Positions 1 to 64,000 of a stretch of 64,000 nt of DNA are shown here, one piece after another. The notes beneath the pieces are model-generated. The model searched no databases. It was not told where the DNA came from and saw nothing but the letters and a program-made list of their open reading frames with translations. Source of the DNA: Candidatus Hydrogenedentota bacterium (GTDB taxonomy: Bacteria; Hydrogenedentota; Hydrogenedentia; Hydrogenedentales; SLHB01); contig CAVUWV010000033.1 in NCBI GenBank assembly GCA_963745075.1, forward strand, positions 18,451 to 82,450, in the 5' to 3' direction. The position numbers and the translations under genes are program-made. Position 1 is the stretch's first letter. Every line of letters starts with the position of its first letter.

Positions 1-182
1 GGTTCATGGAATTATCACACTTCGCATGAGCGTATGCTTTGCGGACACGTCTGTCAAACCGCCGTCAGCTCTTGAACCGGTGTTCGACTCGCTCTATGGT
101 ATCGGAACGTTCGTTCGGGCGTATCCCAAGATAGACCGAATGCTACGCTCAATTCTTTTGGGGATTATTCACGAGGATTTCT

Positions 183-1118
183 ATGACGGGCCGACATCAC
201 GATCCGGCCGCGCTGCCGGCCGCATTGGCCGCGGTCGTATGCTATGGCGCGACGCCGGTATTTCTGCGCATGTTCATCCACGATCTCGATTCGTGGACCG
301 TGAACGGAGTGCGCTACACGGTCGGCGCGCTGATTTGGCTGCCGTTTGTCGTTGCGTTGCTGCGGGACAAGCAATCGGACAGTCACATTCGGCCGCGCAG
401 CGGCGTGTGGCGGGCGGCCTTGATACCAACGGCCATCAATCTGGTGGGGCAGACCGGTTGGGCCGTCACGCCGTATTACCTCGAAGCCAGCGTGATCGGC
501 TTTGCCTACAAGCTGCACTTTCTGTTCACGATCATTTTCGGATTCATCCTGATTCGCGAGGAACGGCCGGTCGTACGCAATCCGTGGTTCATTGCCGGTT
601 CGGTGGTGTGCGTCGGCGGAGTGGCGGCGATGTTTCTCCGGGATATTCGTTTGGACAGCGCGCAGCCGATGATCGGGATGACCATCCTGCTGGGCACGAC
701 CGTGCTTTTCGGCGCCTATGCGGTCGCGGTTCGGCGGTGTATGGCGGGATTCCCGGCGCGACTCAGTTTCGGTGTCATCAGCCTGTACACGGCAAGCGGC
801 CTGATCGTGTTGATGTTCACGTTTGGCAACTACGGCGACTTGGCGAATGTGCCATCGTCGAAGCTTGCGCTGGTCTCGCTCTCCGCCGTTACCGGTATCG
901 CGTTTGCCCACGTGCTTTATTACCGCGCCATCCAGGGTATGGGCGCTATCGTGTCCACGGGGCTGCAAATGGCCACCCCGTTTGTTACGCTGCTCGGCGC
1001 CATGCTGATTCTGTCCGAGCGCATGACCTTTACGCAGGGCACGGGCGGTCTCATGGTTGTCGCGGGCGGCGTCATGCTCGTGGTGGCGCAAAGCCGCGTT
1101 CGCTCGGGCGGCCCCTAA
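183..1118 (+). CDS. DMT/EamA family transporter
   Basis: 311 aa, about 10 hydrophobic segments in two EamA-like repeats. Confidence 0.85.
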   Translation: MTGRHHDPAALPAALAAVVCYGATPVFLRMFIHDLDSWTVNGVRYTVGALIWLPFVVALLRDKQSDSHIRPRSGVWRAALIPTAINLVGQTGWAVTPYYLEASVIGFAYKLHFLFTIIFGFILIREERPVVRNPWFIAGSVVCVGGVAAMFLRDIRLDSAQPMIGMTILLGTTVLFGAYAVAVRRCMAGFPARLSFGVISLYTASGLIVLMFTFGNYGDLANVPSSKLALVSLSAVTGIAFAHVLYYRAIQGMGAIVSTGLQMATPFVTLLGAMLILSERMTFTQGTGGLMVVAGGVMLVVAQSRVRSGGP

Positions 1119-1177
1119 TTCGGAAGTCGACGAAATGGTTCGAAACTTGGTTTGCGTTGAGGCTTCGATCGGCCGGT

Positions 1178-1345
1178 AAGAACATCCCCCTTGATCCCCC
1201 TTCAAAGGGGGAGCTTCGCGCAACACTTCGCGTTGCGACGTGGCTCTGGGAATGGCCTTGGTTCAGGGTCAGTCATGACGCTATTGGCGATAGATTCACC
1301 TGGGCACGCTTCCCCCTTTGAAAGGGGATCAAGGGGGGTGTTCTT
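1178..1345. mobile_element. MITE/REPIN-like element family A, copy 1
   Basis: About 37-bp terminal inverted repeats: aagaacatcccccttgatcccccttcaaagggggagc at 1178-1214 and its near-complement at 1308-1345; homologous copy at 16648-16812. Confidence 0.8.
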
Positions 1346-1456
1346 CGGGCGCCAACAAGCCCGTGCGCGATACTGCTCGCGTCACACGCGAGAACTGCCT
1401 TGCAGCGTGTATTCTCACAGCGGGGCGGTTTGCGTCCACACTCTCGAACTATCCCT

Positions 1457-3568
1457 TTACGCGATTCCGCCGGATCTGGAACGTTTTCGGTATTGATACA
1501 AACCTGCGGCGGCAATCATCGCAGCAAGCAATATCAGCGCCCATGCATCTAGCGTGGGAAGGGCTTTCCCGTTGTTGATGGGGTCGGTGGCGGAGTCCAT
1601 AAACTGGTTGATATCGCCGCCGATCGAGACGACGTTTTGATATTCCTGCTGGTTGTTCACCCCATCGCCATCCAGATCCCCCTGACCGGAGAAGACTTCC
1701 GTCGGCGACTTCGAAATGGTGAATGACGTATACACTCCCGCCAGCGCGTATTGTGCGGACCATAAGGCAATCATGTCCTGGGACGTTACCATCAGTGCGG
1801 CGAGGGCGTGCTGATACGGCGCGAACTGACCGGCGTAGTTGGATTCGCCCTGAAGCTCCGCGATGGTCTGTTCGTAGAGCGAGAGAACCAGATTCGAGTA
1901 GGGGTGGGTCCGCACGCTGAGCACGTAGGCGACCAGGCCCATCTGGAACCGGTCCGGCAACCCGTCCCCGTCGAGGTCGGCCGTCAGGTAATCGTGCCCG
2001 ATGGAGGAGTAGAGCGCTTGCATTTCCTGATCGAACAGGCTGAGATAGTGAACCTGGATCGTGCCGGGGTCAATTTTCACCATGTAGGATTCCCCGGTGT
2101 TGATGCCATCGCCGCCGAACACGCTGTCGGCCGCGCCGGGTGTCAGGGGAAAGTTAGATGATTTCGTTCGGCCTCCCAGGTAGACGTTGCCGAGGCTGTC
2201 CACGGCCACGTGGCCTTCGGGTTCGTCGCTGCTGCCACCAACGTAGGAACAATACACGAGGCTTCCCAGGGCCGGACTGATTTGCGCGAGCCACGCGTCA
2301 GCCGTTCCGCCTTGATAGGAACTCAGAAATGACAGGGAGTTGGTCGGCAGCATGGTGGCGTCGGTTTCGCCCGCGATCCAGATGTTCCCGTCCGCATCAC
2401 GTTCGAGACTCAACACGATGTTCGAGCCGGTACCACCTGTCTTGCCAAATAGCGTTGACCCCACTAAGGAACTGCCGTCGGCGCTTAGGCGCGTGATAAA
2501 GCCATCGCCACCGGTCGAAATCGTCTGGTACGCGCCCGGCGTGGTGGGGTAGTCCGCGCTGCTCGTCGCGCCGGCCACGTAAAGGTCGCCGGACCCGTCC
2601 AGGACCATGTCCCAGGCCCAGTCTTTACTGGCTCCGCCAATGACCGTGGAGTAGACCAGGCTGGTGCCCTCGGCGTTCAGGCGTAACGCGAAGACGTTGC
2701 GTTCGCCATTCGGGGATTCGTCATAGGCGCCAGGTGTGGTGGGAAAGTCGGAGGAGAAAGTAAAACCGGTTACGTAGGCTTCGCCGGCCGAGTTCACGGC
2801 CAACGACATGCCCTGATCGCGATCGGACCCGCCGACGTATGTGGAATAGACAATGTCGCTGCCATCCGGCAGAAACTTTGTGATGAACACATCACGCGAG
2901 GCGTTGCCGACTCCTAAGGGTCCGTTGTGGGTTGTGTCATAGGCGCCGGGAGTCGTCGGAAAGTCGTTGGACTCCGTCAATCCGGTGACGTAGATGTTTC
3001 CGTCGGGGTCGAGGCCGATGCGGGTTTTTTCCCAGCTTTCTTCGTTGGCGCTGCCGCCGAGGAAGGTGGAGAAAAGAAGTGTTGATCCGTCCGCACTGAG
3101 TTTGACCAGGAAAGAATCGGACCCTCCATTGTGGGTCGTGTCGTAGGCGCCTGCCGTGGTCGGAAAACTGGGCGAGGCGGTCAGGCCCAGCACGATCACT
3201 TCACCGCTGGCATTGACATAGATGCCGTCCGGCTCTTCATCGCCGGGTCCGCCGAGAAAGGTCGAATAGATGAGTTGCCCTGTGACCCCGTCCAGTTTTG
3301 CGATCCACGTGTCGCCGCCGTACTCCGCGGCCGTTCCGCCGTTGAACGTCGTGTCATAGGCGCCTGGCGTCGTCGGAAAATCCGCGGACTGCGTCGTGCC
3401 ACAGATGTAAATGTCGCCATTACTGTCGGCAACCAAATCCTGATTGATGTCGCCCAGACTGCCGCCAAGGTACGTACTCCAGATGAGCGAGCCGGGGTCA
3501 TCGGCAATTGCACCCAAGCTGAAAGCGACTGCCACAATGATTGCACCACACCAATGCACCGTCTTCAT
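1457..3568 (-). CDS. Secreted SBBP (beta-propeller) repeat protein with IPTL-CTERM-like anchor
   Basis: Signal peptide MKTVHWCGAIIVAVAFSLGAIA; repeated YSTFLGG..D..G.T.S.DFPTTPGAYD units; DLDGDG motifs; tail LPTLDAWALILLAAMIAAAGLYQYRKRSRS; ATG at 3568 with ggaaggga RBS. Confidence 0.85.
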   Translation of the reverse strand: MKTVHWCGAIIVAVAFSLGAIADDPGSLIWSTYLGGSLGDINQDLVADSNGDIYICGTTQSADFPTTPGAYDTTFNGGTAAEYGGDTWIAKLDGVTGQLIYSTFLGGPGDEEPDGIYVNASGEVIVLGLTASPSFPTTAGAYDTTHNGGSDSFLVKLSADGSTLLFSTFLGGSANEESWEKTRIGLDPDGNIYVTGLTESNDFPTTPGAYDTTHNGPLGVGNASRDVFITKFLPDGSDIVYSTYVGGSDRDQGMSLAVNSAGEAYVTGFTFSSDFPTTPGAYDESPNGERNVFALRLNAEGTSLVYSTVIGGASKDWAWDMVLDGSGDLYVAGATSSADYPTTPGAYQTISTGGDGFITRLSADGSSLVGSTLFGKTGGTGSNIVLSLERDADGNIWIAGETDATMLPTNSLSFLSSYQGGTADAWLAQISPALGSLVYCSYVGGSSDEPEGHVAVDSLGNVYLGGRTKSSNFPLTPGAADSVFGGDGINTGESYMVKIDPGTIQVHYLSLFDQEMQALYSSIGHDYLTADLDGDGLPDRFQMGLVAYVLSVRTHPYSNLVLSLYEQTIAELQGESNYAGQFAPYQHALAALMVTSQDMIALWSAQYALAGVYTSFTISKSPTEVFSGQGDLDGDGVNNQQEYQNVVSIGGDINQFMDSATDPINNGKALPTLDAWALILLAAMIAAAGLYQYRKRSRSGGIA

Positions 3569-3760
3569 GGATTGCGCTCCCTTCCGAGAAGTTGAACGAA
3601 TGTTGCACCCCACCACCGTAGAGTAGCACGTGCCGCGGCAATTGGGAAGGAAGAAGCGGGAGGGATTGGACAGACTGGGTGGAAATACTGTTGTTACTGG
3701 AGAAACTTCGCTAGCGTCCTGAGTTTGAGATACCTTCCAAATATGATCCAAACACTTCAG

Positions 3761-3910
3761 GAAACATTCCCCTTAATCCCCCCCTTCAAAGGGGGAGCGG
3801 CCGGATCGAATCCACTGGCGTTTTTGCAGGTTCTCGGCCAACTCTGGATTCCTCTCCCGGAGCACCAATCGAAGCGTCGGCCTTTGTCGGGTCCGTCTTC
3901 AAAGGGGACT
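3761..3910. repeat. Family A repeat, partial/degenerate copy
   Basis: gaaacattccccttaatcccccccttcaaagggggagc at 3761-3798 and a half-site cttcaaaggggact near 3897-3910. Confidence 0.65.
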
Positions 3911-3962
3911 TTACGCTACCCGTTTCGCATCAATGTTGAGAAGGAATTTGGAATTCAGAATA

Positions 3963-4691
3963 CTAATGTTTCGCGCGCGGGCCCAAATGTCCCAGTTCGT
4001 ACAGCACCAGACTGGTTCCCACGATGGCCGCAACCTCGGTTCGGAAGGTTGTTTCCCCGAATGAGACAGGGATGGCGCCGACATCAAGGGCTTGCTTCAG
4101 TTCGTCGTCGCTGAAATCGCCTTCCGGACCGATCAGAAGCGTAACGTGAGAGTCTTGCAGGGAACTGGAAAGCGACTGGGGTGCGGCATCCTTTGTCGCA
4201 ATCAGCAGAGGGCCATCCGCACGCGACAGTGCCTGCTCCAATGAATCGGCGACGTCAAAGGTGGGGAGCCATCGCCGGCCGCATTGTTTGCAGGATTCGA
4301 TCGCCAGTCGTTCCCACTTATCGGACAGGCGCGGCTTCCGTTCCGACCGTTTGGCCCGGAAGAAGACAAACCGGTCCAGACCGATCTCGGTACAGCGGCG
4401 TATCACTTCCTCAAGCGATTTGTCGCGGTGTAGCCACCCCATGATGAGCGTCACTTGGGCCGCCGGGCGAGGGACATGGTTTTCGTCGGTCAACTGGATC
4501 GTTACGTCACGCCGAGACACGGTCTGGACTTCGCCGTTCCAGGAATGGCCTTGTCCGTCGATCACCTCGACGCGTTCGCCGGGACGTAGGCGAACGACGT
4601 GAATGGCATGGTGGGCTTCTTCATCGCGCAGGATGGCAAGCGACGGATTTCCACTCTCCGGAGAAGCGAAGAACCGATGTCGATGCGGCAT
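3963..4691 (-). CDS. rsmE: 16S rRNA m3U1498 methyltransferase
   Basis: HHAIHVVRLRPGE, ESCKQCGR, LLIGPEGDFS, FRTEVAAI SPOUT motifs. Confidence 0.92.
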   Translation of the reverse strand: MPHRHRFFASPESGNPSLAILRDEEAHHAIHVVRLRPGERVEVIDGQGHSWNGEVQTVSRRDVTIQLTDENHVPRPAAQVTLIMGWLHRDKSLEEVIRRCTEIGLDRFVFFRAKRSERKPRLSDKWERLAIESCKQCGRRWLPTFDVADSLEQALSRADGPLLIATKDAAPQSLSSSLQDSHVTLLIGPEGDFSDDELKQALDVGAIPVSFGETTFRTEVAAIVGTSLVLYELGHLGPRAKH

Positions 4692-4732
4692 TTGCGAGAG
4701 TCCCCGATTCGGCGTACGTCGCCTGGATTGTA

Positions 4733-4767
4733 ACAAAGAAAGGGGCCTTCGTCCTGGAACGAAGGCC
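4733..4767 (-). terminator. Rho-independent terminator after DUF3299 gene
   Basis: Stem ggccttcgt/acgaaggcc followed on the minus strand by cctttctttgtt. Confidence 0.6.
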
Positions 4768-4796
4768 GCCGCGATGTCTGGGTCTGAAAGAAAGGA

Positions 4797-5489
4797 CTAT
4801 TTATCCGGTGCGGTTTCCGACTTATCCGGTTTGGGGAGTTCCGTTGGTGGAAGCAGTTTTTCTTTTTCCATTGCGGGCTGTTGACCGGGGTGGTCCTCCA
4901 CTTTCAGCAGATCGCTTCCCATGGTTTCGCCTTCTTGGCGATGCTGTTGGCCGTAATGCTTCTCGTGGGTTTCCCCCATTGTTTTACGGGTCGCGTCCTC
5001 GAGGGTGTAAAAGAAATTCTCTCCGGTTCCCGAGTTCAAAACGAGCCGGCCTGTCATCATCACCGGTTCTTCCACGAGATTTACGGCTTCGCCTTTGGTC
5101 ATCTTGACCAGCATCACGTCCCGCAACGGGGGCGCTTGGCAGAAGTAGCATTCGATGGGAAGGGGGAGGAGCATAAAGTGGGTTGCCTCGCGAAACTGGT
5201 CGATCGGTGTCATAAATCCCATCAAATGAACTAGTTGGCCATTCTTTGGCTGAAGTTCTTCGGCGTATTTCGCACCGCTGCGGACGGATCCCTTCGTTTT
5301 GCGAAGGACGCCCCAGTCCAACAATTCGGTGCCTTTGTCCGTAGCTTCTTGTTCGTAGGCGCGGCGCAGCGCGTCGAACTTCTCTTGCAAGCCTTCTAGC
5401 CGCATGTAGATATTGACGCCTACAACACCGGACAGGATTATGACCACGCCGATGATGGTTCCCAAATCTCTCACAACACGTCGTCTCAC
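4797..5489 (-). CDS. DUF3299 domain protein (ZrgD-like)
   Basis: N-terminal TM; GFMTPID..HFMLLPLPIECYFCQAPP..PVMMTGRL. Confidence 0.75.
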   Translation of the reverse strand: MRRRVVRDLGTIIGVVIILSGVVGVNIYMRLEGLQEKFDALRRAYEQEATDKGTELLDWGVLRKTKGSVRSGAKYAEELQPKNGQLVHLMGFMTPIDQFREATHFMLLPLPIECYFCQAPPLRDVMLVKMTKGEAVNLVEEPVMMTGRLVLNSGTGENFFYTLEDATRKTMGETHEKHYGQQHRQEGETMGSDLLKVEDHPGQQPAMEKEKLLPPTELPKPDKSETAPDK

Positions 5490-5626
5490 GAAATCAGCCT
5501 CCAGTTGAAAAAACCGCCAAATACTATAGCATATTTCCTGCCATCAGTGACCAGCGTTGGGTTCGGTTTGGTTTCACCGGGGATGCCGGTCCGCATCGCT
5601 TCTGGAACACGCTTCTTGTCAAGTGG

Positions 5627-6952
5627 TTATGGCTCGGAAAGGTCGCGAGCCACGTCGGTGCGGTAGGCCTGAATCGCGGGGACGATCCCCGCGAACATGC
5701 CCATCAACAGTACGGCTGAATACGCCGACACCATGTCCGGACTGGGCCGGAATACGGAGATGGCGAACCCGTACCGGTCGGTGAGGTATCCACTCAACAC
5801 ATAGGTAAGGCCGGTCCCGACGGCCCATCCGGCCACGATGCCCAACAGCGTAACCCAGAACGCTTCGATTAGTACGGCGCCCATGATCTCACCTGCAGCG
5901 GCGCCCAGTGCCCGCATGATCGCGAGATCCCGTTTCCGCTGAATGATCGACAGGTACAGGCCGATCAAGATGGAAATCGAAGAAATCACCACCACCAGAT
6001 ATCCAATGGCCAGCAAGACCTGCCGGACGGGTCCGAGGAACTGGTTGTAAAGGGTTTGGATTGCTACGACGGGAATCGCGGCCACGATATTGGGTAGCTC
6101 TTTCGATATGCGCCGCAAGAAATCGAAGCGCATGCCGGGACTTTCGAGCACGATCAGCACCGCCGTCACTTCCTTTTCTTCATGCTCGTCGTGATGGTCG
6201 TCGGCGTCGGCGTTCGTGTTGCCAACTGATTCGTTTGCCAGTTCCGAAACGGAAGCGCCCCCCGTTAAGCTTGATGTGCCGTATTCATGCTGGTGGACGT
6301 CCCAAATCGAATCGAGCGAGCAGAAGACGACCCGGTCGTTCGGGGTGCCGGAAGGTTGCAGGATGCCAACCACGGTATATGGGGAATCCGCGTGCGACTC
6401 GACGCCGGCGGCCGAACTCAAGCCGTGGGTGCTTATGAAGGTGTCCCCGACCCGCAATCCCGAGGTCTTCGCCACCTCGCTACCGAGCACGGCTTCGAGG
6501 GGCTTTTCAAAAAAGCGGCCCCCTTCCGATCCTTGTACTAATTTGTACGTATTGCGTGCCTGGCCCGTAATCCGATTGGTCCAGTCGTGATTAAAGAGGT
6601 CCGTCGTCGTGCCCACGATACGGTACCCGTGAAAGGAATCGCCGAGCGCAATGGGAAAGGCAGCCGACACGTCGGGGTCGGCCTTCAATCGCGTGTACAC
6701 GTCGTAGGGGATGTTCCCGGCAGGTTGGCCGATAAAGAACACCGCGCTGAGCACCAACTGTTCCGAGCTTCCTTCGGCGCCGACGGCGATGTCGAAAGCC
6801 TGGCCCTCTTCCACGAAACGCCGCTCGGTCTCTTCGCGAAGCAATAGCACGGACGTAATCAGTCCCACTCCGAGTGAAACGGAAACAATCGTAAGAATCG
6901 TGGTCAGTTTCCGATTCCAGAGATAGTTCCACGCGATGTGCCAGATGGTCAT
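5627..6952 (-). CDS. ABC transporter permease, FtsX/MacB type (ZrgC-like)
   Basis: VGAEGSSEQLVLSAVF, PIALGDSFHGYRIVGT, QRKRDLAIMRALGA; His/acid-rich loop DDHHDEHEEKE. Confidence 0.88.
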   Translation of the reverse strand: MTIWHIAWNYLWNRKLTTILTIVSVSLGVGLITSVLLLREETERRFVEEGQAFDIAVGAEGSSEQLVLSAVFFIGQPAGNIPYDVYTRLKADPDVSAAFPIALGDSFHGYRIVGTTTDLFNHDWTNRITGQARNTYKLVQGSEGGRFFEKPLEAVLGSEVAKTSGLRVGDTFISTHGLSSAAGVESHADSPYTVVGILQPSGTPNDRVVFCSLDSIWDVHQHEYGTSSLTGGASVSELANESVGNTNADADDHHDEHEEKEVTAVLIVLESPGMRFDFLRRISKELPNIVAAIPVVAIQTLYNQFLGPVRQVLLAIGYLVVVISSISILIGLYLSIIQRKRDLAIMRALGAAAGEIMGAVLIEAFWVTLLGIVAGWAVGTGLTYVLSGYLTDRYGFAISVFRPSPDMVSAYSAVLLMGMFAGIVPAIQAYRTDVARDLSEP

Positions 6953-7611
6953 GACGCCACCTCCCGCGCCAGGCCGGTGCAGTCGAATCGTTCCGGCAGA
7001 CGCGCCGCAATCTCGGCGTCATGGGTGACGAGCAGCAGCGTAAGGCTCTCTTCTTGGCATAATTCGAGGAGCAACTCCATCACTGTATTCGAGGTCTTGG
7101 GGTCCAGGCTTCCCGTCGGCTCGTCGGCCACGATGAGCTTTTGTTTGTTGGCCAAGGCCCGCGCGATGGCGACGCGTTGCCGTTCACCCACACTCATGGT
7201 CGTGGGGCGATTGTGCATGCGATGCCCCAACCCGACGCGTTCCAGCAATTCCCTCGCGTGAGGGCGCCATTCCTTGTGGGGCCGGGTATCGGAGAACCGC
7301 ATGCCGAGCATGACGTTTTGCAGCGCGGTGAAAGGTCCGAGCAAGTTAAATGTCTGGAAGACGAATCCAAAGTGTTCGCCTCGGAACCGATCCAGTTGTC
7401 CGTGCCGGAGCGTAGTGGTGTCGACGCCGTCGACTTCGATACGGCCCGAATCGGGGCGCAGGAGACCGGTAATCAGATTGAGCATCGTGCTCTTGCCGCA
7501 ACCGCTAGGGCCCCAGAGCGCCATCTGGATGCCCGGGGGCGCGTGGAAGTGTTCGCAAAGAAACTCGACACCGGGCCCGAGCCGGCGCCGGCAATTCTCC
7601 ATCGTAACCAT
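6949..7611 (-). CDS. ABC transporter ATP-binding protein (LolD-like)
   Basis: Walker A GPSGCGKST, signature MSVGERQRV, ADEPTGSLD; 4-bp overlap with permease. Confidence 0.92.
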   Translation of the reverse strand: MVTMENCRRRLGPGVEFLCEHFHAPPGIQMALWGPSGCGKSTMLNLITGLLRPDSGRIEVDGVDTTTLRHGQLDRFRGEHFGFVFQTFNLLGPFTALQNVMLGMRFSDTRPHKEWRPHARELLERVGLGHRMHNRPTTMSVGERQRVAIARALANKQKLIVADEPTGSLDPKTSNTVMELLLELCQEESLTLLLVTHDAEIAARLPERFDCTGLAREVAS

Positions 7612-7786
7612 GTTGGTACTCCGTCCGGAGGGATACTACGTCGAGCAGCCAGATTCAAAGGGTATGAATTCGGCGCCGCCCTTGTCAATTCGACCGCAGG
7701 GTTTTACATGCGCCGCGCCGCTGTGCTAAAACCGGCCCGCCGCTATGGGGACCGGTATCGCGCCCCCGCAACGCCAGGAAGGCTCC

Positions 7787-8707
7787 ATGAACGTAACCCT
7801 CGGCATTAACACGGGTTTTGCTATAAATCGATACCCCGAGCCGGACGACTGGGTCGGCGTGGTCGCCGATGAGCTGGGTTTGCACAACGTCCAGTTCACC
7901 GCCGACCTGTTGAATCCGTTTCTCCCCGAAGATCTCGTGCGTCGCGAGGCAGACCACATCCGCACCCTGTGCGACAAGAAGTCTATTCGTATGCAGACCA
8001 CATTTACGTCAGCGTTCACGCGTGTGAACCATCTCATGCACCCGAATCTCGAGATGCAACGGGTGTGGATCGACTGGTTCAAACGGTTTTTTCGGTTGTC
8101 GCGCGACCTTGGCGCGGAAGGCGCGGGCAGCCATTTCGGCATCATGTCGGTTCGGGACAACGCCGACCCGGCCATGCGGGAACAGCGAATTCAGCAGGCG
8201 GTGGATGCCTGGCGCGAACTTTCCGAGTACGGCGCGGGCATCGGTCTCGAATACATGATCTTCGAGCCCATGTCGATTCCGCGCGAAGTGGCGGAGACGA
8301 TCCCCGCGACCAGGGACGTCATGCAGCGTTGCGCGGAGAACTTCGCCATTCCGATGTTGCTGTGTCTCGATGTGGATCACGGCGACCTCCAGTCGAGGGA
8401 TCCCGACGACACCGATCCCCACGCCTGGATTCGCGCATTTGGCACGGTGTCGCCCTGCATCCACATCAAGCAGAGCCTTCGCGACAAGGGCGGCCACTAT
8501 CCCTTCACGGCAGAATATAATGCACGGGGCAAGATCATCCCGGAAGAGATTTTGAATACGATGCGCGAGGCGGGCGTAGAGAAGTGCACGCTTTTGCTGG
8601 AAATCAGCCACCGGGAGCGTTGGCCGAGCGACTACACCGTCGTGTCGGATCTGAAGGAATCGGTCGAGTTTTGGCGTCCGGCAGTCGAAGCCGCAAACGC
8701 CGGCTGA
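7787..8707 (+). CDS. eryC: EryC-like D-erythrulose-1-phosphate 3-epimerase (xylose isomerase-like TIM barrel)
   Basis: NRYPEPDD, FEPMSIPREVAETI, DVDHGD, HIKQSLRDKGGHYPFTAEYN resemble Brucella EryC as recalled. Confidence 0.7.
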   Translation: MNVTLGINTGFAINRYPEPDDWVGVVADELGLHNVQFTADLLNPFLPEDLVRREADHIRTLCDKKSIRMQTTFTSAFTRVNHLMHPNLEMQRVWIDWFKRFFRLSRDLGAEGAGSHFGIMSVRDNADPAMREQRIQQAVDAWRELSEYGAGIGLEYMIFEPMSIPREVAETIPATRDVMQRCAENFAIPMLLCLDVDHGDLQSRDPDDTDPHAWIRAFGTVSPCIHIKQSLRDKGGHYPFTAEYNARGKIIPEEILNTMREAGVEKCTLLLEISHRERWPSDYTVVSDLKESVEFWRPAVEAANAG

Positions 8708-8797
8708 GAGCCAGTCGGCCCCTGTTAGCGCGTTTCCATTGAATTTGTACGTCACCAAAGACCAACGGCCGATACGTTCAACGGAGACGGACCAAAA

Positions 8798-8830
8798 AAA
8801 GTAGACGCGGCTGGAAGCCGCGTCTACTTT
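8798..8830. repeat. GTAG-type palindrome (REP-like / bidirectional terminator)
   Basis: aaagtagacgcggct-gga-agccgcgtctacttt, a perfect 15-bp stem between convergent genes. Confidence 0.7.
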
Positions 8831-8875
8831 GGCTACCGGGATTGAGAATCTCCACCCCCAATAAAGTGAATCGCG

Positions 8876-9731
8876 CTACTCGTTCGTGTGATCCATATGA
8901 TCCATAGCCCCCATCACGTCCACCACTTCCGGCCAAGGATGGCCCCGGACCACGGCAACATTCTCTCCGCGCGGCGCCCAGATCGTCGGGTCTGTCGGGC
9001 CGAAGATCGCCACGGTTCGGCATCCGCAGGCTGCAGCCAGATGCGTCGCGCCGCTGTCGTTGCCGATGTAGACCCGTTGAGCCCAGTTCCCGCGCAAGCG
9101 AGACGACCACGGATGTATCCACCAGGCGCGCGTCCGCAGGAAGTCGCAGATCCTCTTCGGCCGGTCCCCGGACCCACTCGACCGTGCGTCCCGCTTCGGT
9201 CAACCGTTGCGCCAACTCACGATAGCGGTCCAAGGGCCAATTCTTGCGCGCGCCGCCGCTGCCGGGGTGGATGACGACGTCATGCGGGTCGTCGCCTGGC
9301 TCGATGGGAAGCCGAAACGGCGGCAGATTGCCCAAGCCCAGTTGCTCCGCATAGTACTCCGACGCGTGCCGTTGCCAATCCTTGGGTGGTAGCCCCGGAT
9401 AGATTTGGATTTCTGGAACGCCGCATCGTTCCAGGCCGTTGCGGATGGCCCCATCGTCGTTCATCCAAACAATCGCGCGGTCAAATTGTCCGAGGAATCG
9501 GCGCAACCTTTCGTTCGATTCGGCGAACAGAGAGTCGAACCCGATGTCATCGAGGTGGTGGGCGTCCGTCGCGATATCGGAGATAACGGCCAGATTCAGC
9601 CGCTCCCGATACCCCGCAAGCACGACCGGCCCCTCTTCTCGAATGCGCAGCAGTGACGGGCAGAACAGCAGAAAGTCGCCGATTCCGCCCGTGTGCACGA
9701 CAAGCGTTCTGGTATCGATCGTGGGGCTCAT
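8876..9731 (-). CDS. Glycosyltransferase family 9 (heptosyltransferase-like), frameshifted near 9083
   Basis: HTGGIGDFLL and IHPGSGGARKNWP in one frame; YIGNDSGATHLAAACG..FGPTDP..WAP in another. Confidence 0.8.
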
Positions 9732-11215
9732 GCCGGGGATTGTGGCTCCACCGCGTAGATCACGATTCGCGCCGCGGGGTAGGGCGACAGATCCGCTTTC
9801 AAGAGCCGCAGACCCTTCGGTGCGTTGGCGGGATCCAGCAACGGCTTCAGGCCCGGAATCATCTTCGTGGAGTAGCGTTCATCCACGACGAGATAGCGCG
9901 CGCCCGCTTCTCGTGCTCTCGCGACAATCTGGGGCAAAGTTTCGTTGGCGGCGGGGCCGGTGGAGGGCATTCCCGCGTAGAACCCGACCTGGGGTTTGCG
10001 GCACAGAATCAGTCCCGGCTCGAGATGCTCCTTCATCCATTCGCCCGCGAGTTTGTATTCCACCGGCTGGTACGACATTCGTCCGAACAGCGGCGGAACC
10101 GTATTGGCCGCCAGTCCGAACCCGAGAAGCAGAACCAGCGCCGCGATGGGCAAGGCCTGGACCCAACGGGACCGGTGCCGTTCCACCGCGCGCAGGGTCG
10201 TGAGCGCGATGCCGCGTGCGGACCACAGGCTGAGGACAATCGCCACGTTCATCACGTAACGCGGTTCGGCATAGGTACTCAGTCCCGCCAGGACGAATTG
10301 CACGCCGGCGAAGGCCGCAACCATCCATTCGAGCCGCGTATCGCGCCGGGCTCCTCCTGCCATGAAGAGTCCTGCCCCCGCAAAGAGCAGAAAGAAGGGT
10401 CCCAGCATCACAGGCAGGACTTGGCCAAACAACGCCAGAAATGCCTTGGCGGTGTCGGCGCCGCGCTCGACGAAAACGTACTGCAAGGTAGAGGCATTGG
10501 CTCGCGAGGTAACGACTGCTTCGCCGGTCACGAGGCGCATGAACACCGCGTAAAGTCCAAGCCAGAAAACGCTCAGTATCACGAAGGGGATCAAGCGCGA
10601 GGCCCGTGCGCCCTGTTCGCGGTCCTGAAGAATCAGCGCCACGAACGGAGCCGCAAACCAGAGGAAGATACCTTCGGGTCTCGTGAGATGCAGTCCGAAA
10701 CACAGCGTCGCCGCGAGGTAGGGCCAGACGCCGCCGGCGCGGATCGTCCGGACCAGGGCCCACAGCGCGCCGAACCAGAGCAAGGACATCAATGCTTCCG
10801 GCGCAACCCGGCAGCCGTAATCCACCAGCCAGGGCCACAGGCAGACGGTCAGTACGGCGACCCGGGCGGATGCCCGGCCGTGCATGGCTTCTGAAAAGCG
10901 ATAGACGGGCCAAACCAGCAGAACGGAAGCGAACAGGGAAACCAGGATGGCCGCCCACTCCAAATCGGGAACGATCAGCCCGGCCAGGGCCGTCAGGGCG
11001 GGGTAGAGGACGGGAATCCGCGCGTAGAAATCGAGGAAATGGCCGTCGGAAAAGCGGCGCGCCACCTCCAGGTATTGGATGGAATCGGCGGAATCGATGG
11101 CGCGCGGAGACAGCCCAAGAAAGACGAGCCGGCACGCCAGCGCCGCCGCCATCCACAGCGCTACTTCGCCTCGCTTGGGAAATCTGTTGTCCGTCGCATC
11201 GTTCACGGAGGGCAT
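9728..11215 (-). CDS. GT-C (GT39/ArnT/PMT-2-like) membrane glycosyltransferase
   Basis: DSADSIQY, RIPVLYP, LTRPEG, EPRYV; multiple TMs plus a C-terminal soluble domain. Confidence 0.8.
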   Translation of the reverse strand: MPSVNDATDNRFPKRGEVALWMAAALACRLVFLGLSPRAIDSADSIQYLEVARRFSDGHFLDFYARIPVLYPALTALAGLIVPDLEWAAILVSLFASVLLVWPVYRFSEAMHGRASARVAVLTVCLWPWLVDYGCRVAPEALMSLLWFGALWALVRTIRAGGVWPYLAATLCFGLHLTRPEGIFLWFAAPFVALILQDREQGARASRLIPFVILSVFWLGLYAVFMRLVTGEAVVTSRANASTLQYVFVERGADTAKAFLALFGQVLPVMLGPFFLLFAGAGLFMAGGARRDTRLEWMVAAFAGVQFVLAGLSTYAEPRYVMNVAIVLSLWSARGIALTTLRAVERHRSRWVQALPIAALVLLLGFGLAANTVPPLFGRMSYQPVEYKLAGEWMKEHLEPGLILCRKPQVGFYAGMPSTGPAANETLPQIVARAREAGARYLVVDERYSTKMIPGLKPLLDPANAPKGLRLLKADLSPYPAARIVIYAVEPQSPA

Positions 11216-11280
11216 GCTACGGCCACGTGGCAGTGAAATCAATTGGTTCGAATTCAGCAGGTAGAAAGACGAGACAGCAC

Positions 11281-11370
11281 TATGGACGCTATGGACAAAA
11301 TGGACGCTATGGACGCAGTAGTTTCCTATCCGATTCGTCCATATTGTCTATGTCGTCCATGCTGTCGATA
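11281..11370. repeat. 9-bp periodic repeats in inverted arrangement
   Basis: 4x (t/a)atggacnn at 11281-11316, then 4 degenerate inverted units (gtccat) at 11335-11370. Confidence 0.75.
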
Positions 11371-11409
11371 CTGCTCCGTGATTTGTGGGGGGCGTTCTTA
11401 GCATCGGGA

Positions 11410-12711
11410 CTACGACGTGATGTAGGTGTCGATGGCCTCGCGCAACGTCTTCAGGATCCATGCGCGCTTGGCGTCGTCGGTTTCCAGGAGCGTCATGCGG
11501 AACCCATCGTGATTGCACTGGAACCCTGTCAACGGCACCACGACGATCCCCGTCGATCCCATGAGGTAGTAAACGAACCGCTTGTCCGGCGCCACGTTCT
11601 TGACCAGCTCTTCGATTCGCGCTTTGATCTTTGGGTCGGCGATGGCAAGCGTCTGGTTCTGGTTCAATACCCCGTCTTTGAACATCACCGTGAAGTAGAA
11701 GGCGCCGCCGGGTTTATTCGTGATGACGGCGTCACACCCTTCAAAGGCAGCCATGGCTTCGTTGGCGCGCCCGTCGAACAGGGTTTCGCGTTTGGTCAAG
11801 TGGTCCAAATACCGCGCGTCGCCCATGACCAGCGGGATGGACATTTGCGGCATGGTGGTGGACGAGACTTCAAGCCGTTTGGCCGCCAGCAGGCTGTTCA
11901 CATAGGTCGCGAAGTTTTCGTCCTTGTCCTTGTTCAACACTTCGAGCCAGCCGCAGCGGGAGCCGGGCCACGGATACTCCTTACTGATGCCGCGCATGGC
12001 GATGGCCGGCACGTCGCCGATCCATTCGCTCATGTGCAACCGCGGGCCGCCGTTGTACACGATGTGCACGTAGATCTCGTCCGTTACCATGAACAATTTG
12101 TGCTCGCGCGCGATCTGCGCGATCTCTTCCAGCAGCTCCCGGGGATACACGGCGCCCGTCGGGTTGTCCGGAGACAGGATCAGAATCCCCGCGATGGAGT
12201 CGTTGTACTTGACCTTGTTGCGGATGTCGTCCACGTCCGGCAGCCAGCCATTATGTGGGTCCAGGTTGTACGTGACGTGGTTGTACCCCGAGTGGGCTGC
12301 TTCCGCTGAGGAATGGGTGCTGTACGCGGGCGAAGGTCCCAGCACGCGCGCTTCCCGGCGCAGGAAGCCGTAGACCTTGCTGACCGCGTCCCCGAGACCA
12401 TTGAAGAACAGGATGTCGTCGGCGGTAACGTGGACGCTGCCTTCGCGCGCGTTCACGTGGGACGCGAGAAACTCGCGGGTTTCCGGCACGCCCGCGGAAT
12501 CGCAATAGCCCCAGGCGTCGTGGCGTTCCACGAGTTCGTGGACGATCTCGCGGATCCACGGCGCCACCTGTTCGCCCTTTTGAACCGGATCACCGATATT
12601 TTCCCAGGTAATTTCCTGGCCCATGGCGCGGATCTGTTTCGCCACCGCCACGATTTCCCGGATCTCGTAGCTCAGACTCCCCGCGCCCATATGTACGATA
12701 TTGCGTCTCAT
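11410..12711 (-). CDS. PLP-dependent aminotransferase class I/II (AlaA-like)
   Basis: LSYEIR, ENIGDP, SPDNPTGAVY, DEIY, GISKEYPWPGSRCGW. Confidence 0.9.
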   Translation of the reverse strand: MRRNIVHMGAGSLSYEIREIVAVAKQIRAMGQEITWENIGDPVQKGEQVAPWIREIVHELVERHDAWGYCDSAGVPETREFLASHVNAREGSVHVTADDILFFNGLGDAVSKVYGFLRREARVLGPSPAYSTHSSAEAAHSGYNHVTYNLDPHNGWLPDVDDIRNKVKYNDSIAGILILSPDNPTGAVYPRELLEEIAQIAREHKLFMVTDEIYVHIVYNGGPRLHMSEWIGDVPAIAMRGISKEYPWPGSRCGWLEVLNKDKDENFATYVNSLLAAKRLEVSSTTMPQMSIPLVMGDARYLDHLTKRETLFDGRANEAMAAFEGCDAVITNKPGGAFYFTVMFKDGVLNQNQTLAIADPKIKARIEELVKNVAPDKRFVYYLMGSTGIVVVPLTGFQCNHDGFRMTLLETDDAKRAWILKTLREAIDTYITS

Positions 12712-12974
12712 GAATGCTCCAACCTGTCGATTACTGCCATGCCCGTTCGATTCGGTGCGTTACACCCCTGATCCCCATTCGGCGGAAAACGGTTTCATTG
12801 CTGGGACAGAAAGTATGCGCACGGGCCGGACCCGGCAAGTGAATAGCCCGATATGCTACGGGGATTCGGGGGAGAATTCAATGTCGGTGATGGAGGGAAG
12901 TAGTGCGGATTGGAGGTGGACTGGGGCGGGGGGAATAGGGAATCATTCGTTAAGTCGCGATCCTTCCCCCTGCC

Positions 12975-14006
12975 TCACGTCTCCCAGTCCGTGAACCGCC
13001 TTCTTGTCAGAAGGTACAAGAAGAACGGCGCGCCGATCAGCGACGTAATGATCCCAATCGGCGTCTCCCCGGTCATGAATTTTCGGGCAACGATGTCGCA
13101 GGTGCAGAGGAAGGCGCCGCCGGCGACCATGCTGACCGGCATGAGTACGCGGTGGCGAGAGCCGGTGACGGTGCGGACGGCGTGGGGGACGATGAGTCCG
13201 ACGAACCCGATGGGACCAACCTTGGACACGATGATGCCGGTCATGAGGGAGCACACGAGGAAGGTGGTCAGTTGCAGGCGGCGGACATTGACGCCGCGGC
13301 CGGCGGCCATCTCTTCGCCGAACCCGAGTTGGTCGAACTTGGGGGCTTGTGCGAGGAGCACGATGGAGCAGGGGACCACGCCGATGAGCAGCGTCACGAC
13401 GGGCTCGAAACCGATCACGTCGACGCCACCCATGAGCCAGCGATCCATGTTGACCAATTGTTCGGGCCTTGCGAGGTAGCGCAGAAAGAGGATGCCGGAA
13501 CCCGCAAGCAGCCCCAGCGTCACGCCAGCGAGCAGCAGGACGGACGGCGCCATGCGGGTTTTCCGCGTTGCCATTCCGTAAATCAGGAGCACGTCAAACG
13601 TGGCGAAGGTGAAGGCCGAGGCTTGCACGTGGGAGAACCCGGCGAATTCGAAGGTGGACAGGCTGGCCGTGCTGAAGATCGTCGCGGCGAAGGCCCCGAA
13701 GGCGCCAAAGCTGTCGATGCCGAGGGTATACGGTGTCGCCAGGGGGTTGCGCAGAAGGGCCTGAAACGAACACCCAGCCAGCGTGAGACCGCAGCCCACG
13801 ATCAGCGCCACGAGCGTACGCGGCAGGCGCTGGTTCACCAGAATGCTGAGCGCGGGGGAGTCGTTTAGCGTCGCGCCCGCCCGCCATTCGGCGAGGATTC
13901 GGGCGACGCTCAGGTTCTCGGTGCCGATCAGAAGGCTCGCAAGTACCAGCAACACCGAGCCGACGGCAACTGCGACGGTGAGACCTGTGCGCGTTCGGCG
14001 AATCAT
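12975..14006 (-). CDS. FecCD/BtuC family ABC permease
   Basis: QRLPR, QALLRNPLATPYTLG, GPIGFVGLIVPH, GAPFFLYLL. Confidence 0.92.
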   Translation of the reverse strand: MIRRTRTGLTVAVAVGSVLLVLASLLIGTENLSVARILAEWRAGATLNDSPALSILVNQRLPRTLVALIVGCGLTLAGCSFQALLRNPLATPYTLGIDSFGAFGAFAATIFSTASLSTFEFAGFSHVQASAFTFATFDVLLIYGMATRKTRMAPSVLLLAGVTLGLLAGSGILFLRYLARPEQLVNMDRWLMGGVDVIGFEPVVTLLIGVVPCSIVLLAQAPKFDQLGFGEEMAAGRGVNVRRLQLTTFLVCSLMTGIIVSKVGPIGFVGLIVPHAVRTVTGSRHRVLMPVSMVAGGAFLCTCDIVARKFMTGETPIGIITSLIGAPFFLYLLTRRRFTDWET

Positions 14007-14806
14007 GTCCGGGTCTCCGCGGGTTCCTCAGCCGTGATAAGCGGTGCGCCGGTCAAGGGATGTTGGCACACGCGAATCGGCGCGTCGTAGGCTTGGGAAA
14101 GCAGCGCTTCCGTCAATACGTCCGCCGGTTCACCGGACGCGATGAGTTCCGTGGACGTGTGGGATAACAGAAACAGTTGATCGCAGAAGCGCGCGGCGAG
14201 GTTCAGATCGTGGGTCACCACGCCGATGCCGTATCCTTCCGATGCCAGTCGCCGCAGTAGTGCAAAGATTTCGATCTGATGGTGCACATCCAGCGCGGAG
14301 GTGGGTTCATCCAGCAACAGCAGGTCCGGCTCCTGCGCCAGCACGCTGGCCAACAAGACACGTTGCCGTTCGCCCCCGGACAGCGACATGAAATTACGGC
14401 TGTGCAGGTCAGACGTTCCGGTGTCGCGCAAGCACCGTTCCGCCACGGTCCGATCGTGCGGTTGCAGCGACCCCAGCGCACCAAGATGGGGGTAACGTCC
14501 CAGACAAACGACCTCGAACACGGTCAGTGAAAACACGGGGTTCACCAGTTGGGGCAGGAATCCCATAATGCGGGCACGCTGCCGGTTGGATACGGTGTTG
14601 AGGCGTTGGTTGTCGATGAATACGTTGCCCATGCGTGGTCGCAGCAATCCCCCCAGCACCCGGAGTAATGTGCTTTTCCCGGAACCGTTCGGACCGACGA
14701 GGCCCGTGATCGCCCCGCTCCGGACCGTTGCCGAAATGCCGGCGAAGACATCCGTGCCCGGCTCGTAGGAGAACGTCACGTTTTCAGAATGAAGCACCCG
14801 CGTCAT
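14003..14806 (-). CDS. Iron-chelate/cobalamin ABC ATP-binding protein
   Basis: GPNGSGKST, LSGGERQRV, DEPTSALD, THDLNLAARFCD. Confidence 0.92.
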   Translation of the reverse strand: MTRVLHSENVTFSYEPGTDVFAGISATVRSGAITGLVGPNGSGKSTLLRVLGGLLRPRMGNVFIDNQRLNTVSNRQRARIMGFLPQLVNPVFSLTVFEVVCLGRYPHLGALGSLQPHDRTVAERCLRDTGTSDLHSRNFMSLSGGERQRVLLASVLAQEPDLLLLDEPTSALDVHHQIEIFALLRRLASEGYGIGVVTHDLNLAARFCDQLFLLSHTSTELIASGEPADVLTEALLSQAYDAPIRVCQHPLTGAPLITAEEPAETRT

Positions 14807-15699
14807 GGCGTGGGGGTTTCCGCATCTGGGTGCAGCCAGCGCGCCATCTGCACCGCAATGAGCGCGATCCGTGGCCCGGGCCGCAAGGCGTAGGAGTCTT
14901 CGAACATGTAGATTCTGTCGTGTTCCACGGCCGGTAGCGACGGCAGCGCGTTCCAGTCGTCACGATACCGTTGCAGTTCTTCCTTGGAGAGGTTTTCGCC
15001 GGCGTGAAACTCGATGATGATGTCCGGCGCGCGCAACACCACCGACTCTTTTGACGCCTCAAAGTAGTCTGTGGCTTGATCGCCAAAAATGTTTTCCCCG
15101 CCCGCAACGTCCAGCATTTCGGATAAGAACGACTTATTGCCGACGGTGAACAGATTATTCAGATCGTGGCTGGACCGCGTGTTGATGAGCAACACCTTCG
15201 GCTGGGGAAGGCCGGCCACCGCGTTACGAACGGCGTCAAGTTCACCCTGGATACGATTCCAAAGCGCGGCCGCCTTATCCGGACAGCCCAGAGCGTCGCC
15301 AATGCGTTCGATGCCCGACTGGATGGTCGCCAGATTGTCCATGTGGGCGTGCAGCACGGGAATGCCGTTCTGTTTTGCGAGATCCGCGACTTTCTCGTGC
15401 TGGCCCGGGAGAATGATCAGTCCCGGCGCCAGCATGGTGATCTTTTCCAAGTTTGGATCGATATATCCGCCCACGACCGGTAACGATTTCACCTCCGGCG
15501 GATAGTCGCTGTACGACGATACAGCGATGACCCGGTCCCCCTGACCCAGCGCAAATACCGTTTCCGTAATGTTCGGCGACATCGTAATGATGCCATGCCG
15601 CGCGTGTGACGTATCGTTGGTCTTGGGCGAACACCCCGCGCATGCCCACAGCATTCCGAGCATGACGCACAAGCCACTGCTCAGAATGCCACGGTGCAT
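14803..15699 (-). CDS. BtuF-like periplasmic binding lipoprotein
   Basis: Lipobox CAGC; SPNITETVFALG, SDYPPE, RPGPRI. Confidence 0.85.
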   Translation of the reverse strand: MHRGILSSGLCVMLGMLWACAGCSPKTNDTSHARHGIITMSPNITETVFALGQGDRVIAVSSYSDYPPEVKSLPVVGGYIDPNLEKITMLAPGLIILPGQHEKVADLAKQNGIPVLHAHMDNLATIQSGIERIGDALGCPDKAAALWNRIQGELDAVRNAVAGLPQPKVLLINTRSSHDLNNLFTVGNKSFLSEMLDVAGGENIFGDQATDYFEASKESVVLRAPDIIIEFHAGENLSKEELQRYRDDWNALPSLPAVEHDRIYMFEDSYALRPGPRIALIAVQMARWLHPDAETPTP

Positions 15700-15730
15700 A
15701 TCCGATAGTTCCTTAGGTTGGGTCTCCGCG

Positions 15731-16580
15731 TTAGCGAAGCTTTCCGATACGCACCGCTACGTCGCTGGCGAACCGCCGGATCAGTTCCTGGGCGAAGTCA
15801 GCAGTATCTCGTTCCGTATCCTCGATTAGCGGCGTGAGATCCATGGCGAAGTTGATGCCCGTGGTCACATCCGTCGCGTGAGATGCGTGATACGTGGCGT
15901 GGGCGCGCCGTCGGCCCATCGTGGCGAGGTCGTAACGTTTGCCACCCGCGATTTGCGAATCGAACACGCCCAGCAACGCGGCCTGCAAGTTTTCGTGGGT
16001 CGAGCAATCGAAGGCCACCTTGTCGGTGTCGACCATCCAATCCAAATCGCGCCAGACCTCGCAGCCATACAATGCCTTGGGGCGTTCGTCGGCGGGAAGA
16101 CTCCGGACAGCCTCGATGACCTTCAGCGTGACGCCGACGTGGGTATCGTGCTTGTCCGTGAGGTTGTGCGTGTAGACCACCTCGGGTGTCGTGGCGCGCA
16201 GAATTTTGACGAAATCTTCGACCGGCCGTTTGTCGGATCCGTCCTTGACGGCCTTGCTCGGATAGTCGAGCATCACTTGTGCAGAGTATTCGCCCACGAC
16301 CGCGGCTTTGAACTGCTCCTTGATGCGGACGGTGCGCATCTCCTCATCGGTGTAGTCCTTGTATACGTCATCTCGTGGCGAACCGCTTCCGTCGGTCACG
16401 ACGACGCCGCAGTACCATTGGTCGTCCTGTTGAAAGCACTTGATGATGCCGTCGTACGCCATGATCTCGAGAATCATCCTGATGCGCTCCGATGGCGATA
16501 TGGGTGGTCCGTGCGAGGGCTTCCTCGGCCGGCAAGTGATCGGGCACAAAAACCTGTGCGCCTTCGAGTGTAAACTTCAT
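15731..16580 (-). CDS. PIG-L family deacetylase, +1 frameshift at about 16472
   Basis: IGAHQDD in one frame continues as LEIMAYDG..VTDGSGSPR..HNLTDKHDTH in another; removing one base restores AHQDDLE. Confidence 0.8.
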
Positions 16581-16647
16581 TCTTCCTCTCCTATCCGCCG
16601 TCGTATGAAGCGGTTGCTGTTAAAAACAGGAGTTCATCCCTTCTAGC

Positions 16648-16812
16648 GAAACATCCCCCTTGATCCCCCTTCAAAGGGGGAATTGTACTCAACCCCGTCG
16701 ATTGGTGGTGGTTCCGCGCTACGCGTGAAACCTATGCCTTCGCTCGCCAAGAACACAACGCAAAGGGTTGTACGGAATTCCCCCGTTGAAGGGGGATCAA
16801 GGGGGATGTTTC
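16648..16812. mobile_element. MITE/REPIN-like element family A, copy 2
   Basis: 37-bp terminal inverted repeats with one mismatch (16648-16684 and 16776-16812). Confidence 0.82.
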
Positions 16813-16842
16813 TTACCGTTTTCATAGTCGAACGGTCCTTCC

Positions 16843-18267
16843 TCAATAGCGCGAAATTCTGTCTGGTGTCTGGCCGATCGCCGGCAAACTCGCGGCGGCG
16901 ATGGACTGCCCGACGCGGCGGGCTTTTTCATCCGGCAATTGTACTTCGATCCGTTTGGCCAGTTCCGGGAATTCCGCATTCAGCACCTCGTTGGCGCCGT
17001 TGACGATCAGGTCGCCGCCTTTGCCGGAAGTGCAGCGTCCTAGCACCAACACGTGCTTCAGTTCGTAGAAGTCGGCGTAATGTGCGATTCCGTAGCCCAT
17101 ATAGACGCCCATGCTGCGCCAGATGCTGGTCGCGCCTTCGTGCCCGGCTTCGAGCTTCTCCTGAACCGCTTTCAACTTTTCCGCGTCCGTCACGTCTGCT
17201 GGCAACTCGATACCGGCCTTCGGTGCCAACCGGAACACGCATTGCTGCGAAAAGTACAGCGCGCCGACCCCGGCATCGCCGGACCACTCATCCTTCGGTG
17301 CGTCCGGACTGTAGTCGATGGGCGCGAAGGCCAACTCATTCAACCAGCCCGTAATGTTACCGTCCATGGTAACGTACCCGCCGGCCTCGCTCGAACCGAG
17401 GGCGATCCCCAGAACGCCGTTATCTTCGAGCGACATCGATCCGGCCAGTGCCGTCACTTCGCCGTCATTGACGATCTCGAGCGGCACGCCCATTTCGTCG
17501 CGGATGCGCAGAAAGAGCGTGTGCACCTCTTCGAAGCGATCTTTGGGGATGCCCCGGAACAACGACGCGATCATGGGGCGATTGTTGATGTACACGCCGG
17601 CGGAGCTGCCGCCGATGGCATCCACACGCTCCATCTTGGACGCGGCGGTCTTCAACGCTTTCATCACTTCGTTGTAGTGGTATGTCGGATCCGTCTGCTT
17701 GCGCGGTTCCCAGACCACTTCTTCGCTGAACACGGCTTTGCCCTCAACGACCGCGGACACCTTTCGGTCCGACGCGCCCAGGTCGAACCCGATCCGGCAG
17801 CCGTCCAGGTGACGGCCCAAAGCCTGCGTCGTTTCGTTTTCGGGCGGCACGTCGCCGGCGTCGCAGGGGACAACGGTAAACGTCTGTTCGTAGACGTCCT
17901 CGCCCATGAACGTATAGTCGAATTCGTGTTCACCGCCCGGCGCGTAGACCTTCGCGAGATGTTCGCCAATGCTGTGCGGACCCCCGACGTACACTTTCCA
18001 GCCGCCCCGTTGCCACAGCAGGAATTTCAAGAGCCGCTCCACGTAGAACAAGTTTGCGCCCGCGCGGCCGTGGCCTTCCGGGAACACCACCGTTTCGTAG
18101 CGCGACACCGAGCCGTCGGCCCGTTCCAGACCCAGCACCAGCGGGACCCCCGTCCCGGATGCTTCCACTTCGGCTCGAAACGCCTTGTTCGCCAGCACGG
18201 CAGGACGAAACCCCTCGTCCAGCGGCGGCACAAATCTGGGTTTGACGAGTTTGAATTCTTGAGACAT
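16843..18267 (-). CDS. ROK family protein (sugar kinase-like)
   Basis: IGFDLGASD, NDGEVTALAG, LGSSEAGGY, WLNELAF; ATG at 18267 with ggaagggg RBS. Confidence 0.85.
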   Translation of the reverse strand: MSQEFKLVKPRFVPPLDEGFRPAVLANKAFRAEVEASGTGVPLVLGLERADGSVSRYETVVFPEGHGRAGANLFYVERLLKFLLWQRGGWKVYVGGPHSIGEHLAKVYAPGGEHEFDYTFMGEDVYEQTFTVVPCDAGDVPPENETTQALGRHLDGCRIGFDLGASDRKVSAVVEGKAVFSEEVVWEPRKQTDPTYHYNEVMKALKTAASKMERVDAIGGSSAGVYINNRPMIASLFRGIPKDRFEEVHTLFLRIRDEMGVPLEIVNDGEVTALAGSMSLEDNGVLGIALGSSEAGGYVTMDGNITGWLNELAFAPIDYSPDAPKDEWSGDAGVGALYFSQQCVFRLAPKAGIELPADVTDAEKLKAVQEKLEAGHEGATSIWRSMGVYMGYGIAHYADFYELKHVLVLGRCTSGKGGDLIVNGANEVLNAEFPELAKRIEVQLPDEKARRVGQSIAAASLPAIGQTPDRISRY

Positions 18268-18655
18268 TGAAACGACCCCTTCCAAGGCAAAACGCCTGAT
18301 ACGTAGACGGTTTGCGAGATCATAGCATATGGACGAACGTTGCGGAAAACGCGCGTTAGGCTGTGGGCCTGCGTCATGCAAATGGAATTTGCCGATTTCC
18401 CTCGCCTTTCCGGGGCCTTTATGTACACGAACCTCTACAATTGCAGGATTGAACCGAAAACAAGGGCTTTTCCATGTCCTTCGTCTGGCAATACGTGCGT
18501 GCGTCGTGGTAATCGGGCCTCTTTCAAGATGTGTTCTGGACCAAAGCCAGGAACCGAGGTTGCCCCACATGAATCCGTCAATTAGACCCCTTTCTATTCC
18601 TGAGACCGGAGGATTACATATGACGGATCGCACTGCGGAGCCCAGCTACGGATTC

Positions 18656-18740
18656 CTCCAGGGATTCACGCCAGGGAATCACGCCAGGGAATTGCCCAGG
18701 GAATTCGCGCCCGAGAACACGGCCCGGAGACTTCGCCCGA
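18656..18740 (+). repeat. Degenerate 12-13 bp tandem repeat (ccagggaatcacg-like)
   Basis: ccagggattcacg ccagggaatcacg ccagggaattgc ccagggaattcgcg, then decaying units. Confidence 0.6.
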
Positions 18741-18791
18741 CAATGATGCCCGACAACGGTGTCTCCTACCGTAAACCTGCGGCGGTGCCAA

Positions 18792-19094
18792 GCCGCCGAA
18801 GTGGCCCGAAGGGGTTTAATAACCACCCGGTTCAATCCCACACATACCGTTCGTCAAACGCGACGCCATGCCGTTGCAACAACTTCCGGTGTCGTGTGCG
18901 CGCCTCTTTCTCGATTTTCCGCTTCATTGCCGACGAACCAACAGATCCCCCGTGGATTCGGGATTCGCGAATGGCCTTATTCACCCCCTTCAGGGGATTC
19001 TTGGTGTGGGGCATACCGGAATCCCGGGTAGTCCCACCTTCGGCGTGACAACCCGGGGCTATGAGTATGGAGGCCCTTCGGGCCACTTCGCGGC
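18792..19094. mobile_element. Inverted-repeat-bounded element containing an IS200/IS605-family TnpA C-terminal remnant
   Basis: gccgccgaagtggcccgaagggg (18792-18814) vs cccttcgggccacttcgcggc (19074-19094); minus-strand RKLLQRHGVAFDERYVWD* ending at 18832. Confidence 0.65.
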
Positions 19095-19189
19095 TTCGCG
19101 CCGCCGAGCGTGCGAAGAGCGCACGCCGATGTTGCGGTAATAGGGCCTCTACGTGTTCTGGCGAAAACCCACAAATCTGACGTGGGCTC

Positions 19190-20695
19190 TTAAGGTGTTG
19201 GAGTGCTTGTAGTTGCGGCGGGCGACATTCGTTCGAGCAAAAATCGAATCACGACCAGTTTGTCCACCCACAACTGACGATCGGTCAAGTCTTTCCCCCG
19301 GGGAAACCAGTGTTCGATCGCAAAATGTCGGATGTCGAAGGGTTCGCCGCCGGGTAATTTCTTCATCTGCATTAACTCATTCACGGGAACGTGCAATTCA
19401 TCGGCTCGTTGGCGCAGGGCCTGCTCCACATAGAACCGGTCGATGAATCCGCCGTATTGGAGCACGAAGAGGAAATTCCAGACGGCGAGCACGGACACGA
19501 CGATCACCGGCCAGCGCATGCGCCACGGCGCGGCTGTGAGGATTTGGGCCATGCCGACTGCAAACAACGGCGTGCAGTTCACCATGCGCCGCATGCCGAA
19601 ACTCCACCCGGCGGCCGGCACGACCGAATTGATGTAGAGCTGCGCGACGAACGCCGCCGCCAAGGCGATCCAGCACACCCGGTTCGACTTGGGCCACAGA
19701 CACAAACCGGCCATGGCGACCGCGCAAAAGGGCGTCCACGTAATTAACCCGGAGGACCGCGAGAACAGCGTGCCCCTTACATCCGGGTGAAGCCAATCGA
19801 CAAAACCTCCGCCTTGGGGGATGGTCAGAAACGTGCCAAAGACGATCTTCCACGCGATCATCTGCGGCGCAAACCCCACGATGGATGCTAGCCCGCAGAC
19901 GGCCAACGGTGCGAATCCCCGCCACCGTAAGCGCCACAGCAGGTCGATTGCCGGGATCAAGGCAAAGGCCGCGTTCTGCCACCGCACGAGCGCCGCTACT
20001 CCCAACGCGAGTCCGACGACAATCCAGGCCCAAACGTTCGTGTGGAGCCGGAGCCGCGCCCAAAGCAGCAGAAACAACGCTACCGAAAAGAACGAACACG
20101 CATGGGCCATGGCGATCTGGGCGCAGGTATAATACAGCGCGGGAGAACACGCCCAAGCCGCGAATGCGCCGATCGCGCTTTGCGGTTGGCTAAACCAGGT
20201 CCGAAGCAAGAGGTAGGTCAACACCAAGCCCAGGATCCCGTAGAACGTGTTCGCGAAGAACACCGCCGCGTGGTAGGGAGCGGTGAACCCGTCGGCACTG
20301 ACTCCGCTTTCCAGCGCAATCCCATGAGCCACGCCGATGAACGGTGTCCAAAGCAGCCCCGGGCCGATCGAGAACAGATTGGGGAGGTGACCGGTTTCCG
20401 TGCGCGCGCCGTCGGGATTCATAAGGGAACCCTTCGTGTACGTCGCACCGGCGTTCAAGGTGCGGTATTCGTTCGCGAACTGGAGATCGTGGTCGAAGAG
20501 CAGGGAGTGGACCCACGCGTAGTAGCCCACGGGATCGGCGCCCGCGATACGCTGCGTCACGGGCTTGTAAACCCCGAGGCCGATGAACGCACCCGCGTAC
20601 AGCAGACCGGCTACCACCAATCCCGCCACGTACTTATCGAGCCATTTGCGCTTCTGCGGCGTCGCTGATTCTAGTGCCGCGTCAGCCGAGGACAT
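19190..20695 (-). CDS. GT-C superfamily membrane glycosyltransferase
   Basis: ADPVGYYAWVHSLLFDHDL, FSIGPGLLWTPF, LVRWQN, WSFGMRR; many TMs. Confidence 0.72.
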   Translation of the reverse strand: MSSADAALESATPQKRKWLDKYVAGLVVAGLLYAGAFIGLGVYKPVTQRIAGADPVGYYAWVHSLLFDHDLQFANEYRTLNAGATYTKGSLMNPDGARTETGHLPNLFSIGPGLLWTPFIGVAHGIALESGVSADGFTAPYHAAVFFANTFYGILGLVLTYLLLRTWFSQPQSAIGAFAAWACSPALYYTCAQIAMAHACSFFSVALFLLLWARLRLHTNVWAWIVVGLALGVAALVRWQNAAFALIPAIDLLWRLRWRGFAPLAVCGLASIVGFAPQMIAWKIVFGTFLTIPQGGGFVDWLHPDVRGTLFSRSSGLITWTPFCAVAMAGLCLWPKSNRVCWIALAAAFVAQLYINSVVPAAGWSFGMRRMVNCTPLFAVGMAQILTAAPWRMRWPVIVVSVLAVWNFLFVLQYGGFIDRFYVEQALRQRADELHVPVNELMQMKKLPGGEPFDIRHFAIEHWFPRGKDLTDRQLWVDKLVVIRFLLERMSPAATTSTPTP

Positions 20696-21491
20696 AATAG
20701 GAAAGGATGACCAGAACCGCGAGTGCGATCCGGTAGTACCCGAAGGCCTTAAAATCGTGCTGCTGTATGTAGCGCATGAGAAACGCTATGGCTGCGTAGG
20801 CCGTCAGAAACGAAACCGTGCAACCGAGCCCGATCGCGACCCATTGCGCTCCGGTAAACGAGAGTCCACTCTTGGCCACCGTGAGCACCGTCGCCCCCAA
20901 CATTGTCGGAATGGCGAGGAAGAAGGAAAACTCCGCCGCCGCCGCCCGACTTGCGCCGAGGAGCATCGCGCCGATAATCGTGGCTGCCGACCGGGAGGTT
21001 CCGGGAAACATGGCGAGACACTGGAAGAAACCGATGGCGATCGCAGTCGGGAATTTAATGTCATGAACGCTGGCGAACCGCATGGGAAGATGTCGCCGCT
21101 CGATGAGAACGAGGATGATTCCGCCAATGAGCAAAGCGATTGCCACGGGAATCTCGTGCGTAAGTTTTTCCTCGATGATGTCGTTGAACATCAGGCCGAG
21201 GACGACCGCCGGCACGACCGCGACGGCAATGTTGAACCAGAGCAGCACGATGGCTTGACGATGGGCCGCGTCACCCGAAAACGGCCAGAGCATCTTCCAG
21301 AAATACACGACTACGGCCAGAATAGCCGGCAATTGAATGATCACCATGAAAGCAAAGCGAAACGACGACGCCGGATCGTTGCTCAGCGGGAGAAACGACT
21401 CGACAATGATCAGATGCCCGGTACTGCTGATGGGCAGGAATTCCGTCACGCCTTCGACGATGGATAGCAAGATGGCGTTGAGATACAGCAC
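20682..21491 (-). CDS. uppP: Undecaprenyl-diphosphate phosphatase
   Basis: VEGVTEFLPISSTGH, PGTSRSAATI, AEFSFFLAIP. Confidence 0.95.
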   Translation of the reverse strand: MLYLNAILLSIVEGVTEFLPISSTGHLIIVESFLPLSNDPASSFRFAFMVIIQLPAILAVVVYFWKMLWPFSGDAAHRQAIVLLWFNIAVAVVPAVVLGLMFNDIIEEKLTHEIPVAIALLIGGIILVLIERRHLPMRFASVHDIKFPTAIAIGFFQCLAMFPGTSRSAATIIGAMLLGASRAAAAEFSFFLAIPTMLGATVLTVAKSGLSFTGAQWVAIGLGCTVSFLTAYAAIAFLMRYIQQHDFKAFGYYRIALAVLVILSYYVLG

Positions 21492-21574
21492 AGACGAATC
21501 CTTCTGAACTAAGGGGAATCTTGCGACAACCGGCGTATCTTACCATTCCTGCGGCGCGGATGGTACGAGGACTT

Positions 21575-21946
21575 CTATCGAAACGGGAGATCGATATTGT
21601 CGTTGTCGAGATACACGTAGTCGTCCGGATTGGGCGGTTCCCAGCGATATAGTTTCAAGTCACATCGATCCTCGGCATCAAACCGGACGCCCTCTTTCTC
21701 CAGCATGATGCGTTGCAGATGGGGCCGCTCGACGTCACCCCGTCCGCTGATGGCGCCCCGGTGGTTGATGACTCGCTGCCAGGGCACGTTTTCCCGTTTG
21801 CACGCCCGTAGGGCATATCCCACGGCGCGCGCCGCCCTCGGCGCGCCGAGAATCGTCGCAATCTGGCCGTAGGTCATCACCCGTCCCTTCGGGATCGCGC
21901 GGACAAGCCGGTACACGGCTTCATAAAAGCTGTCGGGTTCGCTCAC
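21575..21946 (-). CDS. Alkyltransferase-like protein (Atl/YbaZ, MGMT family)
   Basis: IPKGRVMTYGQIA, ARAVG, PWQRV with Trp in place of the catalytic Cys; GTG at 21946 after aaaggagg. Confidence 0.88.
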   Translation of the reverse strand: MSEPDSFYEAVYRLVRAIPKGRVMTYGQIATILGAPRAARAVGYALRACKRENVPWQRVINHRGAISGRGDVERPHLQRIMLEKEGVRFDAEDRCDLKLYRWEPPNPDDYVYLDNDNIDLPFR

Positions 21947-22123
21947 GTGGGACCTCCTTTTCACTGCACCATAGCACGATCGCTGTGCGTGCGAGCTTCT
22001 CTAATGGATTTCTAATGAGTCCCTCGTCTCCGGCTAATGGGCGCCACGTACCGTTCCCTTGTCTTACCGCTTATGACTACCTGTCGAAACGTGTTGGGGT
22101 TGACAAAATGGAAGGGGAAAAGT

Positions 22124-23188
22124 ATGTCCAATCGAAAGGGATTCACGCTCATCGAGTTGCTCGTCGTCATCGCGATTATCGGTATTCTGGCGGCCGTATT
22201 GCTGCCCGCTTTGGCGCGCGCCCGCGAGGCGGCTCGCCGGGCCAGTTGTCAGAATAACCTGAAGCAGTTGGGCCTTGTAATGAAGATGTATGCGAACGAA
22301 GCGCGGGGCGAGAGTTTTCCGGAATTGCAGAAGACCATGCCCGGGTTCAACAACGACTTGCAGGGGTTCGAAGTGCCGGAAGTGTACCCGGAATACCTGT
22401 CGGATCCCTTCGTGATGATTTGTCCGTCGGATACGCACGCCGACTCCAGTGCCTGGGGCGCCGACGTACTGGACATGGAGGACGGTATGAATCAGATCCA
22501 GGGGCTGATCGCGTCAGGCAACGCGACGTTGGACTGCGTGCTCGCGCATCTGAGCTACCCGCGGTCGTACATGTATTTCGGCTACGCCGTCCAGCACGGA
22601 TCGACCGCGCGCCTGACGTGGAAAGCGGTGGAGAAAGTGCGTAAGAACGCACGCGCCGCGAGTGACTACGTCGCCCTCGATTTGGGCGCCGGTTGCCCCT
22701 ATAACACCGCCGACTATGAAGACGGGGGGTTCCCGGGCGTGTTTCGCATGAATCCCGATACCCCGACGCAGATCGACCTCACCGGCGAAGACCCGGAAGA
22801 GCGCGTCGTGGGATTCGACAGCTTGAATACTCCGATTCTTGGGCCCGATTCCGTGCAACGGCTGCGCGAAGGCGTGGAGCGCTTTCTCATTACCGACATC
22901 AACAACCCGTCGGGAAGCGCCAAGGGCCAGAGCGAATTGCCGGTGCTCGTCGATGCGTGGGGATTGACCAAAAAGCTGAGTTCAACGGTTGACGATTCGC
23001 GTGCCGGTGCCATCGGCACGTTCAACCATCTTCCCGGCGGTTCCAACGTGCTGTACATGGACGGGCACGTCAAATTCATCAAATACTCACCGTCCGGTGG
23101 CGAGTTCCCCGTGACGGGCTATTCCGATCCATACATTGAGAAAATCCAGGGCTGGTCCTCGCACATTGCGGAAGGAACCGCCGGATAA
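22124..23188 (+). CDS. DUF1559 prepilin-type N-terminal cleavage / H-X9-DG domain protein
   Basis: [61 protein letters not shown]. Confidence 0.92.
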
Positions 23189-23229
23189 CTGGAATCATCG
23201 CGCCTCGTCACCATAGCGAAGATAGACGT

Positions 23230-23259
23230 GGGAGCGCGGAAAGAAAAGTCCGCGCTCCC
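23230..23259. terminator. Hairpin between convergent genes
   Basis: gggagcgcgga-aagaaaag-tccgcgctccc. Confidence 0.55.
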
Positions 23260-23275
23260 GCCTACAGACTCGTTC

Positions 23276-23626
23276 TCAAGCGCGCTCTCTACGTAACTTC
23301 GGGTGCGGGGCCATCATTACGAGCAATGTCACGGGCTCGTCGCTGTTGTTGACCACCCCATGCAATACGCCGGCGGGCGCGATGGCTACGTGGCCGGGCG
23401 GCAAGGCATGCGTTTCATCATCCAATTGAACGTGACACGTTCCCTGCAGGGCATGGTATATCTTGTCCTCGTCATGGTGAACGTGCGGCCGCTGGGACTG
23501 GCCCGGCAGCAGGCAATACACGTCACAAAACAGGCGATATGATTCGTACAGATTCACCTTGTTCAGTTTATCTTCGGAGAATTTGGCCGCCGCCTGGGTG
23601 TCCCAAATCAACGGATGCGTATCCAC
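23276..23626 (-). CDS. Cupin domain protein
   Basis: PGQSQRPHVHHDEDK..G..PAGVLHGVVN. Confidence 0.85.
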   Translation of the reverse strand: MDTHPLIWDTQAAAKFSEDKLNKVNLYESYRLFCDVYCLLPGQSQRPHVHHDEDKIYHALQGTCHVQLDDETHALPPGHVAIAPAGVLHGVVNNSDEPVTLLVMMAPHPKLRRERA

Positions 23627-23642
23627 GATTGATTGTCTCCGC

Positions 23643-25193
23643 TTATTGATTCTTTTGTTCTTCCCGCTTTTTCAGTTGCTCGTGCATCGTTTTTTCGAAG
23701 CCCGGGAGATCTTCCAGCCGCAGCAGGACCAGGTAGTGCAGCCCCAATCCGTGTAGTTGCGGTGTGCTGGTCCGCTTGTGCGGCGACGGTCCCTGGCCCA
23801 CGAAGGACAAGGTGTGCGTCTCGTCCGCCGTCAAGTCGTGTACGTCAAACCGGGTCCACACCGGGTCAAGACCCTCGCGACAAAAATCGATGGGACCGCC
23901 GATGGCTGTGCCGTCCAGGCTGACCTGATAGACTCCCCCGATGAATCCATAGTCCATCACCGCGTTGATCTGATACCGCCCATCTTCCGGAACCGTAAAA
24001 TCCACCTCGACGGTCCCGGTCGGTGTAAACCCGATGTACTGGATTCCTTCGTCGGTTTTGGAAAGCCCCATGGCGGGTTCTGCCCGGGCTTCCAACGTGC
24101 CGGCCGGAACGACCCGATACGGTGCGACGCGATCGCGGGCGGGCGGTAAGGGTTCCGTGATTTGGATAGGTGGCGACTGGTACCAGAACGCGACGCCGCT
24201 GACGAAGTCCTGCCGGGGCAGAGTCTGTCCGAGATGTTCCGCGGCCCGCGTGAATATGCTTCCCCGGGTTTCCATCTGCACGCGCAACGACTTCTTGAAC
24301 GGGATCGGGTCCGGCAAGTGCCAGCGGTATGCGGTCACCCGATCCCCCGCAAAATAGCCGTCCCACAGGGATACGCCGAAGTAGGGGGTGTCGAACTTGC
24401 GGAACCCCCATGCGTCGCAGAAGTAGTCCTCCGTGCCGGTACCGCTGAGCGACGGGTATTCCTCGCCGTCTACGTAGAACCGGTCGTCGCCTTCGCCGAA
24501 CCAGCCAATCTCGGCCATGTGGTCGGACAACACCGTGCCCACGTATTGACCGTGGCCTTGCGTGTCGAGCAAGACAAAGTCCTCGGGCCCGGTCGGATTT
24601 TCCTGGTGGTACCGGGCGTGGAAATAGACGGTGTCGTCCGGGAGACTGTCGTGCTTCTCCCAGTCCACATAATAGTAGAAGGAATCCGTATCGTATTCGC
24701 CTTCATTGGCGACCGTCACTCGCGCATGTTTCTTGAAGGGCATGCGCCAGTAACAGCTCCGGGCGCGGCCCTCGGACGAAACGACGGCCACCGCCGACTC
24801 GTAGTCCTCCCAGGCGGCGTGGCCCACCCCGAAGAAATCGCCGAGGGGAACCTGGACGCTGGGGTGCTCGGCGCCGTCGTAGTAGACGCGCAGCACGTGC
24901 GTGCGGCCATGGAACAGGTCAAGGGTACCGATCGTGCACCAAATGTGGGTAATCACGCCCGGTCCTTCCAAATCCGCGATCGTCAGTTCTTCTCCCGCGG
25001 GAATCGGACGTGCGTCGCCGTTCTTCGTCAAGTCCTCGTTGGCGCTGCTGGAGCGCTGCGGCACGAAGTCAAGTTGGCGCGTAACCGAATCCAGAATCGA
25101 TTCAGCGGGTGTGGGCTGGTTTGCTGCCAGGAAAACGAGCACTACCGCAACGCGTGGCACCCAGCCGCCGATCAAGTTCCGCCGTGCAATCAT
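23643..25193 (-). CDS. Glycoside hydrolase family 172 (DUF2961) with C-terminal beta-sandwich
   Basis: GPGVITHIW, VPLGDFFG, WFGEGDD, GTGTEDYF, YRWHLPDPIPFKKS; signal peptide. Confidence 0.88.
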   Translation of the reverse strand: MIARRNLIGGWVPRVAVVLVFLAANQPTPAESILDSVTRQLDFVPQRSSSANEDLTKNGDARPIPAGEELTIADLEGPGVITHIWCTIGTLDLFHGRTHVLRVYYDGAEHPSVQVPLGDFFGVGHAAWEDYESAVAVVSSEGRARSCYWRMPFKKHARVTVANEGEYDTDSFYYYVDWEKHDSLPDDTVYFHARYHQENPTGPEDFVLLDTQGHGQYVGTVLSDHMAEIGWFGEGDDRFYVDGEEYPSLSGTGTEDYFCDAWGFRKFDTPYFGVSLWDGYFAGDRVTAYRWHLPDPIPFKKSLRVQMETRGSIFTRAAEHLGQTLPRQDFVSGVAFWYQSPPIQITEPLPPARDRVAPYRVVPAGTLEARAEPAMGLSKTDEGIQYIGFTPTGTVEVDFTVPEDGRYQINAVMDYGFIGGVYQVSLDGTAIGGPIDFCREGLDPVWTRFDVHDLTADETHTLSFVGQGPSPHKRTSTPQLHGLGLHYLVLLRLEDLPGFEKTMHEQLKKREEQKNQ

Positions 25194-25289
25194 GAAAAAC
25201 CCCCTCGTTAGAATGTTGTGTTTCTGGGAATTGTATGCGGCGGGACCGGCGATGTCACGTCGGCAATTTCCGGTAACGCGATCTTCTGC

Positions 25290-26468
25290 TCACGATCCGG
25301 GCGCCAATTCGTAATCGGACTCTGGTGGAGCCTCCGGCGGAGCAGGCCAATTTCGCAAGCACCATCGAATAATAGGGATGCCCGCGACGGCGACCGGTGC
25401 GATCGCCAATTCGATCCACCACATGGAGATCCGGCCCATACTCCCGGACAGGTGAATCCAACCTGCAATCGTGTCGACAACCGTCATGATGAGGAATCCA
25501 TACCAGAAGAACGCCCATCGGCGTTGCGCCACACCCAGTAGGACGAGCACACGTGCGGATGTGTGGCACAGGATGGCCAGGACCCGTTCGACGGGTCCGA
25601 TGAGCCAGAGCACGGACGTTGACGCCCCCAGATACGCGGTCATCACCTTGGTGAGATCCGTTCCGGGCACGCCCGCGAGCGATACGACCACCTGTGTGCC
25701 CGCAACAAAACCCAGCAGGATCGCTTCGAACGCTCCGGCGCCAATCCCCACGGCGACCGCACGGTCGCCGGTTCGGGTCATTTGCCGCCACTTCCACGCG
25801 AACGCGAGCGTGATCCCGATTTCGAAGATCCCGGTGAGGAGCCCGATGTAAATGCTGCCGGCCGCGATATACAGGTCATGGGGAAGCGCGCTCTTAAGTA
25901 AACCCAGGATTGGTTCATTCAGCGCGACGGCCCAAAGAATCTTGAGGGCCACGCCGACGGCCCAAATTCCGGCGCCGACCCAAAACCAACGAAGACGAAT
26001 AGCGGTCTTTCGTTCCCAGCCGATTACGAAGATAAGCGCGACCAGTACCATCAGCGGTCCGGACGCCAGCAACGCGTAGTAGGTGCGTTCCGGAGGTATT
26101 TCGACCACAACGAGGTGCCATTGTCCGGCGCAGTCCTCGGCGTCCATGGAGATCTCGACCGAACCCGCCGGCGCCGTGAACGTTCCCGCGGCGGCCTTGG
26201 ACGACGGGCTCAACGACGCCTCGAACAGTCCGAAGCCATTGGCGCCGGCCGCGCGAAAGTACACGGTGCCCTGGTTCAGATTCCCCATCGCTTGATAACC
26301 GAGTTGGACCGTGTTTCCCGGCGAATCAAACGTGAAGGTGGCTTTGTCGTTCTCCGGATCGGGGCCGTATTCCTGGCGCTTGTCGAGCAGCGTGTCGGCT
26401 CGTGAGACGAGTGGAGCCACGAGAGACAGGATTGCCAGCAGCAAGAGCGTGCGCACGGTGTAGGTCAT
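25290..26468 (-). CDS. YhfC-family glutamic-type intramembrane protease with N-terminal extracytoplasmic domain
   Basis: GLLTGIFEIG, GIGAGAFEA, PVERVLAILCH motifs; signal peptide. Confidence 0.7.
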   Translation of the reverse strand: MTYTVRTLLLLAILSLVAPLVSRADTLLDKRQEYGPDPENDKATFTFDSPGNTVQLGYQAMGNLNQGTVYFRAAGANGFGLFEASLSPSSKAAAGTFTAPAGSVEISMDAEDCAGQWHLVVVEIPPERTYYALLASGPLMVLVALIFVIGWERKTAIRLRWFWVGAGIWAVGVALKILWAVALNEPILGLLKSALPHDLYIAAGSIYIGLLTGIFEIGITLAFAWKWRQMTRTGDRAVAVGIGAGAFEAILLGFVAGTQVVVSLAGVPGTDLTKVMTAYLGASTSVLWLIGPVERVLAILCHTSARVLVLLGVAQRRWAFFWYGFLIMTVVDTIAGWIHLSGSMGRISMWWIELAIAPVAVAGIPIIRWCLRNWPAPPEAPPESDYELAPGS

Positions 26469-26552
26469 CAACCTCTCCCCCAAACCAGACTATTTCCGGT
26501 CGGCTCGGCGTCAACCGGATTATATCACGCGGCAAACGGCGCGCCGGGCGCC

Positions 26553-28718
26553 TCAGAATTTCCCCTGCTCGGTGGGCCAATCCTTTCCCGTATACCCCTG
26601 CATTCGGGCCACGTAGAGCCGTTTGACGATGATTCCCTCGCGCTGGACGTTGACCGTCTCGACAATCTCGCCCGATGCGAAGAAACCGTTGGCGACCATA
26701 TACGTGACGAACGCCAACGCCTTTAATTGACCCCCACCCGTTACGAACAGGCCGTCCCGCCCGGTGAGTTCATCCCATCCATCCCAGAGATCGTATTGGT
26801 TGAGACGCCTGTCGCCGACATTCATGCAATAAGCACGTGGACGGCCCTTCGTATAAAAGGCCGACCATGCAGTCAGTTGATACCGATCGCTGAACGGAAA
26901 GGGATCGTTGTCCGTCCCGGCTCCGATGTGACGGGACAGGGCCGCACCCAGTTCACGGCCGCCCCGGAGTGCGTTGGTGGGGTCCATGTCAGGGTCAATC
27001 GTCACGGGACCGACGTGAATTCGTGACGGTTGGCCCTCGGCGTTCACCGTTTGGTCCGCCATGACGTAGAGCAGGTCCGTCGAGCGCGTGGCGAGCCCCA
27101 TGACGGCCCCCAACGCGAGACCCGCGACCAAGGTGCGACGAATTCCCCGCCGCCGGTCCCGTTCCCGCCACATCCAGGCGAGGGCCGGGGCTCCCGCGAT
27201 ATAGGCGCATACGGGCCAGTTTGGTTCGGGGGCGTGCGTGATGGATATGAACAGGTACGCGCCGAATATCGAAAGAAAGGCCAGGGACAACAAGGCGGCA
27301 TCTCTATCGCGCTTGAAGTGCGCAATACATTTGCCCACGGCCCATACCATGAACCCCAGGAGGATCGGGGACGCGACTCCCAATTGGCCCCCGAAGAACT
27401 GGGCCACGTGCTCAAGCGCGGTCGCGGGACGGAATGTGCCGGATGCGCCGATGCTGGCCGTATGGCGGAACGAAATCCAGTCGTGGGTCCAATTCCAGTA
27501 CAAGACGCCGGCGGTACAGGCCAAGGTTAGAACGAGCGCGACGTAAGGGCCCGGTTTTCGCCAGTGCGTCCGGTCCACGAATGTCAGGTACAGAACGAAC
27601 GCCAACGGAAGCAGGACCATAGTGTATTTCGCGAGTAACCCGAACCCGAGGGCCACGCCGGTGACCCACCAGTATCTGGGCTCGCCATTGACCGCGCGGT
27701 GAAACGCGTAGAGCGCCGCAGCCCAGGAGAGGCAAAGCAACGGATCAATCGTCATGAGCACGGAACCCGCCCACATGGCAGGCATCGCCATCGTAATCAA
27801 TGCGGCCAGGAGGGCCGTACGCTCTTGTTTGGCGATGCGAAGCGTCAATCCGTAGATAAGTGCGACCGTCACGGACGAACAAATCACCGCTCCCGAACGG
27901 ATCGCCCATTCCTCATGCCCGCCCGCCGAAACGAAAATCGCCATGACGTATGCAATCAGCGGCGGTTTGCTGTAGTACCCCAGGGCCAAGTGTCTGGACC
28001 AGTCCCAGTATTGTGCCTCGTCCCCGGCCAGGTCGAACCGATTCAGGTGCACGAAAGCGAAATTGAACAGGGTCCAGGACGCCAGGAGGATGTAAAACGT
28101 GCGTCGCGCCGGATGAATCGCCGCCCAGCTTTCATGGCGGGGGCCACGCAACACATTGTCTTTGTTCAACCGAAGTATCAACCCCGCGCTCACACACCCC
28201 GCGATCGTCCCCAGTGCGTAGCCCCCGAGTACGTCGCCGGGATAGTGATTGCCGGTGTAGATGCGCGAGAACCCCACGAGGAAGACCAGCGGTATCGTCC
28301 CCCACAGGGTTCGCAGGCTCAAAAACGCAAGGACTGCTGCCACGGCCGCGACGTTGGCCGCATGGGTCGACGGGAACGAGAAGCTCTTCCGGCCGTCGTA
28401 CTCGTACCACCCGGGTTCGTAGGTGATCCATTGGCCGCCCCGGTGGACGTGCACATCGGCAATCGCCGCGTAGGGCCGCGCTTCCCGGAAAACATTCTTG
28501 AAGACCTTCTCCGACCCGATGTCGGACAATAACAACGCGGGTATCAGGGCCAGCAAACCGAGCCGCGTGCGCTTACCGCCAAAAAAGATCAGGGTTCCGA
28601 CGAGCACAGCGCCGGGGATTACGATGTAGTTCTTGTCGGAAAAGACGGGCAAGATCGCGTCGAAGAACGGATTCTTCAAGGATTCATTGATAATTCGGAA
28701 CAGCGGCACATTAAACAT
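26553..28718 (-). CDS. PAP2 phosphatase fused to ArnT/GT39-like GT-C glycosyltransferase
   Basis: N-terminal K..FREARP, SFPSTHA, SRIYTGNHYPGDV; then DEAQYWDWSRHLALGYYSKPP, TIDP, GLLAKYT in the same frame. Confidence 0.85.
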   Translation of the reverse strand: MFNVPLFRIINESLKNPFFDAILPVFSDKNYIVIPGAVLVGTLIFFGGKRTRLGLLALIPALLLSDIGSEKVFKNVFREARPYAAIADVHVHRGGQWITYEPGWYEYDGRKSFSFPSTHAANVAAVAAVLAFLSLRTLWGTIPLVFLVGFSRIYTGNHYPGDVLGGYALGTIAGCVSAGLILRLNKDNVLRGPRHESWAAIHPARRTFYILLASWTLFNFAFVHLNRFDLAGDEAQYWDWSRHLALGYYSKPPLIAYVMAIFVSAGGHEEWAIRSGAVICSSVTVALIYGLTLRIAKQERTALLAALITMAMPAMWAGSVLMTIDPLLCLSWAAALYAFHRAVNGEPRYWWVTGVALGFGLLAKYTMVLLPLAFVLYLTFVDRTHWRKPGPYVALVLTLACTAGVLYWNWTHDWISFRHTASIGASGTFRPATALEHVAQFFGGQLGVASPILLGFMVWAVGKCIAHFKRDRDAALLSLAFLSIFGAYLFISITHAPEPNWPVCAYIAGAPALAWMWRERDRRRGIRRTLVAGLALGAVMGLATRSTDLLYVMADQTVNAEGQPSRIHVGPVTIDPDMDPTNALRGGRELGAALSRHIGAGTDNDPFPFSDRYQLTAWSAFYTKGRPRAYCMNVGDRRLNQYDLWDGWDELTGRDGLFVTGGGQLKALAFVTYMVANGFFASGEIVETVNVQREGIIVKRLYVARMQGYTGKDWPTEQGKF

Positions 28719-28894
28719 CTGACAGAACATACCCTTCAAGAACTCCTGGCGCAACACGTTCGAAAGCTGAATGCCGCTTTTTGCGGTCCGTATGTATCAT
28801 CGCGACGGACTGTTCGAGGATTGTTTGATTCCTGAGATTCGCCGTGCGGCCGGCCTAAGCCACGACGTGATTGCGGACCGGCATAAGCCGGGTG

Positions 28895-28923
28895 TTGGCA
28901 ACGCACGCGCTCAGTTATATAAT
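28895..28923 (+). promoter_or_regulatory. Sigma70-type promoter
   Basis: TTGGCA-17 bp-TATAAT upstream of the ATG at 28976. Confidence 0.6.
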
Positions 28924-28975
28924 GGGCAGCGACCGTTCAATCAAGTATCTGGACACAAGCGGAGGAGGGAGTCAA

Positions 28976-30142
28976 ATGGCCAAGAAGAAAGTCAACGTAG
29001 CGATGGTGGGCGCCCAGTTCATGGGTAAGACCCACAGCAACGCCTGGCGCAAGGTCGGGATGTTCTTCGACCTGCCGGTGGAACCCGTCATGAAGGTCAT
29101 GTGCGGAAAGTTCCCCGAAGAGCTGGGCGTTGCCGGAAAGTATGGATGGCAAGAAACCAGCTTGAATTGGAAAGAAGTGGTCAAGCGGGACGATATCGAC
29201 GTGGTCGACATTTGCACGCCCAACGCGCTGCACCTTCCGATCGCCATCGAAGCTGCGAAGGCTGGCAAACACGTCGTCTGTGAGAAGCCCCTGGCGAACA
29301 CCTTGAAAGAGGCCAACCAGATGTTTGCCGCCGTGAAGAAAGCGGGCATTAAGCACATGTGCGGATTCTCGTACCGGTTCGCTCCCGCGGTCGTCACGAT
29401 CAGGAACATGGTCCAGAAAGGCGAACTGGGGGAGATTTTTCATTTCCGCGCCGCCTACCAGCAAGACTGGATCGTGGACCCGGATTTCCCCATGGTGTGG
29501 CGTCTGAAGAAGAAGCACACCGGTTCCGGTGCTTTGGGTGACATTGGCGCGCACATTACCGATTTGTGTCAGTACCTCGTGGGCCCCGTCGACGAAGTGT
29601 GCGGCACCTTGCAGACCTTCATCAAGAAGCGCCGTGTGAGCGACCGGGACACCGGGATTTCGGCGAAGGGCCACAAGACGCGCGGCGCCAAGTACGACAC
29701 CGTGGACGTGGACGACGCGGCGGTATACGTGGGCCGGATCAAGGGCGCCAACACGCTGGCCACGTTCGAAGCGACGCGGTTCGCCCCTGGGCGCCGCAAC
29801 TACAACTCCATCGAGATCTACGGAAGCAAAGGTTCGGTCCTTTGGAACCAGGAAGACATGAACGTGTTCCAATACTTTAACCGAAGCGACCCCAGCCTGC
29901 TCCAAGGGTTCCGCACCGTCCAGGCGACCGATCCCGGCCATCCGTACGCCGATGCGTGGTGGCCCAGCGGACACATCATCGGATATGAGCATTTGTTCGT
30001 GCACGAAATGTACGAATTCCTGTCGAACATCAACAAGAAAGCCGCGCCCTACTCGACCTTCGAAGACGCCGTCGCCTGTCAGAAGGTGCTGGACGCGGTG
30101 GAACGCTCGTCAAAATCTCGCCGGTGGGTCAAAGTTAAATAG
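28976..30142 (+). CDS. Gfo/Idh/MocA oxidoreductase (levoglucosan dehydrogenase-like subfamily)
   Basis: GAQFMGKTHS, CEKPLA, QDW..WR..GSGALGDIGAH, DVDDA, EATR. Confidence 0.88.
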   Translation: MAKKKVNVAMVGAQFMGKTHSNAWRKVGMFFDLPVEPVMKVMCGKFPEELGVAGKYGWQETSLNWKEVVKRDDIDVVDICTPNALHLPIAIEAAKAGKHVVCEKPLANTLKEANQMFAAVKKAGIKHMCGFSYRFAPAVVTIRNMVQKGELGEIFHFRAAYQQDWIVDPDFPMVWRLKKKHTGSGALGDIGAHITDLCQYLVGPVDEVCGTLQTFIKKRRVSDRDTGISAKGHKTRGAKYDTVDVDDAAVYVGRIKGANTLATFEATRFAPGRRNYNSIEIYGSKGSVLWNQEDMNVFQYFNRSDPSLLQGFRTVQATDPGHPYADAWWPSGHIIGYEHLFVHEMYEFLSNINKKAAPYSTFEDAVACQKVLDAVERSSKSRRWVKVK

Positions 30143-30207
30143 CGCGGGGATTGTATTGACCGTCCCTTCACGGATTTATGGGGAACTAGGAACGGGAGGA
30201 GAACATC

Positions 30208-31170
30208 ATGAAACTCGGTTTACTTACGGTTATGTTCAGTGACAAGCCCTTGAAAGAGGTCTTGGACATCATACGTCCGTTGGAAGTGCAAACCGTCGAG
30301 CTGGGCGCCGGGAATTATCCCGGTGACGCGCACTGCAACCTGAAAGAGTTGCTCGCGTCGAAACCCAAGCGAGAAGAATTAAACGCCATGCTCAAGGGTG
30401 AAGGCCTCGAGATCAGCGCCCTGAGCTGCCACGGAAACTGTCTGCATCCAAATCCCGCTATCGGAAAGAAGCACGCGGAGGTGCAGTCCAACACCATCAA
30501 GCTCGCCGGGCTGCTCGGCGTGAAGGTGGTCAACGACTTTTCGGGATGTCCGGGATCGGATGAGAAGGCTACCAGGCCCAGTTGGGTGACCTGCCCCTGG
30601 CCGCCGGACTATCTTGAAGCCTTGGAGTGGCAATGGGACAAGAAGGTCATCCCGTACTGGAAGAAGCAGGCCAAATTCGCCGCCGATAACGGTGTGAAAG
30701 TGGCTTTCGAGGCCCACCCGGGCTTTGTGGTGTACAACCCGGAGACGGTGCTGAAGTTGCGCAAGGCTTGCGGCAACAGTCTCGGCGCGAACTTCGATCC
30801 CAGCCACTTCTTCTGGCAGGGTATCGAGCCCATCGAAGCGGTACGCGCCTTGGGTAAAGCGATATTCCACGTCCACGCCAAGGACTCGAAAGTGTATGAA
30901 GAAAACGCGCGGGTCAACGGCGTGCTCGATGTCAAACATTATGGCGACGAAATCAATCGCAGTTGGATTTTCCGTACCTGCGGCTACGGCCACCCGCAGA
31001 TCTGGTGGAACGAGTTTATCTCGACCCTGCGCATGGTCGGTTACGACGGCGCCGTCTCCATCGAGCATGAGGACTCGCTCATGTCGCGCATGGAAGGGCT
31101 CAAGAAGGCCGTCGCCATGTTGAAGCAGTCGGTAATGTTCGAGAAGACCACGGCCATTACGTGGGCGTAG
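30208..31170 (+). CDS. Sugar phosphate isomerase/epimerase (xylose isomerase-like TIM barrel)
   Basis: ELGAGNYPG, FEAHPGF, NFDPSHFFWQG, HVHAKD, SIEHED. Confidence 0.9.
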   Translation: MKLGLLTVMFSDKPLKEVLDIIRPLEVQTVELGAGNYPGDAHCNLKELLASKPKREELNAMLKGEGLEISALSCHGNCLHPNPAIGKKHAEVQSNTIKLAGLLGVKVVNDFSGCPGSDEKATRPSWVTCPWPPDYLEALEWQWDKKVIPYWKKQAKFAADNGVKVAFEAHPGFVVYNPETVLKLRKACGNSLGANFDPSHFFWQGIEPIEAVRALGKAIFHVHAKDSKVYEENARVNGVLDVKHYGDEINRSWIFRTCGYGHPQIWWNEFISTLRMVGYDGAVSIEHEDSLMSRMEGLKKAVAMLKQSVMFEKTTAITWA

Positions 31171-31189
31171 GAACCCAACAACGCATCTG

Positions 31190-31226
31190 GGGTCGTCGCC
31201 GTCGGGCGGCGGCCCTTCTTACTTTT
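31190..31226 (+). terminator. Rho-independent terminator
   Basis: gggtcgtcgcc-gtcg-ggcggcggccc followed by ttcttactttt. Confidence 0.65.
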
Positions 31227-31250
31227 CCCCTGGTGGATGAGGACACGTTG

Positions 31251-32792
31251 ATGCCGAACTATGCGGTTGCGCTCCTGTTTGGATTTCTTTTCCTGCCGAT
31301 CGGCGGTTTGACTTGCGCGGCCGAGCCGGAAACCCTTGCGCAGAATCGCGGGTCGATATTCAATTCCCAGCCTCCGTCACAGCCCGATCCCGCGCCTTTG
31401 CCCTCTCCGAAGAAAGGCCGAAACGCGGCGCCGCCCTCCGCATGGCCTGCTGGTTTGAACGGGTATTTCAATTCCAACCTCGACAATCCAACGCCCGACC
31501 AGGTCATGGCCACCGTGGCCGCGCAGTTAAACCGCCAGACCCTGGACAATGTCCCCCCCGATGACGCGTACGAACACTTCTCGGATTGGTTGAAGCGGTT
31601 CCGCAAGACGCTGCCCAAGCATGAAGTCGAGACGGAGGTGGTTGATGGGTTCTATCGAAACCTTGCGCGCTGGGTGGAGCTTGAAGCCAAGTTCACGGCA
31701 GACTCCGACCGATCGGTTCTCAAGGATTTGGTCGATCTGGTGCGCGAACAGACGGAAATGGACCCCACGTACGACCCCGAACGCCGCGACCAGATCATCA
31801 GCACGATCGAAGACCAGGGATTTTTCGTGCCGTCCGGGATCTTGTTCGGATTTTCGGTTCTGCCGTTTCGCGCGATGAACGTGCCCCGGGGGTTCGGCCT
31901 GTTCGAAGTGCTCGGGTCGCCGGGATTCTCCGATACGGCAGGCCGGGCGCAAGCGTTGTTCGATTTCCTGCAATGTCCGGGACCAGTCTACCGAATCGAC
32001 TTTGACACCGTAAGCGCAAAACGGTTTGCGGCCGAGATGGGCGATGACGAGGCGCTGCTCGAACCCGTCAAGGGTGCGGTCTATTCGGGACCGACCGGCG
32101 TGCGGGGCCCCGCGCTTTTTCAATCCCCCGAGAGCGCGCGCTATCTTCGCGTGACCATAGAATCCGACAAGCAATCCGCCGTACTGCGGAATCTCCGCGT
32201 CTTTGCTCTAAAGGAGCCGCCGGCCGCGATCTGCTCGACGGTGGCGAGCGGTCCCGAGTTGGACGCCTCGTTCAAGGAAGCGTGCTGGCCGCGGACTGCG
32301 CAGATTCAGGGGTTTATTAGTCCGGAGAATGGCGCGTTTGCCGAGGCGCAGACCACGGTCCGCGTCTGCCGTACGGACGATGCGCTGTACGTGGGCGTCT
32401 ACGCCCGCGAACCGCGCATGGATACGCTGGTCGCGAAAATGGAGGCGCGTGACGCACCCCTCGCATCGGAGGAATCCGTCGAGCTGGTCATCGAGGCCGT
32501 TGGCAAACCGGTGTGCCGTTTCGCCACCAATCCCCGTGGCGCACAGTTCGATTCACGCGACGGCGATGCCCAGTGGGACGGTTCCTGGCGGGTCGCGTGC
32601 AAGACGTATCCGACGGGGTGGGCCGCGGAGTTTGCCATTCCGTTCGAGGATTTTGGCGGTCCGCCTGCGGTGGGCAAGGACTGGGTGATGAACTGCATCC
32701 GGAACCGCCGTAACGTGCGGGACGAGCGATCGGTCTGGGCGTACACTGTGGAACGCCGCGAAGAAGCGACGGGCAGTCTGTTATTCGATTGA
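31251..32792 (+). CDS. Secreted protein with C-terminal CBM9-like sugar-binding domain
   Basis: Signal peptide; TTVRVCRTDDALYVGV..ESVEL..NPRGAQFD..W.AEFAIPF. Confidence 0.7.
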   Translation: MPNYAVALLFGFLFLPIGGLTCAAEPETLAQNRGSIFNSQPPSQPDPAPLPSPKKGRNAAPPSAWPAGLNGYFNSNLDNPTPDQVMATVAAQLNRQTLDNVPPDDAYEHFSDWLKRFRKTLPKHEVETEVVDGFYRNLARWVELEAKFTADSDRSVLKDLVDLVREQTEMDPTYDPERRDQIISTIEDQGFFVPSGILFGFSVLPFRAMNVPRGFGLFEVLGSPGFSDTAGRAQALFDFLQCPGPVYRIDFDTVSAKRFAAEMGDDEALLEPVKGAVYSGPTGVRGPALFQSPESARYLRVTIESDKQSAVLRNLRVFALKEPPAAICSTVASGPELDASFKEACWPRTAQIQGFISPENGAFAEAQTTVRVCRTDDALYVGVYAREPRMDTLVAKMEARDAPLASEESVELVIEAVGKPVCRFATNPRGAQFDSRDGDAQWDGSWRVACKTYPTGWAAEFAIPFEDFGGPPAVGKDWVMNCIRNRRNVRDERSVWAYTVERREEATGSLLFD

Positions 32793-32878
32793 CGTGAGAC
32801 AGCTTGACTCGCTCGCGTACCGTTCGATTCAATATCCGAATGAGAATCCGACGGCGATTCAAGGGGAGGAGGACTCAA

Positions 32879-33850
32879 ATGCGGGCATTGATGGTAGACG
32901 GCGACGCAAAGCTGGTGGACCTTCCTCATCCTGAACCCGGCCCGGGTGAAGCGTTGGTCCGAGTAGCGGTGGCTGGCGTCTGCAATACGGATATCGAAAT
33001 CCTGAACGGCTACATGGGATTCAAAGGCGTTCTCGGGCACGAGTTCGTCGGCGTAGTTGAACAGTCGGAGAATGAACATCTCGTCGGCCGGCGGGTGGTG
33101 GGGGAGATCAATTGCGTGTGCCGCACCTGCCACTACTGCAAGCTCGACATGCCCCATCACTGCCTCAACCGAACGGTGCTTGGCATTCTCAATCGTAACG
33201 GCGCTTTCGCCGAGTACCTCACCCTTCCGGAAATGAACCTGCACCTCGTTCCGGATGGGATGGCGAATGAAGTCGCCGTGTTTACCGAACCGACCGCCGC
33301 AGCGTTTCGCATTATGGAACAACTCGAAATCACCCCTAACGACCGGGTCGTCGTACTCGGCGCCGGTAAGCTCGGGCAGTTGATCGCGCAGGTGCTCTGG
33401 TTGCGCACGAAGAAGTTGGTCTGCGTCGGGCGCAGCGCCTGGAAACTCGACCTGCTCAATCGCCTCCACATCCGCACCGCGCACAAGGACGAACCCGTGG
33501 AACCCGGCGCGGATATCGTGGTCGAAGCGACAGGCTCGCCGGAGGGGCTCGCGCGCGCGTTGGAACTTGTGCGCCCCGAAGGGACCATCGTGCTCAAGAC
33601 GACGGTGGCGGGAGACACGTGTGTCGACATGAGCTTGCCCGTGATCAACGAGGTGAAAATCATCGGGTCGCGGTGTGGTCCTTTCCGGCCCGCACTCGAG
33701 GCCCTTGCCCTCGGCAACGTGGAAGTCAGGCAGATGGTTTCCGAAACCTACGACCTCCAGGATGGCGTCGAGGCGTTGAACCGGGCCACCGCCCGAGATG
33801 TAATGAAAGTATTGCTGCGCATGGAGCCCGTGCCGGCGGTTTCCGGGTAG
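32879..33850 (+). CDS. Zn-dependent alcohol dehydrogenase (MDR family)
   Basis: GVCNTD, GHEFVG, CRTCHYC..HC, GAGKLG, GSRCGPF. Confidence 0.92.
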   Translation: MRALMVDGDAKLVDLPHPEPGPGEALVRVAVAGVCNTDIEILNGYMGFKGVLGHEFVGVVEQSENEHLVGRRVVGEINCVCRTCHYCKLDMPHHCLNRTVLGILNRNGAFAEYLTLPEMNLHLVPDGMANEVAVFTEPTAAAFRIMEQLEITPNDRVVVLGAGKLGQLIAQVLWLRTKKLVCVGRSAWKLDLLNRLHIRTAHKDEPVEPGADIVVEATGSPEGLARALELVRPEGTIVLKTTVAGDTCVDMSLPVINEVKIIGSRCGPFRPALEALALGNVEVRQMVSETYDLQDGVEALNRATARDVMKVLLRMEPVPAVSG

Positions 33851-33912
33851 CTGAGGCAGGGAACGATTTGACGTAGGGAGTAATTGCGGACCTTTTAGAG
33901 TCACTCCGCTCA

Positions 33913-34050
33913 CTCCTCGTGTTCGTAATCGTGCTCGAAGTAGCGACCGTTGGCTATCTTCACAGGATCGCATCAAGTCAGTGCTTACACTGTCCCGAAA
34001 CGTCGCCGCTCCATTCGATTGCGATAACGATAACGATTACGATTACGAAC
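33913..34050. repeat. 6-bp periodic repeats in inverted arrangement
   Basis: ctcgtg ttcgta atcgtg ctcg near 33916-33937; cgattg cgataa cgataa cgatta cgatta cgaac near 34016-34050. Confidence 0.7.
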
Positions 34051-34119
34051 AAAAGACCAAAGTGAGAATTCGATTGTGGTAGCGAGTGTGAAATACAACG
34101 CAGGAAGGAATCATACGCC

Positions 34120-34953
34120 ATGAAAGTGGGAATCCTGACCGTTCCCTTCGTGAAAGAGAATCTTGAGACCGTGCTCGACTTCGCCGAGGACTCGGGCATC
34201 CCATGCCTCGAAATCACGGCCCATCCCGGCAGCAAGCACATCGATCCCGCTAGGCTGACCCCGGCGAAGGCCGCCAAGATCAACGAGGCGTTGGGCGAGC
34301 GCGGACTGGAAATCACCAGTCTCGCGTATTACACCGTGGACATCACCAACCCGAAACTGACGAAGAAAGTGCAAGCGCACACCATGAAGGTGATCGACGC
34401 GGCGGCGATGCTCGGCGTCGACACCGTCTGCACGCTGGCCGGGTTCCCGGCCGAAGGGATGAGCAAGATCGAGACGATCCGCAAGGTGCTGCCGAAGGCC
34501 TTCAGGCCGATCCTGGCCCACGCGCGCAAGAAGAAGGTGAACATCGCGTTGGAGAACTATTTCGAGACCTGTCTGCAAGGGCTCGACACTTTTGAAGCCA
34601 TGTTCGCCGCGATTCCCGACAAGAACTTCGGTCTCAACTACGATCCCTCGCACCTCTATCATCAGGAATGCGACCACTTGGTTCCCGTGACGCAGTTCAA
34701 GGACCGTATCTTTCACACCCACGCCAAAGACACGCTCGTGGATAAGGCCAAGCGCGCCCACGTCGGCGTCTATGGCAAAGGCTGGTGGCGCTACGTCATC
34801 CCCGGATTCGGCAACATCAACTGGGGCGAATACGTCAGCCATCTCCGCGCCAACGGCTACGACGGGGTCATGAGCATCGAACACGAAGACGACACCCAAA
34901 CCCGTGAAGAAGGCTTCATGCGCGGCGCCTGGTTCCTCGAACAGTTCTGCTGA
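34120..34953 (+). CDS. Sugar phosphate isomerase/epimerase (TIM barrel)
   Basis: ALEN, NYDPSHL, FHTHAKD, PGFGNINW, SIEHED. Confidence 0.9.
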   Translation: MKVGILTVPFVKENLETVLDFAEDSGIPCLEITAHPGSKHIDPARLTPAKAAKINEALGERGLEITSLAYYTVDITNPKLTKKVQAHTMKVIDAAAMLGVDTVCTLAGFPAEGMSKIETIRKVLPKAFRPILAHARKKKVNIALENYFETCLQGLDTFEAMFAAIPDKNFGLNYDPSHLYHQECDHLVPVTQFKDRIFHTHAKDTLVDKAKRAHVGVYGKGWWRYVIPGFGNINWGEYVSHLRANGYDGVMSIEHEDDTQTREEGFMRGAWFLEQFC

Positions 34954-34985
34954 GCCGAAAGCTTCGCATCGGGCGGCAATTCCGA

Positions 34986-35015
34986 TTGACAGCTACGGTA
35001 TGCATACCTTATGCT
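34986..35015 (+). promoter_or_regulatory. Sigma70 promoter with palindromic operator
   Basis: TTGACA-18 bp-TATGCT; spacer contains the perfect palindrome GGTATGCATACC (34997-35008). Confidence 0.6.
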
Positions 35016-35103
35016 TGCAGTAGGTGCATAGACTTGCGATGGGCCGTTGGTGCGGACGGCGCGTAAAGTGGCAGGGGTTGCCACGGTGCAGTGAGGTTCC
35101 TAA

Positions 35104-35772
35104 ATGGAAACCGTGTATCTGATTTGCTTCGCTGCGGGGGCCACGGTTCTCGTCATCCAGTTTCTCATGACCCTTATCGGCTTCGATATGGATCACGACG
35201 TCGATGCCGGGCACATCGAACTCGACGCGGGGCACGGAGACATCGACGTGGCGGACACGGATGCGGGCGGCGACGTCGTCGACGTATCCGGGGATCATGA
35301 TGTAGACGCGCACGTCGATGGACACGGCCACGCGCATGAGGCAGGCTCATCCTTCTTCCGGATGCTCAGCATCCGCGCGTTGACGGCGGCCTGCGCATTC
35401 TTCGGCTTGGGTGGGCTCGGCGCGAACAGCATGGGCTGGCCCCTCCTCATCAGTCTTCCCATCGCGATCGTCGCCGGATTCATTGCCATGTACATCGTGG
35501 CCTGGATCATGCGCGTTCTGTACGGCCTTCGCTCCGAAGGCAACGTCTATATCGAATGCGCCCTGGGCAGCCCCGGTACCGTGTACCTGGCGATCCCGGG
35601 TGAAGATGCCGGTGTCGGGAAAGTTCTGGTGAAAGTGCAGGACCGCACGATGGAGTACGACGCGCGAAGCACGCACGGGCCGTTGGCGACCGGTACACCG
35701 GTGGTTGTCGTGGATGTCATCGATTCGAACACGGTGCAAGTGGAGTCTGTTGAAAATTTTGAAGGGAATTAG
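35104..35772 (+). CDS. NfeD-like membrane protein (YuaF/YqiJ type)
   Basis: TM, Asp/His-rich linker, TMs, C-terminal OB-fold GTVYLAIPG..G.V.V; directly upstream of flotillin. Confidence 0.82.
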   Translation: METVYLICFAAGATVLVIQFLMTLIGFDMDHDVDAGHIELDAGHGDIDVADTDAGGDVVDVSGDHDVDAHVDGHGHAHEAGSSFFRMLSIRALTAACAFFGLGGLGANSMGWPLLISLPIAIVAGFIAMYIVAWIMRVLYGLRSEGNVYIECALGSPGTVYLAIPGEDAGVGKVLVKVQDRTMEYDARSTHGPLATGTPVVVVDVIDSNTVQVESVENFEGN

Positions 35773-35774
35773 CC

Positions 35775-37481
35775 ATGGACCTCCCGATTATTCTCGTTGC
35801 GACCATTCTTGTTGTCGGCATTGGATTCCTGAGCCTGATTCTCCTACTCGCAAGCCGGTACAAGCGCTGCCCGAGTAACCGCGTCCTGGTCATCTACGGT
35901 AAAGTCCGCACCGGAGACGCGGCCAAGTGCGTCCATGGCGGCGCGGCCTTCGTCATTCCATTGCTCCAGGAACATGCCTATCTCAGCCTCGAACCCATGC
36001 AAATCGAGATTCCGCTGAAGGACGCGCTTTCCTTCGAGAACATCCGCGTGAGCGTGCCCAGCGTGTTCACGGTTGCCGTCGGCACGCAGCCCGAGTTTAT
36101 GCAGAACGCGGCCATTCGCTTGCTCGGGCTCAACACCGTGCAACTCAAGAAGCAGGCGGAAGATATCATCCTCGGCCAATTGCGTCAGGTGATCGCTTCC
36201 ATGAGCATCGAAGAGATCAACCGGGACCGCGAGAAATTCCTGCACAACATCCAGAATTCGCTGGAACCGGAACTACGGAAGATTGGTCTCGTGCTTATCA
36301 ACGTGAACATTACGGACATCACCGACGAGTCCGGCTACATCGAAGCCATCGGACAGAAAGCCGCATCTCAGGCGGTGCAACAGGCCCGTGGCGACGTCGC
36401 CGATGAGGTCAAGCAGGGTGAAGTCCACGTTGCCCAGGCGGAACGGGACAAGGAAATCCAGGTCGCCAACGCGACCAAGCAGCGAAACATCGGTATCCGC
36501 GAAGCGCAGCGCGAGCAGGCGGTGCGCGTGGCGGAATTGAACAAAGAACAACAGGTCGGCGAACAGCAGGCCGCGTTCCAGCGCGAAGTACAGGTCAAAG
36601 ATGCGGAACGTGAGAAGCGCACGTCCGTGGCCGAGGCGGAAGCATTGGCCGTCCGCGGCGAAAAGGAGGCGGAGCGCAATCGCCGGGTCTCGGTGGCCCA
36701 GGCCGAAGCTGAAGCCGTGACCGGGGAAAACCTGTCCCAGGCCGCTATCGCTGCGTCGGAAGCAGAGCTCCAGGTGAAACGCGCCGAGGCCTACCAAGTC
36801 GGTGAAACCAAGCGCCGGGAAGCGGAAGCCGCGGTGCAGGAGGCGCAGAACAGAGCCATGGCGAAGGCGGCCCTCGCCGAAGCGGAACTGGTCGAAGCCC
36901 AGCGTCGCGCTCAGCTGGAAGCGCCCGCGAAGGCGCAAAAGGCCCAGACCATCGTCGAGGCCGAAGCCGCCGCTGAAAAGCGCCGCATCGAAGCCGAGGG
37001 TGACGCCAAGGCCATCTTCGCCAAGCTCGATGCTGAAGCCCGCGGGCAATACGAAATCCTGGCCAAGAAGGGTGAAGGTCTCCAACGCATCGTCGAGTCC
37101 TGCGGCGGCAGTCACGAAGCCTTCCAAATGCTCATGCTCGAGCACCTCGACAAGCTCGCCGAAACCGCCGCGACCGCCATCTCGAACATCAAGTTCGACA
37201 AGGTCATCGTCTGGGAAGGCGCTGGTCAGAACGGCAGCAGCACCGCCAACTTCATCCAGGGCATGGCTCGCACGTTGCCGCCTATGCTCCAAGTCATGCG
37301 CGATATCGGCGGCATCGAACTCCCCGAATCCCTCATCAAACTCACCACCGAAGCCGACGAAGGCGACGGAAAGTCCGCCGTCGCCGGCGGCCCCGCCAAA
37401 GCCACCGCCGGTGCCCCACCCCGAAAGGCTCCACCCCCTCCGCCGCCTCCACCGCCGCCGAGAAAGCCGGAGGAGAAGTAG
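35775..37481 (+). CDS. Flotillin (SPFH domain) protein
   Basis: RYKRCPSNRVLVIYG, GGAAFVIP, GQLRQVIASM, AEAE coiled-coil repeats, Pro-rich tail. Confidence 0.92.
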   Translation: MDLPIILVATILVVGIGFLSLILLLASRYKRCPSNRVLVIYGKVRTGDAAKCVHGGAAFVIPLLQEHAYLSLEPMQIEIPLKDALSFENIRVSVPSVFTVAVGTQPEFMQNAAIRLLGLNTVQLKKQAEDIILGQLRQVIASMSIEEINRDREKFLHNIQNSLEPELRKIGLVLINVNITDITDESGYIEAIGQKAASQAVQQARGDVADEVKQGEVHVAQAERDKEIQVANATKQRNIGIREAQREQAVRVAELNKEQQVGEQQAAFQREVQVKDAEREKRTSVAEAEALAVRGEKEAERNRRVSVAQAEAEAVTGENLSQAAIAASEAELQVKRAEAYQVGETKRREAEAAVQEAQNRAMAKAALAEAELVEAQRRAQLEAPAKAQKAQTIVEAEAAAEKRRIEAEGDAKAIFAKLDAEARGQYEILAKKGEGLQRIVESCGGSHEAFQMLMLEHLDKLAETAATAISNIKFDKVIVWEGAGQNGSSTANFIQGMARTLPPMLQVMRDIGGIELPESLIKLTTEADEGDGKSAVAGGPAKATAGAPPRKAPPPPPPPPPPRKPEEK

Positions 37482-37533
37482 GGGGCGGGTAGAGGGCGAA
37501 GCCCGATGCCCAATGCAACGAAGAGGGAAACCC

Positions 37534-37693
37534 TTTGGAGTGCGGCCGCTTGCGGCTGCTTTTCTTAGGGGCCGTTTTGATGAACCTAATTCTACAGAGA
37601 CACGTGAGTTTCGCCGTGCGCGCTTGTCCGCCAATCACAGCCTCGCAGGCAAGCCTGTTCGGTGAAAGCAGCCGCAAGCGGCCGCACTCCAAA
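37534..37693. repeat. REPIN (REP doublet) left of RAYT
   Basis: tttggagtgcggccgcttgcggctgcttt at 37534 and its reverse complement at 37665-37693. Confidence 0.88.
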
Positions 37694-37701
37694 GGGGCGT
37701 C

Positions 37702-38259
37702 ATGAGTCATTGTGATCCCGACACAACGTTTTCTGACTGGCCCCACGCCCCTTCGCACTTGTTTGTCCCGAACGCCACGTATTTCGTTACTGCCGGGACG
37801 TATCAAAAGCCGATGCTGTTCAACACGCCCGAGTAACGGGATTTCCTGTTGAAGTCCTTGTTCAAAGAGGCGATCTCCTTTAGCTGGCAGCTGGAAGCAT
37901 GGGCAGTCATGGCAAATCACTATCACTTCGTCGCCTGCGCACCGGAAGACGCGGATAGCCTCAAGCCAATGCTGAACGCGCTTCATTCCAGAACGGCCAT
38001 TTGGTTGAACAAACAGGACGGCAAACCCGGACGCAAAGTCTGGTACCGTTATCGCGACACGTGTCTCACCTATCAGAAGAGCTACCTCGCACGCTTGAAC
38101 TACACGCACCACAATCCTGTCAAGCACGGCTTGGTCACAACGGCTGAAGACTATCCGTGGTGTTCCATGGGGTGGTTTCTTCGCGAAGCGGTTCCCAAGT
38201 TTCGAGATATGGTGCTTTCGTTCGGACACGACCGGATCAACATACAAGACGATTTCTAG
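37702..38259 (+). pseudogene. REP-associated tyrosine transposase (RAYT/TnpA-REP) with in-frame TAA at 37834
   Basis: HAPSH..YFVTAGT..PE*RD..WAVMANHYH (HUH)..VW..Y.D..YTHHNPVKHGLV..YPWCS. Confidence 0.88.
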
Positions 38260-38261
38260 TA

Positions 38262-38418
38262 TGGAGTGCGGCCGCTTGCGGCTGCTTTCACTGAGCAGGC
38301 TTGCCTGCGACGCCATGACTGGCGAACGATCGTACACGGCAACACTCGCTTATCTTCGTAAAACTCGGTTTATCAAAACCATTCGAAGAAAAGCAGCCGC
38401 AAGCGGCCGCACTCCAAA
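38262..38418. repeat. REPIN (REP doublet) right of RAYT
   Basis: tggagtgcggccgcttgcggctgcttt at 38262 and its reverse complement at 38389-38418; spacer is an inverted homolog of the left REPIN spacer. Confidence 0.88.
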
Positions 38419-38445
38419 GTTGCGATTGGCGACTGGAAGGCGGGT

Positions 38446-39384
38446 ATGCATCGTAATTCGCAGGATCGCGTGTTCAAGCAGAAGGCGCTCTATCGATTTG
38501 TCTATTTAGCGTTGACTTTCTGTTTTATCGTGGCCGCACTAGTTACAACGTCTCTGCTCTTTGTGGGTTATCATGTTAAGATCGTGCCTTTGCTATGTCT
38601 CTTATCGTACTTGCATCTATTCCTGTTTGCGTATCCGAGCTACGCACTCATGGGCTCCGTCGTGGTGAGCGACCAATGGATTACATACTGCAACGTGTGG
38701 ATTTGCCGCACCATTCGATTCCGCGACATCACCGAACTGGATGTGAAGCGGGGACGGCAACACATAGGGGTGAAGTCACCTTTCGGTAGAATCTTCTGTG
38801 GGCCAACCTACCAAGACATCGATGAACTCATCGACTTGGTCGAGTCGCGTGTGGCACCGTTTCTCGACTCACGGCGCAGCGAGTTGGCCCGGGCGTCTCG
38901 CAACCTACCTCGGTTTCCCGTGTCAGTACGTATCCGCTGGTGGCAGTTTCCACTGAGTTCCTTCGTTTTAGCCACCGGCAACCTCGGGTTCATTTTGTGG
39001 TTTGGATTGAGGGATATCCCAGAAAAGGGACTTACACTAACGATCACGTTAGTCCTGATCATCTTGTTACCGCTGATAGTGGTCCTTTACGTCATGGGAA
39101 GTCATTACGCCATTTTCGGCGCGAGACGAGTAGTCTTCGGCAGACGATTGCTCGTGATCAAATCCGGAGTTGGTCTACGTACTCGGTCCGTCGATTCCGT
39201 AAAACGAGTGTACCTCAGAGAGGCCGAGCAGAATGCTATCGTTACTCGGAAACTTGTTCTGGAGTTCCACGGTGCTCGTCCCCTGACTATTGGGGAGCGC
39301 CTAGTAAACGTTCCCATCGTCCCACTCTACGAACTTCTCTGCAAGACCTACTGGCCCGAGGGGTATCGCGAGCCTGGGGTGTAG
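38446..39384 (+). CDS. Hypothetical membrane protein (two TM-hairpin plus PH-like units)
   Basis: 312 aa ORF with duplicated 2TM + beta-rich architecture; visibly more AT-rich than neighbours. Confidence 0.6.
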   Translation: MHRNSQDRVFKQKALYRFVYLALTFCFIVAALVTTSLLFVGYHVKIVPLLCLLSYLHLFLFAYPSYALMGSVVVSDQWITYCNVWICRTIRFRDITELDVKRGRQHIGVKSPFGRIFCGPTYQDIDELIDLVESRVAPFLDSRRSELARASRNLPRFPVSVRIRWWQFPLSSFVLATGNLGFILWFGLRDIPEKGLTLTITLVLIILLPLIVVLYVMGSHYAIFGARRVVFGRRLLVIKSGVGLRTRSVDSVKRVYLREAEQNAIVTRKLVLEFHGARPLTIGERLVNVPIVPLYELLCKTYWPEGYREPGV

Positions 39385-39412
39385 GCGCTGCCCGATGGAA
39401 CGTCGATCCTTC

Positions 39413-41830
39413 TCAATTTTTCCGGATGGGCACCCGCGCAAATGTATGGGTTCGCTGAGCGGCAAAGAGACCCGCGATAAGCAATAGCACGAATATGAAA
39501 GGCCACACCCGGAGGGGCACCGCCGGAACGTCGCCGGCATCGTAGGGATTCGAACCGAGTTGGTTCTCGAGCTGGTCCGAGAACCCGTCGCCGTCGGAGT
39601 CCAGGTCGAGATAGTTGGGAATCAGGTCGCCGTCGGGGTCGGTGCCCTCCGGCGCGATGTACTCCGTCGCGTCGAGAATCGTATCACCGTCGCTGTCGGT
39701 GTCCTGATAATTCTGCAGGCCGTCGCCGTCGGCATCGGTCAATCCTTCGGTCGTGTCGGGGATACCATCGCCGTCTTGATCCGCCGTGGCGAGGTATCCG
39801 TACACCTTGATCGACCAGCTGTTCAGCGTTCCCACATTGCTGCTGATGTTGTCGGACACGTTGAGCGTCCATGTTCCGTTCGGGTCCTCACCCATGTGCG
39901 CGACGGACGTAAAGAGCCAGTTGTTGAAGTTTGCTCCAAAGTCATTTGGGCGAACCGCGGCCAGCTTCGACACCATCCCGCTCGGCGCCGTCAATGTAAC
40001 CGCCAGATTACCCCGATACGGGTGCGTGGCGTTGAGCACCACCTCGACGTGCTCGGTAACGAAGTTGGCCGCGCCGGAAATGGTCAGTGGGCGCGAGATG
40101 CCCGCGGGCGTGTTGTCGGGGATGTTCGTTACCACGGCTTCGCTATTCGTGAGCGGGGTGGCCTCTACGGGAACGTCGTACCAGGTTGCCGAGGCATTGA
40201 CCGCCGCCGCCGCGTCCGCGCGTCCGTAGCCGTAGGTGTGGTTGAAGGTTAACCCCGCGCCGTTGGTTTGCCAGTCGGGGTCTGTTGCATCGACTTGTGT
40301 CGCGGTTTCCGCCAGGATGTGCTGCACGTCGCGCCACCCTAGAAAGGGGTTCTCTTCCAGCATCAAGGCTACAATGCCGGACACCAGCGGTGTCGCCGAC
40401 GATGTGCCGCCGAAGTTGGAGATGTATCCATCGTTGATGGTCGTCGTGGTGATACCGGCGTTGATCCAACTCGACGGCGAGCACGTCAGCAACGACGCGC
40501 CGCTTTCGCTGTAGTAGGAGATGTTCCCGTCCGCCCCGATGGCCCCCACACCAATCGTGTACCGGCTCGAGGCGTATCCGTCGAAGTTTGAATAGTCGCC
40601 GCTCAGACGCCCGTTGCCGCCCGCCCAGCAATAGACGATCCCGCGACCGCCCCGGCCGTTCGTAACGCCGTTCTCGATAGCCGCTTTGGTGAGCGGGCCG
40701 AAGGTTTCGAGCCTCGTGCCGTCGTCGTAGGGGCCCCACGAGTTGCTCGAGATCCAGACTCGGTCGGTTTCGAGGGCCGGCGTGACCAGGTAGCCCAGCC
40801 CCTGGGATTCCTGCAGGTCGGTTGCGGGCGCCGCGACCAGGCGGATACCAATCAGCGTCGCATCGAATGCGGCCCCCGTGACGAGTGTCGCATTGTTTCC
40901 TACTGCAGCGGCGACGCCGGCGACAGCGGTTCCGTGGTAGTCCCCGCCTTCGGGTGAAGCGTCGTTGTCCCCGCCATTGATGTCCAGGTCCACATCGGTA
41001 CGGGCATTCGCGGCGAGATCGACGTGGGAGGCTTCCAGGCCGTCGTCGACGATGGCGATCGTTACGCCATCGCCGGTGACTTGGTCCCACGCCGGGACGA
41101 TGTTCACGTCGTTCCCGGCGACTGCGCCCGGACCCGCACTGCCCTGGCCCGTGTTCTGCAAATGCCACTGATCGCCGAACAACGTATCGTTCGGGACGAA
41201 CCGTTTGCTTTGTTGGCGTTTCACTAGCGGGGTCGCGAACTCGACGATACCCGATTCGTACAGCGCGTTTGCGGTTTCCAACGCGCTGAGAAGCGATGTG
41301 CCGGAAGACTGCACGACGTATGTGTTCGGACTGAATTCCACTTCCTGGACGACGGTAACGGCATAACTCCCCGTGATTTCGTCGATGGCATGTCCCGGGG
41401 CCAGCTTTAGACTGAACTGCTGAGTCAACACTTGCGCCGCGTTGGGTTTCCCCGTTTGGCCCGGTGCGTACAAGACCGCCCGGACCGAGTACCCCGCCGC
41501 GCGCAGGTTCTGGGCCGTGATTTCGAGGTCACCTGTGCTCTTTGCTGCCGTCTTCAAGCTGAGATGCAACGTCCCACTCGAGCTTCCGGCACGAAGCGTC
41601 GCATTGGGAAGCAACGTCTTGATATCCTGGGGATTCGCAGTTTTCGGCGGAGTTACCTCGAACTCGTCCAGTGCAACCACCATTTCCACGCGCATATCGC
41701 CGTTATAGTAGTAAACGGATTGCGCGTTCGAAGAATCTGCGGAAGAAGCACCATTGGAATTGGATGAATTCTGCGCCGATGCGCCGACGCCGGCCGTAAC
41801 CAGAAGTACTGCAAAGAACCCCACAAACAT
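39413..41830 (-). CDS. Secreted S8 serine protease, kexin/furin-like, with P-domain, DxDGDG repeats and C-terminal anchor
   Basis: [39 protein letters not shown]-domain H.Y.G.L.V.L.APSG..GTWTL.V.D. Confidence 0.92.
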
Positions 41831-42132
41831 TCTCAAGAAGATACCCTCCACCCAATGTGCTTTCCGGCTGCAATCATCGCGGACACAAGAGTATACCAGC
41901 ATTTGAAGCGAACGTGCCGGTACACTGTTGACTTTCTATTTGCCGATCTTTCACCACCCGGGAGAAACTATACCGCCGAAAATGGGCGAAATCGTTGACT
42001 TTCGGAAGGTTATCTGGCTAACCTGTGGCCCTTGGCGCAGGGGACATTTTGACCGGCCCGCACAGCGTTTTGACGAGCATTCGTTTTGGCAGCTGCATGC
42101 CAAACCGCTCGAATTTGAAGGAGAACCCGACC

Positions 42133-43251
42133 ATGGCCGACGACGACTTGAAAGCGCAATACCGGACCCGCACCGAAGGCAGTTTCCCGGCCTCTTTCGA
42201 CGCAATGGGACGTACTTACGAGAAGGTGGAGGATCTCCGATACGGCACCAATCCCCATCAACCCGCCGCCTTCTATCGACCTGCGGACGGTAAGAATCTC
42301 GTCCTGGGCGCCCACGAGATCCTCAAGACGGGCAAGAGCGGTCTCTCCCAGACCAACATTGAAGACATGCATCACGCGGTCGGAATCCTGAAATACTTGC
42401 AACGCCCCGCGTGTGCCGTAATGAAGCATTGCAACCCGTCCGGCGTCGCCATGCAGGTCGATGACATCCCGCTTGTCACGGTGTATGAGCGCGCCCGGGA
42501 CTCGGATGCGCAGGCCGCGTTCGGCAGCGTCGTGGTCTTTAATCGGGCGGTAGACGGGGACACCGCGGAAGCGATCATGCAGACTATCGTCGAAGGGGTG
42601 GCCGCGCCCGGATTCGATGACGCCGCCCTGGAAATACTGCAGAATTTCGAGAAGTTTAGACGCAACAAAGAACTACGCGTAATCAAGCTGCCAGATTTCT
42701 CGAAGCTTCCCAAGTTCCTGGACGACGAGTCCGCCGCGTGGGAGATGAAAGTCTTCGACGACGGCAGCATCGTGCTGGCCCAGCCCTACCTCTCGCGCGT
42801 ACGATCTGTCAAAGACTTCGTACCCGCCTATTGCGACCACAAGAAACACGGTCGCATCGACATCGCGCGGCCGGCGACCATCCGTGAACTCGACGATCTC
42901 TTGTTCGCGTGGTACGTGAACATCCACGTTCGGTCGAACGGGTGTGTCATCGCCCACCACGGGCAGACCCTGGCCGTCGGCACGGGTGAGCAAGACCGGG
43001 TCGGCGCGGTCGAGCAAGCCATCGCTAAAGCGCGCTCCAAATATAAGGGCACGGAATCGCTCAATGGCGCGGTGCTCGCGTCCGACGGCTTCTTCCCGTT
43101 CCGGGACGCGGTAGACGCGGCAACGAAGGCGGGTATCAGCGCATTCGTCCAACCCGGAGGCAGCGTAAACGATTATGACGTGATCGCGGCCTGCAACGAA
43201 TCGAGTGCGGCCATGGTATTCTCATTGGAGCGGTGTTTCTCGCATCATTAA
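42133..43251 (+). CDS. purH: PurH-like protein, AICAR transformylase domain only
   Basis: LRYGTNPHQPAAFY, KHCNPSG, AFGSVV, RSN, ASDGFFPFRD, QPGGSVND; no N-terminal MGS/IMPCH domain. Confidence 0.8.
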   Translation: MADDDLKAQYRTRTEGSFPASFDAMGRTYEKVEDLRYGTNPHQPAAFYRPADGKNLVLGAHEILKTGKSGLSQTNIEDMHHAVGILKYLQRPACAVMKHCNPSGVAMQVDDIPLVTVYERARDSDAQAAFGSVVVFNRAVDGDTAEAIMQTIVEGVAAPGFDDAALEILQNFEKFRRNKELRVIKLPDFSKLPKFLDDESAAWEMKVFDDGSIVLAQPYLSRVRSVKDFVPAYCDHKKHGRIDIARPATIRELDDLLFAWYVNIHVRSNGCVIAHHGQTLAVGTGEQDRVGAVEQAIAKARSKYKGTESLNGAVLASDGFFPFRDAVDAATKAGISAFVQPGGSVNDYDVIAACNESSAAMVFSLERCFSHH

Positions 43252-43272
43252 TCACACCACACGGGAGTACGC

Positions 43273-44250
43273 ATGCCAAACACATTGCGATGGGGCATAC
43301 TGGGCACGGCGCACATTGCGCCGGCGTTCATCAAGGGGGTCCGTCAAAGTACCAACGGAGTTGTCGCCGCCGTTGCCAGCCGCGACGCACAACGCGCCCG
43401 GGCGTGGGCCGAACAACAAGATATTCCAAGGTCATTTGGGTCTTACGAGTCCTTGCTGGAATCCGGCGAAGTCGACGCGGTCTACATCCCATTACCGAAC
43501 AGCCTGCACGTGGAGTGGTGCATCCGAAGTTTGCGGGCCGGCGTGCCGGTGCTCTGCGAAAAACCGCTCGCAGCGAATGCGAACGAAGCCCGTCAAATCC
43601 AGCGCGTCGCGGAAGCAACCGGCCTGCCGTGCGCCGAGGCGTTCATGTACCGCTTTCACCCGCTGTACGACCAGTTGGTGGGACTGCTCCTGAAGGGAAT
43701 CATCGGCAACATTGTGTCCGTCCGAAGCGCATTTTCCTTTTACCTCGGCGACCGGAGTGAGATCCCCGCTTCGGCCGAACTCGCCGGCGGGGCACTCATG
43801 GACGTGGGGTGTTATTGCGTCAACCTCGCGCGCCTTGTGCTGAGCGCCGAGCCGGAGGGCGCATTTGCCTTCGAGCGGCGCTCGACAGTGGACGACACGC
43901 TGGTCGGTGTACTTCAATTCCCGGACCGCGTCCTCGCCCAGGTGGAATGCAGCATTGAAGCATACGACCGGTCCGGAGCCGAGATTGTGGGGTCGGAAGG
44001 AGTCATCGTCCTCGAGAACCCCTGGTTTCCGGGTGAAGATGCCGGCGAAATCATCGTCCGGCGGGATGCTAAAGAGGAACGCATTGCCACCCCCGGGGGG
44101 AACGGCTACCACCTTGAGGTGGAGGATTTTGCCGACGCGGTCTTATCAGGCCGGCCCCCGAGGTGGACTCTTGACGACGCCGTTGGAAACATGGCGGCAA
44201 TTGACGCGTTGCTTCACTCCGCCCGTTTCGGAGCACCCGCTGTAGTTTAG
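43273..44250 (+). CDS. Gfo/Idh/MocA oxidoreductase
   Basis: RWGILGTAHIA, YIPLPNSLH, LCEKPLA, GGALMDVGCY. Confidence 0.9.
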   Translation: MPNTLRWGILGTAHIAPAFIKGVRQSTNGVVAAVASRDAQRARAWAEQQDIPRSFGSYESLLESGEVDAVYIPLPNSLHVEWCIRSLRAGVPVLCEKPLAANANEARQIQRVAEATGLPCAEAFMYRFHPLYDQLVGLLLKGIIGNIVSVRSAFSFYLGDRSEIPASAELAGGALMDVGCYCVNLARLVLSAEPEGAFAFERRSTVDDTLVGVLQFPDRVLAQVECSIEAYDRSGAEIVGSEGVIVLENPWFPGEDAGEIIVRRDAKEERIATPGGNGYHLEVEDFADAVLSGRPPRWTLDDAVGNMAAIDALLHSARFGAPAVV

Positions 44251-44462
44251 CGATAACTGCGGGCCACGTGTCGCGGACAGTGAGTAAATCCATTTTTCCG
44301 CGGGTCTTGATATACGTTTGAGGCATACCGGGTAAATTAATTTTGTTTCCTAAGCGTGATATCTACGCTAAGTGACAAATCAATCACATTTTCCGTGGCA
44401 TAATTACGTGGTGTCTCGATGGGACTGCGAGGCATCGGCGACACGGAGGTATAGCGCCAAAT

Positions 44463-45425
44463 ATGTTTGCGAATAAGACCAGCGCAAATCTCATGCTGTT
44501 GACCCTTGTGCTGACGCTCGGCACCTTCCTGCTCGACAGTTGGTTGCCGGTGGGCGTCGCAGGGGGGGTGCCATATGTCGTCGTCGTGTTGATCTCACTC
44601 TGGTCGCCGGACCGCCGGTATACGATCACGGTCGCCGCCTGTTGCACTCTGCTGGTGGCGCTGGGCCATTTCTACGCCGAGGGAGATGTCGCCAATCATG
44701 CGGCGGTGCTGGACCGGGGGCTGGCTATCGTGGCGATTTGGGCGGCGGCGTTGTTGTCGTTGCGCCGGAAATCCATAGAGGATCAACTGCGCCAGAGCCA
44801 GGCTCGCTATGCGTCGATTGTGGCCCACGCGGGATTGGGCATCATCATGATCGACGGGAATGGCCGGATCGATTCGTTGAATCCTGCCGCTGCGAGCATG
44901 TTTGGCCGTTCCCCCAGCGAGCTGGTGGGCAAGACCTTCGTCGAGGTCGTCGCCCCGAAATACCGGACGGAATTGAAGGACTACCTGATCACGTATCTGA
45001 ATACCAAAGAACGCGCGATCATTCAGCGCGACCTAGAGGTGCAGGGGCTGCGGAAAGGCGAAATCACCTTTCCCATGGAAATCAGCGTCGGGGAAGTTCC
45101 ATTGCCAAACCAATCGCTGTTCGTTGCGGTGGTCCGCGATATTACCGAGCGCTACCACATAGAACAGGAGCGCGTCCACCTGATTGGCGAACTGAAGAAA
45201 GCGTTGACCGATGTACGGACCTTGGGGGGGTTGATCCCCATTTGTGCGTCCTGTAAGAAGATCCGTGACGACCAAGGATATTGGGAACAGATCGAGGTCT
45301 ACATTCGCGATCACTCGGACGCGCAATTCTCACACAGCCTGTGCCCCCAGTGCGTGAAAGAACTCTATCCCGAGCTTGACGAGGACGCCGCCGCCGCGGC
45401 GGACAAAGGGCAGCGCGCTTCGTAG
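44463..45425 (+). CDS. Membrane PAS-domain protein with C-terminal CxxC..H..CxxC module
   Basis: N-terminal TMs, PAS (NPAAASMFG..ELVG..VVRDITER), GLIPICASCKKIRDDQGYW..FSHSLCPQC. Confidence 0.85.
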   Translation: MFANKTSANLMLLTLVLTLGTFLLDSWLPVGVAGGVPYVVVVLISLWSPDRRYTITVAACCTLLVALGHFYAEGDVANHAAVLDRGLAIVAIWAAALLSLRRKSIEDQLRQSQARYASIVAHAGLGIIMIDGNGRIDSLNPAAASMFGRSPSELVGKTFVEVVAPKYRTELKDYLITYLNTKERAIIQRDLEVQGLRKGEITFPMEISVGEVPLPNQSLFVAVVRDITERYHIEQERVHLIGELKKALTDVRTLGGLIPICASCKKIRDDQGYWEQIEVYIRDHSDAQFSHSLCPQCVKELYPELDEDAAAAADKGQRAS

Positions 45426-45458
45426 CCGAGCCGTTGCGGAACCGCCGCGCGAACGTAA

Positions 45459-46439
45459 TCACCACCGGATCATCGCCGACGCCCAAGTCAATCCCGCGCC
45501 GAACGCTGCCAGAAGGACTAAGTCGCCCTCTTTGAGACGCCCCTCGATGCGGGCCTGATCCAACGCAATGGGGATGGATGCAGCGCTCGTATTGGCGACT
45601 TTGTCGAGATTCAGATAGATCTTTTCCTTTGGCAGCCCGATTCGTTCCGCCGCAGCCTCGATGATTCGGCGGTTCGCCTGGTGGGGAACGAACAAGTCGA
45701 TATCGGATGGGGATACATTGGCGCCCTGCAAGGCCTTATCCACCGCGTCACCAAATGCAAAGACCGCCCGCTTATACAACTCCCGTCCGTTCATCCGAAT
45801 GCTGCGGTCCAATTCGTTAATGTTCTCCGGGGTAAGGGCGTAACGCGCGCCGCCGACCGGGATGGAAAGGATGTTGGCCCCGCTGCCGTCCGATGCGGCG
45901 AACGTCGTAAGAATCCCCTTCTCCCCGTCTTCCGCGCGCACGACCACGGCCCCGGCTCCGTCTCCGAACAACACGGCCGTGTCCCGTTTGGTCCAATCCA
46001 GGCGTGCGGTCATCTCTTCCGCGCCAATGACGAGAATTGTGCGATGGACCCCGGACCGGATGAACGCGTCGGCGACTTGCAGCCCGTATACGAACCCCGA
46101 ACACGCGGCATTCAAGTCGCAGGCGCCGGCGTTGCGCGCGCGCAAATTTTCCTGGATCAAACACGCCGCAGACGGCATCAGGAAATCCGGTGTCAGCGTG
46201 GCGCAGATGATGTAATCGACGTCACTTGCCCCTATCCCCGCGCGTTCGAGGGCCTGCCGGGCGGCGTGCGTTGCCAGGTCGGAGACGAACTCGTCATCCG
46301 CCGCGACGTGGCGTTGGAAGATTCCGGTGCGTTGGCGGACCCATTCGTCCGTCGTATCCATCATCTTTTCGAGATCGAAATTGGTCAGTACCCGTTCGGG
46401 AAGATAGTGTCCGGTTCCAATAATTCGTGAACGTATCAT
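45459..46439 (-). CDS. fabH: 3-oxoacyl-ACP synthase III
   Basis: AACSGF, LFGDGAGA, PHQAN, NTSAASIP, FGAGLTW. Confidence 0.95.
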   Translation of the reverse strand: MIRSRIIGTGHYLPERVLTNFDLEKMMDTTDEWVRQRTGIFQRHVAADDEFVSDLATHAARQALERAGIGASDVDYIICATLTPDFLMPSAACLIQENLRARNAGACDLNAACSGFVYGLQVADAFIRSGVHRTILVIGAEEMTARLDWTKRDTAVLFGDGAGAVVVRAEDGEKGILTTFAASDGSGANILSIPVGGARYALTPENINELDRSIRMNGRELYKRAVFAFGDAVDKALQGANVSPSDIDLFVPHQANRRIIEAAAERIGLPKEKIYLNLDKVANTSAASIPIALDQARIEGRLKEGDLVLLAAFGAGLTWASAMIRW

Positions 46440-46642
46440 CGTTTCCCTCGTCACATGGAGTTGGCGCGCAATAGGTTCTGAATGTCCGTGCGGACAATTG
46501 CGGCGAAGTATAGCAGACCGGCCTACGCGGTCTCAGCTTCGGATGGCTGAACGGTACGATTTGCCGTGAATTTTGGGGGCGCGATGTGCTACATCGTTCA
46601 TCGCAAGGAAACGGTCCCCGCAATCCAGGAGAGGAGAATACC

Positions 46643-47011
46643 ATGCCTACCCATATCGCCAAGCCCACTGTCATTGAAGCGGCGGGCAACGTCCCCAAGA
46701 CCATCCGCGAGTACATCGGTCGCGTGAATTCGGGCACGGATACACTAAGCGTGGCCCACATGTCGAGTCCGTCAGGATGGGTAGAGCCGGGCCAGCGCCC
46801 GGAGTTTGACGAGTTCACGGTGGTCTTAAGTGGCGCGCTGCACGTAACCGCTGAGGATGGTTCGACGACCGAAGTCGGGTCCGGTGAAGCGGTCATCGCG
46901 CATAAGGGTCAATGGGTCCAATACAGCACTCCGGGACCGGAAGGGGCTGATTACATCGCGGTATGCCTTCCCGCATTCTCGCCCGAGTCGGTGCATCGCG
47001 ACGCGGAATGA
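46643..47011 (+). CDS. Cupin domain protein
   Basis: EYIGRVNSG, EPGQRPEFDE, YIAVCLPAFSP; gaggag RBS. Confidence 0.85.
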   Translation: MPTHIAKPTVIEAAGNVPKTIREYIGRVNSGTDTLSVAHMSSPSGWVEPGQRPEFDEFTVVLSGALHVTAEDGSTTEVGSGEAVIAHKGQWVQYSTPGPEGADYIAVCLPAFSPESVHRDAE

Positions 47012-47081
47012 GCGATGCGCGCGCGAGCGGCGGCCTCGATTCACGGCACGGCCGCCGCCCGGCAAACGGAAATTTGGGTTG

Positions 47082-47675
47082 TTACCCCTTTTTGGTTTCT
47101 GCGAGCGCTTTTTCGATATCTTTGGTAACGGCTTCGTCCGTCGGTTTGACTTTCGACTCGTAGCGCGAGACGATCTTCCCGTCCTTGTCCACGAGAAATT
47201 TGGTGAAGTTCCACTTGATTTCCCCGCCGGTGTCCGGGAATCGTTTCGTGTCGGTTAGGAACGCGTAAAGCGGCGCCTTTTCCTCGCCCTTCACCGGGAT
47301 CTTGGAAAACAGCGGGAACTTTACATCGTAATTCTCGGTGCAGAACAGTTTGATCTCTGAATCCGTGCCGGGCTCTTGCCCTCCGAAGTCGTTGGACGGA
47401 AAGGCCAGGATCTCGAATCCCTTGTCCTTGTACTTCTCGTACACCCCCTCGAGATCAGCGTATTGCGGCGTATACCCGCATTTGGACGCGGTGTTTACAA
47501 TGAGGAGGACTTTCCCCGCATATTTGTCCTTCAATTTCACCTCTTTGCCGTTGATATCTTTCACCGTGAAATCCAGGACCGAGTGGGGGCTCGCGTCGCC
47601 GGGGTCCTCGGCGACGGCGGCAGGAAGAATTCCCGCGATGGCTAAAACGATGATGGGTAATGACTTACTCGACAT
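47082..47675 (-). CDS. Glutathione peroxidase (Cys type, with signal peptide)
   Basis: NTASKCGYTPQY, FPSNDFGGQEPG, IKWNFTKFLV. Confidence 0.92.
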   Translation of the reverse strand: MSSKSLPIIVLAIAGILPAAVAEDPGDASPHSVLDFTVKDINGKEVKLKDKYAGKVLLIVNTASKCGYTPQYADLEGVYEKYKDKGFEILAFPSNDFGGQEPGTDSEIKLFCTENYDVKFPLFSKIPVKGEEKAPLYAFLTDTKRFPDTGGEIKWNFTKFLVDKDGKIVSRYESKVKPTDEAVTKDIEKALAETKKG

Positions 47676-47792
47676 GGTGGGGATCCTCCTCGGGTGAGAC
47701 CATTTGAATCGTTTGCGTAAGCGACGTACCGTGGAAGGATAACAATTGGACAGGAGATTTTCTGCCGGGAACTGCCGAAGATGAGACAACCG

Positions 47793-48566
47793 TTACCGGC
47801 GACGAATCCACGCTATGGTTCCGTACTTCTCGGCGACGAGCTTGCGTACCGCCTTCAACTCCGCGCGCGTCGGTTTACTGGGAGTTGAATCGACCCCAAA
47901 GACCGTTCGTATCAATCCCCGTAATTCGTCCGGCGGCAAGGTCAGGCTCTTGATGAAACCCCGATGAGTCCGCGCTCCGCGGTACTGGGGTCGATCGGAG
48001 GGTTCCTTGAGGTACCTTTCGACCAACTCGGGATCCATCCCGTAGAGCAACGTGCCGTGGTGAAGAATTGCATGCCGACGGCGTTTTTGGGCGTTACCCG
48101 AAATCTTCCGGCCGCGCACCGCGATGTCCGACGTCCCCTTGTGTTTTGCGGCGACTCCGCGCCGGACCAATGCCTCGCACACGCGGTCGAGAATGTGACA
48201 ATACGAACCTCGAATCGTGGATACCTCGGGGTGACGTTCGTGCGTGAGCGCGAGGGTAAAATTCAAACAGCCGGGTCCTTGCAACACACACCCGCCCGCC
48301 GAGCATCGTCGTAGAATGGGAATGTTGTCCTCGTCGCAGGCGCGTTCGTGCACGTGTTCCCGTAGCGTCTGGGACACACCCAGCACCACGAAGTTGGTCG
48401 GGCTTTCCCAGAAGCGCAGCACTTCCCGGCCACTCGTTTCGGCGCGGTCCAGCAGGACTTCCTCGTACGCGAGGTTTTCTTCCGGAGTCCCAAGGGTCGC
48501 GTCAACCAGCCGGATGGACCGGCCGGCCGCGGATTCAGAACGGGGCGAAAGAGCTTTTTCGTTCAT
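47793..48566 (-). CDS. Lipoate-protein ligase family (LplA/LipM)
   Basis: RRCSAGGCV, KISGNAQ, HHGTLL. Confidence 0.88.
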   Translation of the reverse strand: MNEKALSPRSESAAGRSIRLVDATLGTPEENLAYEEVLLDRAETSGREVLRFWESPTNFVVLGVSQTLREHVHERACDEDNIPILRRCSAGGCVLQGPGCLNFTLALTHERHPEVSTIRGSYCHILDRVCEALVRRGVAAKHKGTSDIAVRGRKISGNAQKRRRHAILHHGTLLYGMDPELVERYLKEPSDRPQYRGARTHRGFIKSLTLPPDELRGLIRTVFGVDSTPSKPTRAELKAVRKLVAEKYGTIAWIRRR

Positions 48567-50001
48567 TTAGCAGGCACAGTTGAGCTGGCGCGCGGCGCGA
48601 ACCTCATCCAAGCGGCCCACGGGCGTCGTCGTGGGCGCTTCATGCAGAACAGCCGGATTCTTATCCGCCGTGTCGGCGATTTCCAACATGGCTTCGCAGA
48701 AGGCGTCGAGGGTTTCGCGGGATTCGGTTTCCGTCGGCTCGATCATCAGACTTTCCTTAACCGTCAGCGGGAAGTATACGGTCGGCGCATGGAAACCATA
48801 GTCCAGCAAGGCTTTTGCAATATCAAGCGCACGCACCCCTTTCTTGGCTTGCGGCGTTGCCGTAAACACGCACTCGTGCATGAAGGGCAGATCGAAGGCC
48901 GGCTCATAGGCCTGCTTCAACCGGGCGAAAACGTAGTTTGCATTAAGTACGGCGTTCTCCGCGACTTGCCGCAGTCCGTCTTTCCCCAGGTGCCGCATGT
49001 AGGCGTACGCACGCACGGCCATCATGAAATTACCGAAGAATGCGGCAATGCGGCCAATGGACCGCTCGGGGGAGGCGAGATCGAAGCCGTCCGTTCCTTT
49101 CGTGATGCGCGGACCGGGAAGATAGGGGACGAGGCGCTCGCTCACCCCGACGGGACCGGAGCCGGGGCCGCCCATCCCATGGGGCGTGGCGAAGGTCTTG
49201 TGCAGGTTGTAGTGCATCACGTCGAAACCCAAATCCCCGGGGCGCGCAATGCCCATAATCGCGTTCAGGTTGGCGCCATCGTAGTAGAGCAGCGCGTCGT
49301 TTTCGTGCATCAACTCCGCGATTTCGGTGACCGCCGGCTCGAACAGGCCGTGCGTGTTCGGGCAGGTCATCATAATCCCCGCCACGGATTCGCTCATCGC
49401 GGCCTTGACGGAATCCAGCCGCATGGTTCCGTCTTCGTGGGACGGCACTTCCACCACCTTGAACCCGGCGATGGCTGCGCTGGCGGGATTGGTCCCATGG
49501 GCCGAATCCGGGATGAGAATGGTGTCCTTCTTGCTGTCCCGTTCCCGATGATAGGCCGCCATGAGCAGGGTACCGGTTAACTCGCCGTGGGCGCCGGCGA
49601 TGGGCTGGAGCGAAACCTCCTGCATGCCGGCGATCTCCGCCAGCCAACGTTCCGTCTCGTAAATGAGTTCGAAGGCGCCCTGGCAGTGCGGCCAGTATGC
49701 TTTGCTCGACGAAAGGTGGGGGTGAAGTTGGGCGAACCCCGCCAATGACGACACAACCTCGGCCATTTTCGGGATTGTACTTCATCGTGCAGGATCCCAG
49801 GGGATAGAAGTGCGAGTCAATCCCGAAGTTCAATTGAGACAACCGCGTAAAGTGCCGGACGACGTCCAGCTCGCCCAGTTCCGGCAATTGCGCCGGTTCC
49901 TGCCTGCACAGGTTGGACGGCAGCTTTGCCTCGGGCACATCGAGCGGATCCAGCGTGATGGCGCGACGGCCGGGTACGGACTTTTCGTAACTCAACTGCA
50001 T
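48567..50001 (-). CDS. gcvPB: Glycine dehydrogenase subunit 2, +1 frameshift at about 49772
   Basis: YPLGSCTMKYNP then frame change to AEVV..GAHGE..AHGTNPASA..NLHKTFATPHGMGGPG..EPTETE. Confidence 0.9.
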
Positions 50002-51275
50002 ACTTCCTCCAAAGCCTTCGCAAAGGCATCGAGTTCTTCTCGCGTGCGACGTTCCGTCACGGCGACCAGGAGATCGTTTGACTCACCGGCGCCGACGGAT
50101 GCGAGCGGGAGCCCCGCGAGAAAGCCCTTCTCGATCAGCGCGGTCGCGACTTGTTCGGCGTTGCGCGGAAGCCGTACGGCAAATTCATTGAATGTGGGGC
50201 CGTCGTTCAGCACCTTGGCGAATCCGAGTTTGGACTTCAGATACTCCGCCTTGGCGTGGCAATGACGCGCTACGTCGCGAAATCCTTCTTTCCCGAGGAG
50301 CGTCAGGTAGATAAGTGCCCGCAACGCGCACAACGCCTCGTTCGAACAGATGTTCGACATGGCCTTATCGCGGCGGATGTGCTGCTCGCGGGCTTGGAGG
50401 GTCAGCACGAAGCCGCGGCGGCCCTGGACGTCCTCCGTGGCGGCCGCGATGCGCCCCGGCATTTTGCGGATGTGCTGTTTGCGCGTGGCCATGACACCGA
50501 GCCAGGGTCCGCCAAAGTTCAGGGGAACGCCGAGGCATTGTCCCTCCGCAATCGCGATGTCCGCGCCCATTTCGCCGGGGGTCTTGAGCAGACCCAGGGA
50601 GATGGGGTAGAAGGATACGACCAGCAGGGCGCCGGCTTCATGGCATCGTTCGGCGAGCGCGGTGAAATCGGCCACAGTCCCGTGAAAACTGGGATTCTGA
50701 ACGATCACACACGCGGCTTCTCTCGGGTCATCGCCGGACGCAAGGTCCAGTTCCAGATTGGCGATGTGGGTCTCCAGCATCTTTCGGTATATCGGATTCA
50801 GCGAGTCGTGGACCACAACGCGTGTTCGCCGTGTCAACCGTACCGCCATGGTGGTGGCTTCAAAGACCGCCGTGCCGCCGTCGTACAGCGAGGCGTTGGC
50901 AAAGTCCATTCCGGTTAGCCGGCAGATGGCGGACTGATACTCGTAGATGCTCTGCAGCGTGCCCTGCGCGCACTCGGGCTGATAGGGCGTGTAGGCCGTG
51001 TAGAATTCGCCGCGCGAGGTCAGCGCGTCCACCGCCGCGGGCACAAAATGGTCGTAGGCCCCGCCGCCCAGGAAACTTACGAATTCCGAACCGTTGCGCG
51101 CCGCGATCTTCTCCATTTCGGACCGTACCGCCATCTCCGAGAGTCCGGCCGGGAGGTTCCAGGACTTGGCGCGCAAGTCCTTCGGGACGGACGAAAACAA
51201 GTCATCCATCGTCTTGACGCCGATCACCGAGAGCATGGCGTCTCGCTCGGCGGGTGTGGAAGGAACCCAGGTCAT
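49992..51275 (-). CDS. gcvPA: Glycine dehydrogenase subunit 1
   Basis: FLGGGAYDH, EFYTAYTPYQPE, REQHIRRDKAMSNICSN. Confidence 0.95.
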   Translation of the reverse strand: MTWVPSTPAERDAMLSVIGVKTMDDLFSSVPKDLRAKSWNLPAGLSEMAVRSEMEKIAARNGSEFVSFLGGGAYDHFVPAAVDALTSRGEFYTAYTPYQPECAQGTLQSIYEYQSAICRLTGMDFANASLYDGGTAVFEATTMAVRLTRRTRVVVHDSLNPIYRKMLETHIANLELDLASGDDPREAACVIVQNPSFHGTVADFTALAERCHEAGALLVVSFYPISLGLLKTPGEMGADIAIAEGQCLGVPLNFGGPWLGVMATRKQHIRKMPGRIAAATEDVQGRRGFVLTLQAREQHIRRDKAMSNICSNEALCALRALIYLTLLGKEGFRDVARHCHAKAEYLKSKLGFAKVLNDGPTFNEFAVRLPRNAEQVATALIEKGFLAGLPLASVGAGESNDLLVAVTERRTREELDAFAKALEEVCS

Positions 51276-51324
51276 GCTTGCTCCGTATCCTTTCTTTGGG
51301 TAATTGCGCTTCGAGGGAGGAGGG

Positions 51325-51711
51325 TTAGTGGTCCTGTTCGCTGACGAACTTCTCGTACGCCGTCGCGTCCATCAGGGTGTCAAGCTGGCTCGCATCGACA
51401 TCCGAGAGTTTGAAGAACCAACCCTTGTCATACGAACTCTGGTTGACGAGTTCGGGTGCATCTTCCAAACTGGAATTGACCTCGGACACGGATCCGCCGA
51501 CAGGCGCGTACACGTCGCTCGCGGCCTTAACGGATTCCACCGCGCCCGCGGTATCGCCTTGAGATACTTGCGAATTCACGTCAGGAAGTTCCACGTAGGT
51601 TACGTCGCCCAACTGTTCGGCCGCAAACGCCGTAATGCCCACGGTATAGGTATCGCCTTCCGCGCGAATCCATTCGTGGTCTTTGGTGTATTTCAGATCG
51701 GCTGGATGCAT
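51325..51711 (-). CDS. gcvH: Glycine cleavage system H protein
   Basis: YTKDHEW, GITAFA, VESVKAASD (lipoyl Lys). Confidence 0.95.
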   Translation of the reverse strand: MHPADLKYTKDHEWIRAEGDTYTVGITAFAAEQLGDVTYVELPDVNSQVSQGDTAGAVESVKAASDVYAPVGGSVSEVNSSLEDAPELVNQSSYDKGWFFKLSDVDASQLDTLMDATAYEKFVSEQDH

Positions 51712-51723
51712 GGTCTTGACTCC

Positions 51724-52788
51724 TTAATTCCGGCAAGTGCCCGCTGTGTAAAAAGGCAGCGGTGCAGTTTCAACAGGTAGATCTTTGGGCCCTGCGGTCA
51801 GCGCGGTTCCCGGTCCGGCCAGCTCAGGTTGCACATAAGCCAGGCCGATTCCGTGACCCACACTGGGACCGAAGGTGCCACTGGTCACCGCGCCGACGGC
51901 CGCTCCGTCATGTTTTATCTCGAATCCGTGGCGCGGGGCGCGACGGTCCGCAGTTTTGATCGGCGTCAAGATATCGTACCCCTGCGCATCGCGCTGGCTG
52001 AGCACAGCGTCCTTTCCCACGAACGGCGTGTCCCACGCGACGAACATCTCCATATTGGCTTCAAGCGGGGAGCGGGACTCATCAAAGTCCTGTCCGGAGA
52101 GGGCGTACCCCATTTCGGTGCGGAGCGTATCGCGCGCGCCCAAGCCGGCCGGCGCGACGTTGTCGTGGGCCAGCAATGCGCGCCATAGTCGAACCGCCAA
52201 GGATTCCGGCACGAATAACTCGAAGCCCAATTCGCCTGTGTAGCCGGTTCGTGACAGGATAATATCGGATTCCTGCCACTGGGTCTTGCAAGCTTGAAAG
52301 TACTTCAGCTCCGCAGCGCAGGGAATCTCGCGCGCCAGAATCTCGCGTGCGAGCGGTCCCTGGATATCGATCTTTGCTGTTACGTTGGTTACGTTCTGCA
52401 CGTTTTTGTGGCACCCGCAGAACAGCGCGGACACCGTGTCGATTGGGCCGGCATTGGTGACGACGTAGAGTTCGTCCTCTGCCAGTTTGATGGTGATGAT
52501 GTCGTCGATGATGCCGCCGTTTTCGTTGAGTATGGCGCCATACCGTCCACGACCGACGGACAGCTTCTGCGGATTGGAACAAACCAAATCGCTGTACGCC
52601 TTGACCGCCGCTTCGCCACGAACGCTGAATTCGCCCATGTGGGAGCAGTCGAAAAGAGCCGCCTTCGCCCGGGTATGCAGGTGTTCCTGGACGATCCCGC
52701 TGAATTGCACGGGCAACGCCCAGCCATGGAAGTCGACGACCTTGCCGCCCAGGGCGACGTGTTCGTCGTGTAGGGGAGTTTGCCGCAT
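51724..52788 (-). CDS. gcvT: Aminomethyltransferase
   Basis: TPLHDEH, FDCSHMGE, SRTGYTGELGFE, GLGARDTLRTEMG; ATG at 52788. Confidence 0.95.
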   Translation of the reverse strand: MRQTPLHDEHVALGGKVVDFHGWALPVQFSGIVQEHLHTRAKAALFDCSHMGEFSVRGEAAVKAYSDLVCSNPQKLSVGRGRYGAILNENGGIIDDIITIKLAEDELYVVTNAGPIDTVSALFCGCHKNVQNVTNVTAKIDIQGPLAREILAREIPCAAELKYFQACKTQWQESDIILSRTGYTGELGFELFVPESLAVRLWRALLAHDNVAPAGLGARDTLRTEMGYALSGQDFDESRSPLEANMEMFVAWDTPFVGKDAVLSQRDAQGYDILTPIKTADRRAPRHGFEIKHDGAAVGAVTSGTFGPSVGHGIGLAYVQPELAGPGTALTAGPKDLPVETAPLPFYTAGTCRN

Positions 52789-52878
52789 AATACGCCTCTG
52801 GATACGCACCGCGAGCCTGCGAAACGCATCCGGTCCGTTACGCGATGACGCAACCCTTGCAACCCATACGCGCCATCG

Positions 52879-52960
52879 TGCCCAGGCGATCGGCATGAAC
52901 GATCGGCCGCGCCGCTTCCCCGTGGTCAGTTCCACGTCGAGTCGCCAGTCACGACGGGCC
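52879..52960 (-). ncRNA. ZMP/ZTP riboswitch (pfl motif)
   Basis: Minus strand reads GGCCCGUCGUGACUGGCGA..CGUGG-aacuga-CCACGGGGAAGCGGCGCGGCC..GCCGAUCGCCUGGGCA, matching the conserved GUGACUGGCG and CGCCUGGGC segments; about 90 nt upstream of gcvT. Confidence 0.88.
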
Positions 52961-53077
52961 GTTGGAAGGCCATACTTTGCCATTGTGGGCCATGAAGTGT
53001 CAAATTTCTTGCCCCATGGGCGGTGGGGAAAGAGCCGGTCGAATTGCGCAAATAAACGGCGCGGAACGTACGTAACG

Positions 53078-54712
53078 TCAGCCTTCGGGTTCGTTTACGA
53101 AGTTGGCCGGCGCCCCGCCGTACTGTTCCGAAGCCCAGCTCAGTAACCGGTGCTTCTCGTGCCAGATCGCAAACCGGGCAGCTAGCTCGATTGCCGCCAT
53201 TTGCTCGGGGGTCAAACTGCCGAACGTAGTGCCGATGGGTCGCAATATCCGGAGCAGGCCTTCCGGCGATCCCACCAGGGGTTCGTTTTCGCAGAGCGAA
53301 CGCAAGTAATTGCCTTCTTCCGTGTCATCCGCTGCTTGCTCCGACGCCATATACGGCACCCACGCGGTGAAACGGAATCGAACGTAGTCGAAATCCCCGC
53401 GTTCGGCCGTGGCCTCGATCATCTCGTTGTATGCGTCCTGCCCCGTTTGCCATGAGGCCCGCATGGCGGCCTGGAGTTCTTTCATCCAGCCCTTCTTAAG
53501 TACGCCGCTACCGGGTTTCGTCGGGCGTAGTTCGAGGTATCCGGCATCCAGGCAAACGAGCAACGGTTTTCGCGGTGGCGGATTCTGATTCACAATGGCT
53601 TCGTAGAGCTTGTCGATGACGTACGAACCGCGATTGTCGACCAGCCCGCCGTCTTTGAGGTCGTAGGTCCCGGTATAGCCGGCCTGATTGCGTGCCGCAT
53701 GCATGCGGACCCGTGTGGTCTCGTCAAGGCCGTCGTACACCCAGGGCCGATCCTCGCGGACCGTCACCTGTCCGGAACGAACGTGACCGGGAAAAGACGA
53801 ACTGTCATAGGAAGCCTCGCCCAGAGGGTAGTTCAACGGGTCGCAGTGGATGCTTTCGAAGCTCTGAATGGTGGTTTGCCAAGGATACCCCGGTTCCTGG
53901 TTCAGCGCATATCGATAGGGCAAACGGGTTTCCATGAATGCGACTCCGGGGTCGCTGATGATGGTTGCCCCGACGATCAGGATGGGGCGTTCCGGAAGAT
54001 CGGCAAAGGTCAGGCCGCTGGCGGGATGATTTGCTTTCCCGTCAAAGAACGCGGATGCAATCGTGCCGGCCAGCGCATACCGAGTGTTCATCCCGAAGGC
54101 CAAATCGCGCATGAATAGGTCGGGCCGCGCAGGGATGTGACGAAGCATGCGTCCCATCACATCCACGTTGAAACAGTCCGGCCAGTGCTCCAACCGCATC
54201 GGAGCCGGACATGCGTCGCCGTATGACAAGGCAAACAACGCGGCGGGGATGGCGCCGGTCGAGACGCCGGAGACGTAGTCGACCTCGTCCAGCAGTGGAA
54301 TCGTGATATTGCCGTCCGGCCGATGCACGATGATGGGTCCCAAATCCATTAAGTCCCGCACGCACGCCGCGCCGTAGACGGTACCCCGCGTGCCGCCGCC
54401 CGAGAAGGCCAGGGCGACGATTTCATCGCCTTCGAAGGTGCCCGGCTCCGGCGCGCCGACGTAGACGTGGTATGGGGTGGGGTACTGACGTTGCTCCGCT
54501 TCGGACATGCCTTGCCAGGTTTCCATGGCCTGTTGGACCGCGGAGTTGCCTTCCGGCGGAAGGGGATCGTCGCTGGGCCGGTCAAACCGAATCGCCGGCA
54601 TGGCGTAATCGGTATACCGAAAGACGGCACAGCCTGCGAGCATCAGCAGGAGCACGGCGCCCGCGACGGGGATGATTGTTTGGGCTTTGTTATTCGCAAG
54701 CGATACGTTCAT
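53078..54712 (-). CDS. Patatin-like phospholipase lipoprotein
   Basis: Lipobox LAGC; FSGGGTRG, GVSTG, DGG. Confidence 0.85.
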   Translation of the reverse strand: MNVSLANNKAQTIIPVAGAVLLLMLAGCAVFRYTDYAMPAIRFDRPSDDPLPPEGNSAVQQAMETWQGMSEAEQRQYPTPYHVYVGAPEPGTFEGDEIVALAFSGGGTRGTVYGAACVRDLMDLGPIIVHRPDGNITIPLLDEVDYVSGVSTGAIPAALFALSYGDACPAPMRLEHWPDCFNVDVMGRMLRHIPARPDLFMRDLAFGMNTRYALAGTIASAFFDGKANHPASGLTFADLPERPILIVGATIISDPGVAFMETRLPYRYALNQEPGYPWQTTIQSFESIHCDPLNYPLGEASYDSSSFPGHVRSGQVTVREDRPWVYDGLDETTRVRMHAARNQAGYTGTYDLKDGGLVDNRGSYVIDKLYEAIVNQNPPPRKPLLVCLDAGYLELRPTKPGSGVLKKGWMKELQAAMRASWQTGQDAYNEMIEATAERGDFDYVRFRFTAWVPYMASEQAADDTEEGNYLRSLCENEPLVGSPEGLLRILRPIGTTFGSLTPEQMAAIELAARFAIWHEKHRLLSWASEQYGGAPANFVNEPEG

Positions 54713-54843
54713 GGATCTGGGTTCGCTCGATTTGCGTTCGCTTTCGTACGGGACGGGAACATAAGCGGAGTGTGCGGAGAGTTGAACGGGAGATTCAAGT
54801 CTGAAATCCTCGTGGCGTGTTCCACCGAACAAGGCGGTGCCCC

Positions 54844-55893
54844 TTGACCGACACGAAATTGAAAACCTGGGAAGAACATCCCGACGCCCTGACGAAGCGG
54901 TATATTGGATTGGGACCGCACCGGGTTGCCGTAATCGACGAAATCGAGATTCGGGACTCCGGGCGGGAGAAGCGCATTCCCGTCAAGGTGTACGCACCCG
55001 AATCCGGCGGTCCCTACCCGGCCATTGTGTTTTCACACGGGGCCGGGGACTCCAATGAGAGTTCGCCCCATCTCATGCGCCATTGGGCCAGTCACGGATA
55101 CGTGGTGCTTGTGCCGACCCATTTTTTTGGAGAACGACCCATCATCGAACGCAGCCTCGCCCGATTGGCCCGGGAATTCCTGCGGCCCGCGCGACAGGGA
55201 CCGACGGCTTGGTACGAACGTACGGGCGACGTGAAAGCGGTGATCGATGCGCTCTCCTCCATGGCTAGCCTTGCTCCGGAGCTGGAGGGTCGAATCGATG
55301 TTTCCCGAGTTGCGGTTGCAGGACATTCCTTCGGCGCATACACGGTCATGCTGGTGGGAGGCGCCACGCTGGAGGACACGGACGGTACCGTCTTGCGATT
55401 CGACGATCCCCGTCCCCGCGCGATCTGCATGATTTCGGGTCCCGGTCACGATTCCTGGGGCTTGACGGAACATTCCTACAGCACCATGACGCGCCCGCTC
55501 ATGGTTTTTACGGGATCGCACGACCCGCCGCCGACGCTCGTAAGCGACCCCATGTGGCGGGCCGAAGCGTACACTCAAGGTCCCGCGGGCAATAAATACC
55601 TGGTCTACATTCGCGGCGCCAATCATTTGTCTTACGTCGGCCCCATCTTCGACTTGCCCATGCGGGATGCCGGCAAACGTGGACCCATCGCCCGGGCGCT
55701 CCGGTCCTGCGCCCGGTGGCTGGCGTCGTTCGCGCCGGCGCTCGACCAGGTGGGCATCTTCGACTACTCCCGAATCGCCACCACGGCGTTCTGGGACGCC
55801 TATCTAAAAGACAGCGCCGCCGCTAAGACCTATCTCCAATCCAAGGCGTTGGAGGCCTATAGCCGCAGGGTGGTCCGGCTCAAACATAAGTGA
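54844..55893 (+). CDS. Alpha/beta hydrolase (PAF-AH/chlorophyllase-like)
   Basis: VFSHGAG, ASHGYVV, GHSFGA, GSHD, ANH. Confidence 0.85.
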   Translation: MTDTKLKTWEEHPDALTKRYIGLGPHRVAVIDEIEIRDSGREKRIPVKVYAPESGGPYPAIVFSHGAGDSNESSPHLMRHWASHGYVVLVPTHFFGERPIIERSLARLAREFLRPARQGPTAWYERTGDVKAVIDALSSMASLAPELEGRIDVSRVAVAGHSFGAYTVMLVGGATLEDTDGTVLRFDDPRPRAICMISGPGHDSWGLTEHSYSTMTRPLMVFTGSHDPPPTLVSDPMWRAEAYTQGPAGNKYLVYIRGANHLSYVGPIFDLPMRDAGKRGPIARALRSCARWLASFAPALDQVGIFDYSRIATTAFWDAYLKDSAAAKTYLQSKALEAYSRRVVRLKHK

Positions 55894-55969
55894 ACGACGA
55901 TTCCACCACGGAATGAATGGAGGCGGCGAACCGTTCACTATTGCCGGTGTATTGTCAGAGGCATCCAAC

Positions 55970-57418
55970 ATGAACACGTCTCCAACCGTCCTGTGGTTTC
56001 GGCTCGATCTGCGGCTTGATGACCACCCCGCGCTTGTCGCGGCAGTAAAACGCGGAGGGCCTGTCATTCCGGTCTTTATTCACGCCCCCGAAGAAGATGG
56101 GGAGTGGGCCCCGGGAGCGGCGAGTGACTTCTGGCTCCACCAGTCCCTCAAAGCACTCGATGGTTCGCTGCGAAAAAAGCACTCCCAGTTGGTAATACTC
56201 AAGGGGCGCTCGCAAGAAGTACTGGAAAAGCTGGTGCGCGACACCCGCGCGGGTGCGGTCTACTGGAACCGGCGCTATGAACCCGCAGTCCGCAAACGCG
56301 ATGAAACCATTAGGACCGCTCTCTGCGACATGGGGTGCGACGCCATGAGATTTGATGGGGCGCTGTTGTTCGAGCCCTGGGAGATCGAGACCAAGCAGGG
56401 CGGCCCGTACCAAGTGTTCACGCCGTTCTGGAAAGCGTGCCTGGCCCAGGACGAACCTGCGGAACCGCTTCCCGTTCCGAGCAAGATTCCGTCGCCCGAC
56501 AAATGGCCTACCTCGCTCGAAGTGGAAGCGCTTCGACTGGAACCCCGCATCGATTGGGCCGGCGGTATCCGTGAAGCTTGGACACCAGGTGAGGAAGGGG
56601 CCGCGGAGAATCTTCAGCGGTTTCTCGAAGATGCCGTGCAGACCTACAGCAACGACCGAGATCGGCCGGATACGGTCGGGACTTCGCGATTGTCGCCACA
56701 CCTCCATTTCGGCGAAATCTGCCCCCGGCAAATTTGGTACGCGACGCGGCGTCAACTTGCGGGGAGCACCAAGAAAGGTGAAAACACCGGCGCGGAAAAG
56801 TTTCTCGCGGAACTCGGCTGGCGTGAGTTTTCGTACCATCTGCTCTACCACTTCCCCCACATGCCGAACGAGAATCTACGGTTGCAGTTCGACCGCTTCC
56901 CATGGGCTGACGACGAAGAGGCCCTCCGCGCCTGGCACGAGGGGCGGACGGGCTATCCCATTGTGGATGCGGGCATGCGGGAACTCTGGACCACGGGTTG
57001 GATGCACAACCGCGTGCGCATGATCGTGGCGTCGTTTCTTACGAAAGATCTGCTCATCCACTGGCGTGAGGGCGCGCGCTGGTTCTGGGACACGCTCGTC
57101 GACGCCGACCTTGCCAACAATACGCAGGGCTGGCAGTGGACCGCGGGTTGCGGCGCGGACGCGGCGCCGTACTTCCGGATCTTCAATCCGGTCACGCAAG
57201 GCGATCGGTACGACCCGGAAGGGAACTATGTCCGACGGTGGGTCCCTGAATTAGAAAAACTACCGGCCAAGTGGATTCACAAGCCGTGGGAAGCACCCGA
57301 AGACGTGTTGGCTGATGCCGGCGTAAAGCTGGGGGGAACCTACCCCCGGCCTATCGTCGACCATGGCCAAGCCCGTGAGCGCGCGCTGGAAGCCTATAGC
57401 GTCATCAAAGGCAAATGA
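55970..57418 (+). CDS. phrB: Deoxyribodipyrimidine photolyase
   Basis: WFRLDLRLDDHPAL, TSRLSPHLHFGE, TGYPIVDAGMRELW, HNRVRM, DAAPYFRIFNP. Confidence 0.95.
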   Translation: MNTSPTVLWFRLDLRLDDHPALVAAVKRGGPVIPVFIHAPEEDGEWAPGAASDFWLHQSLKALDGSLRKKHSQLVILKGRSQEVLEKLVRDTRAGAVYWNRRYEPAVRKRDETIRTALCDMGCDAMRFDGALLFEPWEIETKQGGPYQVFTPFWKACLAQDEPAEPLPVPSKIPSPDKWPTSLEVEALRLEPRIDWAGGIREAWTPGEEGAAENLQRFLEDAVQTYSNDRDRPDTVGTSRLSPHLHFGEICPRQIWYATRRQLAGSTKKGENTGAEKFLAELGWREFSYHLLYHFPHMPNENLRLQFDRFPWADDEEALRAWHEGRTGYPIVDAGMRELWTTGWMHNRVRMIVASFLTKDLLIHWREGARWFWDTLVDADLANNTQGWQWTAGCGADAAPYFRIFNPVTQGDRYDPEGNYVRRWVPELEKLPAKWIHKPWEAPEDVLADAGVKLGGTYPRPIVDHGQARERALEAYSVIKGK

Positions 57419-57419
57419 C

Positions 57420-57480
57420 ACCGGGCCAACCGTCCCAAGATACCCAATCGGACCGATCCGACCGATCGCTCCGATCGATT
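57420..57480. repeat. Degenerate 9-bp periodic repeat
   Basis: ccaatcgga ccgatccga ccgatcgct ccgatcgat plus upstream degenerate units. Confidence 0.55.
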
Positions 57481-57544
57481 GCGCTGCACCATCAATATTT
57501 GCATCAAATTGCGGCGCCATGCTACCCTACTTTTCGCTTTTCCC

Positions 57545-57637
57545 GGAGAGATGACCGAGTGGTTGAAGGTGGCGGCCTGCTAAGCCGTTGTACGGGGTTA
57601 ACCTGTACCGAGGGTTCGAATCCCTCTCTCTCCGCCA
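57545..57637 (+). tRNA. tRNA-Ser(GCT)
   Basis: GGAGAGA acceptor stem, anticodon arm gcggc-ctGCTaa-gccgt, long variable arm, GTTCGAATC, encoded CCA. Confidence 0.95.
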
Positions 57638-57775
57638 TTTCTTTTCCGCTCGAATAAGAACTCGCCTGTTACCAATGCTTTATGAATTGATTCACGTCTT
57701 CGGAATGATAAGAATATCCTCGCAAAACTACTAAAAACTGGTGTCCCGCCCGAAAACTCGTACTACCTGAAATGT

Positions 57776-57890
57776 ACTGTTGAGATGTACATGGTCAGGC
57801 CGAGGTAACCACCGAGCCAAACTTGGCGAAACTTCTTAACGAACCACGCCAAAGAAATAGTGTCCATCAACTTTATTGTCGTGTCCGACG
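57776..57890 (+). pseudogene. Integrase-core (rve) IS transposase remnant
   Basis: Translates to TVEMYMVRPR*PPSQTWRNFLTNHAKEIVSINFIVV, resembling the SQTWRTFLRNH..DFF segment of rve-type transposases. Confidence 0.65.
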
Positions 57891-57967
57891 GAGGCACAGG
57901 TGAGTTTGGTACGAGCCTGCTCGCAGACCGGAGTGAAGAGCAACTTTTTGGTTCCGGCTATGCCGGG

Positions 57968-59407
57968 TCAGGGGCTCGGGATTGCCGTGTGAATGATCTG
58001 TTGGAAGGTGGCGGGTAATACTCCGAGCCAGACCAGAAGCACTGCCATCGCCGCTAATAATACGACCGGCGACCAGGACATGCCTTCGGCAGTCGCTGCT
58101 TGGGGCTCCAGGTTTTCCTGGGGACGGAGCATGACGACCACAAGCCTAAGATAGTAGTATAACCCTAGCGCACTATTAATTGCCAACGTCAATACCAGGA
58201 CCCACCACGCCGCCTTGACACCAGCGGATAAGACGTAGAATTTCGCAATGAATCCAGCAGTCAGCGGAATACCCGCGAGGCTGAGCAAGCTCGCCGTGAA
58301 TACGAACGCGATCGGAGGCCGACGCCAGAACAGACCGTGGTAATCTTCGATGTCTTCAGCTTCCCGATCGGTGCCTGTGAGTGTTCCGAGGATTGTGAAT
58401 GCGCTGAGAATCGCCACGAAGTAGGCCAGCAGATAGAACGCCACGGCCTCCGCGGCCAAAGCCCCACCGGCGATAACAGGCACCAACATGTACCCCATGT
58501 GAGCGACGGACGAGTAGGCCAGCAGTCGTTTTACGTTCGTTTGCAGCAACGCGAGCAAGTTCCCCGCAAACATGGACACGACAGCGAGGATAGCCAGGGT
58601 CCAGATGAGCGCCGGTCGGTCGGAGAATCCTATCGCGCCGAAAAACCGCAGGACGAAGGCGAGCATGGCGCCCTTCGACGCGGTCGCGACAAACCCCGAT
58701 ACCGGTGCCGGAGCGCCCTGGTAAACATCCGGTGTCCATATATGAAACGGGGCTACTGCAAGTTTGAATCCAAACCCGACAAGGAGCAGCCCTAGACCGA
58801 CCGAGACGAAGGGATCGTTGAAAGAACGACGTGAAAGCTGCGCGGCGATCGTTGAGAAACGCATCGTACCGAGTTCGCCATAGAGTAGCGCCATTCCAAA
58901 CAGCAGCATCGCAGAAGATGCACCGGCCAACACGAGATACTTGATTCCCGCTTCGATCCCGCGTTCATTCGTCCGGAAATAGGAAATGAGCGGGTAGAGC
59001 GCAACGCTGAGCAATTCCAACCCCAGGAAGAAAGACATAAAGTGATCGCTCGCAACAAGTGTCGCCGAACCAAGCGTTGCCAACAGCAATAAAACGTAGA
59101 ACTCTTCGCGTTCGACGGAGCGACGGGCAAAATAACCGTACGCAAGTAACGTGACGACAAGGGAGGCGAAAACCATGAGTCCCAGGTAGAAAAATGAATA
59201 GGTGTCGAGGACCAGAAACGGCGTAACCTCGCGCGGCAGGTATCGGGCCGCGGGGATCATATCCAGTGCGGCGAGTGCCAACCCGACAATGCTGATGCCC
59301 ACGGTCAGTCCATGGCTTCGGCGCACGGCAATCGAGCAAAGAACCACGACGGCAGTCGCTCCCAGGACGATCCACGGTCCCATTGCGAGTAGATCGTGTA
59401 CGTTCAT
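57968..59407 (-). CDS. nuoN: NADH-quinone oxidoreductase subunit N
   Basis: EAGIKYLVLA, FKLAVAPFHIWTPDVYQGAP, KRLLAYSSVAH. Confidence 0.95.
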   Translation of the reverse strand: MNVHDLLAMGPWIVLGATAVVVLCSIAVRRSHGLTVGISIVGLALAALDMIPAARYLPREVTPFLVLDTYSFFYLGLMVFASLVVTLLAYGYFARRSVEREEFYVLLLLATLGSATLVASDHFMSFFLGLELLSVALYPLISYFRTNERGIEAGIKYLVLAGASSAMLLFGMALLYGELGTMRFSTIAAQLSRRSFNDPFVSVGLGLLLVGFGFKLAVAPFHIWTPDVYQGAPAPVSGFVATASKGAMLAFVLRFFGAIGFSDRPALIWTLAILAVVSMFAGNLLALLQTNVKRLLAYSSVAHMGYMLVPVIAGGALAAEAVAFYLLAYFVAILSAFTILGTLTGTDREAEDIEDYHGLFWRRPPIAFVFTASLLSLAGIPLTAGFIAKFYVLSAGVKAAWWVLVLTLAINSALGLYYYLRLVVVMLRPQENLEPQAATAEGMSWSPVVLLAAMAVLLVWLGVLPATFQQIIHTAIPSP

Positions 59408-60912
59408 TACGGTCTTTCTCCGACGGCCGGTTCAGTCGGTGTCTGTGCCAACACCCGATTCACGGCGCCGTCTGTAGTGTTCAAAACGGGTTGCGGATAC
59501 GTTCCCAGCCACACGAGGCCAAGCACAAGGATCGACACGATCGCAAGCTCCCGCAACGTCAGGTCCGGAAGGCGCCAGTGCTCGGGGTTCTGTCCATGAA
59601 AGACGCGCTGGATGATGCGTAGCGAATAGACAGCCGCTACGATCAGGCCGAGGGCTGCTATCGCCGTGATGATGGCATGTGCCTGGTACGCGCCAATTAG
59701 AACTAGAAACTCGGCTACGAAGTTACCCAATCCCGGCAGCCCTAACGAGGCCAGGACAAATATCATGGTCGCGGCGCCCAAGCGGGGCATGGTTTCCCAA
59801 AGGCCGCCAAGGCGATCGATGTCTCGAGTATGGCAGCGTTCCTGTAACATGCCGATCGCGATAAAAAGCCCGCCCGCGCTCAACGCATGACAGATGATTT
59901 GCATGACGGCACCTTGGAGCGCCATGACATTCCACGCGTAGACACCTAGGAGGATGAAGCCCATATGGCTTACGCTTGTGTACGCCACCAGGCGTTTCAA
60001 ATCCGTCTGCGAGAATGCCACCAGCGCACCATAAAGTATGCTGATGGTGCCGAGGGTCATTGCGATTGGCGCAAACGACGCCGGAACGTCCGGGAACAGG
60101 GGCAAGGCAAACCGCAGCAAGCCGTACGCACCGGCGTTTACGAGCGTTCCCGACAAGATAACGCTGCCTGCGGTGGGCGCTTCGGTGTATGCGTCGGGCT
60201 GCCAGGTGTGCAAAGGAACGATAGAAAGCTTCACGGCGAAGGCGGCGAAAAAACCCAGCATCATCCACCACGAAACACTCCGCGGTACAGTGGTTGCAAG
60301 GAGATCGGCATACCCATAGCTCAAGACACCGGTCTGCTGATAATGAAGATAGGCGAGGCCGACGATGGCCAGGAACATGAGCAGTCCACTGGCTTGCGTG
60401 AAAAGAAAGAACTTTAGGGAGGCGTAAATCCGGTTCTCATGGCCCCATATGGCGATGAGGAAATACATGGGAATAAGCATCATTTCCCAAAAGAAATAGA
60501 ACAGAAACAGGTCGAGTGCCATGAAAACACCCGTGGTGCCCGCCAACACCCATAGAAGATTCAGGTGGAAGAACCCGACCCGTCGGTCGATTTCCTTCCA
60601 CGAAATTGCTACCGCGAGGATGCCGACCACACTCGTGAGCATGACCAATAGCAGGCTCAAGCCGTCCAGGCCGAGATGAAATGTAACGCCAAAGCGTGGC
60701 ATCCACGAACACTGCACTTCCGCTATCCAATTCCCGGGGCTGCGGGAAGTCCATGCCGCACGGTTGGCCGCCCACAGCGCAATCCCAAGAACGAGTTGCA
60801 CCACCAGGGCAACGAGCGCCGTCCATCGCGCCCACGCAGGCCGGACCCGTGCGAGCAAGGCGGCAAGCAGTCCGCCAATCAATAAAACGAGTATCAGACT
60901 TGTCAATATCAT
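59407..60912 (-). CDS. nuoM: NADH-quinone oxidoreductase subunit M
   Basis: LDGLS, FWEMMLIPMYFLI, PLHTWQPDA, LGLPGLGNFVAEF. Confidence 0.95.
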   Translation of the reverse strand: MILTSLILVLLIGGLLAALLARVRPAWARWTALVALVVQLVLGIALWAANRAAWTSRSPGNWIAEVQCSWMPRFGVTFHLGLDGLSLLLVMLTSVVGILAVAISWKEIDRRVGFFHLNLLWVLAGTTGVFMALDLFLFYFFWEMMLIPMYFLIAIWGHENRIYASLKFFLFTQASGLLMFLAIVGLAYLHYQQTGVLSYGYADLLATTVPRSVSWWMMLGFFAAFAVKLSIVPLHTWQPDAYTEAPTAGSVILSGTLVNAGAYGLLRFALPLFPDVPASFAPIAMTLGTISILYGALVAFSQTDLKRLVAYTSVSHMGFILLGVYAWNVMALQGAVMQIICHALSAGGLFIAIGMLQERCHTRDIDRLGGLWETMPRLGAATMIFVLASLGLPGLGNFVAEFLVLIGAYQAHAIITAIAALGLIVAAVYSLRIIQRVFHGQNPEHWRLPDLTLRELAIVSILVLGLVWLGTYPQPVLNTTDGAVNRVLAQTPTEPAVGERP

Positions 60913-62804
60913 AAGAACAACATCAGTGCGACGACAACGATGGCGCCTATAGCGATCGTAGACGCGTACCACCGTAGCCGACCCGTTTGCGTGGCGGTCG
61001 TCAGTCGATATCCCAGACGGGTCAACCACGTAATGAAACCGTTCAGTTTGTCGAAAACATCGCCCTGATTGAGCCAGGCCAGCCGCGCGTAGGGTTGGAC
61101 AAAGCAGAAATTGTACGCGGCATCGAATCCGCACCCGCGAAGCCAGAATGCCTGGAGCCTCCGGGGTGCCAGTGGCAGGTCCTGCGCTTTAATGTCTTCG
61201 AAGGAGCGCAATAGGTACCAGCGGTAAGCGAGATAGATACCCGCGAAGACTACGGCGCTCGAAATGAGTTGCAGCACCAGTTCCGTGACGACCGCGTGCT
61301 GCGGCTCACTTCCAGCGCCGAACGTGCCTTGCAGAAACCGGGAAAACACGTGAAAACCACCCATGGTGGACGGTATCTCCACGAACCCGCCAACAACCGA
61401 CAATACGCCCAGGATGACCAGCGGAATTCGAATGACGTTGCCCGGTCTATGATCGATCGGTGTCTTGCTCTCACCGAAAAACACGAGGAACACAAGTCTG
61501 AAAGTATAAAGCGCCGTCAAGAAGACGCCCAGCACGCCCGCCGCCCATAGCCAAAAGCCGCCGTTCGGGTCCATCCACGCCCGGTACAGAATTAGATCCT
61601 TGCTGTAGAAGCCCGCCGAGATCACCGGTACCCCGGCGAGGGCGGCCGAAGCCGCCAGAAACGACCAGAACGTTATGGGGAGATGCTTGCGAAGCCCGCC
61701 CATCTCGAAAATATCCCGCTTATGGTGCTGGCTCAACGTAACCGCGCCGGCCCCCAGAAACAGGAGCGACTTAAAAAACGCGTGGACCATGAAATGCAGC
61801 ATCGCGGCAGACCAGGCGCCGACCCCAAGCGCGAGAAACATGTATCCGATCTGGCTCATGGTCGAATACGCGAGGACTCGCTTGATATCGGTCTGGGTCA
61901 ACGCACTGAACCCGGCCAGCAAAAGCGTAACCGCGCCGACAATGGCTACGAGCGTCATGGCGACGGGGGACAGCGAGAACACGACGTGCATGCGGGCAAT
62001 GAGATAGACGCCCGCTGTGACCATGGTCGCCGCATGGATCAAGGCCGAAACCGGCGTAGGTCCTGCCATGGCATCCGGCAACCAGGTCTGCAATGGGAGC
62101 TGGGCTGACTTGCCCACCGCGCCTCCGAGGAGCAAGAGCGCGGCAATGGTGGCCGCACCGGCACCTGCCGCCCACTGGGAACCGGCCGCATCGAGGATAT
62201 CCTGAATGTTCAGCGTTCCCAGGCGGGCGTACAGAAAGAAGAGTCCAATTGCCAAAGCGGTGTCGCCAACGCGGGTCACGACAAATGCCTTTCGCGCGGC
62301 CGCGCCGTTTGCCGCGTCGCGATACCAGAACCCAATGAGCAAATAACTGCACAAACCGACGCCTTCCCAGCCGAGGTACAGGAGTACGAGGTTGTCGGCA
62401 AGTACCAAGACGAGCATGGAGGCAACAAACAGATTCATGTAGGCGAAGAAGCGGCTGAATGCGTCGTCGTCCCACATGTACTCGGTCGCATAGAGATGAA
62501 TCAGAAAACCCACACCGGTCACGACCAACGCCATCACGAGCGACAGGGGGTCGAGATACAAAGCAAAGTCCGCATGGAGATTCCCGGCGCCAATCCAGGA
62601 ATAAAGGGTTTGGACATAGGCGCCATCGGTCGGAGGCGCGTGCAAGAACGAAGCGAATATCCCGAAGGCAATTATCGCCGCAAGGCCAACGGACCCGGTC
62701 CCCACGATCGCCGATGCCGTTCGTGGCAAACGCCGCCCCAACAGGCCCAAAATCAAGAAGCCCAGGAAGGGAAGCGCCGGTAACAGCCATAGCCAAGCAA
62801 ACAT
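60909..62804 (-). CDS. nuoL: NADH-quinone oxidoreductase subunit L
   Basis: WEGVGLCSYLLIGFW, GKSAQLPLQTWLPDAMAGPTPVSALIHAATMV. Confidence 0.95.
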   Translation of the reverse strand: MFAWLWLLPALPFLGFLILGLLGRRLPRTASAIVGTGSVGLAAIIAFGIFASFLHAPPTDGAYVQTLYSWIGAGNLHADFALYLDPLSLVMALVVTGVGFLIHLYATEYMWDDDAFSRFFAYMNLFVASMLVLVLADNLVLLYLGWEGVGLCSYLLIGFWYRDAANGAAARKAFVVTRVGDTALAIGLFFLYARLGTLNIQDILDAAGSQWAAGAGAATIAALLLLGGAVGKSAQLPLQTWLPDAMAGPTPVSALIHAATMVTAGVYLIARMHVVFSLSPVAMTLVAIVGAVTLLLAGFSALTQTDIKRVLAYSTMSQIGYMFLALGVGAWSAAMLHFMVHAFFKSLLFLGAGAVTLSQHHKRDIFEMGGLRKHLPITFWSFLAASAALAGVPVISAGFYSKDLILYRAWMDPNGGFWLWAAGVLGVFLTALYTFRLVFLVFFGESKTPIDHRPGNVIRIPLVILGVLSVVGGFVEIPSTMGGFHVFSRFLQGTFGAGSEPQHAVVTELVLQLISSAVVFAGIYLAYRWYLLRSFEDIKAQDLPLAPRRLQAFWLRGCGFDAAYNFCFVQPYARLAWLNQGDVFDKLNGFITWLTRLGYRLTTATQTGRLRWYASTIAIGAIVVVALMLFL

Positions 62805-62806
62805 CA

Positions 62807-63115
62807 CTAGCCTCGCAATCGGTGAAAGGTATCCGCATCAAGGGTGTGGAATCGGTGGTAGAGTTGAAGCACGAGGGCCAGCCCCACCGATACCTCGGCC
62901 GCCGCCATCGCGAGTATGAAAAGGAACATCACTTGGCCGTCCGCGTTGCCCCAACGGGCGCCGGCGGCGATGAAAGCCATCCCCGCCGCATTCAACATGA
63001 TCTCCATCGAGATAAGCATGAAGAGAATGTTGCGGCGAACAAGCAGCCCCACCAATCCAATTGCGAACAGCACGGCGGCCAGGACCAATGTATGGGAAAC
63101 GACTATGCCGGCCAT
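62807..63115 (-). CDS. nuoK: NADH-quinone oxidoreductase subunit K
   Basis: [28 protein letters not shown]. Confidence 0.95.
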
Positions 63116-63619
63116 TGGCTCTCTCCTTTTCCATCCTTTATGCGTCTGCCGAGATGGTACGCCCCGACGAGGCCAGCCAAGAGAAGCATCGAACCCAATT
63201 CAACCCCCAGCAGATAGGGTCCGTAGAGCGCTGCACCCACGGCCTTGGGTGACACGGGTACAACGGACGCTGTGGAAAAGTCTCCGCGTTCGATCGCATA
63301 CAACAACTGGGCAAACAGCACGACTGCGAGGAAGCTTGGTCCCCACCACATGCGCGCATTCAGCCATTGGCGTTCCCGTTCCACGGACTCCGCGCCGGAG
63401 TGCAAAAGCATGACTACGAACATGAACAACACCATAATCGCGCCCGCATATAGGATGATTTCCAAGGCGGCGATAAACGGCGCACCCAAGACAAAAATCG
63501 ACGCGCTCGCCAACAACGACACGATGAAATACAGCAACGCATGGATTGCGTTCGTACACGTAACGACGCGGACGGTTGCCAGAACGGCAACCAGCGGCTA
63601 CATAAAACAGGATTGACAA
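63103..63619 (-). CDS. nuoJ: NADH-quinone oxidoreductase subunit J, frameshift at about 63592
   Basis: MSILFYVAA, then shifted frame [37 protein letters not shown]. Confidence 0.88.
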
Positions 63620-63631
63620 CGTCTCTACTCC

Positions 63632-64000
63632 TTACGGCAACAACGTTCGAATGTCTGCGGGCGCTTCCTCATTGACGGCTTCGCCCTTGCCCTTGCCACC
63701 AATAGCGAGGCCGGCTTCTCGATAAAAGTTATACCCCGGATACTTACCGGGGCCGCTGATCGTCAAGTCTTCCTTCTCATACACGAGGTTGTTGCGCTGG
63801 TACTCGCCCATCTCGAAATCGGGCGTCAGTTGAATGGCATAGGTCGGGCATGCTTCTTCGCAGAAGCCACAGAAAAATGCAGCGCAAAAATTGATCCGGA
63901 AGAACTCGGGATAGCGCCGGCCGTGTTCGTCCTCGGTTGCCTGCAGTGCAATACAATCTACCGGACAAACCGCCGAACACAGGTGGCACGCGACGCAACG
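63632..64000 (-). CDS. nuoI: NADH-quinone oxidoreductase subunit I (5' part outside window)
   Basis: [58 protein letters not shown]. Confidence 0.92.

Follow-up and report, generated by a model that had tools for sequence, protein, structure and literature searches.

Genes and leader of the glycine cleavage operon

The analysed window comprises 64,000 nucleotides of a contig assigned to Candidatus Hydrogenedentota and carries, on its minus strand, a glycine cleavage operon of the split-P type preceded by a riboswitch aptamer. Profile searches identified the following genes, given in window coordinates:

51724-52788, minus strand: gcvT, aminomethyltransferase, 354 aa (TIGR00528, 290.7 bits, cut-off 235.85)
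51325-51711, minus strand: gcvH (TIGR00527, 170.1 bits, cut-off 115.85)
49992-51275, minus strand: gcvPA (NF001696, 573.6 bits, cut-off 364)
48567-50001, minus strand: gcvPB, in two frames (NF003346 matches on both pieces)
47793-48566, minus strand: lipoate-protein ligase-like (lplA-like) gene, catalytic domain only (Pfam PF21948, LplA-B_cat, 132.6 bits)
47082-47789, minus strand: glutathione peroxidase-like ORF, gpx (NF007900, below cut-off)

All four subunits encoded by gcvT-H-PA-PB score above their family cut-offs, and the order gcvT-H-PA-PB-lplA, proposed in an earlier note made from the letters alone, is thus borne out by family profiles, to which the interruption of gcvPB has to be added. 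This interruption is a one-base frameshift near 49770 in the present assembly, which leaves a larger C-terminal piece above the NF003346 cut-off and a 76-aa N-terminal piece below it. The gene occupies a single frame in 20/20 relatives, one base is missing at 49770 in an almost identical contig of a public run, and the frameshift is very likely an assembly error. The lplA-like gene, which falls below the TIGR00545 cut-off and above that of Pfam LplA-B_cat, has a homolog within the 8 kb operon stretch in 16 of 20 relatives; its product likely lipoylates GcvH. The gpx ORF is co-oriented with the operon, as had been noted, but it probably lies outside the conserved regulated unit, being found within the 8 kb stretch in 2 of 20 relatives, both of the same genus. 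In the host genome (89.7% complete) folD is present, and fhs was not found at this completeness.

The leader upstream of gcvT contains the following elements:

52998-53003, minus strand: -35 hexamer TTGACA of a predicted sigma-70-type promoter (GACA core invariant in 5/5 same-genus leaders)
52974-52982, minus strand: putative extended -10 element TGG-CAAAGT, 18 nt past the -35, recognised by comparison of gcvT leaders
52873-52962, minus strand: ZMP/ZTP (pfl) riboswitch aptamer, Rfam RF01750 (57.4 bits, gathering score 39, E 1.1e-6)
52960-52952/52914-52905, minus strand: aptamer P1
52946-52943, minus strand: aptamer J1/2, GGCG
52935-52922, minus strand: aptamer P2
52895-52892/52882-52879, minus strand: aptamer P3
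52888-52884, minus strand: aptamer L3 core, CGCCU

In a covariance-model search of the 64 kb window, the RF01750 match spans model positions 1-86 of 86 and ends 84 nt from gcvT; the other Rfam matches amount to one tRNA. The pfl-type aptamer that the earlier note had placed at 52879-52960 is the P1-to-P3 core of this match, which lies well above the Rfam threshold. P3 pairs at 4/4 positions and the J1/2:L3 pseudoknot has four Watson-Crick pairs in 5/5 same-genus copies, and the ligand-pocket bases (J1/2 ACUGGCG, ACCAC, L3 G..CGCCUGG) agree with the Rfam consensus. The conserved pocket comprises the J1/2 U-G and the L3 U-G, with U16, G17, C35, G63 and G71 in the numbering of Fusobacterium ulcerans; residue roles are described in bioRxiv 10.1101/2024.09.13.612887, and the numbers, U70 included, were mapped onto the present aptamer by consensus position. 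Five same-genus genomes differ in their spacers and show no variation in the aptamer core, the promoter, the extended SD or the start region.

The aptamer is located in the predicted 5' leader, with the promoter geometry upstream and the one-carbon gene gcvT downstream. The perfect TTGACA noticed earlier is present at 53003-52998, and its geometry is conserved: TTGAC(N) followed at 17/19 nt by TGGCANNNT was found in 37/45 homologous gcvT leaders, and TGGCANNNT lies at most 45 nt from the aptamer in 40/45. Judging from this spacing, transcription is predicted to start at about 52967-52963, just 5' of P1. A generic promoter scan of the sequence did not list the promoter at 53003-52974, because its -10 reads CAAAGT (CANNNT type). 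A sigma-54 reading of TGGCA, made by eye, was rejected, as TTGAC is conserved among the leaders and the spacing to the GC further downstream varies. An ORF of 419 aa that starts at ATG 52983 and reads across the aptamer into gcvT in the same frame was dismissed as a gene-calling trap, its start being 5' of the predicted transcription start.

Occurrence in Hydrogenedentota and Omnitrophota

The survey of gcvT leaders in related genomes that the earlier note had proposed covered 41 genomes of the host's order and yielded 49 RF01750 aptamers. Of these, 31 precede gcvT, at 61-213 nt, so that the link is found in 31/41 genomes; the remaining 18 precede a short purH (Pfam confirmation for 2 of 18). 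A further 14 in-group gcvT loci with an aptamer were added. Within the Hydrogenedentota clade of the gcvT tree (support 100), 45 rows bear an aptamer, one has a degenerate aptamer and six have none. The association of the ZTP aptamer with gcvT is conserved across the order. No degenerate ZTP aptamer was detected before the host purH (42136) in the region 41300-42400 at E values up to 10.

Searches for the glycine riboswitch (RF00504) gave no match in the 64 kb window, none among the 150 of 669 candidates scored in the host genome and none in the 41 genomes of the order (73-74 candidates scored per genome). Together with the RF01750 match, this upholds the view that a ZTP rather than a glycine riboswitch precedes the operon, and settles the two-model comparison suggested for the window in favour of the former.

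Outside the phylum, 10/22 genomes of one Omnitrophota family carry a variant aptamer and a terminator before gcvT. The variant scores below the Rfam cut-off; the tandem G-A pairs of its P1 are replaced by U-A, and L3 often shows a C-to-A change. These gcvT copies have a canonical ON (anti-P3) terminator, and they likely represent a separate recruitment.

Predicted expression platform of the gcvT leaders

An anti-L3 strand followed by a U-rich tail, as in terminator-type platforms, was found in none of the 45 gcvT leaders, the present one included, and in 8/18 purH leaders; any U-run at all occurs in only 8/45 gcvT leaders. The terminator-type platform (of the Clostridium beijerinckii, or Cbe, pfl type) was consequently rejected for gcvT, with an anti-aptamer terminator in 0/45. 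The segment between aptamer and gene contains instead:

52843-52878, minus strand: hairpin A, directly 3' of P3 (35/35 cells paired in five same-genus genomes)
52800-52831, minus strand: hairpin B, ending one base 5' of the SD (35/35 cells paired in five same-genus genomes)
52793-52799, minus strand: SD AGAGG (52799-52795) overlapping the predicted L3 invader AGGCG (52797-52793), complementary to L3
52781-52788, minus strand: gcvT AUG and CGGCA (52785-52781), complementary to the P3 5' strand, a predicted second invader helix

The two hairpins described earlier, the second of them beside AGAGG and with no U-tract after either in the present leader, are all there. Their support comes from pairing kept across the five same-genus genomes and not from stability: relative to shuffles, no extra stability was seen in the present copy for hairpins A and B (z -0.7) or for the whole 3' module (z -0.32). 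Hairpin A shows two double-sided changes, which count as one event, and the changes in hairpin B are one-sided G-C/G-U only.

Several sequence biases point to the SD and start region as the strand that competes for P3 and L3. GAGGCG occurs in 16 of the 24 GAGG-containing gcvT starts, against 6.9% of 1194 genome starts (a background taken from a crude ORF caller), and in 0/8 purH starts, and AGGCG is found at the start in 7/14 of the added in-group loci as compared with 1/60 gcvT loci of less than 47% identity. The bases that follow AGG(C/U)G pair onward into the 5' bases of L3 of the same leader, forming 24 Watson-Crick pairs versus 15.3 upon permutation (p 5e-5, a value that overstates the significance because the genomes are kin); for the 20 unique combinations the figures are 19 versus 12.1 pairs (p 0.001, overstated for the same reason). 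One leader (L116) carries a GGU/ACC double change between the SD flank and L3, and two others (L076, L078) keep the anti-L3 strand despite its separation from the SD core. Codon 2, where it encodes Arg, is CGG, complementary to P3, in 23/31 cases versus 8.8 expected. AGG(C/U)G is lacking in 21/45 gcvT leaders, and an extension of this type is kept in 2/5 aptamer-less orthologs tested, so part of the SD signal may reflect descent. The plain duplex energy between P3/L3 and the RBS was discarded as evidence, the present copy being unremarkable (58th percentile).

ZMP accumulates under 10-formyl-THF shortage and, in the ZTP class, stabilises the J1/2:L3 pseudoknot on P3. We consider it probable that, with rising ZMP/ZTP, the aptamer heading gcvT-H-PA-PB-lplA frees the RBS region and so activates translation of gcvT. 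Without ligand, hairpins A and B would fold and bring AGGCG, with its SD overlap, to the CGCCU of L3, and the AUG-CGGCA start region would pair with the P3 5' strand, closing a multiloop in which SD and start are hidden. With ZMP, the pseudoknot would occupy the same L3 bases, leaving SD and start available. The decision is likely kinetic and would fall during or soon after transcription of the start region, and the downstream genes would follow gcvT through translational coupling or polarity. Control at the level of translation, which the earlier note had guessed, is the best-supported mechanism; the competing structure is predicted to be a pairing of SD and start with P3/L3 and not a masking of the RBS by hairpin B. 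Hairpin B alone does not hide the SD, as it ends before it here, and no link between B and ligand binding was found.

A ZMP-dependent ON switch might also work at the level of elongation and do so with no classical terminator, through pausing or a "tug-of-war" at hairpin A or through Rho on the untranslated leader. A hairpin starts at most 4 nt from P3 in 35/45 gcvT leaders, and in the tug-of-war ZTP switches covered by parts of bioRxiv 10.64898/2026.06.17.733018 the terminator lies less than 5 nt from P3; Rho polarity could, moreover, follow translational repression. However, shuffled GC-rich spacers also pair early, which weakens the count of 35, tug-of-war switches need a U-rich tract that is missing after hairpin A and, with the rarity of U-runs given above, from most leaders, and neither the extended SD and the way it covaries with L3 nor the codon-2 bias would be explained. 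We regard control of elongation as unlikely.

Folding bears on the translational switch with results that depend, for L3:SD pairing in the present copy, on the window folded. When the 3' module is folded to +24, P3/L3 is predicted to pair with the initiation region over 10.7 bp, a value reached by 1/25 swapped controls, and the L3:SD helix is present; such pairing amounts to at least 4 bp in 30/45 gcvT leaders. With P3 held, the opening cost in the present copy falls by 3.0 kcal/mol and still stands at 11 kcal/mol; the fall is at least 1.4 kcal/mol in 29/45 leaders and only 0.2 kcal/mol in the two closest relatives (L012, L027). The purH leaders are also coupled (at least 4 bp in 10/18, at least 1.4 kcal/mol in 15/18), so neither measure is specific to gcvT. 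In the present copy, the unconstrained fold of the whole leader gives 0.0 bp of L3:SD pairing and an unpaired SD fraction of 0.43 vs 0.44, and a fold that includes 90 nt of gcvT gives 0.1 bp.

The longer fold bears on a variant of the translational ON switch that places the competitor of P3/L3 within gcvT, at roughly +31 to +60, or in the spacer. When the leaders are folded to +90, P3/L3 pairs with +31 to +60 over at least 4 bp in 7/45 (12.5 bp in L006, from a gcv-folD genome) and with the spacer in 12/45. The initiation region is nevertheless the commonest partner (19/45) and the bearer of the sequence biases, and the +31 to +60 bin is at 0.0 bp in the present copy; we hold a competitor at these other sites to be improbable, to the same degree as control of elongation.

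Least probable, in our judgement, is that the aptamer binds ZMP and serves as an OFF switch, or that the present copy is uncoupled from expression. An OFF action of ZTP switches was predicted for moeA (PMC9481103), two of the three folding windows show no change of SD access in the present copy, and in G022 gcvT is preceded by a degenerate aptamer (29.9 bits). Against these stand the constancy, within the genus, of the aptamer core and of the promoter, the extended SD and the start region, the drop in opening cost with P3 held, which exceeds that of swapped controls in 36/45 leaders, and the ON terminator of the Omnitrophota copies.

Comparison with known riboswitches and metabolic meaning

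With the transcriptional models of the ZTP class, C. beijerinckii pfl and F. ulcerans, the gcvT leaders share the aptamer, the potential for the J1/2:L3 pseudoknot and the purine/one-carbon logic; they differ in their target, glycine cleavage, and in having no terminator, whereas the purH copies of the order (8/18) and the Omnitrophota copies have an anti-P3 terminator as in these models. A precedent is the "remote toehold" of the translational Pectobacterium carotovorum (Pca) rhtB switch, in which, according to PMC10996619, the expression platform contains the RBS and P3 is invaded by the start-codon region. The gcvT switch would resemble it in being translational with a start-region invader. 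Unlike in rhtB, the predicted invader has two parts, SD and CG directed at L3 and codons 2-3 at the 5' strand of P3, and would be brought in by a multiloop that spans two hairpins, at a distance of 84 nt from the aptamer; the gene is also another one.

The ZTP targets named in the parts of Weinberg 2010 (PMC2864571) covered here are purH, fhs, pfl, glyA, folD and metH, and the strings "gcv" and "glycine cleavage" are absent from the examined part of its supplements. Portions of PMC12121620 and PMC9943018 mention gcv solely with glycine riboswitches. Literature searches found no paper on a ZTP-gcv pairing; the tables of Kim, Nelson & Breaker 2015 may include gcv genes. The glycine riboswitch (gcvT motif, RF00504) precedes gcv operons (PMC7266159); it shares the operon with the ZTP-gcvT leader but belongs to another RNA class and responds to an excess of substrate, not to a demand for one-carbon units. 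In Bacillus/Oceanobacillus, ZTP and glycine riboswitches that stand in tandem before serine-biosynthesis genes (PMC9481103) also tie ZTP sensing to glycine/one-carbon supply; there two aptamers form a logic gate ahead of a gene for the step from 3-phosphoglycerate to serine, whereas gcvT here has a single ZTP aptamer.

The sensor is a known RNA class, the glycine cleavage target gene is unusual, and no new class of RNA or enzyme is revealed. Glycine cleavage would provide 5,10-methylene-THF, which FolD would convert to 10-formyl-THF. From the action of the riboswitch class and this metabolic role, we infer that glycine cleavage is likely switched on by one-carbon demand. The ZTP regulon would thereby gain the glycine cleavage system, and a whole uncultured lineage, with no glycine riboswitch found in the searches above, may use glycine mainly as an on-demand one-carbon source. 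We give about an even chance to the broader reading that glycine cleavage was rewired from disposal to demand-driven one-carbon supply at least twice, in ancestral Hydrogenedentota (a translational ZTP switch whose SD mimics the pseudoknot strand, with two-hairpin delivery) and in one Omnitrophota family (a sub-cut-off variant aptamer with a terminator). The Omnitrophota leaders add a variant aptamer missed by Rfam, and the Hydrogenedentota leaders offer dozens of natural candidates for translational ZTP platforms in which the invader strand covaries; in the portions of the literature covered here, such platforms have been studied mostly through one example.

The leader of the gcvT operon and its conservation

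The glycine cleavage operon of the window (gcvT-gcvH-gcvPA-gcvPB-lplA) is preceded by a leader in which the L3 loop of the aptamer (CGCCU) can pair with J1/2 to form a pseudoknot:

52998-53003, minus: TTGACA, predicted -35 element
52873-52962, minus: ZMP/ZTP aptamer, full-length RF01750 match (Rfam; score 57.4 bits, cut-off 39 bits, E-value 1.1e-6)
52843-52878, minus: hairpin A, directly after helix P3
52800-52831, minus: hairpin B
52795-52799, minus: Shine-Dalgarno (SD) sequence AGAGG
51724-52788, minus: gcvT

The earlier note placed this operon under a ZMP/ZTP riboswitch rather than a glycine riboswitch. Covariance models bear out the identity of the element: the present copy shows the testable aptamer features of RF01750, no second copy turned up among the 150 of 847 genomic candidates that were scored, and the glycine riboswitch model has no match there (150 of 669 candidates scored). 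The positions assigned to TTGACA, both hairpins and the SD also agree with the sequence; the observation is real and conserved, and its reading is correct. The only other Rfam match in the window is a tRNA with a long variable arm (57545-57634, plus).

A promoter of the form TTG(A/C)NN, 17-19 nt, TGGCANNNT lies upstream in 37 of 45 gcvT leaders at a near-fixed distance from the aptamer; a generic promoter scan did not pick up the gcvT promoter. From this spacing, transcription is predicted to start at about 52967-52963, that is, 5' of the aptamer, which would therefore be transcribed. An ORF with a patatin-like domain (PF01734; 53078-54832, minus) ends 75 nt before the -35 element, and since the generic scan lists no terminator-like site between them, transcription from upstream could continue into the leader.

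Where labels are informative, the closest GcvT loci belong to Ca. Hydrogenedentota, one of them to the present order. In the survey of gcvT leaders that the earlier note had called for, 41 genomes from the genus, family and order were covered; 37 contain at least one RF01750 match, with 49 matches in total, and the pairing with gcvT recurs in 31 of the 41: 31 aptamers, each from a different genome, lie 61-213 nt upstream of gcvT, and the remaining 18 precede a short purH (Pfam check on two of the 18). The glycine riboswitch model matched none of the 41 genomes (73-74 candidates scored in each). The ten genomes without a gcvT-linked hit comprise six with a gcvT ortholog, which is preceded by a degenerate aptamer in one of them and by no aptamer in five, one genome whose gcvT is distant, and three in which no ortholog was identified. 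A profile built from the 49 aptamers recovered 14 further in-group gcvT loci. A scan of 40 gcvT loci with Rfam at cut-off, seven of them from within the order and 33 from outside it, detected neither the ZTP nor the glycine riboswitch.

A tree was built from 112 GcvT proteins, with four duplicates, one 5'-truncated locus, start-less loci and loci below 250 aa excluded. Its Hydrogenedentota clade (support 100) comprises 45 aptamer-bearing, one degenerate and six aptamer-less rows, the losses being scattered. The degenerate aptamer (L055, 29.9 bits) is changed in J1/2 and L3; its genome retains an intact ZTP aptamer before purH. Several of the aptamer-less orthologs (L050-L054, L069) have an unrelated coding sequence ending just upstream, and L052 and L069 retain an extended SD despite the absent aptamer, possibly as a relic. 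Five loci (L067, L069, L075, L078, L093) are labelled Nitrospirales or Nitrospiraceae, yet their GcvT falls inside the Hydrogenedentota clade; these labels are probably loose.

Expression platform and proposed mechanism

The known arrangement of an anti-L3 strand with a U-rich tail behind it, present in 8 of the 18 purH leaders that served as internal reference, occurs in none of the 45 gcvT leaders. Instead, comparative evidence points to the initiation region. An SD extended to GAGGCG is found at 16 of 24 GAGG-containing gcvT starts, against 6.9% of 1194 starts in the present genome (from a crude ORF caller) and none of eight purH starts, and AGGCG occurs at 7 of the 14 added in-group loci vs 1 of 60 loci below 47% identity. 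AGGCG is complementary to the part of L3 that, with ligand bound, forms the pseudoknot with J1/2. AGG(C/U)G is present in 24 of 45 leaders, and there the bases after this motif extend the pairing into the L3 of the same leader (24 Watson-Crick pairs vs 15.3 under permutation, p 5e-5; 19 vs 12.1 for 20 unique combinations, p 0.001), although these p-values overstate the effect because kin genomes are not independent. The second gcvT codon is CGG in 23 of 31 arginine cases (8.8 expected from the same genes), and CGG-C at the start is complementary to the P3 5' strand.

When the present copy is folded from P3 to +24, helices L3:SD and P3-5':start enclose hairpins A and B, with 10.7 expected pairs between P3/L3 and the initiation region (swapped controls: mean 3.1, 1 of 25 as high); at least four such pairs form in 30 of 45 leaders. 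Holding P3 lowers the opening cost of -14 to +9 by 3.0 kcal/mol in the present copy and by at least 1.4 kcal/mol in 29 of 45.

Against this, L3:SD pairing is absent when the whole leader of the present copy is folded freely and falls to 0.1 pairs with 90 nt of gcvT included; if it does form, it must do so as a kinetic state. The opening cost changes by just 0.2 kcal/mol in the two nearest relatives, and purH leaders score equally high (10 of 18 for pairs, 15 of 18 for opening cost). AGG(C/U)G is missing from 21 of 45 gcvT leaders and kept by two of five aptamer-less orthologs. Hairpins A and B of the present copy do not exceed shuffled sequences in stability; what supports them is that five genomes of the genus keep the pairing, A showing one compensatory event. 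In folds of the 45 leaders to +90, P3/L3 pairs with the initiation region in 19, the spacer in 12 and +31 to +60 in seven (L006 is consistent with such an in-gene invader), so platforms would differ within the lineage. A translational platform is plausible from these comparisons, its folding support being unstable.

Glycine cleavage yields methylene-THF, which FolD converts to 10-formyl-THF. A shortage of 10-formyl-THF makes ZMP build up, and riboswitches of this class typically turn genes on (PMC9481103, PMC7484762); the ligand is described as stabilising the pseudoknot so that it resists invading strands (bioRxiv 10.1101/2024.09.13.612887). A functional ZMP-responsive ON switch before gcvT is highly probable. 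With moderate confidence, the SD and start region of gcvT would be the most likely invader of P3/L3; if so, 10-formyl-THF shortage would, through ZMP, stabilise the pseudoknot and thereby free the gcvT ribosome-binding site. The Pca rhtB switch, as outlined in PMC10996619, is a known translational ZTP switch with its own start codon as invader. The riboswitch class is known and the gcv target apparently unreported: genes given for the motif by Weinberg 2010 (PMC2864571) are purH, fhs, pfl, glyA, folD and metH, no gcv string was found in the searched text of its supplements, and our literature search turned up no description of gcv genes preceded by a ZTP switch, though Kim et al. 2015 may list this pairing.

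A ZTP-like variant in Omnitrophota

Three distant gcvT loci carry a weak ZTP-like aptamer (26-31 bits on RF01750, cut-off 39). They come from a single family, labelled Ca. Omnitrophota from two record titles, and 10 of its 22 genomes have the variant (L153, L154, L155 (= L090), L156, L179-L182, L184, L185). All ten lie directly before gcvT and are followed by a canonical anti-P3 hairpin with a U-tract, an arrangement which supports ON logic for gcvT. In the GcvT tree (a quick tree, midpoint-rooted) the proteins of this family are placed among aptamer-less ones and not within the Hydrogenedentota clade, a position that suggests a separate recruitment; judged from sequence, this is likely a second, independent case, with ligand binding putative. 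In a 301-genome phylum sample the variant pattern matched 10 genomes: four before gcvT, three before a pfl-like gene, one before another ORF and two by chance.

Operon genes, assembly quality and purH

Downstream of the aptamer, gcvT, gcvH and gcvPA were identified with NCBIfam; for gcvPB the larger piece alone exceeds the cut-off. A lipoate-ligase catalytic domain and a glutathione peroxidase-like ORF also lie downstream, and within the 8 kb operon stretch an lplA homolog occurs in 16 of 20 relatives and gpx in two. The one-base frame change in gcvPB near 49770 is very likely an assembly error, because the gene is uninterrupted in a single frame in 20 of 20 relatives, a near-identical public-run contig is one base shorter at 49770 (one contig, depth 2.2) and glyA is likewise split over several frames (G000:C32:106818-108030, present genome). 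The assembly therefore contains erroneous indels, and genes called on it should be treated with caution. The present genome, 89.7% complete, contains folD, whereas a search for fhs gave no match. One of the 20 relatives (G036) has folD directly after gcvPB (L168:2290-3195), which puts the entire route from glycine to 10-formyl-THF under a single ZTP switch.

The window also encodes a purH, without the ZTP aptamer found before that of 18 relatives:

42025-43251, plus: short PurH-like AICAR transformylase, likely start 42136, ~371 aa

Its product matches the C-terminal part alone of the full PurH model. In one relative (G031), the aptamers of purH and gcvT lie 3 kb apart in divergent orientation.
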